Origin: a virus
Direction: 5' to 3' (one strand)
Length of the DNA stretch: 64,000 nucleotides
IMG/VR virus record: IMGVR_UViG_3300046001_006965
Coordinates: 1-64,000 of that record
Positions 1 through 64,000 of the stretch are shown piece after piece. The first letter of the stretch is position 1. Each line of letters opens with the position of its first letter. The position numbers and the translations under genes were made by a program. Under the pieces are notes generated by a model that had not been told where the DNA came from, did no database searches, and saw nothing but the letters and a program-made list of their open reading frames with translations.

Positions 1-10200: not shown

Positions 10201-10892
10201 GCAATTCCTCCCAAAACACCGAAAGCCCCCATAAGGTTTCTAATACCATCGGCCATTTTGGTAATCTTTGGATAATTACCAACTGATTTATGGAAATCAC
10301 CAACGGCTTGGTCTGCTTTACGAACACGAACATCCAATCTTCCAAACTCCTTTTCGGCCTTTTTAATAGCCTCGGTATTTTGATTTTCGGCACTTAATAA
10401 ATCAAGTAAATTTCTTTTGGCAATGGTGCGTTGCAGGTTCAATTTAGTGTAAGCAGTGGTCATTTTGCTGGACAAAATGGCCTGTTCTTTTGCTATTCTA
10501 TTATTCTGCTCATTGGCCAAACGTTCCTCGACTGATAGCTTTATATTTGATTTAGTTGCAGCATTTTTTTTGGCTGCAATATCCAAGGCCAGCTTCTCCG
10601 TTTTTAACTTTTCCTGTGTTATTTTCTGTAATTTAGTTTCTTCAACTTGCTCTTCTTTTATCAAAGAAATTGCTTTTTCAGAAATTAGCTTTACTTCGTT
10701 TTTTTGCTTGATGAACTCGGTTTGGTTTTCGCTTCGACGAAGTTTTACGTTTTCAGCATTCAGCAAAATAATGGTATCGACAAATTCTCTATTTATACCA
10801 ACTGCGCCTTCCATTATTTTCCTATATTCATCACCCCAACGCAAAGCATCGTCGGTAATAATATCTTTTCTGGTTATTGTACCTTCTGCCAT
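7263..10892 (-). CDS. Tail tape measure protein (TP901-type core)
   Basis: 1209 aa, coiled-coil, ADLSAITGATG and GLKGADAGTALRNV motifs. Confidence 0.92.
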   Translation of the reverse strand: MAEGTITRKDIITDDALRWGDEYRKIMEGAVGINREFVDTIILLNAENVKLRRSENQTEFIKQKNEVKLISEKAISLIKEEQVEETKLQKITQEKLKTEKLALDIAAKKNAATKSNIKLSVEERLANEQNNRIAKEQAILSSKMTTAYTKLNLQRTIAKRNLLDLLSAENQNTEAIKKAEKEFGRLDVRVRKADQAVGDFHKSVGNYPKITKMADGIRNLMGAFGVLGGIALFASIMKNAFDTIKKFEQGVADLSAITGATGKDLEYLKNQAIELGKGTKGGAVAVVEAYKLIASAKPELLENVSALNQVTEAVLTLAQASGMEMPDAAIALTDAMNQFGADASQATVFVDALANGAKYGAAEIPQVTEALLKFGAVARTSNVSIQESTALVELLAENGLKGADAGTALRNVLLKISAPDALPKKAQEEFAKLGISLETLKDKSIPIQQKLEMLKPLMKDNASIVKIFGLENATAAMNVLGHTDRLKELTSKMNENGTATEQAKIRMDTLTGSMDLLESAWGSFVLSLSEKGNAGGNFLKFWVNDAIDTLSMLDDWFTTSAQKRERELAGIRKEGADSAIKNYADKNKRSLEDLQNVVAWNNAEIAENTRAALELEKINKKIAADDSFFNSGKRKKQIEDNQRKIAALNNKTVFAGAENKTVQGFIQQRTAKKVVDPTDPTVPKADNGAAEKAAKEALDRAKKLSDSLYELQKQRLERSIKINGEIAADDKLSDEVRIKALELVQTKEIDLAKLNEKHALDADKFVLAKDRMNANQKVVIVTEAENKIIDIKKKTAEDILKINQFDEAAYQKQLEDKVSKLNVEMNAELQAENEKFATLGDLEAMAQADREQAIEDHERKIFEIKKAYAIKTLKLQIANLEAELAANDLLPANEQISADKRQKIAETLSKVKLDLSEVEVSTSKNTSEKEVMTEREKTEKILEMSSALTGALTDLGNAVFERKIQNIQEEIDKNNEFYDMQMELAGNDERQKDLLQKEREKKNDELEKKKRKEQHKAAVFNKASAIAQAGISTALAVLAALSTQPFLPMGPAMAILAGVLGAIQIGAIIATPIPKYKMGRKGGPAEIAEVGDGFVHEVITSASGANARLTPNIPTLTHLNQGDIVHKSMADYQAYMRASILSGFQIEGRKMNDFQLMQNNDLYGKESLDVMKETLSVLKRQKNGSVINMPKLDINHHLWKMGNTNWSKN

Positions 10893-11479
10893 TATTTCTT
10901 GTTTTTAGCGTTTTGTTTTTCGATCGATGCAATTTTTTGTTTCACTTGGATTTCTAAGGATTTGAATTTCTCTACTGATACGGTGTAATAGTCATAATCA
11001 TAACCCAAAACAGAAGAGTAACTGGCCATTAGATTGATGATGGAATTATCTTTGTTTTCCGATTTTGACTCGTCAATTTTTGGAAGCCCCTGTTTGAGTA
11101 GGTTAATTTTCTGGACTATTCCCTTGCTTTCTCGTTCTACACGTTCCAAATCTTCATTGTAAAATTCATCCCTGAACCTGTATCCATAATCGCGAAGTAT
11201 CGCAATCAACTCGGGATAAACATCAAATTTCAAGGCTTCGATGATCAACTTTATTTCGAAGTATTTTTTATCCAGGTATTCGATTTCTTTTTCAAGATTG
11301 AATACTTTGTTGCTGTTCTGCTTGTTGTATTTTTGCTGGTATTCTTCGAACAATTCATTCCAGATGGTAAGTAATTCATCAAGATCAGTTTCTTCATCTG
11401 AAAGCAATGAAATATCGCCAGATTCCATTATTTCGGTAAAGGTTACCATTGGTAATTTTCGGAGCGTTTTGTAAATCAT
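10892..11479 (-). CDS. Probable tail assembly chaperone
   Basis: 195 aa immediately upstream of tape measure gene. Confidence 0.5.
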   Translation of the reverse strand: MIYKTLRKLPMVTFTEIMESGDISLLSDEETDLDELLTIWNELFEEYQQKYNKQNSNKVFNLEKEIEYLDKKYFEIKLIIEALKFDVYPELIAILRDYGYRFRDEFYNEDLERVERESKGIVQKINLLKQGLPKIDESKSENKDNSIINLMASYSSVLGYDYDYYTVSVEKFKSLEIQVKQKIASIEKQNAKNKK

Positions 11480-11925
11480 AATCCTATTTTTTGACGGTTG
11501 TTTTTCAATACAAATGGTAGAATTTTGGTATCAATAACATCTTTAAGGTTTTCGGATGTGAGTCCAAAAAGGCTGTGAGAAAGCCAATGTTTGCTGCTTA
11601 GAATATCATCGGTTTTGGGATCAGTAGAACCAAAGAAAAATATATTGTCAAGAACCGTTACATACCAACTATCCAACCATTTTCCTGTATCCTTTCCGGT
11701 GAAAGGTGTGCCCCATTCTTTTTCGCCATTTGTCAATATATCGGTTGCCTTGGAATAGAAACCAATTGCCTTTCCGTAAATATCCTGGCTGTCCTGATTG
11801 ATTTGTTTTTTGTTTAGTTCCACCATATACTCGCTTACGGTTTTGATGAACAGAAACAAGTCTCTGGCAATGATTTCAGAGGTTATGCTTTTCGAACGTT
11901 CTAATTGTTGATTGAATGTGGCCAT
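11476..11925 (-). CDS. Neck / tail completion protein
   Basis: DTG.W..S motif as in HK97 gp10-like proteins; likely start MATFNQ. Confidence 0.45.
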   Translation of the reverse strand: MATFNQQLERSKSITSEIIARDLFLFIKTVSEYMVELNKKQINQDSQDIYGKAIGFYSKATDILTNGEKEWGTPFTGKDTGKWLDSWYVTVLDNIFFFGSTDPKTDDILSSKHWLSHSLFGLTSENLKDVIDTKILPFVLKNNRQKIGL

Positions 11926-11934
11926 ATTTTGTAT

Positions 11935-11976
11935 AAAAAAAGAGGCTAAACCATTGGATGATTTTAGCCTCTTGTT
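11935..11976 (-). terminator. Intrinsic terminator
   Basis: AGAGGCTAAA/TTTAGCCTCT stem followed by a U-run on the minus strand. Confidence 0.7.
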
Positions 11977-11998
11977 CAATAAATTGATCTCAATTTTT

Positions 11999-12187
11999 CT
12001 ACTGGTTCACTTCTATTTCTGCCGTTTTCTTGGTGGCAATCTTAAAAGCTTTTTTCAGTTCTAAAAGTCTTTCTTTTTCTGGAATTCCCTTGAATACCCA
12101 AGTGTTTTCGAACTCTGTTTTGAACTGATCAAACGTCCTACTGTAATTATCTTCAAACGTTATGCCTTTGTATTTGGCGCGTGGCAT
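11999..12187 (-). CDS. Small hypothetical tail-module protein
   Basis: 62 aa, coupled to major tail gene. Confidence 0.6.
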   Translation of the reverse strand: MPRAKYKGITFEDNYSRTFDQFKTEFENTWVFKGIPEKERLLELKKAFKIATKKTAEIEVNQ

Positions 12188-12190
12188 TTA

Positions 12191-13054
12191 TTAAACAGTT
12201 ATGGAAACTGCACCGGCACTTTCGTAAGTTGCTTCAGTCTGAATAACAACACCGTTTAAGTTGACAACGTTTCCAGTTACAAATCCTGTTCCTGTCAATT
12301 CATAAACACCGTTAGCATCGGCAGCCACAAATGAATGTGTCACGGCAACACCGGCAGCGGTTTTGAATGTTACATCAACAGTATCCAATGAAGTTACCGG
12401 ATCAAGTGCATCACCTGATAAAACCTTGAATTTAACTGAAGTTGCTGAAGAACTTTCAACCACTATTTTAGCATCGAAAATACCGTTCACTTCGATATGG
12501 CTCCAAGTTGGTTTGATGATTACAGCGTTTTTAGTTCCTTCGTTTTTATCTGCATAAATTAAAGAAACCGGAGTATGAGCTGGTTTGTCCGGCATTGCAT
12601 CCACACGCATTCCTACCTCAACCGTTACTTTTTGCCCTTTTACTTTTACGCCGTCAGGAGTAGTTCCCTTAACTTCTTGTGCATCGGTAAATTCATAAAC
12701 GCGCATCGTTTTTCCATGGTAGGATTCCAACGCATTATGAGAATTTACACCAATCATGCAAATAAAATTCCTGATTTTTTTAGGTTTCTTGGTCAAGTAT
12801 TTGCTGTTTCCTTCAAAATAGGCGGCGGCTAGATCAGCATTGGCCAATTCTTCCAACTCAAAAAGAGGAATTATTTTCTTTAAATCTACATCAGCCTTCC
12901 AATTGGCTAATGTTTTAGCAGCTTCTGCCGTGGCAAATTCCTGCTCATCAGTGGCTAATGCGTGGCGAATAGTAACTCCTTCTAGGAATTGATCGCTGGC
13001 ACCAGTGTTTTTATTGCCTTCACCTACTATGGTGAAATCGATTATTGTACTCAT
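12191..13054 (-). CDS. Major tail tube protein with C-terminal Ig-like extension
   Basis: 287 aa, position, beta-rich Thr/Val C-terminus. Confidence 0.65.
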   Translation of the reverse strand: MSTIIDFTIVGEGNKNTGASDQFLEGVTIRHALATDEQEFATAEAAKTLANWKADVDLKKIIPLFELEELANADLAAAYFEGNSKYLTKKPKKIRNFICMIGVNSHNALESYHGKTMRVYEFTDAQEVKGTTPDGVKVKGQKVTVEVGMRVDAMPDKPAHTPVSLIYADKNEGTKNAVIIKPTWSHIEVNGIFDAKIVVESSSATSVKFKVLSGDALDPVTSLDTVDVTFKTAAGVAVTHSFVAADANGVYELTGTGFVTGNVVNLNGVVIQTEATYESAGAVSITV

Positions 13055-13067
13055 GGTTTCTTTTTTA

Positions 13068-13598
13068 TTAGTTACAATTAAATGTGTATTTCAAATCTCC
13101 ATTTATCGAAAAGGTGTGATAAGGTTGCAAATCATTCAATTTGATGTTCTCAATGTTGAAGTCTTTCAGCACGTTTTTCAATCCTTTTTCAATTCCGGTG
13201 ACCTCTAATGCTTTTATTTTTTCGACTAGCTTCACGCATATATCCTGAACTTCTGAATCTGCTCTGTAGGTTGTATTGGCAAAACATTTGTTTAAATTCA
13301 ACATAAAAACAATCTTTACCTTTGCCGTGAACAACTTTCCTTCTTTGCTTATATGATTGTCATCATCAACAAAGAAAACATTTCCTCCAGGTGCGTTACG
13401 GTCATCATAAAAAACGCCTTTGCGTTCCTTGTTCGAAACGTGAACCTCCGGAACAAATGATTTTCCATCCTTGGCCAGTACTTTCTGAACCCTTCCATAA
13501 AAATCAACACCTACAAATCCCAAATGCAAGTTCAATGCATTCTGAATGAGTTGTATTTTGTGGTCAATTCCTTTGGCCGGATAGTTGTTGTAGTTCAT
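13068..13598 (-). CDS. Head-tail joining / tail terminator protein
   Basis: Synteny only. Confidence 0.45.
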   Translation of the reverse strand: MNYNNYPAKGIDHKIQLIQNALNLHLGFVGVDFYGRVQKVLAKDGKSFVPEVHVSNKERKGVFYDDRNAPGGNVFFVDDDNHISKEGKLFTAKVKIVFMLNLNKCFANTTYRADSEVQDICVKLVEKIKALEVTGIEKGLKNVLKDFNIENIKLNDLQPYHTFSINGDLKYTFNCN

Positions 13599-13599
13599 A

Positions 13600-14181
13600 T
13601 TACCAGGGTTTGCCGTTTTTAACGGTTGGATTTCGTGGAAAGAGTATGTTTTGCGTTTTGGTGATCGCTGATTTCAGTTCGTATTTAATACCGGTGGCTA
13701 CATAAAAACCCCCATCGTTTCGAACACCTTCCAATTCAATTTTAAGGTTTTGGAAACTCAATTTGGCGTTACGTTCCAAAAGATTGTTTCTGCTGGATGA
13801 AATGAACAATTCCAACATTTTTACCGCGATACAATACCCAATGGCATCATCGAACAATCTTGGTTTTGCAATGATCAAAGCCGAATAATCAGTTTCTTCT
13901 ACATACATTTCGCTTTTGTCGAAAATGGCAGTCAAGACCTCCAACACCGATTGCTGACGAACAGAAGAAAGGAAGCCGTTGAAATCTACGGCCTCCATAT
14001 CTATTTCTGGAACTGCTGCATAAACATTTTCAACTGTAACGAGTTGGTGAAAAGAATTTACTTTTCTTGCTGAATCTGCGGTTAGAACCTCCTCATCTAA
14101 CTCGATTGCAAATGCAGTGTCTAAAGGTTTCTCCCAACCAATTCTAGTGTTTAATGATGTTATGCTTTGTCCGTTGTACAT
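13600..14181 (-). CDS. Head-tail adaptor protein
   Basis: Synteny, directly after capsid gene. Confidence 0.45.
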   Translation of the reverse strand: MYNGQSITSLNTRIGWEKPLDTAFAIELDEEVLTADSARKVNSFHQLVTVENVYAAVPEIDMEAVDFNGFLSSVRQQSVLEVLTAIFDKSEMYVEETDYSALIIAKPRLFDDAIGYCIAVKMLELFISSSRNNLLERNAKLSFQNLKIELEGVRNDGGFYVATGIKYELKSAITKTQNILFPRNPTVKNGKPW

Positions 14182-14182
14182 A

Positions 14183-15463
14183 TTATACTGATGCTACGAT
14201 GTTAGCTTCGAATACCAATATAGCTTCTTCAGACAATTTATTGATTGCTGTAAGTAAAGCGGCATCGGTTGAAGCGACAGTCAATTTAGTTGCTGGATAA
14301 GCCAATTTCAAGGCAGATGCAACAGATGCTTTAGTGTAAGAAACTGTTTCATACAAGAAGTTTGCATCACCCTCTGTTTGAACATCGGCAGCGGCTTCTT
14401 CAGTGTTTAGATAAAACAAAGACTCTACATTTTGAAGTACAGGAATAACAAGAGCTTCTGCCGCGGTTCTTTCGCTTACAGGATCTGTTGTACCATCTTT
14501 TTTAACTAAAATATAGCTGTTTGGTTCAGCATAAATAACACCCTCTTGTTTGTAGATTGATTCGGCTAATTTGCTATAAACCAATGCTCCAACCTTAACA
14601 CCTGATGTGAAAACAACCATGTTTGGAGTCCATCCTTTAGAAGTTGTTCTTTTTCCATCTTTTTCGTGATAAAAAGTACGGTCAACAATTCTTAAGTTAA
14701 GCTTAAAGTTTCTTTTTAGAACATCTCTAACCTGATCTTCACTAAGCGAAGGCACGTTTGTTCCAACAAAGTTTAAGCTAAAAGCAAATAGCTGTTTTAC
14801 TTGATCATTGTTTAAGATGTTATCAAGAATATCGCTATCCATCCATATCGTATCAGGATATTCGCCTTTTGATTTTGCATCTTTTAAAACTCTTTTTATG
14901 TCATCTATTGGCGTAGACGTAGGAGAGCTCCATTTGATAACTGATCCAAATTGGTTTGATAATGGAATGTTGTAGTTTATACGAATTCCAGTTCCAACAT
15001 TTAAAGCATCTTCAATCAAAGTGATGCCGCCTGAAAATCCTAACAAGTGAGCTTGTTCAATCTTTTCTTTGATACCATAAATAACGGATTCAGTATCGTT
15101 GAAAATCTTTTTGATAAACTCACCAATTCTTCCGGCTTTATTACTTAAATTAATTAAAGTATTCATTTGTTTTTCATTCAAAACATACTTTATTGCCATC
15201 TTAGGAATGTCTCCAGTTGCTGTTTTTAAAGAGCCTCTGCTTTTAATAGGCGCTGGAGAATCAAACGCAACAACATCTGCAGTCACTCTAGTGAAATTAC
15301 CGCTAATGGAAGCGTAGGTCATGTCATCTGAGTATTCCTCATCTAACATTTCGTCGTGTAGATATTTAGGCTCTTCTTTTGAACCGTTTATCTTTGCGTA
15401 AAAATATTTTGCAGTTGCTGGAAAATATTTAGTTACTAAATCTTGAAAAATTGACTTTGCCAT
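14183..15463 (-). CDS. Major capsid protein (lambda E-like family)
   Basis: 426 aa; ADVVAFDSPAP.K.R, G.IPK and W.....PIDDI motifs. Confidence 0.85.
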   Translation of the reverse strand: MAKSIFQDLVTKYFPATAKYFYAKINGSKEEPKYLHDEMLDEEYSDDMTYASISGNFTRVTADVVAFDSPAPIKSRGSLKTATGDIPKMAIKYVLNEKQMNTLINLSNKAGRIGEFIKKIFNDTESVIYGIKEKIEQAHLLGFSGGITLIEDALNVGTGIRINYNIPLSNQFGSVIKWSSPTSTPIDDIKRVLKDAKSKGEYPDTIWMDSDILDNILNNDQVKQLFAFSLNFVGTNVPSLSEDQVRDVLKRNFKLNLRIVDRTFYHEKDGKRTTSKGWTPNMVVFTSGVKVGALVYSKLAESIYKQEGVIYAEPNSYILVKKDGTTDPVSERTAAEALVIPVLQNVESLFYLNTEEAAADVQTEGDANFLYETVSYTKASVASALKLAYPATKLTVASTDAALLTAINKLSEEAILVFEANIVASV

Positions 15464-15464
15464 C

Positions 15465-15839
15465 TTAGTCTACTTGATTATGAATGCCTAAAAGTTTTAA
15501 TGCAGCAATTGAATTGGCATTAAAAGGATATTTAGTAGCATTGCTGTTAATAGTTCCTTGTGTCATCATACCTGTTGAAGGTTTTGATTTTTTAGTAGTA
15601 GAACGTACCACGCCTACCAACTTAGCGTATAAAGAGCCATCAACTGGTTGAGGCTTGTACACTGGAGCTTCGGCCGTACCGTCATTGATTATTCCGTGAC
15701 CGTTATAAATAACGTCGTCTGGAAAACCAGTGGTATCTAGTACTAAACCTCCCTCTTTACCGTGAATGTAGTGCTTGATTGCGGTATCATAACCGCCTTC
15801 AAACTCTTCTTCTGTTTTGCTTAAATCTAATGTCGCCAT
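15465..15839 (-). CDS. Head decoration protein
   Basis: 124 aa between scaffold and capsid genes. Confidence 0.6.
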   Translation of the reverse strand: MATLDLSKTEEEFEGGYDTAIKHYIHGKEGGLVLDTTGFPDDVIYNGHGIINDGTAEAPVYKPQPVDGSLYAKLVGVVRSTTKKSKPSTGMMTQGTINSNATKYPFNANSIAALKLLGIHNQVD

Positions 15840-15868
15840 CGCTTTTTTTTTTAGATTATTAATTGTTA

Positions 15869-16504
15869 TTATTCATAAATCTTTTTGATGTCTTCAAGTG
15901 TAGGATCTCCTTTAGGTAATCCCATACCTGCGCCACCACCATAAACACTATTATCGGCATTTACTTGAACTAATTCAGAGTATTCAGATTCTAATTCTTT
16001 GATTTGATCCTCGATTGGAGTTTCAGAATTAACATCTACTCTGCTAACCCAACGGTCTTTTAATTCAGGTTTCAACCCTTTCAGGATGTCTGATTTTTCG
16101 AAAGACTGCAAGGCAGTTTGTTTTTTAGTTTGAAGTACGTTCCCAGATTCGATTGCCGTTACTTTTTCAAGCAATGCTTTGTTTGCTTCAACTAATCCTT
16201 TAGCCCATTCTGGAACATCTACTGGAGGTGTTGGCAGTTTTGGATCTTCCGGTGCTGGAGGGATGATAACTTTACCCGCTTTTTCCTCTAATGTTCTGAT
16301 TCTGTCGTCCTCACGGGCGATTTCTTCAAAAGCGTTAAAGTCGTTAGCTTGATTTAAAATTACATCTACAGCTGTGTCGTCTGCATCGTCTGCTGGCATT
16401 GGTGCAAGTTTAGCCGCGATTGCGTCTAGCCTTTTTTGAGATAAGTTCGCCTTTGGGAATAATGCCCTAAGTCGTGCCTTAATAATTTCTGGTTTAACTG
16501 CCAT
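15869..16504 (-). CDS. Capsid scaffolding protein
   Basis: Acidic, Pro-rich linker, PEWAK motif; likely start MAVKPE at 16504. Confidence 0.7.
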   Translation of the reverse strand: MAVKPEIIKARLRALFPKANLSQKRLDAIAAKLAPMPADDADDTAVDVILNQANDFNAFEEIAREDDRIRTLEEKAGKVIIPPAPEDPKLPTPPVDVPEWAKGLVEANKALLEKVTAIESGNVLQTKKQTALQSFEKSDILKGLKPELKDRWVSRVDVNSETPIEDQIKELESEYSELVQVNADNSVYGGGAGMGLPKGDPTLEDIKKIYE

Positions 16505-16537
16505 AATAAAATGATTTAAATTGTTGATTTGTAATGA

Positions 16538-16582
16538 CAAATGTAATAAAATAATTCTCTTATTTAGAATCATTCTAAATAA
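16538..16582 (-). promoter_or_regulatory. Late promoter with second copy of the 23-bp palindrome
   Basis: TACATTTG at 16538-16545; TTATTTAGAATCATTCTAAATAA at 16560-16582. Confidence 0.7.
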
Positions 16583-16596
16583 TAAATTTTAACATA

Positions 16597-16628
16597 AAAA
16601 AACCACGTTATTTCTAGCGTGGTTTTTT
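16597..16628 (-). terminator. Intrinsic terminator (bidirectional type)
   Basis: AAAAAACCACG..CGTGGTTTTTT. Confidence 0.7.
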
Positions 16629-16646
16629 ATACTAATTGAATCTTAA

Positions 16647-16877
16647 TTATTCTGCTTTTGTAAAATCAAGGTAATATTCTTTTCCCTCTTCGAAGAAATC
16701 TGCAGCTTGAGTTTCGTAGCTAATACTTAATGATACACTTCCAGCTGGCGTGTATTTTGCAAATGATTTGTTTTCATCGCTTCCTCCAATTACTGGATTA
16801 AGTGCAATTAGTTTTTGTTGATACTCTGGATCGTCCTTTACTGCGATACATTTGAACTTTGCTCTTACTTGTGGCAT
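16647..16877 (-). CDS. Conserved phage hypothetical protein
   Basis: 76 aa; VRAKF..ENKSFAKYTP.G..G.EYYLDF pattern common in phages. Confidence 0.75.
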   Translation of the reverse strand: MPQVRAKFKCIAVKDDPEYQQKLIALNPVIGGSDENKSFAKYTPAGSVSLSISYETQAADFFEEGKEYYLDFTKAE

Positions 16878-16930
16878 AATTTATATATTTTGATGTTCCC
16901 TACTCGTTAGCTTTTCGGGTTCCGCTTTTT

Positions 16931-17209
16931 TTAATCAATTTTCCACCCCTGAAAACTCAACCCAAAGCGGGTGATTCCGTTGCGGTCCTGGTATTCGTTA
17001 CCTCGAACATTCACGCTCACTTTTACTTGCTCTCCAATTTGAAGGTTATTCAATAAATCCACTTTGTCCTTGATGAATTCTATTGGTAGTTTTTGAGGAT
17101 ATTCTGCATCCGTTTGAATTACTACAATTTGTTTTCTCATTTGGTTGGATCCAATAAGTTCTACTTCAGATTTGAAATACACTTTTCCGATAATCTCTGC
17201 TTTGTCCAT
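16931..17209 (-). CDS. DUF3127-like OB-fold ssDNA-binding protein
   Basis: YPQ..PIEF..DK, V.VS.N.RG.E, S.QGWKI motifs. Confidence 0.75.
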   Translation of the reverse strand: MDKAEIIGKVYFKSEVELIGSNQMRKQIVVIQTDAEYPQKLPIEFIKDKVDLLNNLQIGEQVKVSVNVRGNEYQDRNGITRFGLSFQGWKID

Positions 17210-17210
17210 T

Positions 17211-17558
17211 TTACTTTTTGTTTGATTTATTATTGTTGTTTAAAAATTCATAAATTTTGTCAAATAACCAACCTGTTAAATATGCTTCAGGTTCGTCATT
17301 ATATCTATCTGAACTCATTGCACAATCTAAAAAAATGTAGTTTTTTAAATGTACAATTTCGTGTGCAATATTGCTTAAATGATTAGCGTCGGTGAAAGCA
17401 ACTACATAATGCCTATATCCTGCACCCTTCAAAGTGACTGCTCCAAAATCTTCTAGTGGCATAGTCTTATACTTTTTTTCAATAGCCTTTAAATCATCAG
17501 CAAGAATCATTGTGAGTTTTCCACAATAAATTGGAATTTCAATTATTTTAGATTTCAT
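17211..17558 (-). CDS. HExxH metallopeptidase-like small protein
   Basis: IAHEIVH..DEPEAYL; likely start MKSKII. Confidence 0.65.
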   Translation of the reverse strand: MKSKIIEIPIYCGKLTMILADDLKAIEKKYKTMPLEDFGAVTLKGAGYRHYVVAFTDANHLSNIAHEIVHLKNYIFLDCAMSSDRYNDEPEAYLTGWLFDKIYEFLNNNNKSNKK

Positions 17559-17560
17559 AA

Positions 17561-18280
17561 TTACATTATTACTTCCCGAGTTTGATTTTTGTGGTTGTAT
17601 ACTTTCTCGATGTTGTACATATACAATTTTACACTGGCTTGGCGATCCATCAGCATTGGCGCCTGGGCAATTTTGTTTTTTAGTTTTTCGAAGTTGCAAA
17701 GGCCTTTCTTTTGCAGTTCCTGAACGGCTCCAATAAGGTTTCTGTCTTTCGAAAATCGATACTGGCTAAACAATTCATCCGACAATGTTAGCAGTGCATC
17801 TGCTTCATCAAAGAAATTGCACTCAAAACCACCGCTTTGAAAGGTATCTGTTGATTTTGCTTTTGGATTATTGTACATCAACAGATCAATAGAAAGTTTG
17901 ATGGCGATTTTGTGTTTGTGCATCACTTCAAGGACTTTCTCATAATCAGTAATTCCTAATTTTATGTAACAATTCAAGAAGTCTGTTGGTTTCCATTTTT
18001 CGCCACGACTGTTTAGTTGTGCGATTTGGTTTAACGTCAAAGTATTGCAAATGACAAAATACACAGGGTTATTTGTTTTTTTGCTTACCTCAAAACGATG
18101 TTGACCATCGATGATGTGATAAATGCCATCATGTTCCGATACCACTATTGGGCAGAACGGTAACATATTAAAACCATTATTAACATCGTTGGTGATTTTC
18201 TCTATTTTCGACTGGCTCAAAACCCTGTTTCCAATAATGTTTCCGAAATCTTTGTAACTGCTTGATTGTTGAATTTCCAT
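17561..18280 (-). CDS. ParB/Srx N-terminal domain protein
   Basis: GNR, PIVV and IIDGQHR motifs. Confidence 0.75.
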   Translation of the reverse strand: MEIQQSSSYKDFGNIIGNRVLSQSKIEKITNDVNNGFNMLPFCPIVVSEHDGIYHIIDGQHRFEVSKKTNNPVYFVICNTLTLNQIAQLNSRGEKWKPTDFLNCYIKLGITDYEKVLEVMHKHKIAIKLSIDLLMYNNPKAKSTDTFQSGGFECNFFDEADALLTLSDELFSQYRFSKDRNLIGAVQELQKKGLCNFEKLKNKIAQAPMLMDRQASVKLYMYNIEKVYNHKNQTREVIM

Positions 18281-18299
18281 TTTTACTTTTGCTATTTAA

Positions 18300-19712
18300 T
18301 TAAACTTTTGCCGGAGGTGTTTCCACCGCTTTATTTTCTAATTCAATTTGCTCTATTTCCGCTTCGTGATCATCTACCAGATCAATTAATCCAATGGCTG
18401 TTTTTTGGCTGACGAATTTACCTGATACCGCATTTGAAAGATAAGTAACCGTTTCAGCAATATCTGATGGCAATATGGAATTGAACTGTACATCGTAATA
18501 CAACGCTTTCCCCTCTGTGGACATCGTGGTATTGGTTGTTTTGGTCACTCCGGAGATGATTATATTGATGCAGCGTTCTATAAATGTTCGAGTGGATGAT
18601 TGTTTCAACGCTGTTTTTATGTCAGTAGCTATAAACATAAGCTTTACTGTTTTTTCAGCAACATTTCCCAATGATTTCAATTTTTCCAAGGATAGGTTAG
18701 GCACTCCAGAACCATAAGCAATTACATCTTCGAGTTTGTCCAATTCCAGTTTATTTGACTCTGGGGCAGTAGTTGCTTCAAGAAAACGAACGTCACCTTT
18801 TATTACTGTTTTTTTATCTTCTCCACCTAGCTTTATAGGAATATTAAAATGCTTACCACTTTCACTTTTCAAAGGCATATTTTCAACTTCTCCTTCTGTT
18901 ACTAAAATAGGATGTCCTGAATAATCATTGGCATCTCCCAATTTTGACATTGCCACTTCGTGTCTGTCCATTGGAGATTTCACGGTGTACCATAGCGGTT
19001 CGTCTTGACTATCATAAACAATTGGAATACGGTCGAATCCGTGAGGCAAATTGGTAAACAAAACGGAACCCTTGAAGTGAAGCATATTAGTTTCATTCCA
19101 AATTTGCACATTAGCCACTTCTTTTTCTCCTTCCTTGGCTTTATATTCCCACATAAAAAGCAACATATTGCCTGTAGCATCAAAATAGGGCGTCATTGTT
19201 CCTTTGGTATTGTCCAGGACCAAAGCTTTAATTTCCTTGACTTGTGTTTTTAGTTTCAAAAATGACAACACTTTGTTTAAAAGTGAGGTCTCACCGGCAT
19301 CAACAATGTAGAATTGCATGGCCACTTGGGTTTGCGAAAACTTGATGATGGTGGCATCCAACAGTTTTGAATCAATGCGATTTACTCTCCATATTTGTTT
19401 GACCAATTTTGACAAGTTGTTTTCCTCTGAAGGAATTAACGTGATGGGTTTTCCAATGACAAAAGCGGCCAAAGTTTCGACAATATTCTGGGCGTGATTA
19501 ATGTAGATTTTAACCATTTTAGAAACTTTACCGGCTTCCAGAGTTTTATCTACCTGGATCTTTTCGAGCTGTCCTTCTCGTTGATCTCTGGCAAATTCTT
19601 TGTACTCTTTGACATAGTTTTCGATGTCGGTTGGTTTCTTGGTGCTTTGCGCCTTGATGGTTTCAATCGCTTTTTGCGGGTCTGATTGCAATAATTCCAG
19701 TATTTCTTCCAT
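18300..19712 (-). CDS. Portal protein (SPP1 gp6-like)
   Basis: 470 aa after terminase; HGFDRIPIVY motif. Confidence 0.85.
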   Translation of the reverse strand: MEEILELLQSDPQKAIETIKAQSTKKPTDIENYVKEYKEFARDQREGQLEKIQVDKTLEAGKVSKMVKIYINHAQNIVETLAAFVIGKPITLIPSEENNLSKLVKQIWRVNRIDSKLLDATIIKFSQTQVAMQFYIVDAGETSLLNKVLSFLKLKTQVKEIKALVLDNTKGTMTPYFDATGNMLLFMWEYKAKEGEKEVANVQIWNETNMLHFKGSVLFTNLPHGFDRIPIVYDSQDEPLWYTVKSPMDRHEVAMSKLGDANDYSGHPILVTEGEVENMPLKSESGKHFNIPIKLGGEDKKTVIKGDVRFLEATTAPESNKLELDKLEDVIAYGSGVPNLSLEKLKSLGNVAEKTVKLMFIATDIKTALKQSSTRTFIERCINIIISGVTKTTNTTMSTEGKALYYDVQFNSILPSDIAETVTYLSNAVSGKFVSQKTAIGLIDLVDDHEAEIEQIELENKAVETPPAKV

Positions 19713-19724
19713 GATGAATATTTA

Positions 19725-21194
19725 TTAATAGTTTAGTTTTCTGCTTTGTTCCTCTGTCATTTTAAAGACCGTTTCTCTTGGGCTATTGTGTGCGATGTGG
19801 CCATATCTAGCTGCATCCCAAATGTGATTCCATTTATCGATAGGCTGGTTGATCTGAAGACCTCCTATCTCTTTCATCTTGTAATTCTGTTGCTCTTTGA
19901 GAGCTTCTTTATACAGATGATTTTTGATAATGTGAACCTTCTTTTTTTTCATCGATGTAAGCCAAAACATCACCGATTTAGTTTTGCTGATTTTGTAAGC
20001 ATTAACAAAACCCTCATCATTAAGGCCTCGGACCATCTCCACCGTTCCTTTGTTTTCTCCGGTGTATTTATCGGCAGAATCACAAGGAATAATATCTATG
20101 GCTTTATCAATTCCAAGGCTGTTCAATAATTCGGATAGTGCAGATGGCGTTTCTATCGGCTCATACGACAAAGGCTCTATCCAAATATTATATTCATCTT
20201 CGGCATATCGCACCAGCGTATTTGGATCTGTTGTAAATCCAAAGTCATTTGGATAAATAGGTGCTTTTTCTTCAGGAAATTTATCAAGCCAAAATACATT
20301 TGGAAATATTAATCCTTTCATTGCGCCTCGAAGTCCTAAACCGTATATTTTCCAGTAATCTTCGTCGGCCGTACCGTTAGTGATATTCGTTGGATGCGGT
20401 GGCGGTTGGTTCGTTTTGCTGATGGGTTCAACCTTTCCGGTTGCTTTGTTATAGCATTGTATCAAACTATCTTTGACAATGTATGAACCAGGCTTCCAAG
20501 GCTCGGTAATTATAATCTCATTCTTTTCTTGTGGTGAAATGAATTTATTATCATTGAATGTTGTTCGAAGGAAAGCAACGTCTGGACGGGTCAAAGCATT
20601 ATCAAAAAACCAGTGATCTGTGAATGACGGGTTATAATCAGCCCACCAAAACTTTCTACAACGCATTACCACCTGACTGAAAACTGACTTTTTTATAAAC
20701 ATTACTTCATTGAAGAAAGCATAGTCGCAACCTCCACCGTGTTTTCCATCGCCAATGAAATGTATTTTTGATTTTCCTATCTTGAAAGCTTTTACTTCTT
20801 CGGCATCGTGGAATTTATTAGGAAGTCCGTAATCATCCAATCGCCTTTTGAAATCATCGTACAAAGTAGTCTTGAATTCGTTGTACGTTTCACGGTAAAT
20901 ATTGATCGTGCATCCGTTTGGTTCGAAGTAAAGGCAAAGCCAAATAATAATGTCCACACCGGACCAAGTTTTTCCGGAACGTGAGGAACCTTCTAAGCCA
21001 GCGCCACGATAACCAGAAACGAGCTCCATTTTTCCGTTTACCTCTTTGTATTCCTGACTTGAAATGGCATTATGAAGAAGCGTGTAGTTTGGATTTGTTT
21101 CTTCATTTAAAACACAAAGCCGTTTACGTGAAAAGTCGATGTCTCTTTCTTTCAAAAGAGTTTCGAGTTCTAACATTTCGGCATCGTTTAGCAA
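19725..21194 (-). CDS. Terminase large subunit
   Basis: Walker A GSSRSGKT, FFNE, DYNP, nuclease DFGF..DP and NH.WDA.RY motifs. Confidence 0.92.
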   Translation of the reverse strand: MLNDAEMLELETLLKERDIDFSRKRLCVLNEETNPNYTLLHNAISSQEYKEVNGKMELVSGYRGAGLEGSSRSGKTWSGVDIIIWLCLYFEPNGCTINIYRETYNEFKTTLYDDFKRRLDDYGLPNKFHDAEEVKAFKIGKSKIHFIGDGKHGGGCDYAFFNEVMFIKKSVFSQVVMRCRKFWWADYNPSFTDHWFFDNALTRPDVAFLRTTFNDNKFISPQEKNEIIITEPWKPGSYIVKDSLIQCYNKATGKVEPISKTNQPPPHPTNITNGTADEDYWKIYGLGLRGAMKGLIFPNVFWLDKFPEEKAPIYPNDFGFTTDPNTLVRYAEDEYNIWIEPLSYEPIETPSALSELLNSLGIDKAIDIIPCDSADKYTGENKGTVEMVRGLNDEGFVNAYKISKTKSVMFWLTSMKKKKVHIIKNHLYKEALKEQQNYKMKEIGGLQINQPIDKWNHIWDAARYGHIAHNSPRETVFKMTEEQSRKLNY

Positions 21195-21220
21195 TTGTTG
21201 TTTTTTATTTAGTACTGATA

Positions 21221-21580
21221 TTATCTCTTTCTAAAATTATTTCTTGGCTTTGAAATGAATTTGCTTTGTACTTTTTCGTAAACAATAGTTTTTAAATCTT
21301 CTTGAAAAGACCTCAATTTTAAGGCTTCATCCCTGAAACAATCATCCATTGAAACAATTTTATCTGGAGTAATTTTTTTCAATTCATTTATAGAATCAAT
21401 TGCATATTTAACTGATATTGCAGCATCATCAAAAGACATATTTAAACTAGCCATAGCCGAACCAATATCAGCAAAATCAACTCCAACTAACACAAGCCTT
21501 TCTTTTAAAGATTTTTGCATCAATGCGCGCTTTCCTTGTCTACAATGGCCAATTATAATAATCCCTCTTTCGCTTTCCAT
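21221..21580 (-). CDS. Hypothetical protein
   Basis: 119 aa ORF in operon. Confidence 0.6.
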   Translation of the reverse strand: MESERGIIIIGHCRQGKRALMQKSLKERLVLVGVDFADIGSAMASLNMSFDDAAISVKYAIDSINELKKITPDKIVSMDDCFRDEALKLRSFQEDLKTIVYEKVQSKFISKPRNNFRKR

Positions 21581-21837
21581 TACTCTACAACTTTGATTAA
21601 TTTAAAATAGATCATGAAATTGATTTTGTCCTTGATGCTTTCTTGGGCTTTACGTCCAAATGCTCGTTTGTTTTGTTGCATCAATACAAACTGGTCAATG
21701 ACTTTTTGTCGCTCGATTGGATCGTTGAGCTTGTGTTTTTCGATGATTCTTTTAACCTGTTCCTTTTGGGCACGTTTCCTGATCAGGTATTGAAACCGGA
21801 TGGACAGATTCCGTTTGATGGCTTTTAGAATACTCAT
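21580..21837 (-). CDS. Hypothetical basic protein
   Basis: 85 aa, coupled. Confidence 0.6.
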   Translation of the reverse strand: MSILKAIKRNLSIRFQYLIRKRAQKEQVKRIIEKHKLNDPIERQKVIDQFVLMQQNKRAFGRKAQESIKDKINFMIYFKLIKVVE

Positions 21838-22160
21838 TTTACTTTGTTTAATTCGTAATCTATTTGAGCAGCAATCAAGGCGCCGGCTTTTGTAAGTTCC
21901 TTGATTCTGTCCTTTGGAGTCGGTTTCCAGAATTTTTCATCCCACGGCCACATAGCAGTAATAAAACTACTATATTCAGGATCTTCTATTGGTTCTGATT
22001 TTTTACCACGATAACCTTCATTTAAAGCATAACAAACGCCTGCTAAAGCTAATTGTTCACCTTTATACAAAAAATCATTGGTGTAATCATACCCTAATTC
22101 TTCTATTTGTCTTTTTCGCTCGATGGCGATTAATTCTACACCTTTGCTCATTTTATGCAC
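21834..22160 (-). CDS. Conserved phage hypothetical protein
   Basis: ER.RQ, WPW..WKP, L.KAGALI.A motifs. Confidence 0.75.
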   Translation of the reverse strand: MHKMSKGVELIAIERKRQIEELGYDYTNDFLYKGEQLALAGVCYALNEGYRGKKSEPIEDPEYSSFITAMWPWDEKFWKPTPKDRIKELTKAGALIAAQIDYELNKVK

Positions 22161-22383
22161 GTTTTAAAATTTGTAATGGTTTATTCAATCCTAATGAAAT
22201 AATCTTCATATCTCTGGCTTTGGCCGCTTCTCTATCATCATCAAAGCAACCACATAAATAAGTGATGCCTTTGTCTAATACTGTTGAAATCCATTTTGAA
22301 GCATCCCTATTCCAGCGAACGCCAACGTATTTCGAAACCCGATTGTTTGAAGTTCTGCCTTCTTTGATAAATTTTGTAGCCAT
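22153..22383 (-). CDS. AP2-domain DNA-binding protein
   Basis: SKYVGV.W..KW..G.F..E.EAA.ARD. Confidence 0.75.
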   Translation of the reverse strand: MATKFIKEGRTSNNRVSKYVGVRWNRDASKWISTVLDKGITYLCGCFDDDREAAKARDMKIISLGLNKPLQILKRA

Positions 22384-22553
22384 TATAGTTCCGTGATTAA
22401 TGATTGGACAAATACGTCCTGGTCTTTGAGCACAATCTTCATCCCGTCGTTTTCTTGGGATTCTGCAAAATCAAGTAAGGCGTAGCCAATAAGTGTTGGA
22501 TCCACTGTTTCTTTGCCTTCAACAAATACACGTCCGTTTACGATTTCTATCAT
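22383..22553 (-). CDS. Small hypothetical protein
   Basis: Likely start MIEIVNG. Confidence 0.6.
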   Translation of the reverse strand: MIEIVNGRVFVEGKETVDPTLIGYALLDFAESQENDGMKIVLKDQDVFVQSLITEL

Positions 22554-22581
22554 GGTTATTTTGGGGTTTTGGTTTAAAAAT

Positions 22582-22779
22582 AAAAGCAATTCACATCTGG
22601 TTTTTTAAAAGGGGGTATTAATGAAAATTAAAAAACATTGCCACCTCCTAACGACATACGATCCAGATTCCCTACATCCCTATTTTTACCCAGTAATCGA
22701 TGCAGCATTGAATGATTTAACGAGCCTTTCCAACCCGACTGGTTCAATGTCCCGACTAATCTCGGGATGAATTGCTTTT
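22582..22779 (-). ncRNA. Putative ~200-nt multi-branched structured ncRNA
   Basis: 12-bp terminal inverted repeat plus four internal helices, downstream of tRNA-like genes. Confidence 0.5.
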
Positions 22780-22797
22780 GTTTCAAATAACATTTTG

Positions 22798-22868
22798 TTG
22801 CGGATGTCGGACTCGAACCGATCTAATAGGTTATGAGCCTACTGTGCTAGCCATTACACTACACCGCG
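22798..22868 (-). tRNA. tRNA-Met(CAT), initiator-like, degenerate
   Basis: CGCGGTG start, CTCATAA loop in a 5-bp stem, GGTTCGAGTCC T-arm; mismatches at the base of acceptor and T stems. Confidence 0.65.
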
Positions 22869-22974
22869 CTATTTCTATGGATAACCTATATCATTGTACT
22901 TTTGATAAAATCTACTTTTGCTATTCGCGAAATACCAATCATAAACCTTTCAGTTATCCTTCTCTCTGGTTTTG

Positions 22975-23044
22975 TGGAGAAGAACGGACTCGAACCGATA
23001 TACCGAAGCACCAACAACTGCTCTACCATTTGAGCTACTTCCCC
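22975..23044 (-). ncRNA. tRNA-like RNA lacking a canonical anticodon arm
   Basis: Intact acceptor GGGGAAG/CTTCTCC, D-arm GCTC/GAGC and T-loop TTCGAGT; only 20 nt between D and T arms. Confidence 0.65.
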
Positions 23045-23098
23045 ATTTAAAAAAGCCGTTCATTTACTGAAAGGCTTTTATACATTGAATTGACCTTT

Positions 23099-23479
23099 TT
23101 AACAGTCGTTCCTGATCTTGTTACAGGAACTTGTTTTACTGGTCTTAAAATTTAAATTGTAATTTGTAATCAATTTTTCTTTGTATGGAATATGCACAAA
23201 AGATAAATTTTCACTTCGCCATCCTACATCTGTGATGATTGCTAAGGATGGGTTTAAAGTTTTTTGATTGCTTTCAATGAAAATACATTGAGAAAAAGCC
23301 GCTTCAATCGGAACGGAAACAACTTGAAAAGTGTAATCTACATTTACAGCCTCAATGCTGACAGATTGATCTGCCGTGAGTACTGTTTTCTGTTTTTGGT
23401 CCGGTTTGCTTGTAGTTGCAAATGCCGTCAAACTAATCATCCCGATTAGCAAAATAAAGACCGAACGAATGTTCTTCAT
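23099..23479 (-). CDS. Exported hypothetical protein
   Basis: Signal peptide ending AFA. Confidence 0.65.
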   Translation of the reverse strand: MKNIRSVFILLIGMISLTAFATTSKPDQKQKTVLTADQSVSIEAVNVDYTFQVVSVPIEAAFSQCIFIESNQKTLNPSLAIITDVGWRSENLSFVHIPYKEKLITNYNLNFKTSKTSSCNKIRNDC

Positions 23480-23487
23480 AACGATAT

Positions 23488-23528
23488 CAAAAGTAACATA
23501 TTTTACAATATAATTGCAAAATATGTTA
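23488..23528 (-). promoter_or_regulatory. Promoter with paired 15-bp operator (site 1 of 4)
   Basis: TACTTTTG -7 element; TAACATATTTTACAA and TTGCAAAATATGTTA, 20-bp period. Confidence 0.65.
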
Positions 23529-23546
23529 TTAATTAGTTAAAAAAAG

Positions 23547-24014
23547 TTAGATTAATTTTTGCGCTTTAGCTATAAGTGCCGCTATGCGTGCTTCACGCTC
23601 TTCGGAATTGGTTATTACCAAAGGATTTTCTTTGTCGCCCTGGATCATAATTTTAGTTACAGGATAGATTGCCTCTAACTTATTTATTTCCTTTTTGTAG
23701 TTCAAGAGAACAGCCATTCCTTGAGGAGTGTTTTTAAACTTGGCATCCATCGAACGAACATCTTGCTTTAGTTCTGCAATTTTTAATGATCGCTTTTGCT
23801 CGACGGTAGCTTCCTGTTCTTCATGCCAAATCTTGTAAGCTTTTTGAAGTAAAACTTTTGATTGCCTTCTCTTGATGTACTCGCCATCTTTATTTACAAA
23901 CTGCTGCTCGATATTCTTTAAAATCAAATAATCGGGCACGCCATTGATTATCCACCCTTGAATGGTGAATACTCGTTTTTCGGTTTCTAATTTACTTGAT
24001 CTAGAACCTGGCAT
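23547..24014 (-). CDS. Probable terminase small subunit
   Basis: 155 aa, helical, C-terminal GDKENPL motif typical of TerS. Confidence 0.5.
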   Translation of the reverse strand: MPGSRSSKLETEKRVFTIQGWIINGVPDYLILKNIEQQFVNKDGEYIKRRQSKVLLQKAYKIWHEEQEATVEQKRSLKIAELKQDVRSMDAKFKNTPQGMAVLLNYKKEINKLEAIYPVTKIMIQGDKENPLVITNSEEREARIAALIAKAQKLI

Positions 24015-24019
24015 ATCGT

Positions 24020-24256
24020 TTATTGATTTGGGTACATTCGTTTAATAACCGCAATATGTCGGCTTAATTCTGTAATCCTATCCCGGAGTTTGATAGCTTC
24101 TTTTTCTCTCAAAATACGTATTTCGGCATCTTGCTCAGCAATTGGTTTTGGCTCATAAGCCAACAATGCTTTTTCGTTTATCGTTTTTTCTTCTTCTAGG
24201 TAGTCTAAAATGGAATCTCTCATTTCGATTAATATTTGGTAGTTTGTTTTTGCCAT
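24020..24256 (-). CDS. Hypothetical coiled-coil protein
   Basis: 78 aa ORF. Confidence 0.65.
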   Translation of the reverse strand: MAKTNYQILIEMRDSILDYLEEEKTINEKALLAYEPKPIAEQDAEIRILREKEAIKLRDRITELSRHIAVIKRMYPNQ

Positions 24257-24527
24257 TTCTTCACTTAGTTTTGTTACGATGGCATAAATGTAAGCAAAAC
24301 TGATATTAAACCCGTACAGTGACCGAAGCCACTATTTAAATTTCATAATTTATTATTGTTCTAAAAAGCGTAAATAGTATGTCCGTCCAATAACAATACT
24401 CTATTTCCGTGAATAGCAAAAACTTTGGTTTTGATTTCTATTTCTTCTCCTCTGTCTTCGACTGCATAAGTGATGTTATCTCCTTTTTTTAATTTTTCTA
24501 ATAAATACATGGCTTGCTTGTTTTTAA

Positions 24528-26015
24528 TTACAGAGCAATATTGGGTTGAATTTCGTACTGTTCCAAGTCATCACCCAAGTTTAATTCAGGATAGTTTTCT
24601 TTTATTTTCTTTGGATCACCTTTGTAGAACACCAATACATTCTGGTGCATTTTGCCTACTTTTCGGCCACCGTTGAACTGGCGACGAACACGAATGGCCA
24701 GAGAACCCACCACGTTTACCAATATAATTTCATTGTAGTACTTTGCTCCGGCTTCTTCAAAAGCCCGTACTGTATCGCCCACAAAGTTGTAATAAAATCC
24801 TTTTTTATCTCTAACATCACCCACAACAAAACAGGCGAAGCGATCATCTTTGAGTCGTGCAATTGATTTTTTGATGATACTGAAATAAGCATCTTTGAAG
24901 TCTGCATAATCCATATTGGACAAATCCTTTGGATCATCACTATATTTCTCTAAATCGGCATAAGGCGGACAGCTATACACAAAATCATAAGTACGTTTTT
25001 CGTCCATATCTTTTTCCAAGACATCATTACTATCGCCAGCGTGCCACATCACATTTTCTATATTCAAAACCTTGGCTTGTTTTCTGTTAGCATCACATTG
25101 ATCTTCTCTCAAATCAATTCCCAAGTATTCATAACCAAGAACTCCGGCAACTATACCACGAACAGAACCACCGGCAAAAGGATCTAAAATAAAACCACCT
25201 TCAGGACAAAACCAACGATAGGAAAGCTCACAAAGAACTGGATCAAAAATACTGGCGCCTTCGTAAACGTGCATTCCTTTTTTCTTTGCATAGTCAAGGA
25301 TTTCATCCCACTCGGGGTCACGTCCTAAGTTTTCACGCATTTTATTTCTAAGTTCATAGATTGCTGTTGATTGGCCACTTTTTGCGATTAGCTCAACATC
25401 TTCTCGGGTTTCTTGTGAGTTGAAACCAAGTGACAACCATTTGCGTTTTCTTTCTTGCCACACTCCAGAGCGTGTATCTAAAATTGAAAAAGGAGGAAAT
25501 ATAAAACTATCTTTTAACGAAGATGGAATGATCGGATTATTTTCGGAATCATTTTTATTCATCAAACCCTGGAAAGCAATTTCGTCAAAGTCTGCAATAT
25601 TCAACATTGCTTGCATATCCGGAAAGTCTAAATCAAAATTATTAACGAAGTCGAACAATCCTTGCTGGGTAATTTTTGCGTAGTTACTAGAGTACACTAA
25701 AACCAATTCGGCTGCTTCTTTCATATTGGCACAATCAACAAAAGTGGCCGGCAGCAATTCCGGAACGGAACTACCGGACAATGATACTTTTTCTAAATCT
25801 AAAAACCTATGGCGACCATCAAGGCAATAGTTCACTCCATCGTTGTGCCATACCATAAACGGAGCAATGAATTGATATTTTAAAATGGATTCAACCAGCT
25901 TTTCAGCACCGTTATTAACCCATTCCTTGAAGTTTTCCTGTTGGATGAATTGAAGCTCACGCCAGTTGATTGGCTCTGTTTTTAGGATTCTGGAAGCTAT
26001 AGTTTGTGACGTCAT
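24528..26015 (-). CDS. ParB-like N-terminus fused to DNA amino-methyltransferase
   Basis: LDGRHR; LDPFAGGSVRG SAM motif; SCPPY catalytic motif. Confidence 0.85.
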   Translation of the reverse strand: MTSQTIASRILKTEPINWRELQFIQQENFKEWVNNGAEKLVESILKYQFIAPFMVWHNDGVNYCLDGRHRFLDLEKVSLSGSSVPELLPATFVDCANMKEAAELVLVYSSNYAKITQQGLFDFVNNFDLDFPDMQAMLNIADFDEIAFQGLMNKNDSENNPIIPSSLKDSFIFPPFSILDTRSGVWQERKRKWLSLGFNSQETREDVELIAKSGQSTAIYELRNKMRENLGRDPEWDEILDYAKKKGMHVYEGASIFDPVLCELSYRWFCPEGGFILDPFAGGSVRGIVAGVLGYEYLGIDLREDQCDANRKQAKVLNIENVMWHAGDSNDVLEKDMDEKRTYDFVYSCPPYADLEKYSDDPKDLSNMDYADFKDAYFSIIKKSIARLKDDRFACFVVGDVRDKKGFYYNFVGDTVRAFEEAGAKYYNEIILVNVVGSLAIRVRRQFNGGRKVGKMHQNVLVFYKGDPKKIKENYPELNLGDDLEQYEIQPNIAL

Positions 26016-26051
26016 TTTTTTGAAATATTTTTCTTTGGTTACATTATACCA

Positions 26052-26092
26052 CAAATGTAACAAAATATGTTATTACATTGCAAAATATGTTA
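26052..26092 (-). promoter_or_regulatory. Promoter with paired 15-bp operator (site 2 of 4)
   Basis: TACATTTG; TAACAAAATATGTTA and TTGCAAAATATGTTA. Confidence 0.65.
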
Positions 26093-26098
26093 TAATAG

Positions 26099-26124
26099 AA
26101 AAGCCACTTGCAGTAAGTGGCTTT
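26099..26124. terminator. Intrinsic terminator
   Basis: AAAGCCACTT/AAGTGGCTTT hairpin. Confidence 0.65.
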
Positions 26125-26245
26125 ATCATAAATAACTGAATGTTAATGTATTAAATTTTTGGTCGAAGAAATATAATTACATCATTCCCTATTTGTATTG
26201 GGGTGGGGCTTTCACATCAAAACCAACTTTATGGCCTGTTTTAGA

Positions 26246-26887
26246 TTATGACCATAATTTTTTAGCAGTTTCAAGGTTCTTTTCTGCTTCATTTACTGCT
26301 TTTTTAGCATAAGTAAGCGAATAAGAGTGTCGTCTTTCGTACTTTCCGGACTTCAATCCTTCGTGCTGTTCTTTGGCTGCTTCGACTTTGTATTCAAAAT
26401 ACTCCAGGCTTTCCGGCATTGAAAGATTTATGACGTTTGCTTTTCTTTCCCAGTATTCGGCTTTGCTTTCGTGTTGTTCTGCGATTTTGGTATTCTCTAC
26501 AGATTTGGCCATTCTATTCCAATTACGGTCTATTAACGCTCTATGACGTTTTTCTGAATGATGGCCAATCTTAATTGGTTCTGCCAATGCTAGAAAATCT
26601 CTTCCTTCTTGAGACGCTTCAAAGTATTCAGTTGATTTGCTTTCTCGGGAATTTGCCCAGTTATGATAACGTTCTGCTTTGGCTTTTGCAAACTCCTGAA
26701 CATTAAAACCGTCAGCTCTTACAATGGAATAGTAATAATGATCGTCCTTTCTTAACACAAGGTTAAAAACAATACATTCGTGTTCTTTTCCATATTTTGT
26801 TTCCAAGGTAATGGTTTCTCCTTTTTCGTGTCTTTCTGGACATTTTGCCACAAAAACATTAGCAGTAAATTTTGAGTAAGTGTTCAT
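26246..26887 (-). CDS. DUF3560-like protein
   Basis: EPI.IGHHSEKRHR signature. Confidence 0.8.
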   Translation of the reverse strand: MNTYSKFTANVFVAKCPERHEKGETITLETKYGKEHECIVFNLVLRKDDHYYYSIVRADGFNVQEFAKAKAERYHNWANSRESKSTEYFEASQEGRDFLALAEPIKIGHHSEKRHRALIDRNWNRMAKSVENTKIAEQHESKAEYWERKANVINLSMPESLEYFEYKVEAAKEQHEGLKSGKYERRHSYSLTYAKKAVNEAEKNLETAKKLWS

Positions 26888-26973
26888 ATTGATTATTTTT
26901 TACAGATTGTACATTTATAATTTTTGAATATTGTCATTGTGAAGCAATGTTTGCAGTATTTAAACATGGTTTT

Positions 26974-27183
26974 TTAGTTTTGAAGTTCATAATATCCGTT
27001 AATGTCGTAGGTAATCGACATTGATAAATCTTCTTCGAGTTGGTCGATGTTTTCCTCTTCTTCTTCAAATTCGTATGATCCGGTCCATGCGTTCCATTCG
27101 GCATGATAGGAAGAATTGTCTAATCTAAATTGAAGTAAGTTTGCATCAATCGTTGTGCGTGGAGTAAATAATAATAGTGCCAT
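26974..27183 (-). CDS. Small acidic hypothetical protein
   Basis: Strongly acidic; likely start MALLLF. Confidence 0.6.
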   Translation of the reverse strand: MALLLFTPRTTIDANLLQFRLDNSSYHAEWNAWTGSYEFEEEEENIDQLEEDLSMSITYDINGYYELQN

Positions 27184-27267
27184 AGTATTGCTTTTTTTGT
27201 GTTTATCGTTAAGCAATATTAGGTTGAGATATTTTCACTGTCAAGGGAATCGGCCTTATTCTTCGAG

Positions 27268-27483
27268 TTAAAAAAGAGAAAGTTGGTCATAAATCTCTTT
27301 CTCTTTTTTGATTATTATTTCAAACAAATCAGGAAACATTACCATAAACCGGTTCATATAATTGATAACAGTTTCAGATAGTTTTTCAATGTCAATGAAA
27401 TTTTGTTTTAATTGGATCTTTGGAATGCCATTTTCATAAATGACATTCGATTTCCGGCTGTAGGTGTTACTGAGATTAAGCAT
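27268..27483 (-). CDS. Hypothetical protein
   Basis: 71 aa, ends in QLSLF. Confidence 0.55.
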   Translation of the reverse strand: MLNLSNTYSRKSNVIYENGIPKIQLKQNFIDIEKLSETVINYMNRFMVMFPDLFEIIIKKEKEIYDQLSLF

Positions 27484-27688
27484 TGCTTTTGAGTTTTACA
27501 ACATAGGAATTAAATCCACTGGCTATGTATGTTTTATTTGATATTGAAAGACAGTTTAATTTATACTCATCATCTATAAAATATTTATCTTGTAAAGTTT
27601 CAGATTCAACGTCTGATAATATTTCTAAATCCAGTCCGTTACCGATTATCCTACTGATGAAAACCAGGTCTTTTGCTTTTCTTTTCAT
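27476..27688 (-). CDS. Hypothetical protein
   Basis: 70 aa ORF in operon. Confidence 0.55.
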   Translation of the reverse strand: MKRKAKDLVFISRIIGNGLDLEILSDVESETLQDKYFIDDEYKLNCLSISNKTYIASGFNSYVVKLKSNA

Positions 27689-27692
27689 AGTT

Positions 27693-28295
27693 TTACTTTT
27701 CTGATTCTCTAATTTCTTCAGCCTCTTGTGCCATAATCGGAGAAAGTTCCCTCCAACATTCTATACAAAATTTTTCACCTTCATCATCTTGTTCCATCGT
27801 TTCTGAGTCAAATTTGTTGCCACAACCGATGCATTCCACAATGTCGGTATCCGGAAACCAAAAAGATAGTTTCCCTTTTACGTTCAGGATTGGTTTTTCG
27901 TAAAGAACCGGATTGGCGAGTACCCAGTTGTAGATTGGTTTTTGACCGATAATTATATTAGTTCTGCCAACTTTTGTAACTCCTTCTGATTGTTCTGCCC
28001 AAATACTCGGATTATTGATAACACAATCAATGATGTCAACTTCGCCAATGATTGCAGATTTTAAAAAGAATTTGTTATGTTCTTCTTTTATAGAAACATC
28101 AACTTTTTTGTTAATTGCTTCCCATTGATTTACAGGAAAAGCCAAATTATTTCCTTTGAAAAATGGATAAATCTGACCTGAAGAGTGAATATATATTCTA
28201 CCTCTGAAATGAGTTTTCCAAGTTCTGTTCTCGATGTCTTTAATTCCGTGAGCGATTAATGATGCCCAAGGCTGTTTGATTGATAGTGTTTTCAT
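27693..28295 (-). CDS. ASCH-domain protein with C-terminal Zn ribbon
   Basis: LSIKQPWA.LI..G.KDIENR.W; CxxC..CxxC. Confidence 0.88.
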   Translation of the reverse strand: MKTLSIKQPWASLIAHGIKDIENRTWKTHFRGRIYIHSSGQIYPFFKGNNLAFPVNQWEAINKKVDVSIKEEHNKFFLKSAIIGEVDIIDCVINNPSIWAEQSEGVTKVGRTNIIIGQKPIYNWVLANPVLYEKPILNVKGKLSFWFPDTDIVECIGCGNKFDSETMEQDDEGEKFCIECWRELSPIMAQEAEEIRESEK

Positions 28296-28306
28296 AATGT
28301 GTTTTA

Positions 28307-28753
28307 TTAATTAAATTCAAGTCTCGTTTGATATTTTCCTGCGTAACCTTTGTCTTGGCACATTTTTATAAAAACTGGAGGCGTAACGGCTTTTAATTTT
28401 TGATCATCAATAATTAATCTTTCGATATCTCGATAATAGAAAACCAAAAATCTTTTGAATGCTGGCCTGAAATAGTAATTTATGTATTCTTCTATCTCTA
28501 AATCTGTCATTTCACGACTTTGAATATATTCCCAATTGTTTTCAACTCCGGTTCTTCTGGTCATAAATGGATCAGTATTTATAATTAATGCAATTTGCTT
28601 TTTTTGGCTGCTTTCTTTATTATAAAAACCATAGGTTACAGTGAATTTTTTATTTTTGATTTGCTTTTTTAGGAAGCTAAATTCCTCTGGATCAAAATCT
28701 ATGTTTATGTCTTTTTCCCATAAATCATAGTATCGCTTTGTGTTTTCAGTCAT
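28307..28753 (-). CDS. Hypothetical protein
   Basis: 148 aa ORF. Confidence 0.6.
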   Translation of the reverse strand: MTENTKRYYDLWEKDINIDFDPEEFSFLKKQIKNKKFTVTYGFYNKESSQKKQIALIINTDPFMTRRTGVENNWEYIQSREMTDLEIEEYINYYFRPAFKRFLVFYYRDIERLIIDDQKLKAVTPPVFIKMCQDKGYAGKYQTRLEFN

Positions 28754-28960
28754 TTAAAAATTATTTATACTCGAATGAAAATATAAAAAGTTGCCACGGT
28801 CAAACTGTATCTTTTTATCGTAAAAATCTTGAATGATTCTTGAAACAGTTTGATCTGACGTTCCTACTATTTGACCAATAACTTTCAATCTTCTATCGTC
28901 TGAACAAAAAAATAATTCCAAGACTCTCTGCTCTTGATTTCGTGATATTTCATTTAACAT
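28754..28960 (-). CDS. Small HTH protein
   Basis: L..IG..VG.S..TVSRII. Confidence 0.55.
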   Translation of the reverse strand: MLNEISRNQEQRVLELFFCSDDRRLKVIGQIVGTSDQTVSRIIQDFYDKKIQFDRGNFLYFHSSINNF

Positions 28961-28980
28961 GGCAACTTCTTATTTTTGGT

Positions 28981-30093
28981 TTATATTTTTACCGGCATGG
29001 CCAGCATTAGAATTTCTTCGCCTTCTTCCAGACCGTCAATTGGTTTTAAGATTCCGGCACGCACTGGTGTTGACAGTTCCAGTTGAATCATTGTTGATTG
29101 TAAAGTGCCCAGCATTTCAGAAAGAAAACGGGAGTTAAACCCGATCTTGATGTCTTCTCCTTCGTAATTACACGTAAGGCGTTCATCCGCTTTGTTGGAG
29201 TAATCAATATCTTCAGCAAAAATGTTTAGTTCGGTTCCGGCAACTTTCAAAATAATTTGATGCGTAGTTTTATTGGAGAAAGTCGCCACGCGCTTTACCG
29301 ATTGCAATAACAAACTTCTGTCAATGATCAACATACTGGGATTGTTTTTTGGAATAACCGCTTCGTAATTTGGATATTTGGCATCTATCAAACGGCAGGA
29401 AATAATATAGTTTTCAAAAGAAAAAACGGCATTCGAATTGTTGAATTCAATTGTCACGGCTTCGTCCAAGGTGCTCAATATTGCTTTTAAAACTCCTAAC
29501 GGTTTCTTTGGCATAATGAAATTGGCATTTTCTGAAGCTTTCACATCTGATCGGGAATACTTGACCAATTTGTGAGCATCTGTGGCTGTAAAAATCAAAC
29601 CTTCAGTTGAAAGTTGAAAATATACACCAGTCATCATTGGCCTCAAATCATCGGTTCCGGTGGCAAAAAGTGTTTTGCTGATGGCATTTGCTAATACTTT
29701 GGAAGGAATTACTGTTGATGATGGATTTTCCAATACAATGGCTTTTGGATATTCTTCTCCAAGGAAATAAGCAATTTCATATTGTCCAGAATTCGAACTG
29801 ATTTCGATGGTGTTGTTCTCTTTGGTTGTAAAAACCAAAGGCTGCTCCGAGAATGTTTTCAAAACTTCAATCAAAAGTTTGGCTGGTATGGCCACGGATG
29901 CTTTGCCCTCAAAATCTACATCCATTGTGGTTGACATCGTGGTTTCCAGATCGGATGCCGTGATTTTCAATTGGCCGTTTTCGATTTCAAAAAGGAAGTT
30001 GTCCAGGATTGGCATTGTGTTACTATTGGAGATTACTCCACCTAAAAAATTGAGTTTCTTTAATAACTCCGTGCTGCTTAAAGTGATTTTCAT
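28981..30093 (-). CDS. dnaN: DNA polymerase III beta sliding clamp (phage-borne)
   Basis: 370 aa; PILDNFLF, ASDLE, RP.MTGV, ATDAHKL, YPNYEAVIP, IGFNSRFL, L.MPV. Confidence 0.95.
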   Translation of the reverse strand: MKITLSSTELLKKLNFLGGVISNSNTMPILDNFLFEIENGQLKITASDLETTMSTTMDVDFEGKASVAIPAKLLIEVLKTFSEQPLVFTTKENNTIEISSNSGQYEIAYFLGEEYPKAIVLENPSSTVIPSKVLANAISKTLFATGTDDLRPMMTGVYFQLSTEGLIFTATDAHKLVKYSRSDVKASENANFIMPKKPLGVLKAILSTLDEAVTIEFNNSNAVFSFENYIISCRLIDAKYPNYEAVIPKNNPSMLIIDRSLLLQSVKRVATFSNKTTHQIILKVAGTELNIFAEDIDYSNKADERLTCNYEGEDIKIGFNSRFLSEMLGTLQSTMIQLELSTPVRAGILKPIDGLEEGEEILMLAMPVKI

Positions 30094-30110
30094 AATTTTG
30101 TTTTTAATTG

Positions 30111-31448
30111 TTATGCCACTGCTTTTTCTTTGCTTTTTGGCCTTGTTTTGATTACTATTTTTCTAATTTTTTCCATATTTCGTTGGACTAAATCAATGAT
30201 CTCATTGTGGTGTTCAGTTGACTCATTTTTCAAACCACGCGATTGTTCAATTTTTAGTTCCGGCAGCCTCAACTCAATTGTTTCGGCTCGTTTGCCATCT
30301 ACTTTTGCTGAAAGGATCAATGATTTTTCCTTGAGATAATATTCGTTGGTGTAAACACAATGCTTGAGCTCGTCGCCTTCTTCCTTGAATTCTTCAATAC
30401 TTTTGAGAACTGAAATGGATATATTTCCTTTCTTGAATTCCAAGTCGAAGAAATTTTTCCATCTTTCGACATAATCAGATATCGCTTTTTCTAGTTTTTG
30501 CTGGCGTCTGATTACTCTCAATTTTTCATTTTCTATTTCTTGAATCCTTAAAATCTCACGCTTTTTCTTCATCAATTTGTCGTGTTCTGCTTTCAGGTTC
30601 TTTGGGCAAACATAAACGGCATTACGCAAATCTTTTTTGAAATACCTCAGCAAGTCCAAATAGTCATACCAAATTCCGGCATCTTTGATTTTATACTTAT
30701 TTCTGATTACAATTTTCACAGAATCCCAATAACTTTGGTGGCGACTGTCTTTGTAAACTCCAAAAAACAAAAGCTCTTTTTGATTGGCTTTTAATAGTGT
30801 TTCTATTTTTGGCGAATGTTCCAGTTTGTAAATTAGCAATCTATAATCGCAATGATGATTGAATTTTGTCAATCCATACTTTTCAAAACGAGGTAAGAAC
30901 TCCGCTCCTGGACAATTGTAATCTGATGCAAATTTGTCATAATCCGTTTGTTGGTGATAGGGTCTGGAATTCTGCCTAACCTCATAATCTGACGAAGAAA
31001 AACCATCACCGGTCCAAGTGGTATTTCGTCCTACAATTACGCTTTTGTTTTTATCGTAATCTTTCCACTCTTCAAACAAGCTTCTGAAATTATACCTTGG
31101 TGGTTTATTTTTTGACATTAATTTCCAACAGGAGAAATATCTAAAAACTTGAAATCTATCAACTACTTGAACCACTGAATAAGAAATTACCTTTTCAAAC
31201 AATCCGTTATTGATATTGATTTTCTTTAGTTTTTTGGCACACGAAGGGCAAGTAACTCCGATAACTTGCTCTTGCCAAACTTGCGCTGGCTTCCAGCTGT
31301 GATTACATTCCATACAAACTAAATTTTTGTAATGGGTTGTATAATAAAAATCGTGATTAGAAATCACATAATCCTCTTGCTCTCTTGGTTCAGAAAGTTC
31401 TTTATGAAGATTCCAAACTTCTACTTGTAATCTGGTTCTCGGCTTCAT
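30111..31448 (-). CDS. PcfJ-domain protein
   Basis: Zn ribbon; DY.D.L..F.KD, P.NL...HD, EG..L.HCV motifs. Confidence 0.85.
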   Translation of the reverse strand: MKPRTRLQVEVWNLHKELSEPREQEDYVISNHDFYYTTHYKNLVCMECNHSWKPAQVWQEQVIGVTCPSCAKKLKKININNGLFEKVISYSVVQVVDRFQVFRYFSCWKLMSKNKPPRYNFRSLFEEWKDYDKNKSVIVGRNTTWTGDGFSSSDYEVRQNSRPYHQQTDYDKFASDYNCPGAEFLPRFEKYGLTKFNHHCDYRLLIYKLEHSPKIETLLKANQKELLFFGVYKDSRHQSYWDSVKIVIRNKYKIKDAGIWYDYLDLLRYFKKDLRNAVYVCPKNLKAEHDKLMKKKREILRIQEIENEKLRVIRRQQKLEKAISDYVERWKNFFDLEFKKGNISISVLKSIEEFKEEGDELKHCVYTNEYYLKEKSLILSAKVDGKRAETIELRLPELKIEQSRGLKNESTEHHNEIIDLVQRNMEKIRKIVIKTRPKSKEKAVA

Positions 31449-31957
31449 TAGGCAAATAGATCTATTTGTTCCGCTTCGGTTGCCGGTTTCTTTTTGGCTG
31501 CCTTTGCAACTAATTTTTCTTTTTGCTCCGATACTACTTTTTCGATTGCTTGATTTTTAGCATCCTGTAAATCTTCTTCCGATAGTTTAATCTTTTTAGA
31601 AAGGGTTTTCTTCGCTTCTACTTTTGCTTCCTCGATCAACAAATCCATTGCTTTTTCTTTGGCTAATGCTTTATCTTCTTCGGTCAATTCAACGCTATGA
31701 TTGACGATTGCTTTTCCGGAGACTGGTTTGATGTTTTTGATGTCGTCTTCATCGTAGTAATGAACTGCCCAGCCAAATACCTCATCATCGGAATAACCGC
31801 CACAATCACCGTCCTTTGCGCACTTCATTACATAGCTGCAGCATTCGTCCAGATTTTTGTTTTCTTTTTGGTAGGTAACAGCGAAGAGTTCATCTTCAGA
31901 TGCTCTTTTGTCAAGGTAAGCCTTGATGGTTTCTTTAAATGCGTTTGATGTTTTCAT
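31448..31957 (-). CDS. PcfK-like protein
   Basis: F..TIK.YL..RA..D.LFA, D.EVF..AVHYYDEDDI; pairs with PcfJ. Confidence 0.85.
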   Translation of the reverse strand: MKTSNAFKETIKAYLDKRASEDELFAVTYQKENKNLDECCSYVMKCAKDGDCGGYSDDEVFGWAVHYYDEDDIKNIKPVSGKAIVNHSVELTEEDKALAKEKAMDLLIEEAKVEAKKTLSKKIKLSEEDLQDAKNQAIEKVVSEQKEKLVAKAAKKKPATEAEQIDLFA

Positions 31958-31998
31958 TTTACTCGTTTTTAAAATTTGATTGTTAATTAAAACGCAAA

Positions 31999-32083
31999 TG
32001 AGCTATAAATTCCCAACGTCTCACTTTTGGTTCATTACAGCTCAATGCTATGCTTTAAGTTTCGTAATGTGAGACGGAAACTG
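31999..32083 (-). ncRNA. Structured 5' leader RNA (pseudoknot), copy 1
   Basis: CGTCTCAC near the predicted start pairs with the GTGAGACG loop of a long hairpin. Confidence 0.6.
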
Positions 32084-32088
32084 TTTTG

Positions 32089-32140
32089 TAAATATATAAA
32101 ATCAATAACATATTTTGCAAGTTTATAACCTAATATGTTA
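32089..32140 (-). promoter_or_regulatory. Promoter with paired 15-bp operator (site 3 of 4)
   Basis: TATATTTA -7-like; TAACATATTTTGCAA and TAACCTAATATGTTA. Confidence 0.65.
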
Positions 32141-32162
32141 TTGTTCTAAATAAGATATGGAG

Positions 32163-32600
32163 CTATAATCCCCAAATTAGCATCATTGCATCACGCTGCT
32201 CTTGATTGGTTCTTTCTTTTATTTTGGTAATCTGCTCAAAAAATTTTGAATCTGTTTTAGATTTCGTTGGTTTTACTTGTGTAAATGGTAGTTTCAAGAA
32301 CTCGCACATTTCGCAAATTTTCTTAGCTATCTCGTGATTTGCTCCAACCCGCTCACTTATTTTTCCATTAAAAGCTGTGGAAGCTGCTGCTTTGAAATGC
32401 CTGTTTCCTCCGTTCAGAAATCCACATTCTACATACACCATCACCTCGTAATCTAAATATTCTGGTGTGTTTTTTATAAAATAAAGCATTTGCAAAAGCT
32501 CGAAAAACTTTAAATTTTTAAGCTGTATTTTTTTGCCTGATTTCAAGGCAAACCCAGATTTATCGGTGTCAGGATCTATGCCTATAAGTATTTTTCCCAT
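32163..32600 (-). CDS. RNase H-fold / RuvC-like resolvase candidate
   Basis: ILIGIDP..SG, VYVE, RDA motifs. Confidence 0.55.
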   Translation of the reverse strand: MGKILIGIDPDTDKSGFALKSGKKIQLKNLKFFELLQMLYFIKNTPEYLDYEVMVYVECGFLNGGNRHFKAAASTAFNGKISERVGANHEIAKKICEMCEFLKLPFTQVKPTKSKTDSKFFEQITKIKERTNQEQRDAMMLIWGL

Positions 32601-32602
32601 AA

Positions 32603-32968
32603 TTAAAAAATTGATTTTTCTTCAAAAGATTCGCATTTGTTTGGCATAGGTTCTTGTTCTTGAAAGGTTTCATATTTTTTATGAAGTCCTCTTTTTTCAA
32701 TAGAAAAAGGAAACATTAATTTATCTAATTTTGAACATTTAAAAACTTTTACCATTTTATCTGTGTAATCAACTTCTCCATATCCGCAATACGTTTCAAA
32801 AGAAACTTCTTTTTGTATTTTTTCTAAATGTTCGCAAAAGTGACAGGCTTTTTTATTGGCTGGATTTTGATCGCATTTCAATTCGTGGTTGATCATTGCG
32901 TGTTTTCGCTTCAATTCTTTTTTACAAAAATCACATTTGTAAATGGTTACGTTTTCGATTGTTTTCAT
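32603..32968 (-). CDS. Cys-rich Zn-finger protein
   Basis: CxxC..HE..C, CxxC. Confidence 0.65.
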   Translation of the reverse strand: MKTIENVTIYKCDFCKKELKRKHAMINHELKCDQNPANKKACHFCEHLEKIQKEVSFETYCGYGEVDYTDKMVKVFKCSKLDKLMFPFSIEKRGLHKKYETFQEQEPMPNKCESFEEKSIF

Positions 32969-32980
32969 TTTGTAATAGAA

Positions 32981-33721
32981 TTAAAATTTATAATCTCCTT
33001 TTATTACTAATCTTTTTTGTCTCAAGTAATTCAGAAAAGGTTGCATTTCGGTTTTCTTTTCCCAATCGATAATGGTATCTTCCAGCATTTGTCGGTCCAT
33101 ATTTTGAACCATTTCATCTATTTCCTGATGCATCTGTGCCTCTTTTTCCTTTCGTAATTTTTCAGCTTTTCTTTTTTCGTAGAACTGATGAACGGCATTG
33201 CTTCGAATATCATTTTCAGTTTGGGTGCTGCTGGTTTCTCTCTCTTTGATTCGCTCAAATTCAATGTATTTTTTTTCGAGATATTCCGGCATCCATTTTA
33301 CAAGCACGTTTTGTCCATCAAGTTTGTAATCTTTACCGTCTCCCAGAATGCCTTGACGAACTTGTTTGAGCATCAACACAACGTCTTCGATAGTTTCATA
33401 AGGATATTTTTCGGCGATATCCGCTGCCAGCAAAGCTGACTGTGTTGCAGAAAGTGATTTTCCAACATTGAAATTTGCATTAAATCTGTTGAGCAAATAA
33501 CAAATGGCGGTTATGGTGCCAATTTCTCCAACTGTTTTTTCTAGTTTTTTAAGTGTGGTACCGTCAATGGCTTTTATCAAACTTAGATTTTTCTCAAAAA
33601 CAATTAATCCAACTTCGTTATTAGCCGCCAAACATTGCATTAACTGCATTGACTGCTGATTGCTTATGGTTAGCATCTGCTCTTTGTGAATTGAGACTTC
33701 GTACATTTTCTCTGTTTCCAT
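32981..33721 (-). CDS. Replication-associated hypothetical protein (helicase-loader position)
   Basis: 246 aa overlapping the initiator 3' end. Confidence 0.6.
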   Translation of the reverse strand: METEKMYEVSIHKEQMLTISNQQSMQLMQCLAANNEVGLIVFEKNLSLIKAIDGTTLKKLEKTVGEIGTITAICYLLNRFNANFNVGKSLSATQSALLAADIAEKYPYETIEDVVLMLKQVRQGILGDGKDYKLDGQNVLVKWMPEYLEKKYIEFERIKERETSSTQTENDIRSNAVHQFYEKRKAEKLRKEKEAQMHQEIDEMVQNMDRQMLEDTIIDWEKKTEMQPFLNYLRQKRLVIKGDYKF

Positions 33722-34547
33722 AATTATCTTCTAAAATTTTTAAAAAATTGGCTGGTTTGAAAATCCAATCAAAACTAGCCGTCCAGTTATCTTTGTTGTC
33801 GCCCTGCAGAAATGGGGAATCTCTCGTTTTTTGAATTACGTTCTGAATTGATTCTTTGCCGTATTGTTTTTCCAACAGCTGAATTCTTTTTTTCCTGACA
33901 TCTGACATTTTTTTTACTTCAGGTAAAAGCCCCCGGTTTGAATTAAAAAAAGAAAGAAGTTTATCAAAATCAATCTTGTGGGTTGGAAGTTGATTTGGAA
34001 AATCAACAACTCCGTTAGGAGTATATTTTTCTTTTGTTTTCTCTTCTATAATTTCCTCTTCTATACTATACTCTTCTTTTCTTTGCGGATAACTTCCGGC
34101 AATCTCCCGCGGATTGACCTCTTTTTTGGGGCAATCTCCCGCGGATTGACCTCTTTTTTGCCTTATTTTGTCCAATATGTCGGAGTATTGAAACATTTCT
34201 GTTTTTCTTTTTCGATAAGCATCTTGAATACTGTCGGCAAATTTTTGACTGTAAATCACTTTGTAATCATCAAAAAGAGCTTTGTCAATTGCTCCTAATT
34301 TTGCCAAATCATTTAAAATCGAAAGTGTTTTTTCTTCGTCAATTTTAAAAATAGAATTCAGAAACATTAAGGTCATTTCATCTGAAGCATCTATGTAATG
34401 ATTATTGGCCTTTCCCAGCTGTTCTAATAGCTTAAACCAGGTTGCATACCCATCATTACCGTATTTTGTTTCTATGATGTGCATTTTGCGTCCGTGAGTA
34501 CAATCGTGTGGAAAATAATCAACATCTTTTCTTTGTTCTCTAGCCAT
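33621..34547 (-). CDS. Replication initiator (DUF4373-like N-terminus)
   Basis: DYFPHD..YG..GY..WF.LLE; C-terminal SPFL.G.N..W.A.FDW; internal iterons. Confidence 0.8.
   Translation of the reverse strand: MAREQRKDVDYFPHDCTHGRKMHIIETKYGNDGYATWFKLLEQLGKANNHYIDASDEMTLMFLNSIFKIDEEKTLSILNDLAKLGAIDKALFDDYKVIYSQKFADSIQDAYRKRKTEMFQYSDILDKIRQKRGQSAGDCPKKEVNPREIAGSYPQRKEEYSIEEEIIEEKTKEKYTPNGVVDFPNQLPTHKIDFDKLLSFFNSNRGLLPEVKKMSDVRKKRIQLLEKQYGKESIQNVIQKTRDSPFLQGDNKDNWTASFDWIFKPANFLKILEDNYGNRENVRSLNSQRADANHKQSAVNAVNAMFGG
34098..34160. repeat. Two exact 31-bp direct repeats, probable origin iterons
   Basis: GGCAATCTCCCGCGGATTGACCTCTTTTTTG at 34098-34128 and 34130-34160. Confidence 0.8.
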
Positions 34548-34555
34548 AATAATTT

Positions 34556-35704
34556 CTACTTTTTAAAAGGTACGTTTGTGAGTTGTCTTCCGTTGTTCCA
34601 GATGGCAAAACGACCTTCAGTATCAACTTCAATTTTCATTGTTTCAATCTTGCCAAATTGGTTGAGATTGCCTCCTAAATCTACCACCCACGCATTTTGT
34701 TTGTTGGGATGAATTCGCATGGCACGGCCTACAATTTGATAGAACAAAGACAACGACATCGTGGATCTGGCCATCAATACTGCTTCGAGTTCCGGATAAT
34801 CAAACCCGGTGGTTAAAACACCCACATTTACCACGCATTTTATAATTCCTTTTTTGAATCTTGAAAGGATGCGTTCGCGTTCTTCTTTCTTGGTATCCGA
34901 TGTCAATAGAACGGCTCCCGGAATGCGTTTTACCACTTCTTTGGCTTCGGTGATCAAAGCGCAAAAAATTAGAAGATTTGGCTTTTTTGACAGCACGTAA
35001 AAAGCATATTTTACAATCCGGCTGGGCATATCGATTGACTTGTAATACCGACTTAGTGAAGCGGTTGTAAAATCGGTTCCTGAACTGTTTAATTCTAGTT
35101 TTGAGCGATCAATTACATCAAAGGAGTAATACTCTAGCTTTGCCAAAAATCCAGCGTCAAACAGCGTATTATTTTGAACGTAATACAGAATTTTATTAAA
35201 AATTCGTGGAGTGCTTCGGGTCAGGAATGTTAGCTGTGGTCCTTCGCTTGTTTGCGACAAACGATATGGTGTGGCGGTTAATCCCAACACATTGGCATCC
35301 GGAAAATGATTGATGAATTCCTGATACATTCCACCGTCTGAATTAACCAAATGACATTCGTCGATTAGTATGTTTTTCAGTCCGGCAAACAAATGTTTTT
35401 TGTTGATGATGCTGCCAATGGTGCAAAAAGTGACGCGACCAATTATCTTTTCGCCAGCTGATGCGCTGTAGATGGATGCTTTGCCATATTTGGAATACTT
35501 CTCATAGTTCTGTTCCAGGATCTCTTTCGAGGGCTGGAGGATGATTGTTTTACCCTCCAGCGGTGCTACTAAGTTGGCAATAACAATAGATTTTCCAGCG
35601 CCTGTTGGCAGGACAATTACAGCATTGTCATTTGACTTTCCCTGTAAATATTCCACTCCTAAACGTGTTGAATCTGCTTGATAAGGCCTTAATTGAAATC
35701 CCAT
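34556..35704 (-). CDS. SF2 DExH helicase (RadD/YejH-like)
   Basis: LRPYQ, PTGAGKS, DECH, TATP, TGFD.P, Q.VGR..R. Confidence 0.92.
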   Translation of the reverse strand: MGFQLRPYQADSTRLGVEYLQGKSNDNAVIVLPTGAGKSIVIANLVAPLEGKTIILQPSKEILEQNYEKYSKYGKASIYSASAGEKIIGRVTFCTIGSIINKKHLFAGLKNILIDECHLVNSDGGMYQEFINHFPDANVLGLTATPYRLSQTSEGPQLTFLTRSTPRIFNKILYYVQNNTLFDAGFLAKLEYYSFDVIDRSKLELNSSGTDFTTASLSRYYKSIDMPSRIVKYAFYVLSKKPNLLIFCALITEAKEVVKRIPGAVLLTSDTKKEERERILSRFKKGIIKCVVNVGVLTTGFDYPELEAVLMARSTMSLSLFYQIVGRAMRIHPNKQNAWVVDLGGNLNQFGKIETMKIEVDTEGRFAIWNNGRQLTNVPFKK

Positions 35705-35706
35705 CC

Positions 35707-36309
35707 TTAAACGGCTTGTGATTCATCATCGAATTTTGCATTATCAAAAGAGGCATCTTCTGAAGCAAAATCCATGTGCAATTGTTCTGGTTGTGGAGCT
35801 GATTTTCCGTTCATGTAAAACTCAACCTCTTTGATGGCATTATCTAAAATAGCAGTCAATTGAGTCAAATAAAGATAGGCTCCGTTTAGTTTTACTTTTG
35901 GAGCACTAAACTTAATTACTCCATTTGTCACTTCTTTGTAACCTGATAAAATCAAAGCTCTGTTTTCCTCTACTCCAGATATTGAAAAAGCATTCACGAA
36001 ATATTTTTCTGTTTCAACTTCTTCTTCAAGAAATGATAATTCGGTTGCATTATCATTACCCGTGTAGGCATCATCCAAGTGTGCCAGGAACACATCAAAC
36101 TTATCGAATGCTATTTCTAAATCTTCGTGAACGATGTGTTTTCCGTTTCTTGAAAGTCCATCGCCTTTAGTCTTTCCGGTTAATAATTCGTAGGAATAAT
36201 TGCAAAGAGCATCTTTGAGCGAAGCGCTTTTTATTTCTACATCTTTTTGAACTTGATCTGCTAATCCTAATTTTTCTGTAAGGATTGTGAAAACTTTTTC
36301 TTTTGACAT
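35707..36309 (-). CDS. Hypothetical protein
   Basis: 200 aa, acidic. Confidence 0.7.
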   Translation of the reverse strand: MSKEKVFTILTEKLGLADQVQKDVEIKSASLKDALCNYSYELLTGKTKGDGLSRNGKHIVHEDLEIAFDKFDVFLAHLDDAYTGNDNATELSFLEEEVETEKYFVNAFSISGVEENRALILSGYKEVTNGVIKFSAPKVKLNGAYLYLTQLTAILDNAIKEVEFYMNGKSAPQPEQLHMDFASEDASFDNAKFDDESQAV

Positions 36310-36318
36310 GGTGGTTAT

Positions 36319-36690
36319 TTAATTAAAAATTGATATTTGGTTTCTGTTTTGTTGCGATGCATTGGCCTGTTGTATCAGGCTGTATTCTTTGCTTATCCAA
36401 ACTCGCAACGGTCTTTGGTGGGCTTCTTTATTGGTGCTTTTTTGGGTTCTTTCGGTATCGAAAATCAAATGTCTTTTTGATAATTTTCTGAAAGGAACTC
36501 CAAAAACACTTGGTTGTGATGGAGGTGCATTTCCTGAATTAAAAAATGCCTTTTTCAGATCATCTGCAGTGAATGGTTTCATCTGTGTTTTTACCCAATT
36601 TTCGGCAAAAGCGCAAAGTTTATCGCAATAGACTTTGTTGTTTACTTCTACATCTTCGACGGCTTGGTTGGTTACTTGGAATGGTGTCAT
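36319..36690 (-). CDS. Hypothetical protein
   Basis: Likely start MTPFQV. Confidence 0.65.
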   Translation of the reverse strand: MTPFQVTNQAVEDVEVNNKVYCDKLCAFAENWVKTQMKPFTADDLKKAFFNSGNAPPSQPSVFGVPFRKLSKRHLIFDTERTQKSTNKEAHQRPLRVWISKEYSLIQQANASQQNRNQISIFN

Positions 36691-36704
36691 AATTTTTTTT
36701 TGTT

Positions 36705-36911
36705 TTAAAAAGATTCCTTTTCTTTGAATAAAGAGCAAGCAGCATCTTTACATTTAATTTTTAATAGTCCATTATTGGTTCTGTTTGATTTCCTGATACC
36801 ACAATACTGAAACACCTTTGAATTACATTCCCATCGTTGGCGGTGTTCACAATCTCTACAAGTATTTGTTGGTTTTGAAACCTGCTCTTCAAATTCAAAT
36901 AGATTAACCAT
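36705..36911 (-). CDS. Small Cys-rich protein
   Basis: 68 aa, CxxC. Confidence 0.6.
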   Translation of the reverse strand: MVNLFEFEEQVSKPTNTCRDCEHRQRWECNSKVFQYCGIRKSNRTNNGLLKIKCKDAACSLFKEKESF

Positions 36912-37293
36912 TAAAAGATTGCATTTCAGCTTTCGCTTTTGATATTAAAGTTCTGCACCAGTCTAGTTGGTGTGTACATGATGCATTTAATCTTGTTGCC
37001 CAAGTCAATAAGTAATTTTCATTTTCAACTAATGTATCTGTAAATTTTACTGCAACACTGGGTGGAAGGGCAACTATCTTTTTAATTTCTGAAACTATAT
37101 CACTCCTTAATTTACGGTCCTTATGAATTTTAGAATCAGCTAGAAGTTTTCCGGTTCTTGCCATATAAACTGATAATGTATTTCCTCTATAGACAGCCTC
37201 GTTAGCATCTTCACTCATTTCTATTTCAAGAAATTCCTGTATAGTTATTAGTTCTTTTTTAATTTCAGATAGGCTTGTTACTAAGTCATTCAT
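36904..37293 (-). CDS. Hypothetical helical protein
   Basis: 129 aa, coupled. Confidence 0.7.
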   Translation of the reverse strand: MNDLVTSLSEIKKELITIQEFLEIEMSEDANEAVYRGNTLSVYMARTGKLLADSKIHKDRKLRSDIVSEIKKIVALPPSVAVKFTDTLVENENYLLTWATRLNASCTHQLDWCRTLISKAKAEMQSFNG

Positions 37294-37299
37294 CTTTTT

Positions 37300-37524
37300 T
37301 TAATTTTTGTAACCGTTAAAAGCCATTACTTGATCTTCTGGAATAAGGAATTTCACTACTGCCGTCAATCCCCTAAAAAATCTTCTTTTCTGGGTAAGCG
37401 ACTGAATAATTCCTTGATGCTTTTTAATCCTGGCATCATATTTTTTAGCATAATGTTTACTGAGCTCTATTTCAAAAAGCAAGTAATTAATGCCGTTCAG
37501 CGTGTGTACAATTTTTTCACTCAT
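37300..37524 (-). CDS. Hypothetical protein
   Basis: Likely start MSEKIV. Confidence 0.6.
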   Translation of the reverse strand: MSEKIVHTLNGINYLLFEIELSKHYAKKYDARIKKHQGIIQSLTQKRRFFRGLTAVVKFLIPEDQVMAFNGYKN

Positions 37525-37811
37525 AATTCGGTGGCTTTTTTGATTGCTGATTTTGCTTTGTCCCAAGCAATGTGATTCCTATCTGAGATTTTAACTACTT
37601 CTATTAATGCTTCCAGTAATTCCGGGGCTGCTGCGATTAGCTTGGCGTTTGATTTTGAAACGCTTTCACAAATAAGGTTTCCACCATAATACTCAATGGC
37701 ATCTTCGCCAACCGAACCTCTTATAGAAAGTGATTCATCATTTTTAGAAATAACACAACTATTATATTTGCCTATTTCCCACGGTCCTTTTGTTCCTTTA
37801 AATTCTGCCAT
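37521..37811 (-). CDS. Conserved phage protein (TxGPW..NA.LIAAAPELLEAL family)
   Basis: Widely recurring phage early-gene motif. Confidence 0.75.
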   Translation of the reverse strand: MAEFKGTKGPWEIGKYNSCVISKNDESLSIRGSVGEDAIEYYGGNLICESVSKSNAKLIAAAPELLEALIEVVKISDRNHIAWDKAKSAIKKATEL

Positions 37812-37813
37812 AA

Positions 37814-38554
37814 CTAAAAAGGTGTTTTATTAAAATTAATTTTCATACCGTTACTCGCCACGGTGACGTTTTTTCCTGTGAGTTCTGCCACTTCTTTTTG
37901 AAATTGTTTTTCATCTGAATTGCTGTCTGAAAGATGTATCAAAACGATGTTGTTGACTTTCGTTAGATCATTGGCAGCCAACATATCCTTGCAGTTGGCC
38001 AGCGAGAAATGAGATCTTAAAATCCGGTTTCTCAAAAATTCCTTTCCAGAATCAGCTCCAAACTTTCTGTCGATGATTTCCTTTGAGAAATTGGCTTCGA
38101 TAATGATATTATTCAATCCCTTGAAAGTATATTCACAATAGTAGGTATCGGTCAGGAAAAGCACCTTTCCACAATCAGGATGCTCGATCAAGAACCCCAA
38201 AGGTTCCGCTGCATCGTGTTTCACATCGAAAGCCATTACCTTGAAGTTTCCAATTTGTACCGTTTGTCTGGGTTTGATTGCCGTGGCTCTTGGAAGTGAA
38301 AAAACAAAGCGTTTTTCCAATGTTCCGGCAGAAGCATACATATCAATTCCCAACTTTATCACATCATAAATGGCTTTGGAGTGGTCAAAGTGTTCGTGTG
38401 TACAAAGACAACCAACCACTTTTGACAAATCAAAATTCAAGGCCTGTTTTATGTCCTTGATGTTTACACCACACTCGATAAGCAAAGCCTCATTCTCGTT
38501 TCCAAGAATGTAGGCATTACCCTTTGAGCCAGTTCCTATTATGTTAAGATTCAT
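37814..38554 (-). CDS. Metallo-beta-lactamase-fold nuclease
   Basis: GTGS.GN, THEH.DH, HDA, TDT, IEAN, L.HLS. Confidence 0.9.
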   Translation of the reverse strand: MNLNIIGTGSKGNAYILGNENEALLIECGVNIKDIKQALNFDLSKVVGCLCTHEHFDHSKAIYDVIKLGIDMYASAGTLEKRFVFSLPRATAIKPRQTVQIGNFKVMAFDVKHDAAEPLGFLIEHPDCGKVLFLTDTYYCEYTFKGLNNIIIEANFSKEIIDRKFGADSGKEFLRNRILRSHFSLANCKDMLAANDLTKVNNIVLIHLSDSNSDEKQFQKEVAELTGKNVTVASNGMKINFNKTPF

Positions 38555-38656
38555 CTGATTTAGATTTAATAATTGAAAGACATATAACTATAAATACTGC
38601 AACAGCAAAGGCGGTATCTTTATGCCTTTCAATTGTTATGAAAAAAATTTCCATAA

Positions 38657-39529
38657 TTAGAAGTTTGGACCTGCAGGAGTTTCTTCAAATTCCAATTTTT
38701 CGGAAACCACTGTTTCAGGATCTACCACCACCGCATCTTCGATGTTGTTTTCGAAATCCAAACTTTGCTTGTTGGCTTTGGTTTTGATTTCGTGTTGAAC
38801 GTCTAATGCTGGTTTGTCTGAAAGTAATCCTTTGTCACTTGAAGAAGATGTTTCAATTTTAAGAGATCTTGCAATTACTGTTTTTTCACACATCTGGTCA
38901 GGAAATTTATTATGTGCCGGTGAATTCCCTTTTGCTCCACCCATTGACCAGGATGTTTTTATTTGGTCAATTGTCATTATTTCAGAATCTGAACTTCCAT
39001 CATTGTATGTAACAATTGCATAGGCGCCTACAATTTTATCATTGGCAATGTTTGCCAATTTTTGATTGTGTTTTGTGACATTTTTTCTTCCTGTAGAAAA
39101 ATCAACTGAATATTCAAATTCGTCATCTTTATAAACAGTCACAGCATTCACTTCTTTAACATTTGCAACCCTTTTGGCTATTGCAATATCTCCAATATAT
39201 GATTGGTCAAACTGGAGCTTATTCCCATAAACAACAAAGTATCCTTGCTTTTTTGAAACACTTAAACCGCTTGTTACCATATCAAGAAAAGCATTTGCAA
39301 TGCTTTCTTTGGTACAAACTTCAAGTGCTGGATTTCCTCCTCTATCCACTACTCCTTGTAATACCAACCAAGCGGCTCTAACTGCGTTTTCAGGAACATA
39401 ATCAGATGGTAAAACGATCTCTCCTGTGGCTTGTATTTCGGCTATTCTGGACAATACACTATTTACAGTTGCTTCGGTAAATTTGTTTGTCTTTTTTTCT
39501 ACTACTTGTACATTTTCTGTTGTGCTCAT
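38657..39529 (-). CDS. recT: RecT-family ssDNA annealing protein
   Basis: GL...KKQ.YF..YG, IVGAYA, H..F.DQM..KTVI. Confidence 0.85.
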   Translation of the reverse strand: MSTTENVQVVEKKTNKFTEATVNSVLSRIAEIQATGEIVLPSDYVPENAVRAAWLVLQGVVDRGGNPALEVCTKESIANAFLDMVTSGLSVSKKQGYFVVYGNKLQFDQSYIGDIAIAKRVANVKEVNAVTVYKDDEFEYSVDFSTGRKNVTKHNQKLANIANDKIVGAYAIVTYNDGSSDSEIMTIDQIKTSWSMGGAKGNSPAHNKFPDQMCEKTVIARSLKIETSSSSDKGLLSDKPALDVQHEIKTKANKQSLDFENNIEDAVVVDPETVVSEKLEFEETPAGPNF

Positions 39530-39548
39530 TTTTTTAAAATTTGATTGT

Positions 39549-39764
39549 TTATAATTCTATTACTAATTGATTACTGTTTATGATGGCTTCACACCTCACG
39601 AATTCAAGGTCAAAGGCTTGGGATTCGATTTCTTTTTTGGTATTTTGATTGTGTTTGCAGTTGGCGGTGCAATCAAAACTTCCAATTGTAATTCCTTTGT
39701 TTACCTTGCAATTTGCCAATAGATGACCGTCTTTGTTGCGTGGTATTTTGGTTTTATTTTCCAT
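39549..39764 (-). CDS. Small Cys-containing hypothetical protein
   Basis: Likely start MENKTK, directly after leader RNA 2. Confidence 0.6.
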   Translation of the reverse strand: MENKTKIPRNKDGHLLANCKVNKGITIGSFDCTANCKHNQNTKKEIESQAFDLEFVRCEAIINSNQLVIEL

Positions 39765-39778
39765 TTTAAAATAAAAAT

Positions 39779-39862
39779 GCCTTCGAAAAATCAATTACCG
39801 TCCGACGGGCAATCTCTTTTAAGAAGGCTAAAAGTTTAAAGTTCTACTGTCGGACGAACTAC
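39779..39862 (-). ncRNA. Structured 5' leader RNA (pseudoknot), copy 2
   Basis: CGTCCGAC near the predicted start pairs with GTCGGACG at the loop of a long hairpin. Confidence 0.6.
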
Positions 39863-39866
39863 TTTG

Positions 39867-39919
39867 TAAATATACAAATTAAAATAACATATTTTGCAAT
39901 TAAATAACTAAATATGTTA
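39867..39919 (-). promoter_or_regulatory. Promoter with paired 15-bp operator (site 4 of 4)
   Basis: TATATTTA; TAACATATTTTGCAA and TAACTAAATATGTTA. Confidence 0.65.
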
Positions 39920-39936
39920 TTATTTTTTAGCATCCA

Positions 39937-42012
39937 TTAGGCAGCTTGAAGTATTAATGGTAATCCTGTTTTTGCATCAATTAAAATTCCGTTTACTTTT
40001 GGATTTCCAACATTTAAAACAGAACCCTTCCATACATTAAGATTTACTAACTGGCTTTCAATATCAATAACCTCGATAATGCTTTCCCTGTTGTCGATAA
40101 AGATGGGAGCCGTAACTTGGTAGAATTCGCAAAGCGTGTTGATGATGTCCAGTCCGGCATTAATTCTGGATGCAGTATTAGCATCACTGAACGGCACGCC
40201 ATCGATTAAAGCATCACAGCATTCAGATTCTCCACCATTGATTTGCGTTTCGAACATTCTGAATTTTACGAACTTGAATTTCTCGTTGATCTTGGATTCA
40301 AGCGTATCTATTTTCAGTTTGTTGAAACGTTCTATAACGAATTGCGTTTTCTCGACATTGGCGATTTGTTGTGCCAAATCCTTTTCCTCTTGCTCCAGGG
40401 CTGCAATACGATTGTCAACGGCTTTGATTTGGTCCTCGTTACGTAATTGTGATTTGATTTCGTCAATGGCGGTTACCAAGGCTGAACGGGTGCTTTGCAA
40501 TTCTGAAATATCAACCACCGGAACATCTTCTATGGTTGCCAGAATTGTTTTGAGCTCAATTTTCTTATCAAGGTAATTGTGATTTGTTGAAAGTGAGTGC
40601 TCATAAATAGCTGTTTCGTCAACCGCTGCCGTTGGTGTAACTTTTGAAGTTTCGGTTTCTATTTCTAGTTTTAAAGATTCGATTTCTTTGCCTAAATCAG
40701 CAACCATTTTTTCTCCTTTTTCGATTCGTTCCGCAAATAACCAAACCTCAGCTTGCACAACTCCTTTTTCGTCTCCCAATGCTTTTCCTTGTCTTTGAAT
40801 TTCTGCAAGGCTACTGGCTTTTGCTGTTTTGAAATTGGATAACATTTCGGTTTTTTTGCCTTTAACATCACCTGCTTCAAAATCACGCTTGCATGTTGGA
40901 CAATGAAAATCGTTATCATTGAAAGTCAATTCCTTTGCGTTTTCAATTCCCCAAGCTTCACGTTTTGCAAGAATCTGTTTTTCGAGATTGTTTAAATCTT
41001 CAGTTCGCATTGTCTTTTTGGAATGCAATAACTGAACTCCATTTTTGGCGCTTTGCAAGTCGGCCACTTTTGCTTCGTGGGTTCTTTTCAATCCATCCAG
41101 AACCGATGTGTCAGGAATTGATTTGCGTTGTGATTCTCTTTTTGCGTTGGCTTCAATCGTTTCGATGTCCGATTTGATGCTGTTGGCTTTAGCTTTCTTT
41201 TGGTTCACTTCGGCAAGTGCTCCATCAAAAGCAGCCGATTTATTTTGGATGGCTTGATCTACTTTTTTAAGGTCCGTTTCTTTCAATCCTAGACCTACTT
41301 TTAAATTATTGAAATCAACTGCCTCTGGACGTGATTTGTAAACCTCATCAATTCGAACTGGGATTCCTTTCAAATCTTCTTTTGCTTTTTTGATGGAAGC
41401 AAGAATTTGTTTTTGATATTCAACCAATGTTTTCCCGTTGGTTAATTGTGCCACCAAATTTTCATATTCTGCGTTTCCTGCTGCCAAATCACCGTCCGAA
41501 ATTGCACCGGCAATAGCTACTAAAACATTTCTTCTGTCTTGCCATTTCAAGGAATTAAACGCCAATGGATTTGTGATCATTTTGAAAACTGTTTCCTCCA
41601 GAATGGCGCTCACTTTTTCTTGAAATGTTTTTTGTTGCATTGGCACGCCATCCCAATAATACTCTGTTACGTTGCCTGAAAACTCGGTAACTTCCGAACC
41701 TCTTTTTTTAACCCAGTTTTCTTTTAGGATTTTTGAAATTTCAATCTTCACATCATCGACCAGGATAACCGATGCCACTTCATGTTCTATTTTTGGGATT
41801 GCCACATTAAATTTATCTAATGTTTTTATCTCAAAATCTTTTCTGTCTGTAGAATCTTTCCCAAACAACATCCAGAGAAAAGCATCCATGATGGTTGTTT
41901 TTCCGGTTCCGTTTGCTCCAAAAATATCAGTGTTCTTATTGAACGTGATTTTTTCATTTCTCAGTCCTTTGAAGTTAGTAAGGCTGATTTCTAAAATTTG
42001 AATTGTTTTCAT
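39937..42012 (-). CDS. SbcC/Rad50-like coiled-coil ATPase
   Basis: NFKG, GANGTGKTT, central CPTC hook, PIFIDNRES. Confidence 0.88.
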   Translation of the reverse strand: MKTIQILEISLTNFKGLRNEKITFNKNTDIFGANGTGKTTIMDAFLWMLFGKDSTDRKDFEIKTLDKFNVAIPKIEHEVASVILVDDVKIEISKILKENWVKKRGSEVTEFSGNVTEYYWDGVPMQQKTFQEKVSAILEETVFKMITNPLAFNSLKWQDRRNVLVAIAGAISDGDLAAGNAEYENLVAQLTNGKTLVEYQKQILASIKKAKEDLKGIPVRIDEVYKSRPEAVDFNNLKVGLGLKETDLKKVDQAIQNKSAAFDGALAEVNQKKAKANSIKSDIETIEANAKRESQRKSIPDTSVLDGLKRTHEAKVADLQSAKNGVQLLHSKKTMRTEDLNNLEKQILAKREAWGIENAKELTFNDNDFHCPTCKRDFEAGDVKGKKTEMLSNFKTAKASSLAEIQRQGKALGDEKGVVQAEVWLFAERIEKGEKMVADLGKEIESLKLEIETETSKVTPTAAVDETAIYEHSLSTNHNYLDKKIELKTILATIEDVPVVDISELQSTRSALVTAIDEIKSQLRNEDQIKAVDNRIAALEQEEKDLAQQIANVEKTQFVIERFNKLKIDTLESKINEKFKFVKFRMFETQINGGESECCDALIDGVPFSDANTASRINAGLDIINTLCEFYQVTAPIFIDNRESIIEVIDIESQLVNLNVWKGSVLNVGNPKVNGILIDAKTGLPLILQAA

Positions 42013-42035
42013 TTTACTCGTTTTAAATTTGATTG

Positions 42036-42311
42036 TTATAATTTCTCTACTAATATTTCCAGTGCTTTTGACTCAAAAGACACGTTTGTTTCGATGGAAT
42101 AAAGCGCATTGGCTATTGTGGTGTATGCTGCTTTTCGCACGTTGTTTTTGGTAATTTCAGCTTCATTCATACATCCGTGAATGAATGCGGTGAAGTCTTG
42201 GTATGTTTCCACTTTGAGATAAGCGCTTTCGATGTAGGCATATACGAAAGGGAACATTGGAAACTTAATGTCCGGTTTGGTGAATTCTGAATTAATTTGT
42301 AGTTTTGACAT
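42036..42311 (-). CDS. Hypothetical protein
   Basis: 91 aa ORF. Confidence 0.6.
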   Translation of the reverse strand: MSKLQINSEFTKPDIKFPMFPFVYAYIESAYLKVETYQDFTAFIHGCMNEAEITKNNVRKAAYTTIANALYSIETNVSFESKALEILVEKL

Positions 42312-42356
42312 CTCTAAAAGTTTTTAATTATTACTCGTGATTGAAAATTTGATTGT

Positions 42357-42387
42357 AAAAACCACTTTTCGCGAAGTGGTTTTTTTT
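42357..42387 (-). terminator. Intrinsic terminator
   Basis: AAAAACCACTT/AAGTGGTTTTT. Confidence 0.7.
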
Positions 42388-42613
42388 ATTTTGTTAAACT
42401 TGCTATTGCTTCCAGTTTCTTTTCGGGAGACAGTTCGTATTTACCCTTTCGGGCGGAACTGGAAGCTCCCAAACTATCCAGTTCCAACTCTAAGTATCTC
42501 TTACGGCTTGTAATCGAACTTAATCCTTGCATAAAGAGCTGCTCCTGGGTTTCTAATTCCCTTGTTTCTCTTTTTATGAATGCTATTTTTTCTAGTCTAT
42601 TCATCAGTGCCAT
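42386..42613 (-). CDS. Hypothetical protein
   Basis: 75 aa ORF. Confidence 0.6.
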   Translation of the reverse strand: MALMNRLEKIAFIKRETRELETQEQLFMQGLSSITSRKRYLELELDSLGASSSARKGKYELSPEKKLEAIASLTK

Positions 42614-42838
42614 CTATTTAGTTTATCATAAACCCACTTGCCCAAATTCAGCAATCCCAAAATTGCTATCAGGATTATGCAGACAATAATTCCAAGATCG
42701 TATCTATCCATTTTGGCTTGAGTGTTAAAAGGGTTAAACCAATTAAGGCATCTGATCCAAACCCAACTGAACAGATCAGTAAAAATGTTTGGTAAATTCT
42801 GTGAGTTCTTTCGTCGTCGTAGTTCATGGCATAAATTT

Positions 42839-43063
42839 TTACAATGATTTCATTTTTCTAAATGATGCAATTGTTTCTTCGGAATACACCAGTTTGACCC
42901 GGTGCGTTACGTGTCCAGAGCTGTTTCTTTTTTCGGGAACCGGAACCCTGTTTGCGTTGTCACTCACTTCAATGAAATGATGCAATCCGCTGTCGGCCAC
43001 AAAAACCACTTGCAGAAATTTGCCGGTTTTTGTTTTGTAGACTTGGTTGAGTTCTACTGCCAT
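42839..43063 (-). CDS. Hypothetical protein
   Basis: 74 aa ORF. Confidence 0.6.
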   Translation of the reverse strand: MAVELNQVYKTKTGKFLQVVFVADSGLHHFIEVSDNANRVPVPEKRNSSGHVTHRVKLVYSEETIASFRKMKSL

Positions 43064-43186
43064 TATCCTTTCATATCGCCAAAGGCAACAACAAAAGAGA
43101 TCATCGCTAAAGCGGAAAGCCAGAAAATGATTGTGGCTTTGTTGGTTTTGATTAACTGTTTCATGGTAGTTATTTTTTAGGGTTAA

Positions 43187-43399
43187 CTAATTGGTGATTG
43201 TTTCTGTTTCAAAAATTTCTTTTTCTTTTAATCCGGTAGATTTATAGTATTTAACAGCTTTGAATTTTGTCAAATTATCGCTATTGCGTTCTGCTAATTG
43301 TTCTACATTTCTTTCGGTAACTCCTAAAGCTAGAGCAGTATGCTGACGAAATACCCTGTCTGTTTTAATTTTATTAAGTATTAATTGTGATACTTTCAT
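43187..43399 (-). CDS. Cro-like HTH protein
   Basis: Divergent from repressor; ALALGVTERNV; start MKVSQL. Confidence 0.7.
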   Translation of the reverse strand: MKVSQLILNKIKTDRVFRQHTALALGVTERNVEQLAERNSDNLTKFKAVKYYKSTGLKEKEIFETETITN

Positions 43400-43515
43400 T
43401 ATTTTTATGTATTTTTGTTCGTATATATATGCAAATATACACCGAATATTCATATAACAAAACAAATAACACCTTTTTTTCGTGTTTATTTGAATTATTT
43501 TTTAAAAGTTTTAAA
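43400..43515. promoter_or_regulatory. Lysis/lysogeny switch region
   Basis: Minus-strand TATATTTG at 43432-43439; 17-bp ACACC boxes at 43439-43455 and 43469-43485. Confidence 0.6.
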
Positions 43516-43890
43516 ATGAATGGTTTACAATTAAAAGAAAAGCGAAATAGACTAGGCCTAACCCAGACAGAACTGGCAGAACAGGTTGGAGTTGCTATGC
43601 GTACCGTTCAAAATTGGGAGAAAAATACAAATAAAATACCAAAAAGCACCGAGGTATTTATTGACGAGCTACTTAAAAACACCGAAATTTCATATTTGAA
43701 TACATCTAATAAACCCGAAGAGTCTAATCCTACCTACACTATCAAGGAAAAAATGACCACAGAAAGCCCACCTCAAAAAGAGAATGACCACGAATATGTT
43801 GTCGTTAGTAGGTTAACAAAGATGTTAGACGATGCTTATCAGGAAATAAAATTGCTTCGTCAAGAGTTGGAACGAAAGAAAAACAATTGA
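43516..43890 (+). CDS. CI-like XRE repressor (no peptidase domain)
   Basis: LK..R..LGLTQ.ELAE.VGV..RTVQNWE. Confidence 0.88.
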   Translation: MNGLQLKEKRNRLGLTQTELAEQVGVAMRTVQNWEKNTNKIPKSTEVFIDELLKNTEISYLNTSNKPEESNPTYTIKEKMTTESPPQKENDHEYVVVSRLTKMLDDAYQEIKLLRQELERKKNN

Positions 43891-44092
43891 ATTTTTAGAA
43901 TTAAAATTTCAGAATAGGCACAAATTAGTCTGCAAATCAATACAGCACATTGGATTTTTGGGGGCATTACAAATTATTTAAGAATTAAAAATTGAAATTA
44001 AGTTTATAAAAATTATCGTTTTTACGGGAAACCTCATTTTTGAATTTCTTGTAATTTGCAGATTAATATTCAACAAGTTAAAAACAACGATT

Positions 44093-44647
44093 ATGAAAAA
44101 TATTATTTTAGTAATATTAGTATTATTTAATTTATCTATTTACGGCCAAGAAGCTGAATTCAAATTCACTAAAGATGGCCTTACTGATTTTGTTATAACA
44201 CCAGTAAATGGTAAAACCCAATCCGAGCTTTACAAAAAAACATTGGAGTGGGTTTCTTATTCTTTTAAAGAACCAGCAGAGGTTATAAAAGCGAATATCG
44301 AAAATGAGTATATTCGAATAGAAGGATTTAGCAAAGAATTAATTTGCTACAGTTATATGGGAAAAAGATGTGGAGATACCAAGTATGAAATCGAAATTTC
44401 ATTTAAAGATGGAAAATACAAATTTGATGTTTTGAGTATTTTAGAATACAACAATATGTCTAAATCTATTTTGTGGACCAATTTCGAGATCAATAATACT
44501 GCAGCTTATTTTGATAAAAAAGGAGAGGTAAAGAGCTCGTACAAGTTTATCGTTAAAACGGTTCCGGAGTATTTCAATAAACTTAACATAAACTTAAGAG
44601 ATTTTTTAATTAGTGATGGAGTTTCCAGCAAAAAAAACGATTGGTAA
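44093..44647 (+). CDS. Exported DUF4468-like protein (lysogenic conversion candidate)
   Basis: Signal peptide; GKT..ELY..W, I.FKDGKYK motifs. Confidence 0.7.
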   Translation: MKNIILVILVLFNLSIYGQEAEFKFTKDGLTDFVITPVNGKTQSELYKKTLEWVSYSFKEPAEVIKANIENEYIRIEGFSKELICYSYMGKRCGDTKYEIEISFKDGKYKFDVLSILEYNNMSKSILWTNFEINNTAAYFDKKGEVKSSYKFIVKTVPEYFNKLNINLRDFLISDGVSSKKNDW

Positions 44648-44910
44648 TGTACACTTCAGATGAAAGAATAATCCACCTTATTGATCTTTTGAAATATCAA
44701 AAGACAATTATCTATGATAAAGATTTTTGTCAAGATGTAGGAATGTTGGAGCAAACCGTTTCAAAAATAAAAAAAGGCAAAAATCATTTTACGGTATTGC
44801 AAATTGAAGCGATCTGCAAAAAATACAATGTGAATGCCAACTGGATTTTTGGAGTTCAAAAAAACATCTTTAATATTCCTCAGCCCAAACAAATAAAGGA
44901 GTTAAGCTAA
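44647..44910 (+). CDS. XRE-type HTH protein
   Basis: FC..VG...QTVSKIK.G, NVNANWI.G. Confidence 0.75.
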   Translation: MYTSDERIIHLIDLLKYQKTIIYDKDFCQDVGMLEQTVSKIKKGKNHFTVLQIEAICKKYNVNANWIFGVQKNIFNIPQPKQIKELS

Positions 44911-45033
44911 AAGGGTTACCGGCAACCCTGCAAAACACTAAAATCATAAAAAAGAAGCAAAAATGATAAAAAACAAATAACTAAACGCCTGATTTTACAG
45001 TAATTACAATAGGATACAAATGCGAGTTTGGTT

Positions 45034-45077
45034 TTCATAACCCTGAGGTCCCGAGTTCAAATCTCGGTCTCGCTACA
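45034..45077 (+). pseudogene. 3' half of tRNA-Met(CAT), att core
   Basis: TTCATAA CCCTG AGGTC CCGAG TTCAAAT CTCGG TCTCGCT ACA; no D-arm or 5' acceptor strand upstream. Confidence 0.85.
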
Positions 45078-45086
45078 AATTAAAAC

Positions 45087-45125
45087 AACACTTAAACCCA
45101 CTCCCAACAAGGGTTTAAGTGTTTT
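45087..45125 (+). terminator. Terminator hairpin after the att core
   Basis: AACACTTAAACCC/GGGTTTAAGTGTT 13-bp stem. Confidence 0.75.
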
Positions 45126-45195
45126 AATAAAAAATCTTACGGCTTGTAATTACTTAAATCGGCAACCCTACCGACAACCCTAAAGTAATTACATC

Positions 45196-46401
45196 ATGGC
45201 AAAAAATTTATTATTCGATTGTGCGTACTCTGACCTATGGGTACACCCCGAAAACTGGAAAACACTGACTTCCCAGAAATCATTACAACTTGACTGGCGC
45301 GTGGAATGCAAATTCTATGACCCTAAATTTAAGGAAAAGTACCCAAAAGGCTTTTTATTCAGAAAAAAACTTAACCGGTTCCGATCATTGGAGGAACGTA
45401 AAGCTGTTGTCGAAACGTGGTTAAAGGAAATCCCAAAACTTTTTGAAGACAAAGGATATAATCCAATTACCAAAAAATACATGGTTCAGGAACTCAAACC
45501 AGTTCCAGGATCATTGCACCCGAAATTAAACTTTGTTGAAGCTCTCAAAATCGCTTATCCCTTGTTGTCGGTTTCCGAAGGCGTAACGAAAGAGATCAGG
45601 AGAATTGTCGCCAAGGTGGAGAAATCAGCAATTGCATTGAAAATGGAATTTCCTATATGTGAAATTCACAGCGGCCATGTCCGTGATTTGTTGGATCCTT
45701 TGGACTTGACACCAAACGAATATAATAAATACCTCACTCATTTATCAATTGTGCTCTCTGACTTGGTGGAAAAAAGAATGGTTTTTCACAATCCTATTAA
45801 GGACATCAAAAAGAAAAAAACAGTCAAGAAAATTCGTGAAACCCTTGAAGTTGACGAACTGAACAAAATATTCAAGATTCTAAAAACAGAAAATTATACT
45901 TTTTTCAGATATGGCATGATATTCTTTCATTCCGGAGCCAGAACCGCTGAATTGTTTCGAGTTCAGAAAAAGGATGTAAATCTAGCCAAGCAGGAATATA
46001 AAATAACTATCCTGAAAGGCAGTGTCAGCAAGGAAGTAATCAAGGTTATATTGCCAAACGCATTGCCTTTCTGGACCGAAATTATCAATGAATGTACCGA
46101 TGATGAAGATTATCTGTTTACAAGAGGCTTGAAGCCGTCATTGATTCCAATACAAGCATTTCAAATCAGCATTAGATGGAGGCGTTGGGTAAAAAAGAAA
46201 TTAGATGTAACTGCTGATTTTTATGCATTGAAACATTTGTTCCTGGACGAACTAGACAAAGCTTCAGATGGTGAAAGTAATTTATCAAAAGGAATGGCCT
46301 CACACGAAACGAATGTTACAGAAACGGTATACTTAGTAGGTAGAAATAATCGAAAAAATGAAGCATTGAAAAAGATAAACATTCAATTCTTAAATATATA
46401 A
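45196..46401 (+). CDS. int: Tyrosine integrase
   Basis: SGAR..E, FYALKH, H....T..Y catalytic pattern; next to att core. Confidence 0.9.
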   Translation: MAKNLLFDCAYSDLWVHPENWKTLTSQKSLQLDWRVECKFYDPKFKEKYPKGFLFRKKLNRFRSLEERKAVVETWLKEIPKLFEDKGYNPITKKYMVQELKPVPGSLHPKLNFVEALKIAYPLLSVSEGVTKEIRRIVAKVEKSAIALKMEFPICEIHSGHVRDLLDPLDLTPNEYNKYLTHLSIVLSDLVEKRMVFHNPIKDIKKKKTVKKIRETLEVDELNKIFKILKTENYTFFRYGMIFFHSGARTAELFRVQKKDVNLAKQEYKITILKGSVSKEVIKVILPNALPFWTEIINECTDDEDYLFTRGLKPSLIPIQAFQISIRWRRWVKKKLDVTADFYALKHLFLDELDKASDGESNLSKGMASHETNVTETVYLVGRNNRKNEALKKINIQFLNI

Positions 46402-46411
46402 ATTTGCATAT

Positions 46412-46498
46412 ATGATAATACTAGACATCATAATTTCGGCAGTGGTTTTTATTTTTGTTGGGAGATTACTTTGGTACAAATTCAAGCAACCCGGGTGA
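46412..46498 (+). CDS. 28-aa hydrophobic peptide
   Basis: MIILDIIISAVVFIFVGRLLWYKFKQPG; TAAATTTG element 6 nt upstream. Confidence 0.45.
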   Translation: MIILDIIISAVVFIFVGRLLWYKFKQPG

Positions 46499-46590
46499 TA
46501 AGTATCACAATGATAGCTGGAAGAGTAGGAACAAATAATACATATTTCTTCAAAAATTATATACAATAAATCATCAAAATTATATAATCA

Positions 46591-46619
46591 AAAAAGCGCA
46601 CCAGTAATGATGCGCTTTT
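46591..46619. terminator. Bidirectional terminator
   Basis: AAAAGCGCA..TGCGCTTTT between convergent genes. Confidence 0.7.
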
Positions 46620-46646
46620 ACGACTAACCAAAATAATAAAAAGGCG

Positions 46647-47303
46647 TTACCTCTTTATATCAAATATCGAAAAATTATAACCGATCCATATAGTTTGATT
46701 GGTATCAAAAGAACCGGACAATATATTTCCTTTTCGGTTTTGAAGCATCAAGTTTGCTTTTGCAGCGAAGCCATCCAGTTTCGTGTTGTTGCCAACCTCT
46801 AACCCACCTAAGAGTCGAAAAACGGTTTCCTTGACTTTCACCGGAACTTCCATTTTCTTTTCCTTGATTTTGTAATTTGGAGTGACCTCTTTGACTTTCC
46901 CCTGGACAATTCCGTTGATGTTTAGAACGATATTTTCATCTTCAAACGTGGACGAAAATTTGTTTAGTTGAATAGCTTTATTATATGCAATTATTCTTTT
47001 CAGGCTGTCTTTTTCCCTGGCAAAGTTTTGCTTTAAACTTTCATTTTCTGCAATCAGTTTCGGGTCAATAGGATTGTCTTTGTAAACGGTTTCGCCTTTG
47101 GATACTTTTTGTCCAATTGGCACATTAACCGGTTTTTGAGCCTTGAATTTTCCTTTTACTTCCGGAACTGTAACTTTCACGATTTGTGGCGAAGGTGTAC
47201 TTCCTGAACATCCACGGAACCATAAAACAAGGAACAAAAGAATCCAACCAAGATACTTGAAGAATTCCTTCAACAAAGGCGAATGTATATTTATCTGTTT
47301 CAT
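46647..47303 (-). CDS. Lysis accessory protein, spanin-like candidate
   Basis: N-terminal TM then Cys; C-terminal beta strands; follows endolysin. Confidence 0.5.
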   Translation of the reverse strand: MKQINIHSPLLKEFFKYLGWILLFLVLWFRGCSGSTPSPQIVKVTVPEVKGKFKAQKPVNVPIGQKVSKGETVYKDNPIDPKLIAENESLKQNFAREKDSLKRIIAYNKAIQLNKFSSTFEDENIVLNINGIVQGKVKEVTPNYKIKEKKMEVPVKVKETVFRLLGGLEVGNNTKLDGFAAKANLMLQNRKGNILSGSFDTNQTIWIGYNFSIFDIKR

Positions 47304-47314
47304 ATTTCAGAGCT

Positions 47315-47872
47315 TTAATTTAAGTGATGATATTTTTTATCCGCATTTTCTAATTTCAAATCATATTTATGAATGTAATATTTTTCACCGTTGTAAAACT
47401 TGGCGGCAACTTTCCATTCGCCATTTACAAAAGCATTGTACATTTTTAGATTGCTTTTTATGAATAACAACCCCAACCTCATTTGGTTATATTCAGAAAC
47501 TTTGGCATAATCCCACATTGAACCAACGGTTTTGAAACCTAATAATTTGTAGTGAAATCCCATAACTTGCATAATCCCAATAGAAGTAGATTCCATCGCT
47601 GTATTAGGATTTTTATAAAAAGCATCGTTAAACGCAATCCATTCATTCACCTGAACATCGACCTTGTTCAATGACCACTTGCCGGATGGGGTATAAGGCG
47701 ATTTTCGTTTGAACCACGAAGGCTCAAACTGGATGATAATTTTACCCGTGTCTTTTGCAAAACCAATCCCGCTACTTTCCACTTCCATAATAGCGTATAT
47801 TCTTGAAATTGGCATTTTGAATTCTTCAGATAATTTTTTAATGTCCGTTTGTGTGATTTTTTGTACTGCCAT
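47315..47872 (-). CDS. N-acetylmuramidase endolysin (DUF3380-like)
   Basis: VES.G.GF, I.FE, A.ESTS.G..QVMGF, YNG..Y..Y. Confidence 0.9.
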   Translation of the reverse strand: MAVQKITQTDIKKLSEEFKMPISRIYAIMEVESSGIGFAKDTGKIIIQFEPSWFKRKSPYTPSGKWSLNKVDVQVNEWIAFNDAFYKNPNTAMESTSIGIMQVMGFHYKLLGFKTVGSMWDYAKVSEYNQMRLGLLFIKSNLKMYNAFVNGEWKVAAKFYNGEKYYIHKYDLKLENADKKYHHLN

Positions 47873-47875
47873 TTA

Positions 47876-48295
47876 TTATTTTGATTTTGAGACCATTGCT
47901 TTTGCTTTTGTCAACAGGTCCAATTGCGCTTCGAGATATTCAATTTTCAAAGCCAGTTCCGTATTTTTGTTCTCCAGTTCAAAACTTTTTTTCTGTTCTT
48001 TTGCGTACAACAACAAAATATCAGTTTGTTTGCCTGATATAGACATATTGCTCGTCCTCAATTCTTTCACTTCATCACGCAAAACTCCCATCTGCAAATT
48101 ATGATCTTCGACAAATTCACGATATGCCTTTGCAATCGCACTATTGGCATCGGCATCCGTTTGTTTTGCAGCTGCATTTTCCTTTTTTAAGGCGACTCTT
48201 TGAGCCATTTTCCCACCGAAGAAGTAAGCCATTGGCGGTCCGAAAACGCCTAAAATTGCCAAGACAGGCGCATATAATTCTAAAAATTCTTTCAT
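47876..48295 (-). CDS. Holin-like TM plus coiled-coil protein
   Basis: N-terminal TM, upstream of endolysin. Confidence 0.5.
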   Translation of the reverse strand: MKEFLELYAPVLAILGVFGPPMAYFFGGKMAQRVALKKENAAAKQTDADANSAIAKAYREFVEDHNLQMGVLRDEVKELRTSNMSISGKQTDILLLYAKEQKKSFELENKNTELALKIEYLEAQLDLLTKAKAMVSKSK

Positions 48296-48304
48296 AATTT
48301 TATT

Positions 48305-48719
48305 TTAATATTTTGCAAAGATTATGCAGTTGTACGATTTATATGTATAGCTTCCTATGTGGGTAAAATTCCCTAAAATCACGTTTTTATGGGTCTTGCT
48401 CCTTAAATAAGCCTTTAGCAAACTTTCGTCGCTTTTGTATCCATAAGCCACTATCTGACCTTTTTTTTTCCGTGTAAAGTTCTAAATCTGTAAATCCATT
48501 GTGACTGACCTTTTTTTCACTCTCCATCTGGACAGCTTTTTGTCTGCTCAACTCGATTAACAAACTTTCAGGTTTCAGTTCGTTCAGCCTATTGCCGTGT
48601 CGTTCATCGTTTATCAGTTTTGTCAATTCGTCCGTTGCGTTTGCTTCTTTTGGCACGTATTTTATTTCGTCTGCCGATGTACAGGAAATGAATATCAGGA
48701 AAAGAAGTATCGTTTTCAT
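48305..48719 (-). pseudogene. CAP-domain lipoprotein frameshifted at an A9 tract
   Basis: Lipobox-like FISC, LIN.ER, SH.GF; C-terminal CAP motifs continue in another frame. Confidence 0.8.
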
Positions 48720-49153
48720 ATTTCTATTTTTATCAATATTTTGTAATCTTTTTCAATTTCTTCTTTGTTGGCTTTTTTCCAATTGAAAGGCACAATAAAC
48801 AATCCAACAATTGTCAATCCAACAAATCTTCCGAACGAGCTGTATTGACTTTTCCCTTTGCGTTCCATTCCTTTCGCAAACATCCAATCCGCTTTCCATT
48901 TGGTTGCAAAATTGGAATTTGCGTTGCAGTTTGAATAATGGTAATCGTGCAACATAGCGTCTAAATCCAAACCTTTTATGTCGCACAAATCTTTTGAATA
49001 ACTTGCTCCGTCAAACTCGTTTGGATTCAAGGCAAAAAATAAAAATGCTTTTTTGTACACTTTTATTTCTTCCCTTTCGTAACCTTTCGCATTCAAAAGT
49101 TTACGGCATCTTTGCCAATTGGAATGATTGAATATGTTAGTTGTTGTTTCCAT
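48716..49153 (-). CDS. DUF1353-like protein
   Basis: DGAS, A.LHDY.Y, AD..F motifs. Confidence 0.6.
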   Translation of the reverse strand: METTTNIFNHSNWQRCRKLLNAKGYEREEIKVYKKAFLFFALNPNEFDGASYSKDLCDIKGLDLDAMLHDYHYSNCNANSNFATKWKADWMFAKGMERKGKSQYSSFGRFVGLTIVGLFIVPFNWKKANKEEIEKDYKILIKIEI

Positions 49154-50788
49154 TTATAAAATCCCTCCATCCGTTATTGTCCAGTTATTAGGCGCGCCAG
49201 TTAATATTGCACGTGCAGCGCTTGATGCCGAAGTATATTTTGCACTTCCAAAACTTATCGTAATATTTGGCTTAACCGGTCTTGAACTCCATCCGTTGTA
49301 TATTGCGTCTAAATTTGCCGATGAAAGTGTTGCTGGTGTTTTATTTGGCATAAACAATGCGAAATTGGTACAATTAGAAACATTCCACATTCCAATGTTT
49401 TGATTGAAGCTTGCACTTTGAAACATTTGTTCAAGTCTTAAAGCGGAACCCATATTCCAATTGCTCAAAGAATCGTTAAAAGCAGAGCCTAAAAAGACAA
49501 CCCAAAAATTCGTGACAGCAGAAACATTCCATTCGTTTATTCTTGCGATTGTAGCTTTTGAATAACCGTTGAACATCCAACTTAAATTCGTAGTTCCCGT
49601 CAAGTCAAGAATGTCGATTACATTAACAAGGCTCAACCTCGAACAACCGCTAAAATAAGAACCAACGTTCCCCAATCTTATTCCTCCCCATTGCGTTATG
49701 CTGATTAATTTTCCTGCATCAGCACCAAAAGACCAACCGTAAAGCGTTCCAGTAATCACAATGCTGTATTCCCCCACTTCACTATAATTGTGCGTGACTG
49801 CTGTTTGGTTGTATGCTGTTATAACATTGGATGTTCCATCGCCCCAATACACCGTGAAATTATATGTTCCACTTGCAATCAAAGGCAATTTAACTGATTT
49901 ATTACTTGAAACACCTCCATACATAGTATTCCATTTTGAAATGAAAGCCGTTGTCGCATTGGTGGAACAGGTTATTTGGTTGCTGAATCCATTGGTATTT
50001 CCCGAAACATCAAAACCCTCTATTTTTATAATGTATGAAGTGGACGAAGCCAATCCGTCAGCATAAACCTCGGCTTTATTGCAAATATTGTTTAGTACTC
50101 CATTAACATAAACTTTGTAATATAGTATTTCATTTCCTACGGGAGTTGTGAACCCCAATTTTATTATTTGGTTGTATGCTGAAACAAAAGACAAGTCACT
50201 TATAATTGACGGAGCCGTGTCGTTTAGCCAAACTTTTGCGTTTCCACCGTTGTTTATATATTCAGTTAAATCAGCGTCTGGATTTCCTGCGTTTGAAGTA
50301 AAACAAGAACTATCCAAAACCAACAATGACGGATAAAATGTCCTGTTTCTGAAAACATATTCATAACCCGAGCCTCCAATGGTGGTGCATTTTGGGATGT
50401 AAATGTTTTCCAAAACTCCAATTTTTCCATCAAGGTCAAAAGATTGATATCCTAATTTGGTCAGATTTTTAGCCTTGAACGACTTTAATTTAGTAGTTCC
50501 GTAAAAACTTGCCCCACCTGTTTCAGTCATAGCTCCACCCAAATCGTGAAAGTAGGTTATGAGTGCATTATTATAAAAAGCCTGTACAGGAAGAATGTAG
50601 TTTCCAGTTACATTGCATTTTATATCTGTTCCAACAATTTCAAAATTAGAAATTCTCGTAACGCTGACTCCTAATGTTGTTGCCAATATTTGAGCCGTTG
50701 AAATTACAGATGAAACTCCGCCAATCTCGGTACTGGAGACGATTAACCCGCTTTTAAGACTGAATATTTCACGTGCAATTAAATTCAT
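49154..50788 (-). CDS. Multidomain adhesin-like protein (LRR, FN3, PKD-like, DUF285/BspA repeats)
   Basis: FN3 GL..STSY.I, WGDG..H.Y..G.Y, WNVS.VT and FNQ.IG.WNVS repeats. Confidence 0.75.
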   Translation of the reverse strand: MNLIAREIFSLKSGLIVSSTEIGGVSSVISTAQILATTLGVSVTRISNFEIVGTDIKCNVTGNYILPVQAFYNNALITYFHDLGGAMTETGGASFYGTTKLKSFKAKNLTKLGYQSFDLDGKIGVLENIYIPKCTTIGGSGYEYVFRNRTFYPSLLVLDSSCFTSNAGNPDADLTEYINNGGNAKVWLNDTAPSIISDLSFVSAYNQIIKLGFTTPVGNEILYYKVYVNGVLNNICNKAEVYADGLASSTSYIIKIEGFDVSGNTNGFSNQITCSTNATTAFISKWNTMYGGVSSNKSVKLPLIASGTYNFTVYWGDGTSNVITAYNQTAVTHNYSEVGEYSIVITGTLYGWSFGADAGKLISITQWGGIRLGNVGSYFSGCSRLSLVNVIDILDLTGTTNLSWMFNGYSKATIARINEWNVSAVTNFWVVFLGSAFNDSLSNWNMGSALRLEQMFQSASFNQNIGMWNVSNCTNFALFMPNKTPATLSSANLDAIYNGWSSRPVKPNITISFGSAKYTSASSAARAILTGAPNNWTITDGGIL

Positions 50789-50797
50789 AATCTATTT

Positions 50798-51184
50798 TTA
50801 TCTTGGTTCCCAAATACCGTCATAAACGTTGTCACTAACTAAATTATAAAGCAAACCTTTAAGCAACAAAAAATCATCCAATTCACTTCCAATCAATGTT
50901 GTTTCTTCGCCATAAATAGAAAGCAAAACTTCTTTTTGCTCGTCATATTCCTGATAGGTTTTTTGATAGGTTTTGACTTGAATATCCCCGTGTCGGTTGC
51001 GTAAAATTGCCACGCTTTCCGTTTCCAATCCCTTGTCATAAACAATACTGTCAACCGCTTGCAAAGTGTATGTTTTGTTCACGTCATCTTTGTTGGTAAC
51101 TTGTAAATCAATTTGCACGTGCTCGATAACTTTGCCCTCACGATCTTGACATAAAAAGACTTTTTCCGTTGTAATTGCTCTCAT
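50798..51184 (-). CDS. Tail-fibre-associated hypothetical protein
   Basis: 128 aa; paralog at the window start. Confidence 0.75.
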   Translation of the reverse strand: MRAITTEKVFLCQDREGKVIEHVQIDLQVTNKDDVNKTYTLQAVDSIVYDKGLETESVAILRNRHGDIQVKTYQKTYQEYDEQKEVLLSIYGEETTLIGSELDDFLLLKGLLYNLVSDNVYDGIWEPR

Positions 51185-51461
51185 AATAATTTTTTTAAAG
51201 ATTACCCACGCATAAATATTCGTTCGCTACACCCGTGTTCGCTATTGTGTGAGATAGCTTTTCAGCCATTGTCGTTCCCGTGTTGTCCAATAGCACAATT
51301 GAACCCCCTAAAGCATAAGTAAGCGTAACCCCTGCTCTTGTTTTGACGCTATAATTAAACCCCAAAGCAAGACCGTTTGGCAATGTAAGAGTACAACTCG
51401 CAGTCAATAAAATAACTTTGCCGTTGTATGTGTTGTCTAAAGTGGTGTTTGTGCCGATTTT
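50983..51461. repeat. Direct repeat copy 2 of tail-fibre-tip module
   Basis: Matches 1-480. Confidence 0.97.
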
Positions 51462-52487
51462 TAATATTGTGATATCCAAATTTTGAGCCGCTGCCGGATG
51501 CGTATGTGTCGTGATTTCTCCAGTAAGTTTCGCTTCAATTTCGGCTTTTGTGATATTGCTGTTTTTCTGGGCATCGTTTGGAGCCGTGGATGGTGTGTAA
51601 CCTAAAGCGGCTACTATATTTGCAAGAGTTAAATTCGTCAAGAATCTAGCAACGGTAAAATACAAATTAGTACTTCCTTCCGGCAAAGTATCAGTATTAA
51701 CCGCCCCACTGCCACCAGAACCATTGTTTACCCAGATATTTTCCTCTGCATCCCAAGAGTAATTTACAACATCAGTTGAACCCACAATATTCACCTGTGC
51801 AGAATCCCCGGCAGATGCAGTTGGGTGCGCCGCGTTTAAAGCAGCCTCGGTCAAGTAAACACCTTTAGAGTGGTTGTTGTAATCTGCGGCATCTAGCTTT
51901 AAAGCCAAAGCATCAAAAACAACATTTTCACTAGGTGCATATCCCGTTTCGCCATTTCTTAATTGTTGAGAAACTGCCCATCTAGGTTTAGGTATCACCG
52001 GTGTACCCACAACCGTACTCTCAACATCAATAGAGGCCAATTCAATTGTTCCCGTTGGTGCTGATGGCTTCAAGGCCACACCAACTCCTTCATCTCCTGG
52101 TACCCGATAAATTGTACCAAGGTTTGTCCCTACAAAAATATCAGTACGAATATAGCCGGAAGTGGCGAAAGGAAGCACTGTATTATAAGCGGCCGCATTG
52201 GTATATTGAACTTGCAGCAATCTCCAAATAAAGTCCTCCGCAAGTATGTCAACGGTCGTTCCGGTTACGATAACCTCACCCTCTTTGATAACATCATCAG
52301 GAAGGGCAATGGCGTTAATTTTAACGTCTTGAGCCAACAAAACAGCATCAAGTCCCTCAATACTTTCATAAGGAACACTTTCGCTTTTATGCCTAAAGCT
52401 ATCCCACACATCCCAAAACTGTGCTTGGGTTGGTTTTAAACCAGTTTTAAACCAGTTTTTTATCGTAGTTAAAGAAACTATTGCCAT
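51195..52487 (-). CDS. Tail fibre protein of phage B
   Basis: KNWFKTG.KPTQ.QFW..WDSF.HK N-terminus, EGSTNLYFT motif, shared C-terminal domain. Confidence 0.8.
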   Translation of the reverse strand: MAIVSLTTIKNWFKTGLKPTQAQFWDVWDSFRHKSESVPYESIEGLDAVLLAQDVKINAIALPDDVIKEGEVIVTGTTVDILAEDFIWRLLQVQYTNAAAYNTVLPFATSGYIRTDIFVGTNLGTIYRVPGDEGVGVALKPSAPTGTIELASIDVESTVVGTPVIPKPRWAVSQQLRNGETGYAPSENVVFDALALKLDAADYNNHSKGVYLTEAALNAAHPTASAGDSAQVNIVGSTDVVNYSWDAEENIWVNNGSGGSGAVNTDTLPEGSTNLYFTVARFLTNLTLANIVAALGYTPSTAPNDAQKNSNITKAEIEAKLTGEITTHTHPAAAQNLDITILKIGTNTTLDNTYNGKVILLTASCTLTLPNGLALGFNYSVKTRAGVTLTYALGGSIVLLDNTGTTMAEKLSHTIANTGVANEYLCVGNL

Positions 52488-52489
52488 TG

Positions 52490-53305
52490 TTAGGTTTTTT
52501 GAATATACAGAACTACTCGGTATGGGTTCATAATGTCGTAAGCAACTCCTGATCCGGCAGATTTAGTACTAAAAACGGTTGCCGTAGTTGAATTTTTTAC
52601 ATAGTCATTGCCACCGTCTGAGTTAGCTCCGCCAGTTGATAATCCTAAATCGTGTACGTGAGGAACCATCTCTGCTAATGTATTTGTATGTGTTTTAGAT
52701 CCAGAGGCATAAGTCAAGGTATCAAACCCCGGAATAGCGGAGTCGTAACCAACGGCCATTCTACCTCGCAAAGGCGTATATTCTGTCCAACCAACTGGAA
52801 TTAAACTAGCCGCTTGACCCCAAATAGCAATCAGGCCACTTGGCACATTAACCGTGGTTATTGCTTCCAATGCCGCAACTCTTTCCAATAATGCGGCAAC
52901 AGTGGTTTTGTCTTCTTTAAATTCCAATGCGGCAGGGATTTCCTTAGTTTCAAAACCTCGTTTAAAATCTGCCCACGGCCATTGAGTGGTGCCGGTTCCA
53001 AAGGTGGCCCATCTCGTATAAATAACATCATTCGAATTCCCGTCCTCAAATTCCCGCAATTGGGCCGATTGAACGATAATAACATTCGTTTGAACTACAC
53101 CTCCTCGAAACTCCAATACTTCGCCGTTAATATAAACAACTCCGTTGGTGGCCGTTGTTTCCGTAACTACGCACCCACTTATGATGGTAAAGTTGCCCAC
53201 AATTGCACCTAAAGCATTGAAAATACTATAGGCTTTTTGCATTTCGTCAAGGATTTCCGTTTCTAAAGGGAACCCGACACTTTGATTGAAATTTAATGAA
53301 TTCAT
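52490..53305 (-). CDS. Tail fibre / collar-domain protein
   Basis: P.G.I..W, IP.GW, GR..VG, M.PY.V..YI.K. Confidence 0.75.
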   Translation of the reverse strand: MNSLNFNQSVGFPLETEILDEMQKAYSIFNALGAIVGNFTIISGCVVTETTATNGVVYINGEVLEFRGGVVQTNVIIVQSAQLREFEDGNSNDVIYTRWATFGTGTTQWPWADFKRGFETKEIPAALEFKEDKTTVAALLERVAALEAITTVNVPSGLIAIWGQAASLIPVGWTEYTPLRGRMAVGYDSAIPGFDTLTYASGSKTHTNTLAEMVPHVHDLGLSTGGANSDGGNDYVKNSTTATVFSTKSAGSGVAYDIMNPYRVVLYIQKT

Positions 53306-53769
53306 ACTATTGGTCGTATTTGGTAGCGTTTCGACGCTAGTTTGTAAAAGGTAATAAGAGCATTCAACTCATTTATTTTGGTGTCAATCAATTCCTGAGG
53401 CGCAAACACAATGAAGTCGGCTCCCGTGTTTAAATATTCCGAATTGCGGTAAATGAACATTGTCCCAATATATACCGGCTTATTTTCGACACCCGTATAA
53501 ATGTATTTTCTAGGGAACGCATTACCGTTCGTGATATAGATGCGACGGTCAATTGGGTCAATAGCATCGTTCAATACTTTTCGCATCAGGCAAACTTGGC
53601 CCGTGTGCTCAATCTTATACCAATCTGTCAATCGCTTTTGTGTCCAGGCATAATGCAAGTTGATTATTTGAGTGACAATAGCATTCAAGAAAGCCAACCA
53701 AATTGGTTTTCTTAAAAAAGCGGGGACCCGCTCTTGGCTCAGTTTATCAAAATCTATATTATACCACAT
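53302..53769 (-). CDS. Baseplate wedge protein
   Basis: TGQV....LND..D, DFIV..P, YKLA; follows baseplate J. Confidence 0.7.
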   Translation of the reverse strand: MWYNIDFDKLSQERVPAFLRKPIWLAFLNAIVTQIINLHYAWTQKRLTDWYKIEHTGQVCLMRKVLNDAIDPIDRRIYITNGNAFPRKYIYTGVENKPVYIGTMFIYRNSEYLNTGADFIVFAPQELIDTKINELNALITFYKLASKRYQIRPIV

Positions 53770-54628
53770 AGGTCACGGTGTCAAAATTGGGTACTTCAAA
53801 ATATCCGGCAACAGGAATAGTCTTCACGTTAATTGGTGCGTAATCTCTATAATCTAGCGTAACCGTGTCATATATGCTCGATGTCGCCACAATTATATGA
53901 GCATTGTCAACACCGTCAACGGCTCTTAATTTTTCAATCAAATCATTCAAAACCAACTCACCGTCAAAAGGCAAATTCTTAATATAAGCATTGACTGCTG
54001 TCTCCACCGGCTTACCACCGTTTAGAATGCTATTTCCATTTTCATCAATCACCAGGACATCCCGATAAATTGCCATATTCAATAACAATTGATCTGCAGG
54101 ATTATTCACAATTTGCAACTTCACACCCGCATATTTTATTTCTTCCATATAACCGTCAAAACTATCGAGCTGCAATGTGGTCAACGGAATCAATTCGCCT
54201 GCACTTTCACCCGCCACTTTCACAACTAATCTATTGCTCTCGCCTGATTCCTTCACGCTGCGGTATTTTATAATTTTTGAAGCGTCAATCTGGTCAACGG
54301 TGAAACCCGTGTTGTCAAATTTGTCACTATCAGCTAAAAGGTCAAAGCCATATTGAAAAGCCAAAGCCATATTTCCATACCACCTCGGAGTACCACTCTT
54401 TTGCTCATACAATGCCGTGTCAACTTCCTTTTTGTGTTGATCAAAGATTTGTTCTAAAATCAATGTGCAATACGCAAACACGTCAAAAAATATACTTTCA
54501 AAAGAAGCCTTCGAAAATTCGTCATCAAACAGGGCACCTTCCACAAATCCGTATGAGGTTTGTATTATCGCTTTCGACATAAATGCTGCCGTCAATTCCT
54601 TTTTTATTTCTAATAATGTGCGTGCCAT
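53759..54628 (-). CDS. Baseplate J-like protein
   Basis: WY...AL.FQYG, K.AGV, YI.NLPF.G, V.GV. Confidence 0.75.
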   Translation of the reverse strand: MARTLLEIKKELTAAFMSKAIIQTSYGFVEGALFDDEFSKASFESIFFDVFAYCTLILEQIFDQHKKEVDTALYEQKSGTPRWYGNMALAFQYGFDLLADSDKFDNTGFTVDQIDASKIIKYRSVKESGESNRLVVKVAGESAGELIPLTTLQLDSFDGYMEEIKYAGVKLQIVNNPADQLLLNMAIYRDVLVIDENGNSILNGGKPVETAVNAYIKNLPFDGELVLNDLIEKLRAVDGVDNAHIIVATSSIYDTVTLDYRDYAPINVKTIPVAGYFEVPNFDTVTYVV

Positions 54629-54630
54629 AA

Positions 54631-54918
54631 TTATTGTATTATAAAAGTTGTTCCTATTTCCATAAATCCAATTCCTTCATTCCCTGGTGTAGTGCCCGGC
54701 TTCTTTTCAATCGCACTTGCGGGCCTATTTCTATCATCAAATAATTTTACCATTCCCTTTCGTGTCACTCTACTCGATTGAAGTTCCTGACCTATCGCCA
54801 CACTGTCCGTCAAGGACATTCCATTCAATAATGCCATTTCAAAAGCGTTCTCGGAGCTTCCAGTGGTTTCCAAAACCTTGTCAATAAAGTTTTGCCCTTG
54901 ATAGACTTTATCCTTCAT
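54631..54918 (-). CDS. LysM / tail X-like baseplate protein
   Basis: V.QGQ...D...G..AF..A..NG; GIG.M.IG..F. Confidence 0.65.
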   Translation of the reverse strand: MKDKVYQGQNFIDKVLETTGSSENAFEMALLNGMSLTDSVAIGQELQSSRVTRKGMVKLFDDRNRPASAIEKKPGTTPGNEGIGFMEIGTTFIIQ

Positions 54919-55249
54919 AGTCGGCAATGATTTTTATTGGTTTGTTTTCGTACAAATCAACCGTTTCCACAACCAAACCATCTTTGGCAAAGTGCTCTCT
55001 AATTCTATGACGAAACTCCAAATAATCGGAACCCAACAACAAATCACCCAGTCCAACACCCAAATCGGGATTTGCTTTCAACTCACCTTGATGGGCAATG
55101 AGAATGATTCCTTTGTTTTGTTCCAATATATTGCCAACAACAAGCCCAGAAACAATCAGTCCGGCACTGTCCCGAATCACATTGATTTTTAAATCAAGTA
55201 CGTCTCCCGTGTCATTATTGTCAACCAATTGGATTCCTATATATTTCAT
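54908..55249 (-). CDS. gp25/gp46-like baseplate protein
   Basis: GE.K..P.LGVG motif. Confidence 0.65.
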   Translation of the reverse strand: MKYIGIQLVDNNDTGDVLDLKINVIRDSAGLIVSGLVVGNILEQNKGIILIAHQGELKANPDLGVGLGDLLLGSDYLEFRHRIREHFAKDGLVVETVDLYENKPIKIIADYEG

Positions 55250-55255
55250 TTAAAC

Positions 55256-55765
55256 TTACTTTAAAAGGGAATTAACCTTTGTTGAAAAATTAGTAACTAA
55301 TGTCACCACGTCAGGTGTAATAGTTCCGCTTGGTGCTCCAACGGAAACAACATTAACTTTCAAACTATTAATTATCGTGGCCAAGTCTGAAAATAAATCC
55401 TTCAAATTAACCGTTCCGTTTTCAATCTTTATTTTTTTATCAAAACTGTCAAACTCAACTTTCATTCCCTCTTGCGAAAATTGAAACTTAGCAACTTCAT
55501 TCACTTTTATGATATAAAGGTTCGAAAGGGTTCCGTCACCGCTCAACATCAAAACCTCCGAGTTGAATGCAGGAACTAGCAATAAAAAATCTTCACCATC
55601 AGTCACACTAGCATTGATTTTCACGTCCGAAAGAACTAACCCACTTGCCAATTGTACCGTGCACGTTTCACCTTCAACAGACTGCACCGTTCCCACAATT
55701 GGATAGTTAGGATTTGCCCCAACAACTTCTTGCAATCTTTTCTTAATTTCGGCTTTCTTATCCAT
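55256..55765 (-). CDS. Baseplate spike protein
   Basis: OB-fold-like N-terminus; synteny. Confidence 0.6.
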   Translation of the reverse strand: MDKKAEIKKRLQEVVGANPNYPIVGTVQSVEGETCTVQLASGLVLSDVKINASVTDGEDFLLLVPAFNSEVLMLSGDGTLSNLYIIKVNEVAKFQFSQEGMKVEFDSFDKKIKIENGTVNLKDLFSDLATIINSLKVNVVSVGAPSGTITPDVVTLVTNFSTKVNSLLK

Positions 55766-56730
55766 TATAGCTTTATTCCTGGTGTAATAGTTCGAACGGC
55801 TCCGCTCTCGCTAAATATTGTTTTAACTCCAATTATATAATAATTTCCATCTTTGTATGGATAGTCACTGTCTTCTATTTTTGCCGAGTAGGTAGGTTTC
55901 ACAAATGGAATCAACCACCCGTCGAACGTTCCCGCATATCCGTCAAAACTGTTTTTCTTTAAAGCTGCACTCGCCACTTTTCGCATATCGGCCTCACTCA
56001 TTGGGCCCACTTTCAAATTAATCTTTTCGCCTCCGGTAGATCCTGCAGTGATGCTCGTCACCTTACCTTTAGTATCGGTACTTTCAACTGTTACCTCGAT
56101 TTTTTTATCAATCGCTTTTTTATATTCCAGCGAACTTTTTTCAATATTCCTTTGCATCGAATAACGCACGGCTCCTGCCTTTTCTAAATAGGGAGGGTGT
56201 ATGTGCAAAACCTTGTTAGTCGTGTCAAAATATACGTTGGCTTTAGTTTCCTCCTGCAGCTTTTTCAAAACATCGTATGCTGTTGCTTGATGAATTACAA
56301 ACTTTTCATAACTTATGTCATAATCACAATTCAATGTAAATGACGGATCTATTTTGTCAATCAAATATTGTCCAATCTTTTTCAAAGAACTCGGTTTCAA
56401 TTCCACGTCCGGGATGCCAACACGGAACAAAAACAAAGCATCTTCACATAATATCTTGAGCGTGCTGTCATTCGTGGTAATCTCTTGAATATAGCCTTCG
56501 AATTCCGTCACCAACTTATTGTCATACCCTAATTGTATCAATACTTTTGTGCCTCGGCTTATCTTTTCCTCAATATTCATAACCTGGTTCATCACCGCCT
56601 CCGGGAGCACTATTGTGGCAACATCGGCAAGATTATCGACCGAGCACTCAATTTCGCATTCGGCAAGGATGCCCAACTTGAATTGTTTGCCTTTATTGTC
56701 GAATACGATATTCCAGTTCATTCTATACAT
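55765..56730 (-). CDS. Baseplate hub (gpD / Mu gp44-like)
   Basis: I.LGY..EF.GY, CED, G.Y.I..V..F..G. Confidence 0.75.
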   Translation of the reverse strand: MYRMNWNIVFDNKGKQFKLGILAECEIECSVDNLADVATIVLPEAVMNQVMNIEEKISRGTKVLIQLGYDNKLVTEFEGYIQEITTNDSTLKILCEDALFLFRVGIPDVELKPSSLKKIGQYLIDKIDPSFTLNCDYDISYEKFVIHQATAYDVLKKLQEETKANVYFDTTNKVLHIHPPYLEKAGAVRYSMQRNIEKSSLEYKKAIDKKIEVTVESTDTKGKVTSITAGSTGGEKINLKVGPMSEADMRKVASAALKKNSFDGYAGTFDGWLIPFVKPTYSAKIEDSDYPYKDGNYYIIGVKTIFSESGAVRTITPGIKL

Positions 56731-57395
56731 TATATTTGCATTAATAGATTATAGGTAGAGTCAGAACAGCATTTAATCTCATAGGCCTGCACATTTTCGC
56801 CTTTTGTAAATGGCAAACTAAAATCATCAATTACTATGTTATGAATATCCAATAGTTCGAATGGTGGACACTTAACTTTTATTTGCTTGGCATTCGTCAA
56901 AATCTTTTTTAATTTTAAAAAATCCTCCTTTGGAAAACAGTCCTGAACGGTTCCCCTTAAAAGTGAGCCTATCAAAACGCCTGTTATTGTTATTTCATAA
57001 TCATCTTGTGACCATCTTTCTTTTATCGTTCCAGTCACTTGCTGTGTAATATCAGAGCTCCATTTTGCGACTCTTCGCTTGGCGATGACGTTCTTTCCTG
57101 ATATACTAATAATTGGCTCGTATGGCAAACGAAACCAACTCTTGCCCTCGTCAATTGACATCGACAATGGAAAAAACTGTTGAGCCTCGTCTAAAGGGAA
57201 GTCGGCTTGCCAAGTGGTACTTTCTAAGGCGCTGACTTTTGGCTTTTCGACACCGCTTTGATTTTGAAATGGTAAAAAAGGAATCGGAGGCAAAACGTGC
57301 TTGCCCAATTCATTATTTATCAAATCGAGAGCCGGAACCATCTGAATGATTTTTGACCCAAAAAGTGACGCGATTAATATCTCTTGATTTCCCAT
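56730..57395 (-). CDS. DUF6046-like tail tube initiator
   Basis: LP.EP.I.I...N.I, GT.KE....DDY.I.I.G, Q.Y.I...SD. Confidence 0.7.
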   Translation of the reverse strand: MGNQEILIASLFGSKIIQMVPALDLINNELGKHVLPPIPFLPFQNQSGVEKPKVSALESTTWQADFPLDEAQQFFPLSMSIDEGKSWFRLPYEPIISISGKNVIAKRRVAKWSSDITQQVTGTIKERWSQDDYEITITGVLIGSLLRGTVQDCFPKEDFLKLKKILTNAKQIKVKCPPFELLDIHNIVIDDFSLPFTKGENVQAYEIKCCSDSTYNLLMQI

Positions 57396-59372
57396 TTAGT
57401 TTCCTGCTGTTGTGGCCATAGCCAATAATCGCAATAATGCGTCTTGGCTTTGCTCGGCCATTTGTTGTGAACTGTCTTTAAAGTCTTTTCCTGCGATGTT
57501 TAAAACGCCAATCAAATCCTTTAAATTAATATTGATAACTGTATTCTTTGTGCCTCCTGTGGCAATTGCCTCATTGGCTTTTGTCTTGCTGCCTTTACCT
57601 CCTCCGGTTCCTGTTCCACCACCATTTGTATTGGCGGCCGTTCCGGGAATGACTGGAGCTGTAATACCATCGGCTTTTTTCATTGCCTTTTTTTGTTGCT
57701 CTCCTGGTGTAATCAAATCCATTTTGGCGCGCATCGCTTTAATCGAAGCGGCACCAGAACCGGCAAGTCCACCAAGTCCGGGAATCTTTGCAATCAGTTC
57801 CAAAAGTTGTTGGATAGGTTTCAATAACACGTCGAGCATTACGATGCCAATTCGTTTGAATCCCGCAATAATACCACCACTACTAAAAGCAGTTGTAATA
57901 GAGTCCCAATGATCCTTTAATGTCATAAATGCCGAGACCACAAACCCAATTGGGCCGAGTAATAAAGTCATCGATGCTCCAAAACTATCAAAATGTGTAA
58001 CTGCAGTAGCAATATATCCTATAAGCAAAGCAACACCGGCAATGATTAACCCAATTGGGTTAGCCGTCATTGCAGCATTCCAAAGCCATTGCGCGCCTGT
58101 GACAACGCTAGTCCAAGCCGCTTGCATTTTTGTGGCACTGGTTAAAAATCCTAATACTTTTCCCGCTCCCGCAAACAAAGGAACCATATTGCTAAAGTCT
58201 CTCGTTGTGTCACCAATAACAGAAGCGTAAGCCATTAGGCCATTTGTACCGTTAAAAAGAGATATTTTAAAATCATCTACTTGAGCCTGTAATCTTTTAT
58301 TTTTTTCTGCAGGCGATTCCATAATAATGGCCGCTTGCTCGTAAGCCGAGTTTGTTCCTGTAATTGCAGTTGTCAGCCTTTTTTGCTCTTCGATTCCTGA
58401 AATCATTGCAATCGCTGCCGCGCTGTTTTCTTTTCCAAATAATTTAGTAACCAAAGCCTGGTCGCCCATTATCTTTTTAAGTGGCGAAAGGCGTTGCGCC
58501 AATGTCTTAGATCTATCACCCAATGCGTTAATATCAATTCCTGCACTTTGCAATTCTGCCTTAACATCCTTTGGTAAAAATCGCCCTTCAGAAAGTGTTG
58601 TCATTACGTTACGCAAAGCAACTCCACCCTCAGCGCCTTTTTTTCCTGCCTTGTCTAATACTTGGATTGCCGCATTGGTTTCTGCAAAGCTCACGTTTGC
58701 CGTTTTAGCTGCAAGACCGGACTGCTCAAGTGCTTGTTTTATTTGTGGAAGTTCTGCAGATCCTTCTTTCGCCGCCGCCGACATAATATTCATCATTACG
58801 GCCATATCTTTGGATGCCTGTATTGGGTCAACCGTAGAAACTTGGTATTGGTTCATTGCCGTTGTTAGAACCTCGGTTGCTGCCACTGTATCGCCGCCCA
58901 TTGTTTTGGACAAGGTATTGATACTATCACCCATACTTTTTAAAGCCGTTGGGGCTTTGGCAATTTCAGGATTCAATTGTGAAAGTACGAGTTTGTATGC
59001 CTCAACTCCTTGTGCCGCCGTACCTCCAAAAGTTTTAGCACTTTGACGAGCGTAACCTTCAATATCTTTTAATTTATCCCCTGTAACCCCTGTTATTGCG
59101 GATAAGTCAGCCATTGAAGATGTTAAATCAATGCCCGGTTTATTCAGGGTGTTTAATCCTGTGGCCACTCGGTCAACCTGATCTAATATTGAGGAAAGTT
59201 TTATGGTATTTATTGAACTCTGCATACTGGCAAAAGACTTCTTGAAAGTAGCATCCATACTCACCGTATTGCCCTGTATTTTATCAACAGAGGCATTCAG
59301 TTTATTCATACCCGCGGTTACCTTTTCGGCATCGGATGTGATTTTGAATATGTAGTTAAAAACGTTGTTCAT
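57396..59372 (-). CDS. Tail tape measure protein of phage B
   Basis: 658 aa; TP901-type core, AQWLWNAAM.ANPIG. Confidence 0.92.
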   Translation of the reverse strand: MNNVFNYIFKITSDAEKVTAGMNKLNASVDKIQGNTVSMDATFKKSFASMQSSINTIKLSSILDQVDRVATGLNTLNKPGIDLTSSMADLSAITGVTGDKLKDIEGYARQSAKTFGGTAAQGVEAYKLVLSQLNPEIAKAPTALKSMGDSINTLSKTMGGDTVAATEVLTTAMNQYQVSTVDPIQASKDMAVMMNIMSAAAKEGSAELPQIKQALEQSGLAAKTANVSFAETNAAIQVLDKAGKKGAEGGVALRNVMTTLSEGRFLPKDVKAELQSAGIDINALGDRSKTLAQRLSPLKKIMGDQALVTKLFGKENSAAAIAMISGIEEQKRLTTAITGTNSAYEQAAIIMESPAEKNKRLQAQVDDFKISLFNGTNGLMAYASVIGDTTRDFSNMVPLFAGAGKVLGFLTSATKMQAAWTSVVTGAQWLWNAAMTANPIGLIIAGVALLIGYIATAVTHFDSFGASMTLLLGPIGFVVSAFMTLKDHWDSITTAFSSGGIIAGFKRIGIVMLDVLLKPIQQLLELIAKIPGLGGLAGSGAASIKAMRAKMDLITPGEQQKKAMKKADGITAPVIPGTAANTNGGGTGTGGGKGSKTKANEAIATGGTKNTVININLKDLIGVLNIAGKDFKDSSQQMAEQSQDALLRLLAMATTAGN

Positions 59373-59376
59373 TTTG

Positions 59377-59543
59377 CTATTGTTTACCGGCTTCTTTTTT
59401 TCTAATCCAACTTAGTTCTTGAAATCGTGCCGCCCACTCCTCATCGTCAAGGTCGTCAGGATCTATCTTGAAATAGTAGCGGAGTTGCGCATTGGTTATC
59501 CTAATATTATCATCAGGGTCAACCTCTGCGGCGGCTATAACTT
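59377..59543 (-). CDS. Frameshift extension of tail assembly chaperone (gpGT-like)
   Basis: Open -1 frame without its own start: LRYYFKIDPDDLDDEEWA. Confidence 0.6.
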
Positions 59544-59849
59544 TGCGAGCTCCGCTTCTTTTATAACTATCAGTTCAGATAGTTTGCCACTCACGGCCAA
59601 GAAGTAATCGTCGTTAGTTTTCAACTCCTCGTCACCGCCCAACCAACAGTTAGTCAAAATGATTTCATTGAATTTCATTGGGTCTTTGGTTCCAATGGAA
59701 GATGCAAAACTCAAGGTCTTTCTATCTACTTTTCGTAGGTAGCCTATTTTGTCCTCAACTTTAATGGCGTAAACATCGCCGTGTAATTGTTTCCACGCTT
59801 CGATTTGTTCTGGTGTAGCTTGTCCGCTTAATTCTGCTGTTTTGTTCAT
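59535..59849 (-). CDS. Tail assembly chaperone
   Basis: I..WK..HG, CWLGGD; between tube and tape measure genes. Confidence 0.75.
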   Translation of the reverse strand: MNKTAELSGQATPEQIEAWKQLHGDVYAIKVEDKIGYLRKVDRKTLSFASSIGTKDPMKFNEIILTNCWLGGDEELKTNDDYFLAVSGKLSELIVIKEAELAKL

Positions 59850-59876
59850 TTTATTTTGTTTTTTGTGGTTTGTTTT

Positions 59877-59908
59877 AAAAAAAATCCCTCCCTATAAAGG
59901 AGGGATTT
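59877..59908 (-). terminator. Intrinsic terminator
   Basis: AAATCCCTCC/GGAGGGATTT. Confidence 0.75.
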
Positions 59909-59928
59909 AAATACTAATTCAATATTCT

Positions 59929-60339
59929 TTAAACTTGGTTTTGAACTCTAAGAGCAACAAATGGAAGTGAAATTTCCATAAACTTGTCTCCTTGTTTGAA
60001 CTCTTTTACATTTTCAGTGAAACGAATTCCAAGAACTCTATCCGTAATGATAGCGTCGGCATTCAGTGGGTTGCCATAGGCAAATAAACCATCAAGTGAG
60101 AGTGACATTATAGACCCGCCACCGGCTTTCACCATTGCTTCATATTCCGATTGCAAAACAGTGATTTCGCCCTCAACGGCCGAGTTACCTGTCTGAATGG
60201 AATGCGCGTCACGTCCTTTGGCATAAATCGCCTCACGCTCCATTTTCTCTCCGTATTTCGCGGCTCTAATTCCGGTCACGTCTTTGCCTCCTAAAATAAG
60301 GGTGAGGTCTGCCCATTCGTATTGTCTACTATTAAACAT
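59929..60339 (-). CDS. Tail tube protein
   Basis: FNS..Y.W, QGD..ME..LPF; follows sheath. Confidence 0.8.
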   Translation of the reverse strand: MFNSRQYEWADLTLILGGKDVTGIRAAKYGEKMEREAIYAKGRDAHSIQTGNSAVEGEITVLQSEYEAMVKAGGGSIMSLSLDGLFAYGNPLNADAIITDRVLGIRFTENVKEFKQGDKFMEISLPFVALRVQNQV

Positions 60340-60349
60340 ATCTTTTTGA

Positions 60350-61576
60350 TTAAGCGGTTACGGGTACGAATCCAAGAGGGACGTCAATCCAACGGTTAGT
60401 GCCTTTAGTTTTTACCTGAAGCTTTGCAATTTTCAGTTTAGAAGTCGAAGTCACGTTATGCGTCAAATCAACTTGACAAATTACACCGCGGTCTTTGGCA
60501 TCATTTGGGTCAAAGGATAATTCACCGTTAGCAGTCATTTGTTTGAAAATTAAACTTTCGACTTCATTCTCTACGCTTTTAGCATAGATTGGCGAAATAG
60601 TTCCGTTATTGTTTACCGTGTTGTCATCCAAAAGGAATTCCAACATTGCAGCATACGCCAAACGAAATGCTTTGTCAATTACACGTCTACGACCTGCGTA
60701 GTGGTAGTCGTCAGCAACTTCACAAGCTAATGGATCGTCTGTAAAGAAATATCCTGATTTGCCTGTGTGCTGTCTGAAAGTCACATATCCTTTGTCGTGC
60801 AAAGCTTCGACATCATAAGACTCAGCAGGTGTATCCAGGATAAAAGCGGTTAGGCTCGAAACGGCACCGTCTCTCACTTTCCCAATGTTCACGTGGACTT
60901 GGTTTTTTGCCAATCTTCCGGCAAGGATTCCAATCGCTGCACCTTTTGAGGCAGTTGCTCCGGTTCTTGTTTCAGAGTCACCCAAAACAATCATTGCTCG
61001 GTTGAAAGATGCTGTACTTAGATCTGTCAAGGCTACTTTGTCACCGTCAAAAGCATACCCTTCAATAATGGTGAAAAAAGGAGCATATTTATTGGCAGTG
61101 TATGCCTCGGCCAAAATTTGGGCAAGGTTTACGGCAACCATTACGTCATCGTCTATTCCGTCAGTTACAACAGGAACATAGGCTTCACTTGGTGAAAATG
61201 CTGTAAACAAAAATTTCAGTTTTCCGTTGGCTGCATCTAGCAACTTTTCGGCAGGTGCTTTCCCGGTTACTACGTCAAGAGCAAACCAGTCGCTTACTTT
61301 TGTAGTTTTGGCAAAACCCATTAACCAAAGTTCAGTTCCTTCTCCAGACTCTGCATAAAACTCTTTTAAAGTTTTGTAAAGCTTGTAGTTGTTCACATCA
61401 TTTATGATTCCTAAAGCAGCCACATCAATCATCGATTTGATTTGATAAGGCGTGTTTAAAAGAAACGTAGTCGATACAGCGGCAGCACTTGCGAGCAATC
61501 CGCTTACGCCGTCCGGTAGGTCAATAACCTGACCTAACTGACCGTTTTGAAATTGTATATCTATTCCTGGTAACAT
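60350..61576 (-). CDS. Tail sheath protein (DUF2586-like)
   Basis: LP.V.I...NG.LG, L..KGY..F, DY....RR.IDKA.R. Confidence 0.85.
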   Translation of the reverse strand: MLPGIDIQFQNGQLGQVIDLPDGVSGLLASAAAVSTTFLLNTPYQIKSMIDVAALGIINDVNNYKLYKTLKEFYAESGEGTELWLMGFAKTTKVSDWFALDVVTGKAPAEKLLDAANGKLKFLFTAFSPSEAYVPVVTDGIDDDVMVAVNLAQILAEAYTANKYAPFFTIIEGYAFDGDKVALTDLSTASFNRAMIVLGDSETRTGATASKGAAIGILAGRLAKNQVHVNIGKVRDGAVSSLTAFILDTPAESYDVEALHDKGYVTFRQHTGKSGYFFTDDPLACEVADDYHYAGRRRVIDKAFRLAYAAMLEFLLDDNTVNNNGTISPIYAKSVENEVESLIFKQMTANGELSFDPNDAKDRGVICQVDLTHNVTSTSKLKIAKLQVKTKGTNRWIDVPLGFVPVTA

Positions 61577-61577
61577 A

Positions 61578-61856
61578 CTACTCTTCTGTTTTTGGAGTTA
61601 ATTGAAGCTCAATGGCCTCAATGATTTTTGCATTTGTTGCTTTTGGGTCAACAGTCAATTCATTGTCTGCAGCAAAGGCAATAAGTTGCGCTTTTGTCAT
61701 ATCAGTCAATTTCACTTCTGACTCTTCGCCTATTGATTCCTCAACTTCAATAGCCGGAGGAGTCACCGTTTTATCCTCTAAGGATCTTGCGTGACTTTGT
61801 GCGTGATTTTCAGTGTAGAACTGTTCGCCGTCACTTGTTTTGAAATACTTGCTCAT
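61578..61856 (-). CDS. Small protein with HeH/LEM-like C-terminus
   Basis: MTKAQL..FA, AT.A.II.AI. Confidence 0.6.
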   Translation of the reverse strand: MSKYFKTSDGEQFYTENHAQSHARSLEDKTVTPPAIEVEESIGEESEVKLTDMTKAQLIAFAADNELTVDPKATNAKIIEAIELQLTPKTEE

Positions 61857-61861
61857 AATTT

Positions 61862-62338
61862 TTAAAGTTTAGATTTTACATAAACCCATACTGCCAAAAG
61901 CAGCGTAAGTCCTAGATATATTCGAAAGCCAATGATTTGTGTTTTTTGCCAATAGTTTAATTCATTCGTAATAATTGGCGGTAATTGTGTGACAGTATCT
62001 TGTGATATATAAGTGTCTTTCCACTGAGCAAATAGTTCCCGCGCTCTAGACTCACAATCAACTTTGATAACGTTATCCGAGAGACGAACCTTAGGGCTTT
62101 TTAAAGTGCGCCCTGGTTCGCTCTGGATAATGTTCTTAATAACTACTTTACCGTTTTGGCATTCTAATAATGCCTCCAGATAGCTGCTGTCTTTTTCAAT
62201 TTTGAAAATGGTATCGTGTACCGTTTCCTTAATGATTTTTGTTGTTTCATTCTGCACCACAATAGGCTTTCCGCTTCCGCAGCCAACCAGTGTGGCGAGA
62301 ACGAACAAACAACAAAATACGCTTAGTATATTTTTCAT
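61862..62338 (-). CDS. Lipoprotein with C-terminal TM, unimolecular spanin candidate
   Basis: Lipobox LVGC plus C-terminal TM helix, after endolysin. Confidence 0.7.
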   Translation of the reverse strand: MKNILSVFCCLFVLATLVGCGSGKPIVVQNETTKIIKETVHDTIFKIEKDSSYLEALLECQNGKVVIKNIIQSEPGRTLKSPKVRLSDNVIKVDCESRARELFAQWKDTYISQDTVTQLPPIITNELNYWQKTQIIGFRIYLGLTLLLAVWVYVKSKL

Positions 62339-62790
62339 AATCTTAAAAATCCTTTAATGGTTTTGATTTCTCTTGTGCGTCTGCAAACTTGGTATCCTTC
62401 ACGGCTTGAAACATTGTTGGTATTTCCTTCAATGGTGTGGAGCGTAGTTCCCGATACCGATTCCACTATGCCAGTGTGTCCGGTTCCGTGTCCAAACTCC
62501 ATTATAAAAATGTCGCCTGATTGTGGCACTGTCACTCGTAGATCAACTTCTTTGTTGTACATATCGAGTACGCCTGCTGTTTTATAAAGTGGGTTTAAAT
62601 ATTTCAAGTCTAGGGACGCTTCTTTGGCGCACCAGTATATGAATGCCATACACCAGGAATACCCCTTTCCAAGTCCAACGCTTTTGAGATACTTCTCAAC
62701 TGCGGGGCCCGCATTCGAACCTCTTGGTATTTCTTCGACTCCCAATTGGGAAATCGCTTTTTGTAATGTTGTTGTTGCTAATGGGGTCAT
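62335..62790 (-). CDS. CHAP-domain endolysin
   Basis: WCMAF, GHTGIV, TIEGNT. Confidence 0.88.
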   Translation of the reverse strand: MTPLATTTLQKAISQLGVEEIPRGSNAGPAVEKYLKSVGLGKGYSWCMAFIYWCAKEASLDLKYLNPLYKTAGVLDMYNKEVDLRVTVPQSGDIFIMEFGHGTGHTGIVESVSGTTLHTIEGNTNNVSSREGYQVCRRTREIKTIKGFLRL

Positions 62791-63182
62791 CCCTCTTTAC
62801 CGTTAAGTTGTTTGTACTTTCTTAATTCACCTGTAAGGGTTTCCAATTCATCAATCAATAGATCAATCTTTTTATCTCGCTCATTAATCGTTAGGTCACG
62901 GTCTTTTATCGCTTGCAATGCTGTAGACAATTGACCCGTTAAGATGTCAATTTTTGCGTCCCTCAAGTTGATAGCTGCAATGGCAGAGTCTAGCTGTTTT
63001 TTGCCATCTTCAATCAAACCTTTGTAAAAATCGGCTGACTTGATTTCGTTGTCAATTTCTTTGGATACGGCATCGGCTTCGAGTGCTCTATCAGTTGCAT
63101 TGTTTTTGCGTTTTTCTACTAGCTTCATTCCGAAGGCAGTAAATAAAGAAGCTAAAACAGGATATAAAAACGTTAGTAACAT
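62787..63182 (-). CDS. Holin-like TM plus coiled-coil protein
   Basis: N-terminal TM, upstream of endolysin. Confidence 0.55.
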   Translation of the reverse strand: MLLTFLYPVLASLFTAFGMKLVEKRKNNATDRALEADAVSKEIDNEIKSADFYKGLIEDGKKQLDSAIAAINLRDAKIDILTGQLSTALQAIKDRDLTINERDKKIDLLIDELETLTGELRKYKQLNGKEG

Positions 63183-63237
63183 TGGTGAGATTTTTTAAAT
63201 AATAGCTCTCCGGTTACAGGAGAGCCATTGATTTATA

Positions 63238-64000
63238 CTAAAGGATTGCTCCTATCCATTTAGCTTGGAAAGGCACTGCAATGAAGTAGTGACGATACGC
63301 CAATTGGTTTGTTTGGGTCGTTGGGTTGTCAGCAGCCGCCGTGAAATACTGTTTTGTATTTCCTGTCTTTTTGGCGATGTTGTCTTTCACAAAAGCAATG
63401 GATGCTTTTTTGTCAGTTCCACCCGGAACAGATCCGTATGCTTTTTTCACGTTCAATGAAGTGAAGTAAGGCATATTCACATATTGGTAGATTTCGAAAC
63501 CTGCAATCGTAGGAGCTACGTCGCCAGTTCTGTAATTCACCAATTGATCTCCAAAGTTTTTACGATCTCTCAACAAGTCGTTATAGTGCTCTGTGTTCAA
63601 AATCAAACGTCTACCATCAACAGGCGCACCTGCTAAATCGAAAGCTTCTTTCAAAGACACAACATCTTCATAAACCAATCTCAATCTTCCGCCGGCAGTT
63701 GCTTCAGCAGTTGCACCACCTGTGGCAGTGATAACCGGAGTTGCTGTAGTTGTAGAAGTTGGAGCAATGGCGTGAACCGCTTTTCCAAATTTCTCGGCAG
63801 TTAATTTTTGAACTGTTTTACGAGTCGCATTATCGATACGGTCGTAAGATGCACCAAGAACTTGGTCATCTGAAAGTGTTACCACTTTGGTTTGGTATTT
63901 ATCCAACTGAATAATAACCGCGTCATCCGTGTACGCCTGTAAAGCGATTGGGTAAGTACTGTTGTTAATCAAAATGTCAGGAGCAAACTCGCTCGTTGGC
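63238..64000 (-). CDS. Major capsid protein of phage B, 5' end outside the window
   Basis: P..GRRL.L, I.GFEI, P..Q.N...YRHYF; position upstream of lysis and sheath genes. Confidence 0.7.
   Translation of the reverse strand, partial: PTSEFAPDILINNSTYPIALQAYTDDAVIIQLDKYQTKVVTLSDDQVLGASYDRIDNATRKTVQKLTAEKFGKAVHAIAPTSTTTATPVITATGGATAEATAGGRLRLVYEDVVSLKEAFDLAGAPVDGRRLILNTEHYNDLLRDRKNFGDQLVNYRTGDVAPTIAGFEIYQYVNMPYFTSLNVKKAYGSVPGGTDKKASIAFVKDNIAKKTGNTKQYFTAAADNPTTQTNQLAYRHYFIAVPFQAKWIGAIL

Follow-up and report, generated by a model that had tools for sequence, protein, structure and literature searches.

We describe a leader RNA, called leader 2, at the head of an early phage operon. Our best explanation, held with middling confidence and derived from sequence comparison, is a mobile promoter-plus-attenuator cassette in which the loop of a terminator-like hairpin would be docked on a hairpin at the 5' end, the attenuator action being a prediction. 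Leader 2 itself is a modelled intramolecular kissing loop, i.e. a loop-loop contact of two hairpins, and the physical contact is likewise predicted. Compensating changes in other phages indicate that the leader is a real, conserved regulatory cassette, and a regulatory effect is plausible.

Genomic setting of leader 2

The window analyzed here covers the initial 64 kb of a virus record of 82,969 bases. The G+C content lies between 33 and 42% across the window and most genes are found on the minus strand, while an integrase (45196-46401) and an XRE-type regulator (44641-44910) are encoded on the plus strand. The leftward early region consists of small ORFs and an SbcC-like ATPase (39937-42012), followed by a spacer of 172 nt that contains leader 2. 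The first gene after the leader (39549-39764, minus strand) encodes 71 amino acids without a family match, and its homologues in two relatives, L073 and L056, begin at the equivalent ATG. Next come recT (38657-39529), an MBL-fold hydrolase (37814-38554) and the genes of a helicase, a replication initiator and a Holliday-junction resolvase. Thus, leader 2 does head a recT-replication operon, as an earlier note on this DNA had proposed. A second spacer (206 nt) with a sister leader, leader 1, follows, and PcfK-like, PcfJ-like and sliding-clamp genes lie past it. A phage nucleotide search with positions 36000-44000 gave zero matches.

Several other elements of the window were recorded. An Rfam DUF805b RNA match (16897-16928, minus strand; 40 bits compared with a gathering score of 35.6) is located between ORFs 16931-17209 and 16647-16877 in the structural-gene region. 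Two phage-borne tRNA genes (22799-22867 and 22975-23044, minus strand) lie downstream of a promoter at 23492-23530. Positions 1-494 are 89% identical to 50983-51475, which is the only long internal repeat within the window, and the right-hand third (46.6-64 kb) may be a second phage-like module.

Parts and predicted fold of leader 2

All positions of leader 2 refer to the minus strand. In the minimum free energy (MFE) folds the 5'-terminal hairpin, P1 (39840-39860), is formed by AGUUC (39860-39856) and GAACU (39844-39840), which enclose an 11-nt loop (39855-39845). The 5' side of this loop is occupied by the kissing sequence K, CGUCCGAC (39849-39856), and the first C of K also closes P1. This is the octamer CGTCCGAC that the earlier note had placed at 39856-39849, and an inverted-repeat search located its exact reverse complement, GTCGGACG, at 39806-39799. 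An A/U-rich linker (39829-39839) separates P1 from P2; an A-rich linker at this place is found in all lineages described below. P2 (39779-39828) is a long terminator-like hairpin. Its lower stem GCCUUC/GAAGGC, two 2x2 internal loops, upper stem GAUUGCC/GGUAAUU and apical loop (39807-39800) were recovered both by the inverted repeats and by the MFE fold, in agreement with the hairpin described before. The complement of K, termed K' (GUCGGACG, 39799-39806), fills the 3' side of the apical loop. Directly 3' of the G+C-rich base of P2 runs the U-tract AUUUUUAUUUU (39768-39778), and the ATG at 39764 stands 14 nt after the hairpin, so that these two details of the earlier description were also correct.

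As a free duplex K and K' of leader 2 reach -13.2 kcal/mol, and 7-8 bases of the P1 loop are predicted to pair with the P2 apical loop. The full 8-bp kiss requires that the closing pairs of P1 and P2 are opened. The 106-nt stretch with leader 2 folds with -25.5 kcal/mol (z = -2.87), and 3 of 200 shuffled sequences fold as well as the native one.

The earlier note had described this arrangement as a pseudoknot with a free 5' strand. The complementarity of octamer and loop was confirmed and is maintained by compensatory change across seven lineages. The free 5' strand was not, since the octamer sits inside the loop of P1; we therefore speak of a kissing loop and not of a plain pseudoknot. An H-type pseudoknot was ruled out, as the 5' segment is enclosed by the P1 stem in every lineage. 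Topologically the contact is still a pseudoknot in the broad sense. In leaders 1 and 2 and in the metagenome matches the complementarity of K and K' ends exactly at the loop edges, and the neighbouring bases are unpaired.

In the folds, each P2 is interrupted by a symmetric internal loop (2x2 or 3x3) at a distance of 4-7 bp from the apical loop. These internal loops are often purine-rich (GA/GA, GA/AA, AG/GA, GAA/GAA) or UU/UU and may be a hinge or a protein site; examples are 39822-39815 with 39792-39785 of the window and the corresponding regions of L320, L329 and L233. Some other readings of the spacer were rejected. A TTG start at 39794 is not conserved in relatives that lack the leader, and a hammerhead- or pistol-like ribozyme, a boxA/nut-like site and a leader peptide were rejected from the sequences.

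Predicted promoter and operator-like palindrome

A Bacteroidetes sigma-A promoter is predicted at 39867-39899 (minus strand). It consists of a TTG (39899-39897) and, after 21-22 nt, a -7 box TATATTTA (39874-39867). The accessible text on such promoters gives the -7 box consensus as TAnnTTTG at -12 to -5 (PMC9723704). From the position of the -7 box the start is predicted at about 39862, two bases ahead of P1. The fit of this box together with the upstream TTG leads to predicted starts at about 39862 for leader 2 and about 32084 for leader 1. P2 is thus located inside the predicted transcript, about 35-85 nt after its start. A -7 box and CAAA ahead of P1 are present in six of the seven lineages, and the leader L102a has TACTTTAG and GCAAA, where it has to be kept in mind that the search patterns fixed promoter letters, so that their conservation in relatives does not count as evidence.

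The upstream edge of the cassette is formed by an operator-like palindrome (39883-39921, minus strand) with half-sites at 39921-39905 and 39899-39883. When up to three mismatches are allowed, the palindrome has nine matches in the window compared with 1.5 expected, and none of 100 shuffles reaches nine. It is shared, with the half-site TTGCAAAATATGTTATT, by four promoters at 23492-23530, 26058-26094, 32104-32142 and 39883-39921. The palindrome presumably binds a regulator and is probably the operator of a widespread one. The exact operator 17-mer was found at 66 loci in viral contigs; a leader accompanies it only in L056, and several loci carry the palindrome alone.

The palindrome was also seen beside divergent gene starts on otherwise unrelated viral contigs (L012, L019, L031, L040, L042, L046, L054, L059 and L066). 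The copy at 23492-23530 embeds a perfect promoter (-33 TTTG, 21 nt, -7 TACTTTTG) 13 nt before the ATG at 23479 and has no leader. Directly upstream of the promoter at 26094 stands a compact canonical terminator, AGCCACUU/AAGUGGCU with a U-run (26112-26140, minus strand). The order of terminator and then promoter at this site is like that of the promoter-early stem-loops (PeSLs) discussed below and the reverse of that in the leader cassettes.

Leader 1, the sister cassette

As the earlier note had claimed, this phage has a further leader that is built alike but carries another octamer. The leader 1 cassette (31985-32142, minus strand) comprises the palindrome (32142-32104), a -7 box (32096-32089) with the predicted start at about 32084, P1 (32082-32058, AGUUUC/GAAACU), P2 (32048-31994) and a U-rich tail (31993-31985). 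Its K is CGUCUCAC (32076-32069) and its K' is GUGAGACG (32024-32017). About 70 nt are common to both spacers, namely the palindrome half-site TTGCAAAATATGTTATT, then TATATTTACAAA and then AGUU(U)C just before K. Cross-pairs of K and K' between the two leaders of one genome, in this phage and in L102 described below, amount to only -5.3 to +0.5 kcal/mol. A scan of the whole 82,969-base record with the covariance model R1 detected just these two cassette copies.

Relatives in viral and metagenome contigs

Relatives were searched in public collections with patterns that described only the promoter/P1 part and contained no information about P2. The patterns fixed the promoter, AGTT/AACT and parts of K (four K letters in the metagenome and one-genome-per-species scans). 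For this reason these letters give no evidence of conservation, and the range of K sequences is sampled incompletely. The collection contains 19 instances with 16 unique sequences, which fall into seven lineages with seven different kissing sequences of 8-9 nt. Two instances belong to this phage and the others lie on viral and metagenome contigs. The K sequences of the seven lineages are CGUCCGAC, CGUCUCAC, GAUCCUAC, AGGUCGGAA, CGUCUGAC, GCAUCUCAC and GCUCUCACA. Each of them pairs perfectly with its own K' over 8-9 bp, with energies of -10.7 to -14.2 kcal/mol.

Among viral contigs the P1-arm pattern gave 108 matches, three of which are real (L056, L102 and L233); L223 and L266 were discarded as chance 7-mers within apparent coding sequence. 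The pattern TATATTTACAAANNAGTT gave at least 117 matches, with two real ones (L056, L102) among the matches listed. L105 and L174, found with the same pattern, hold chance 8-mer pairs without the architecture. The metagenome contigs yielded 24 matches. Thirteen of these have an 8-9-nt complement at the expected place, and the 11 without any complement of at least 6 nt look like chance matches. A stricter pattern applied to the one-genome-per-species collection produced a single chance match without a complement, so that the family in its strict form was not seen there. No match in viral contigs was obtained with a pattern for leader-2 orthologues with any K. The covariance model R1, run over 88 loci (743,274 bases), detected only L056, a syntenic relative that carries leader 1.

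A scan for structure alone revealed a second leader in L102 (L102a), located 390 nt upstream of the first, with an entirely different P1 stem (GUGUU/AACAC) and a 9-nt kiss. This loose scan returns many A/T-rich false positives on phage contigs and was applied only to contigs that bear a leader; the 13 metagenome loci gave nothing new. Away from the leader, L233 (6575-6650, plus strand) and L326 (3749-3830, plus strand) contain a long perfect hairpin with 10-nt arms about 46-48 nt apart, which may be a bidirectional terminator.

Covariation and controls

All 16 unique leaders have MFE folds in which P1 and P2 form, K being part of the P1 loop and K' of the P2 apical loop; four of these folds contain 2-3 additional weak pairs within a loop. 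For the comparison of lineages we used a plain MAFFT alignment of 15 rows (A2), from which RNAalifold returned the kiss helix itself. L102a is wrongly aligned in A2, and its row adds the unpaired cells and a small number of accidental pairs to both of the following counts; its own fold, taken separately, is one of those just described. For the kiss, 95.7% of the cells are paired, compared with 82.3% in shuffled controls (0 of 500 reach the observed value) and 16-50% when the helix is slid, and six of the eight pairs show compensatory changes. For P1, the kiss and upper P2 together the value is 93.6% against 28-50% when slid, with 12 of 19 pairs compensated. All five pairs of the upper P2 stem show compensatory changes across lineages. 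The P1 helix is 92% paired, and one of its pairs occurs in five types (GC, AU, UA, CG and GU).

Changes of this kind were also observed within the near-identical L233 family. Position 6 of K is G in two sequences and C in four, and the change from C to G in K' matches that from G to C in K. In addition, one pair of the lower stem is either A-U or G-C.

Next to the alignment, the chance level of the octamer match was determined. Each leader-2 octamer occurs a single time in the 64-kb window. Only five inverted 8-mer pairs (at least five G/C, the second starting 20-100 nt later, 12-92 nt between) exist in the window, and two of them are leader 2 and leader 1. When both loops were shuffled, an 8-nt match arose in 10 of 20000 trials for leader 2, and the other six lineages gave 1-41 matches per 20000 trials. 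Taken as a prediction from sequence, the RNA structure of P1, kiss and P2 is very likely real.

Gain and loss of the cassette

Comparison with related phages indicates that promoter and leader form one unit of gain and loss. In X3, X4 and X5, DNA contigs of relatives, position 31957 is joined to 32164 by 35 letters instead of 206. As these 35 letters match only the stretch after P2 of leader 1, the palindrome, promoter, P1 and P2 are missing from these relatives as one block. X4 and X5 carry leader 2 up to 39926 and then diverge upstream; one X4 contig switches at 39902 to sequence like that of the promoter at 23492-23530. L056 possesses leader 1, lacks leader 2 and has an extra ORF at its place. 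The closest RecT relatives (L073-L075) have no spacer, the stop of the ATPase gene overlapping or directly preceding the next start. The recT operon thus does not always carry leader 2. The leader-2 cassette is flanked by a direct repeat of 6 nt, AATGGA (39933-39938 and 39760-39765), and relatives without the cassette have a TAATG stop/start overlap where the repeat stands. The repeat may be insertion microhomology or chance.

The genes found after the cassette elsewhere encode NUMOD4-HNH(-AP2) and GIY-YIG-AP2 homing endonucleases, an AntA antirepressor, DUF6378 with thymidylate synthase, and small unknown ORFs. An HNH or GIY-YIG homing endonuclease follows directly in two of the seven lineages, and an identical leader of the L320 family stands ahead of four different genes. 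Five loci were anchored on a homing-endonuclease protein, and a leader was present only at the locus of the L233 contig. Since the other four lack it, the leader is not a fixed companion of homing endonucleases. An all-against-all comparison of the proteins of leader-bearing contigs, which are mostly fragments, gave no candidate for a shared trans factor common to all; only the endonuclease/AP2 group and one helicase are shared between lineages.

Proposed mode of action

We propose that the cassette (39921-39768, minus strand) would be self-contained, with a host-type sigma-A-like promoter that is overlaid by a palindromic operator. Through the kiss the transcript would be attached with its 5' end to the apex of the terminator-like P2. 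P1 would be the first to fold, K' would be caught by K on leaving the polymerase, and P2 would then close around the kiss as a promoter-proximal intrinsic terminator, i.e. an attenuator. Such an attenuator would pass a set fraction of transcripts into the operon, both those from the cassette promoter and those that read through from upstream. By pre-organizing and stabilizing P2, which is long, A/U-rich and bulged, the kiss would ensure its reliable folding irrespective of the RNA on either side, and would also leave a compact, nuclease-resistant structure at the 5' end of the RNA. The start of transcription, actual termination and the direction in which the kiss acts are what we infer from this arrangement.

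The terminator-like character assigned to P2 by the earlier note held up by eye, as a G+C-rich base followed by a U-rich tail was seen in seven of seven lineages. Because of this base and U-run in all lineages, P2 is most likely an intrinsic terminator near the promoter, as a prediction. It is placed between the predicted promoter upstream and the ATG of the operon downstream, which across lineages follows the base of P2 by about 14-45 nt. A consensus terminator scan did not list P2, because its stem is long and interrupted. P2 of leader 2 is unlike the compact canonical terminators of the same phage, e.g. that at 26140-26112, and the U-run could in part come from the A/U-rich translation start regions of the phylum. 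Without the kiss P2 is stable within the folds at about -17 to -25 kcal/mol, so that there is no evident need for folding help. A strong terminator within an essential early operon would need read-through or antitermination, and we found no antitermination factor for the cassette.

The earlier note had suggested that pairing of the octamer toggles termination or translation. Since the modelled complementarity does not reach beyond the loops, it speaks against a simple strand-exchange toggle. No alternative antiterminator helix that competes with the P2 lower stem was detected in any fold of the 16 unique leaders. Since a competing helix is lacking and the kiss never invades the stem, docking or locking is favoured over a strand-exchange toggle.

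The absent competitor also bears on a role of the kiss opposite to the proposed one, which we consider unlikely. Here, capture of K' by the P1 loop would strain or delay the closure of P2, and the cassette would work as a self-antiterminator or insulator. Transcripts with a well-folded 5' P1 would then read through, and the hairpin would be a barrier in other contexts. The cassette would thus combine a promoter with a conditional terminator, a job like that of the PeSLs with a different order of parts. Such an action fits the location of the cassette in long operons, whose essential genes would be shut off by a plain strong terminator. It also fits the order of synthesis, in which K' precedes the 3' arm of P2 and the kiss has the chance to form ahead of the hairpin, and the need of the full leader-2 kiss to open closing pairs of both hairpins. 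PeSLs are a phage precedent for promoter and terminator in one mobile unit, as far as the accessible text of PMC2839356 goes. However, the kiss touches the apical loop only, and termination depends on the lower stem, which has no competing helix in any fold. Moreover, RNA that reads through from upstream also contains P1 and K, and nothing obvious would distinguish the two classes of transcript.

Rather improbable, too, is a role of the short terminated leader as a product in its own right. This product would be a compact, kiss-closed RNA of about 95 nt, which a terminator near the promoter would set free. It might protect mRNA like a 5' cap, or it might target read-through transcripts or co-infecting ones in trans, where the 8-9-nt sequences would be address codes, and it would work like Gifsy-1 IsrK, the CI RNA of phage P4 or the c4 RNA of P1/P7. 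In IsrK, a prophage leader, the terminated form acts on the read-through form according to the accessible text (PMC4825925). The leaders are orthogonal in both genomes with two of them (the window and L102), and a central G/C swap separates the otherwise near-identical leaders of the L233 family. On the other hand, this swap stands beside an ordinary compensated stem pair, as in neutral structural drift, and the identical L320-family leader before four genes means that orthogonality is not a rule. In the folded leader K and K' occupy each other, which leaves neither free for a partner in trans, and the window contains no other copy of either octamer.

A bolder version of attenuation seems doubtful to a similar degree. 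It holds that the cassette is an address-coded, protein-independent attenuator, in which the 8-9-nt kiss is the decision element with its own code for each cassette and the terminated leader could feed back on nascent transcripts of the same code. If true, modules of one genome or of co-infecting phages would not cross-talk. The cassette would then be a self-contained RNA device for timing or immunity in Bacteroidetes phages and a source of natural orthogonal parts.

A feature at the DNA level is very unlikely. In this case the octamers would serve as half-sites for a protein, or would form the arms of a hairpin or cruciform in the DNA for recombination or movement of the cassette, and the RNA structure would be irrelevant. 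It is true that an inverted repeat is symmetric in DNA, that the cassette is gained and lost as a unit and that its edges lie at repeated operator sequences. The conservation of nothing but complementarity among seven different octamers is, however, a signature of base pairing and not of protein recognition, and the elements always lie in sense orientation between a promoter and a U-tract/ATG. In each of 14 cores the sense strand of the genes gives a better fold than the antisense strand, and G-U pairs, through which this advantage arises, make up 50 of the 376 predicted pairs. It follows that the structure is one of the RNA or, at the least, of the sense strand.

Finally, chance complementarity in an A/T-rich spacer beside an ordinary terminator is hardly credible: inverted 8-mer pairs do arise (in 2 of the 115 non-member matches among those listed for TATATTTACAAANNAGTT), and loose scans of phage contigs contain many A/T-rich pairs, but the arrangement recurs in seven lineages with different sequences, a complement accompanies 13 of 24 metagenome pattern matches compared with 0 of 11 non-members, and the shuffle and slide controls contradict it.

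Comparison with known systems

The docked attenuator cassette preferred here has its closest likeness in the PeSLs of T4-type phages described by Arbiol et al. 2010. According to the accessible text, these are mobile cassettes of a host-type promoter and a stem-loop terminator or attenuator, repeated within a genome and found at indel or replacement boundaries between close relatives, often beside accessory genes (PMC2839356). The cassettes share with them the format of a small intergenic promoter and stem-loop unit with two copies in the genome and a location at indel boundaries. The stem-loop of a PeSL is found ahead of the promoter boxes, between them, over them or immediately before the start, so that the cassette's transcripts escape it (PMC2839356, accessible text). 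In contrast, the hairpin described here lies about 35-85 nt inside its own predicted transcript. A second hairpin or loop-loop complementarity does not figure in the accessible text on PeSLs, and phage group, host phylum and promoter type are different.

A terminator or terminator-like element at the start of a mobile or accessory phage gene is also known from T4 mobE, where an intrinsic terminator limits a free-standing homing endonuclease and about 30-50% termination was measured (PMC2790892, accessible text). The accessible text describes a short hairpin (9 bp, 4-nt loop) within the coding region, without a promoter of its own or a tertiary contact (PMC2790892). The present cassette differs by its own predicted promoter, the long P2 and the loop-loop contact. 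In Gifsy-1 IsrK a prophage promoter closely before a terminator gives a short RNA and a read-through mRNA, and pairing within the leader decides on expression (PMC4825925, accessible text). IsrK acts in trans and on translation. It has no similarity in sequence or structure to the leader, and a kiss of a 5' hairpin with the terminator loop is absent from the accessible text on it.

At gathering thresholds Rfam 15 matched the window only with the two tRNAs and DUF805b, all of them elsewhere. A permissive search (E up to 10) with leader 2 and both L102 leaders gave noise of at most 18.9 bits compared with thresholds of 44-100. A full-text literature search found no description of such a leader, and the leader RNA is apparently undescribed.

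Loop-loop helices act as switches in riboswitches, as in L5-L13 of the cobalamin and L2-L3 of the purine or lysine riboswitch. Here as there, an intramolecular helix connects the loop of an upstream hairpin to that of an expression-platform hairpin in a 5' leader. Riboswitches with kissing loops have a conserved ligand-binding core and conserved loop sequences. In contrast, nothing but the pairing is conserved here; no conserved unpaired core that could bind a ligand was found across the lineages, and no Rfam riboswitch matched.

The CI RNA of P4 (seqA/B/C) and the c4 RNA of P1/P7 control premature termination or translation by short complementarities within the leader, and their specificity is altered by compensating substitutions between related phages. 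Short complementary leader segments with compensating substitutions between relatives are common to these and the present leader. The immunity RNAs differ in structure from the present leader, for which the Rfam C4 model gave no match. They undergo processing and have single-stranded targets on which they act in trans, and P4 termination depends on a factor.

The lambda PR'-tR' region is a promoter with a terminator within about 100-200 nt that is overcome through antitermination by Q, and HK022 put is a two-hairpin RNA near a promoter that acts in cis. A promoter closely before a terminator-like element and two hairpins near the promoter are found here as well. Neither a Q-like protein nor a put-like sequence was found, and the second hairpin is itself terminator-like in the present leader, unlike in those systems.

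To our knowledge, almost nothing is known about control of transcription after initiation in Bacteroidetes phages. The leader, of about 100 nt, is strongly supported by comparison and has a simple and easily mutated layout of two hairpins and one 8-bp tertiary helix of free sequence. Should termination or RNA stability be determined by the kiss, this would represent a new design of attenuator, would explain why phage operons are not shut off when a promoter module enters them, and would provide naturally orthogonal parts for Bacteroidetes genetics. Even if its effect is modest, the leader would be a candidate RNA family and its cassette a second example of a mobile promoter-terminator cassette, outside the T4-type phages.
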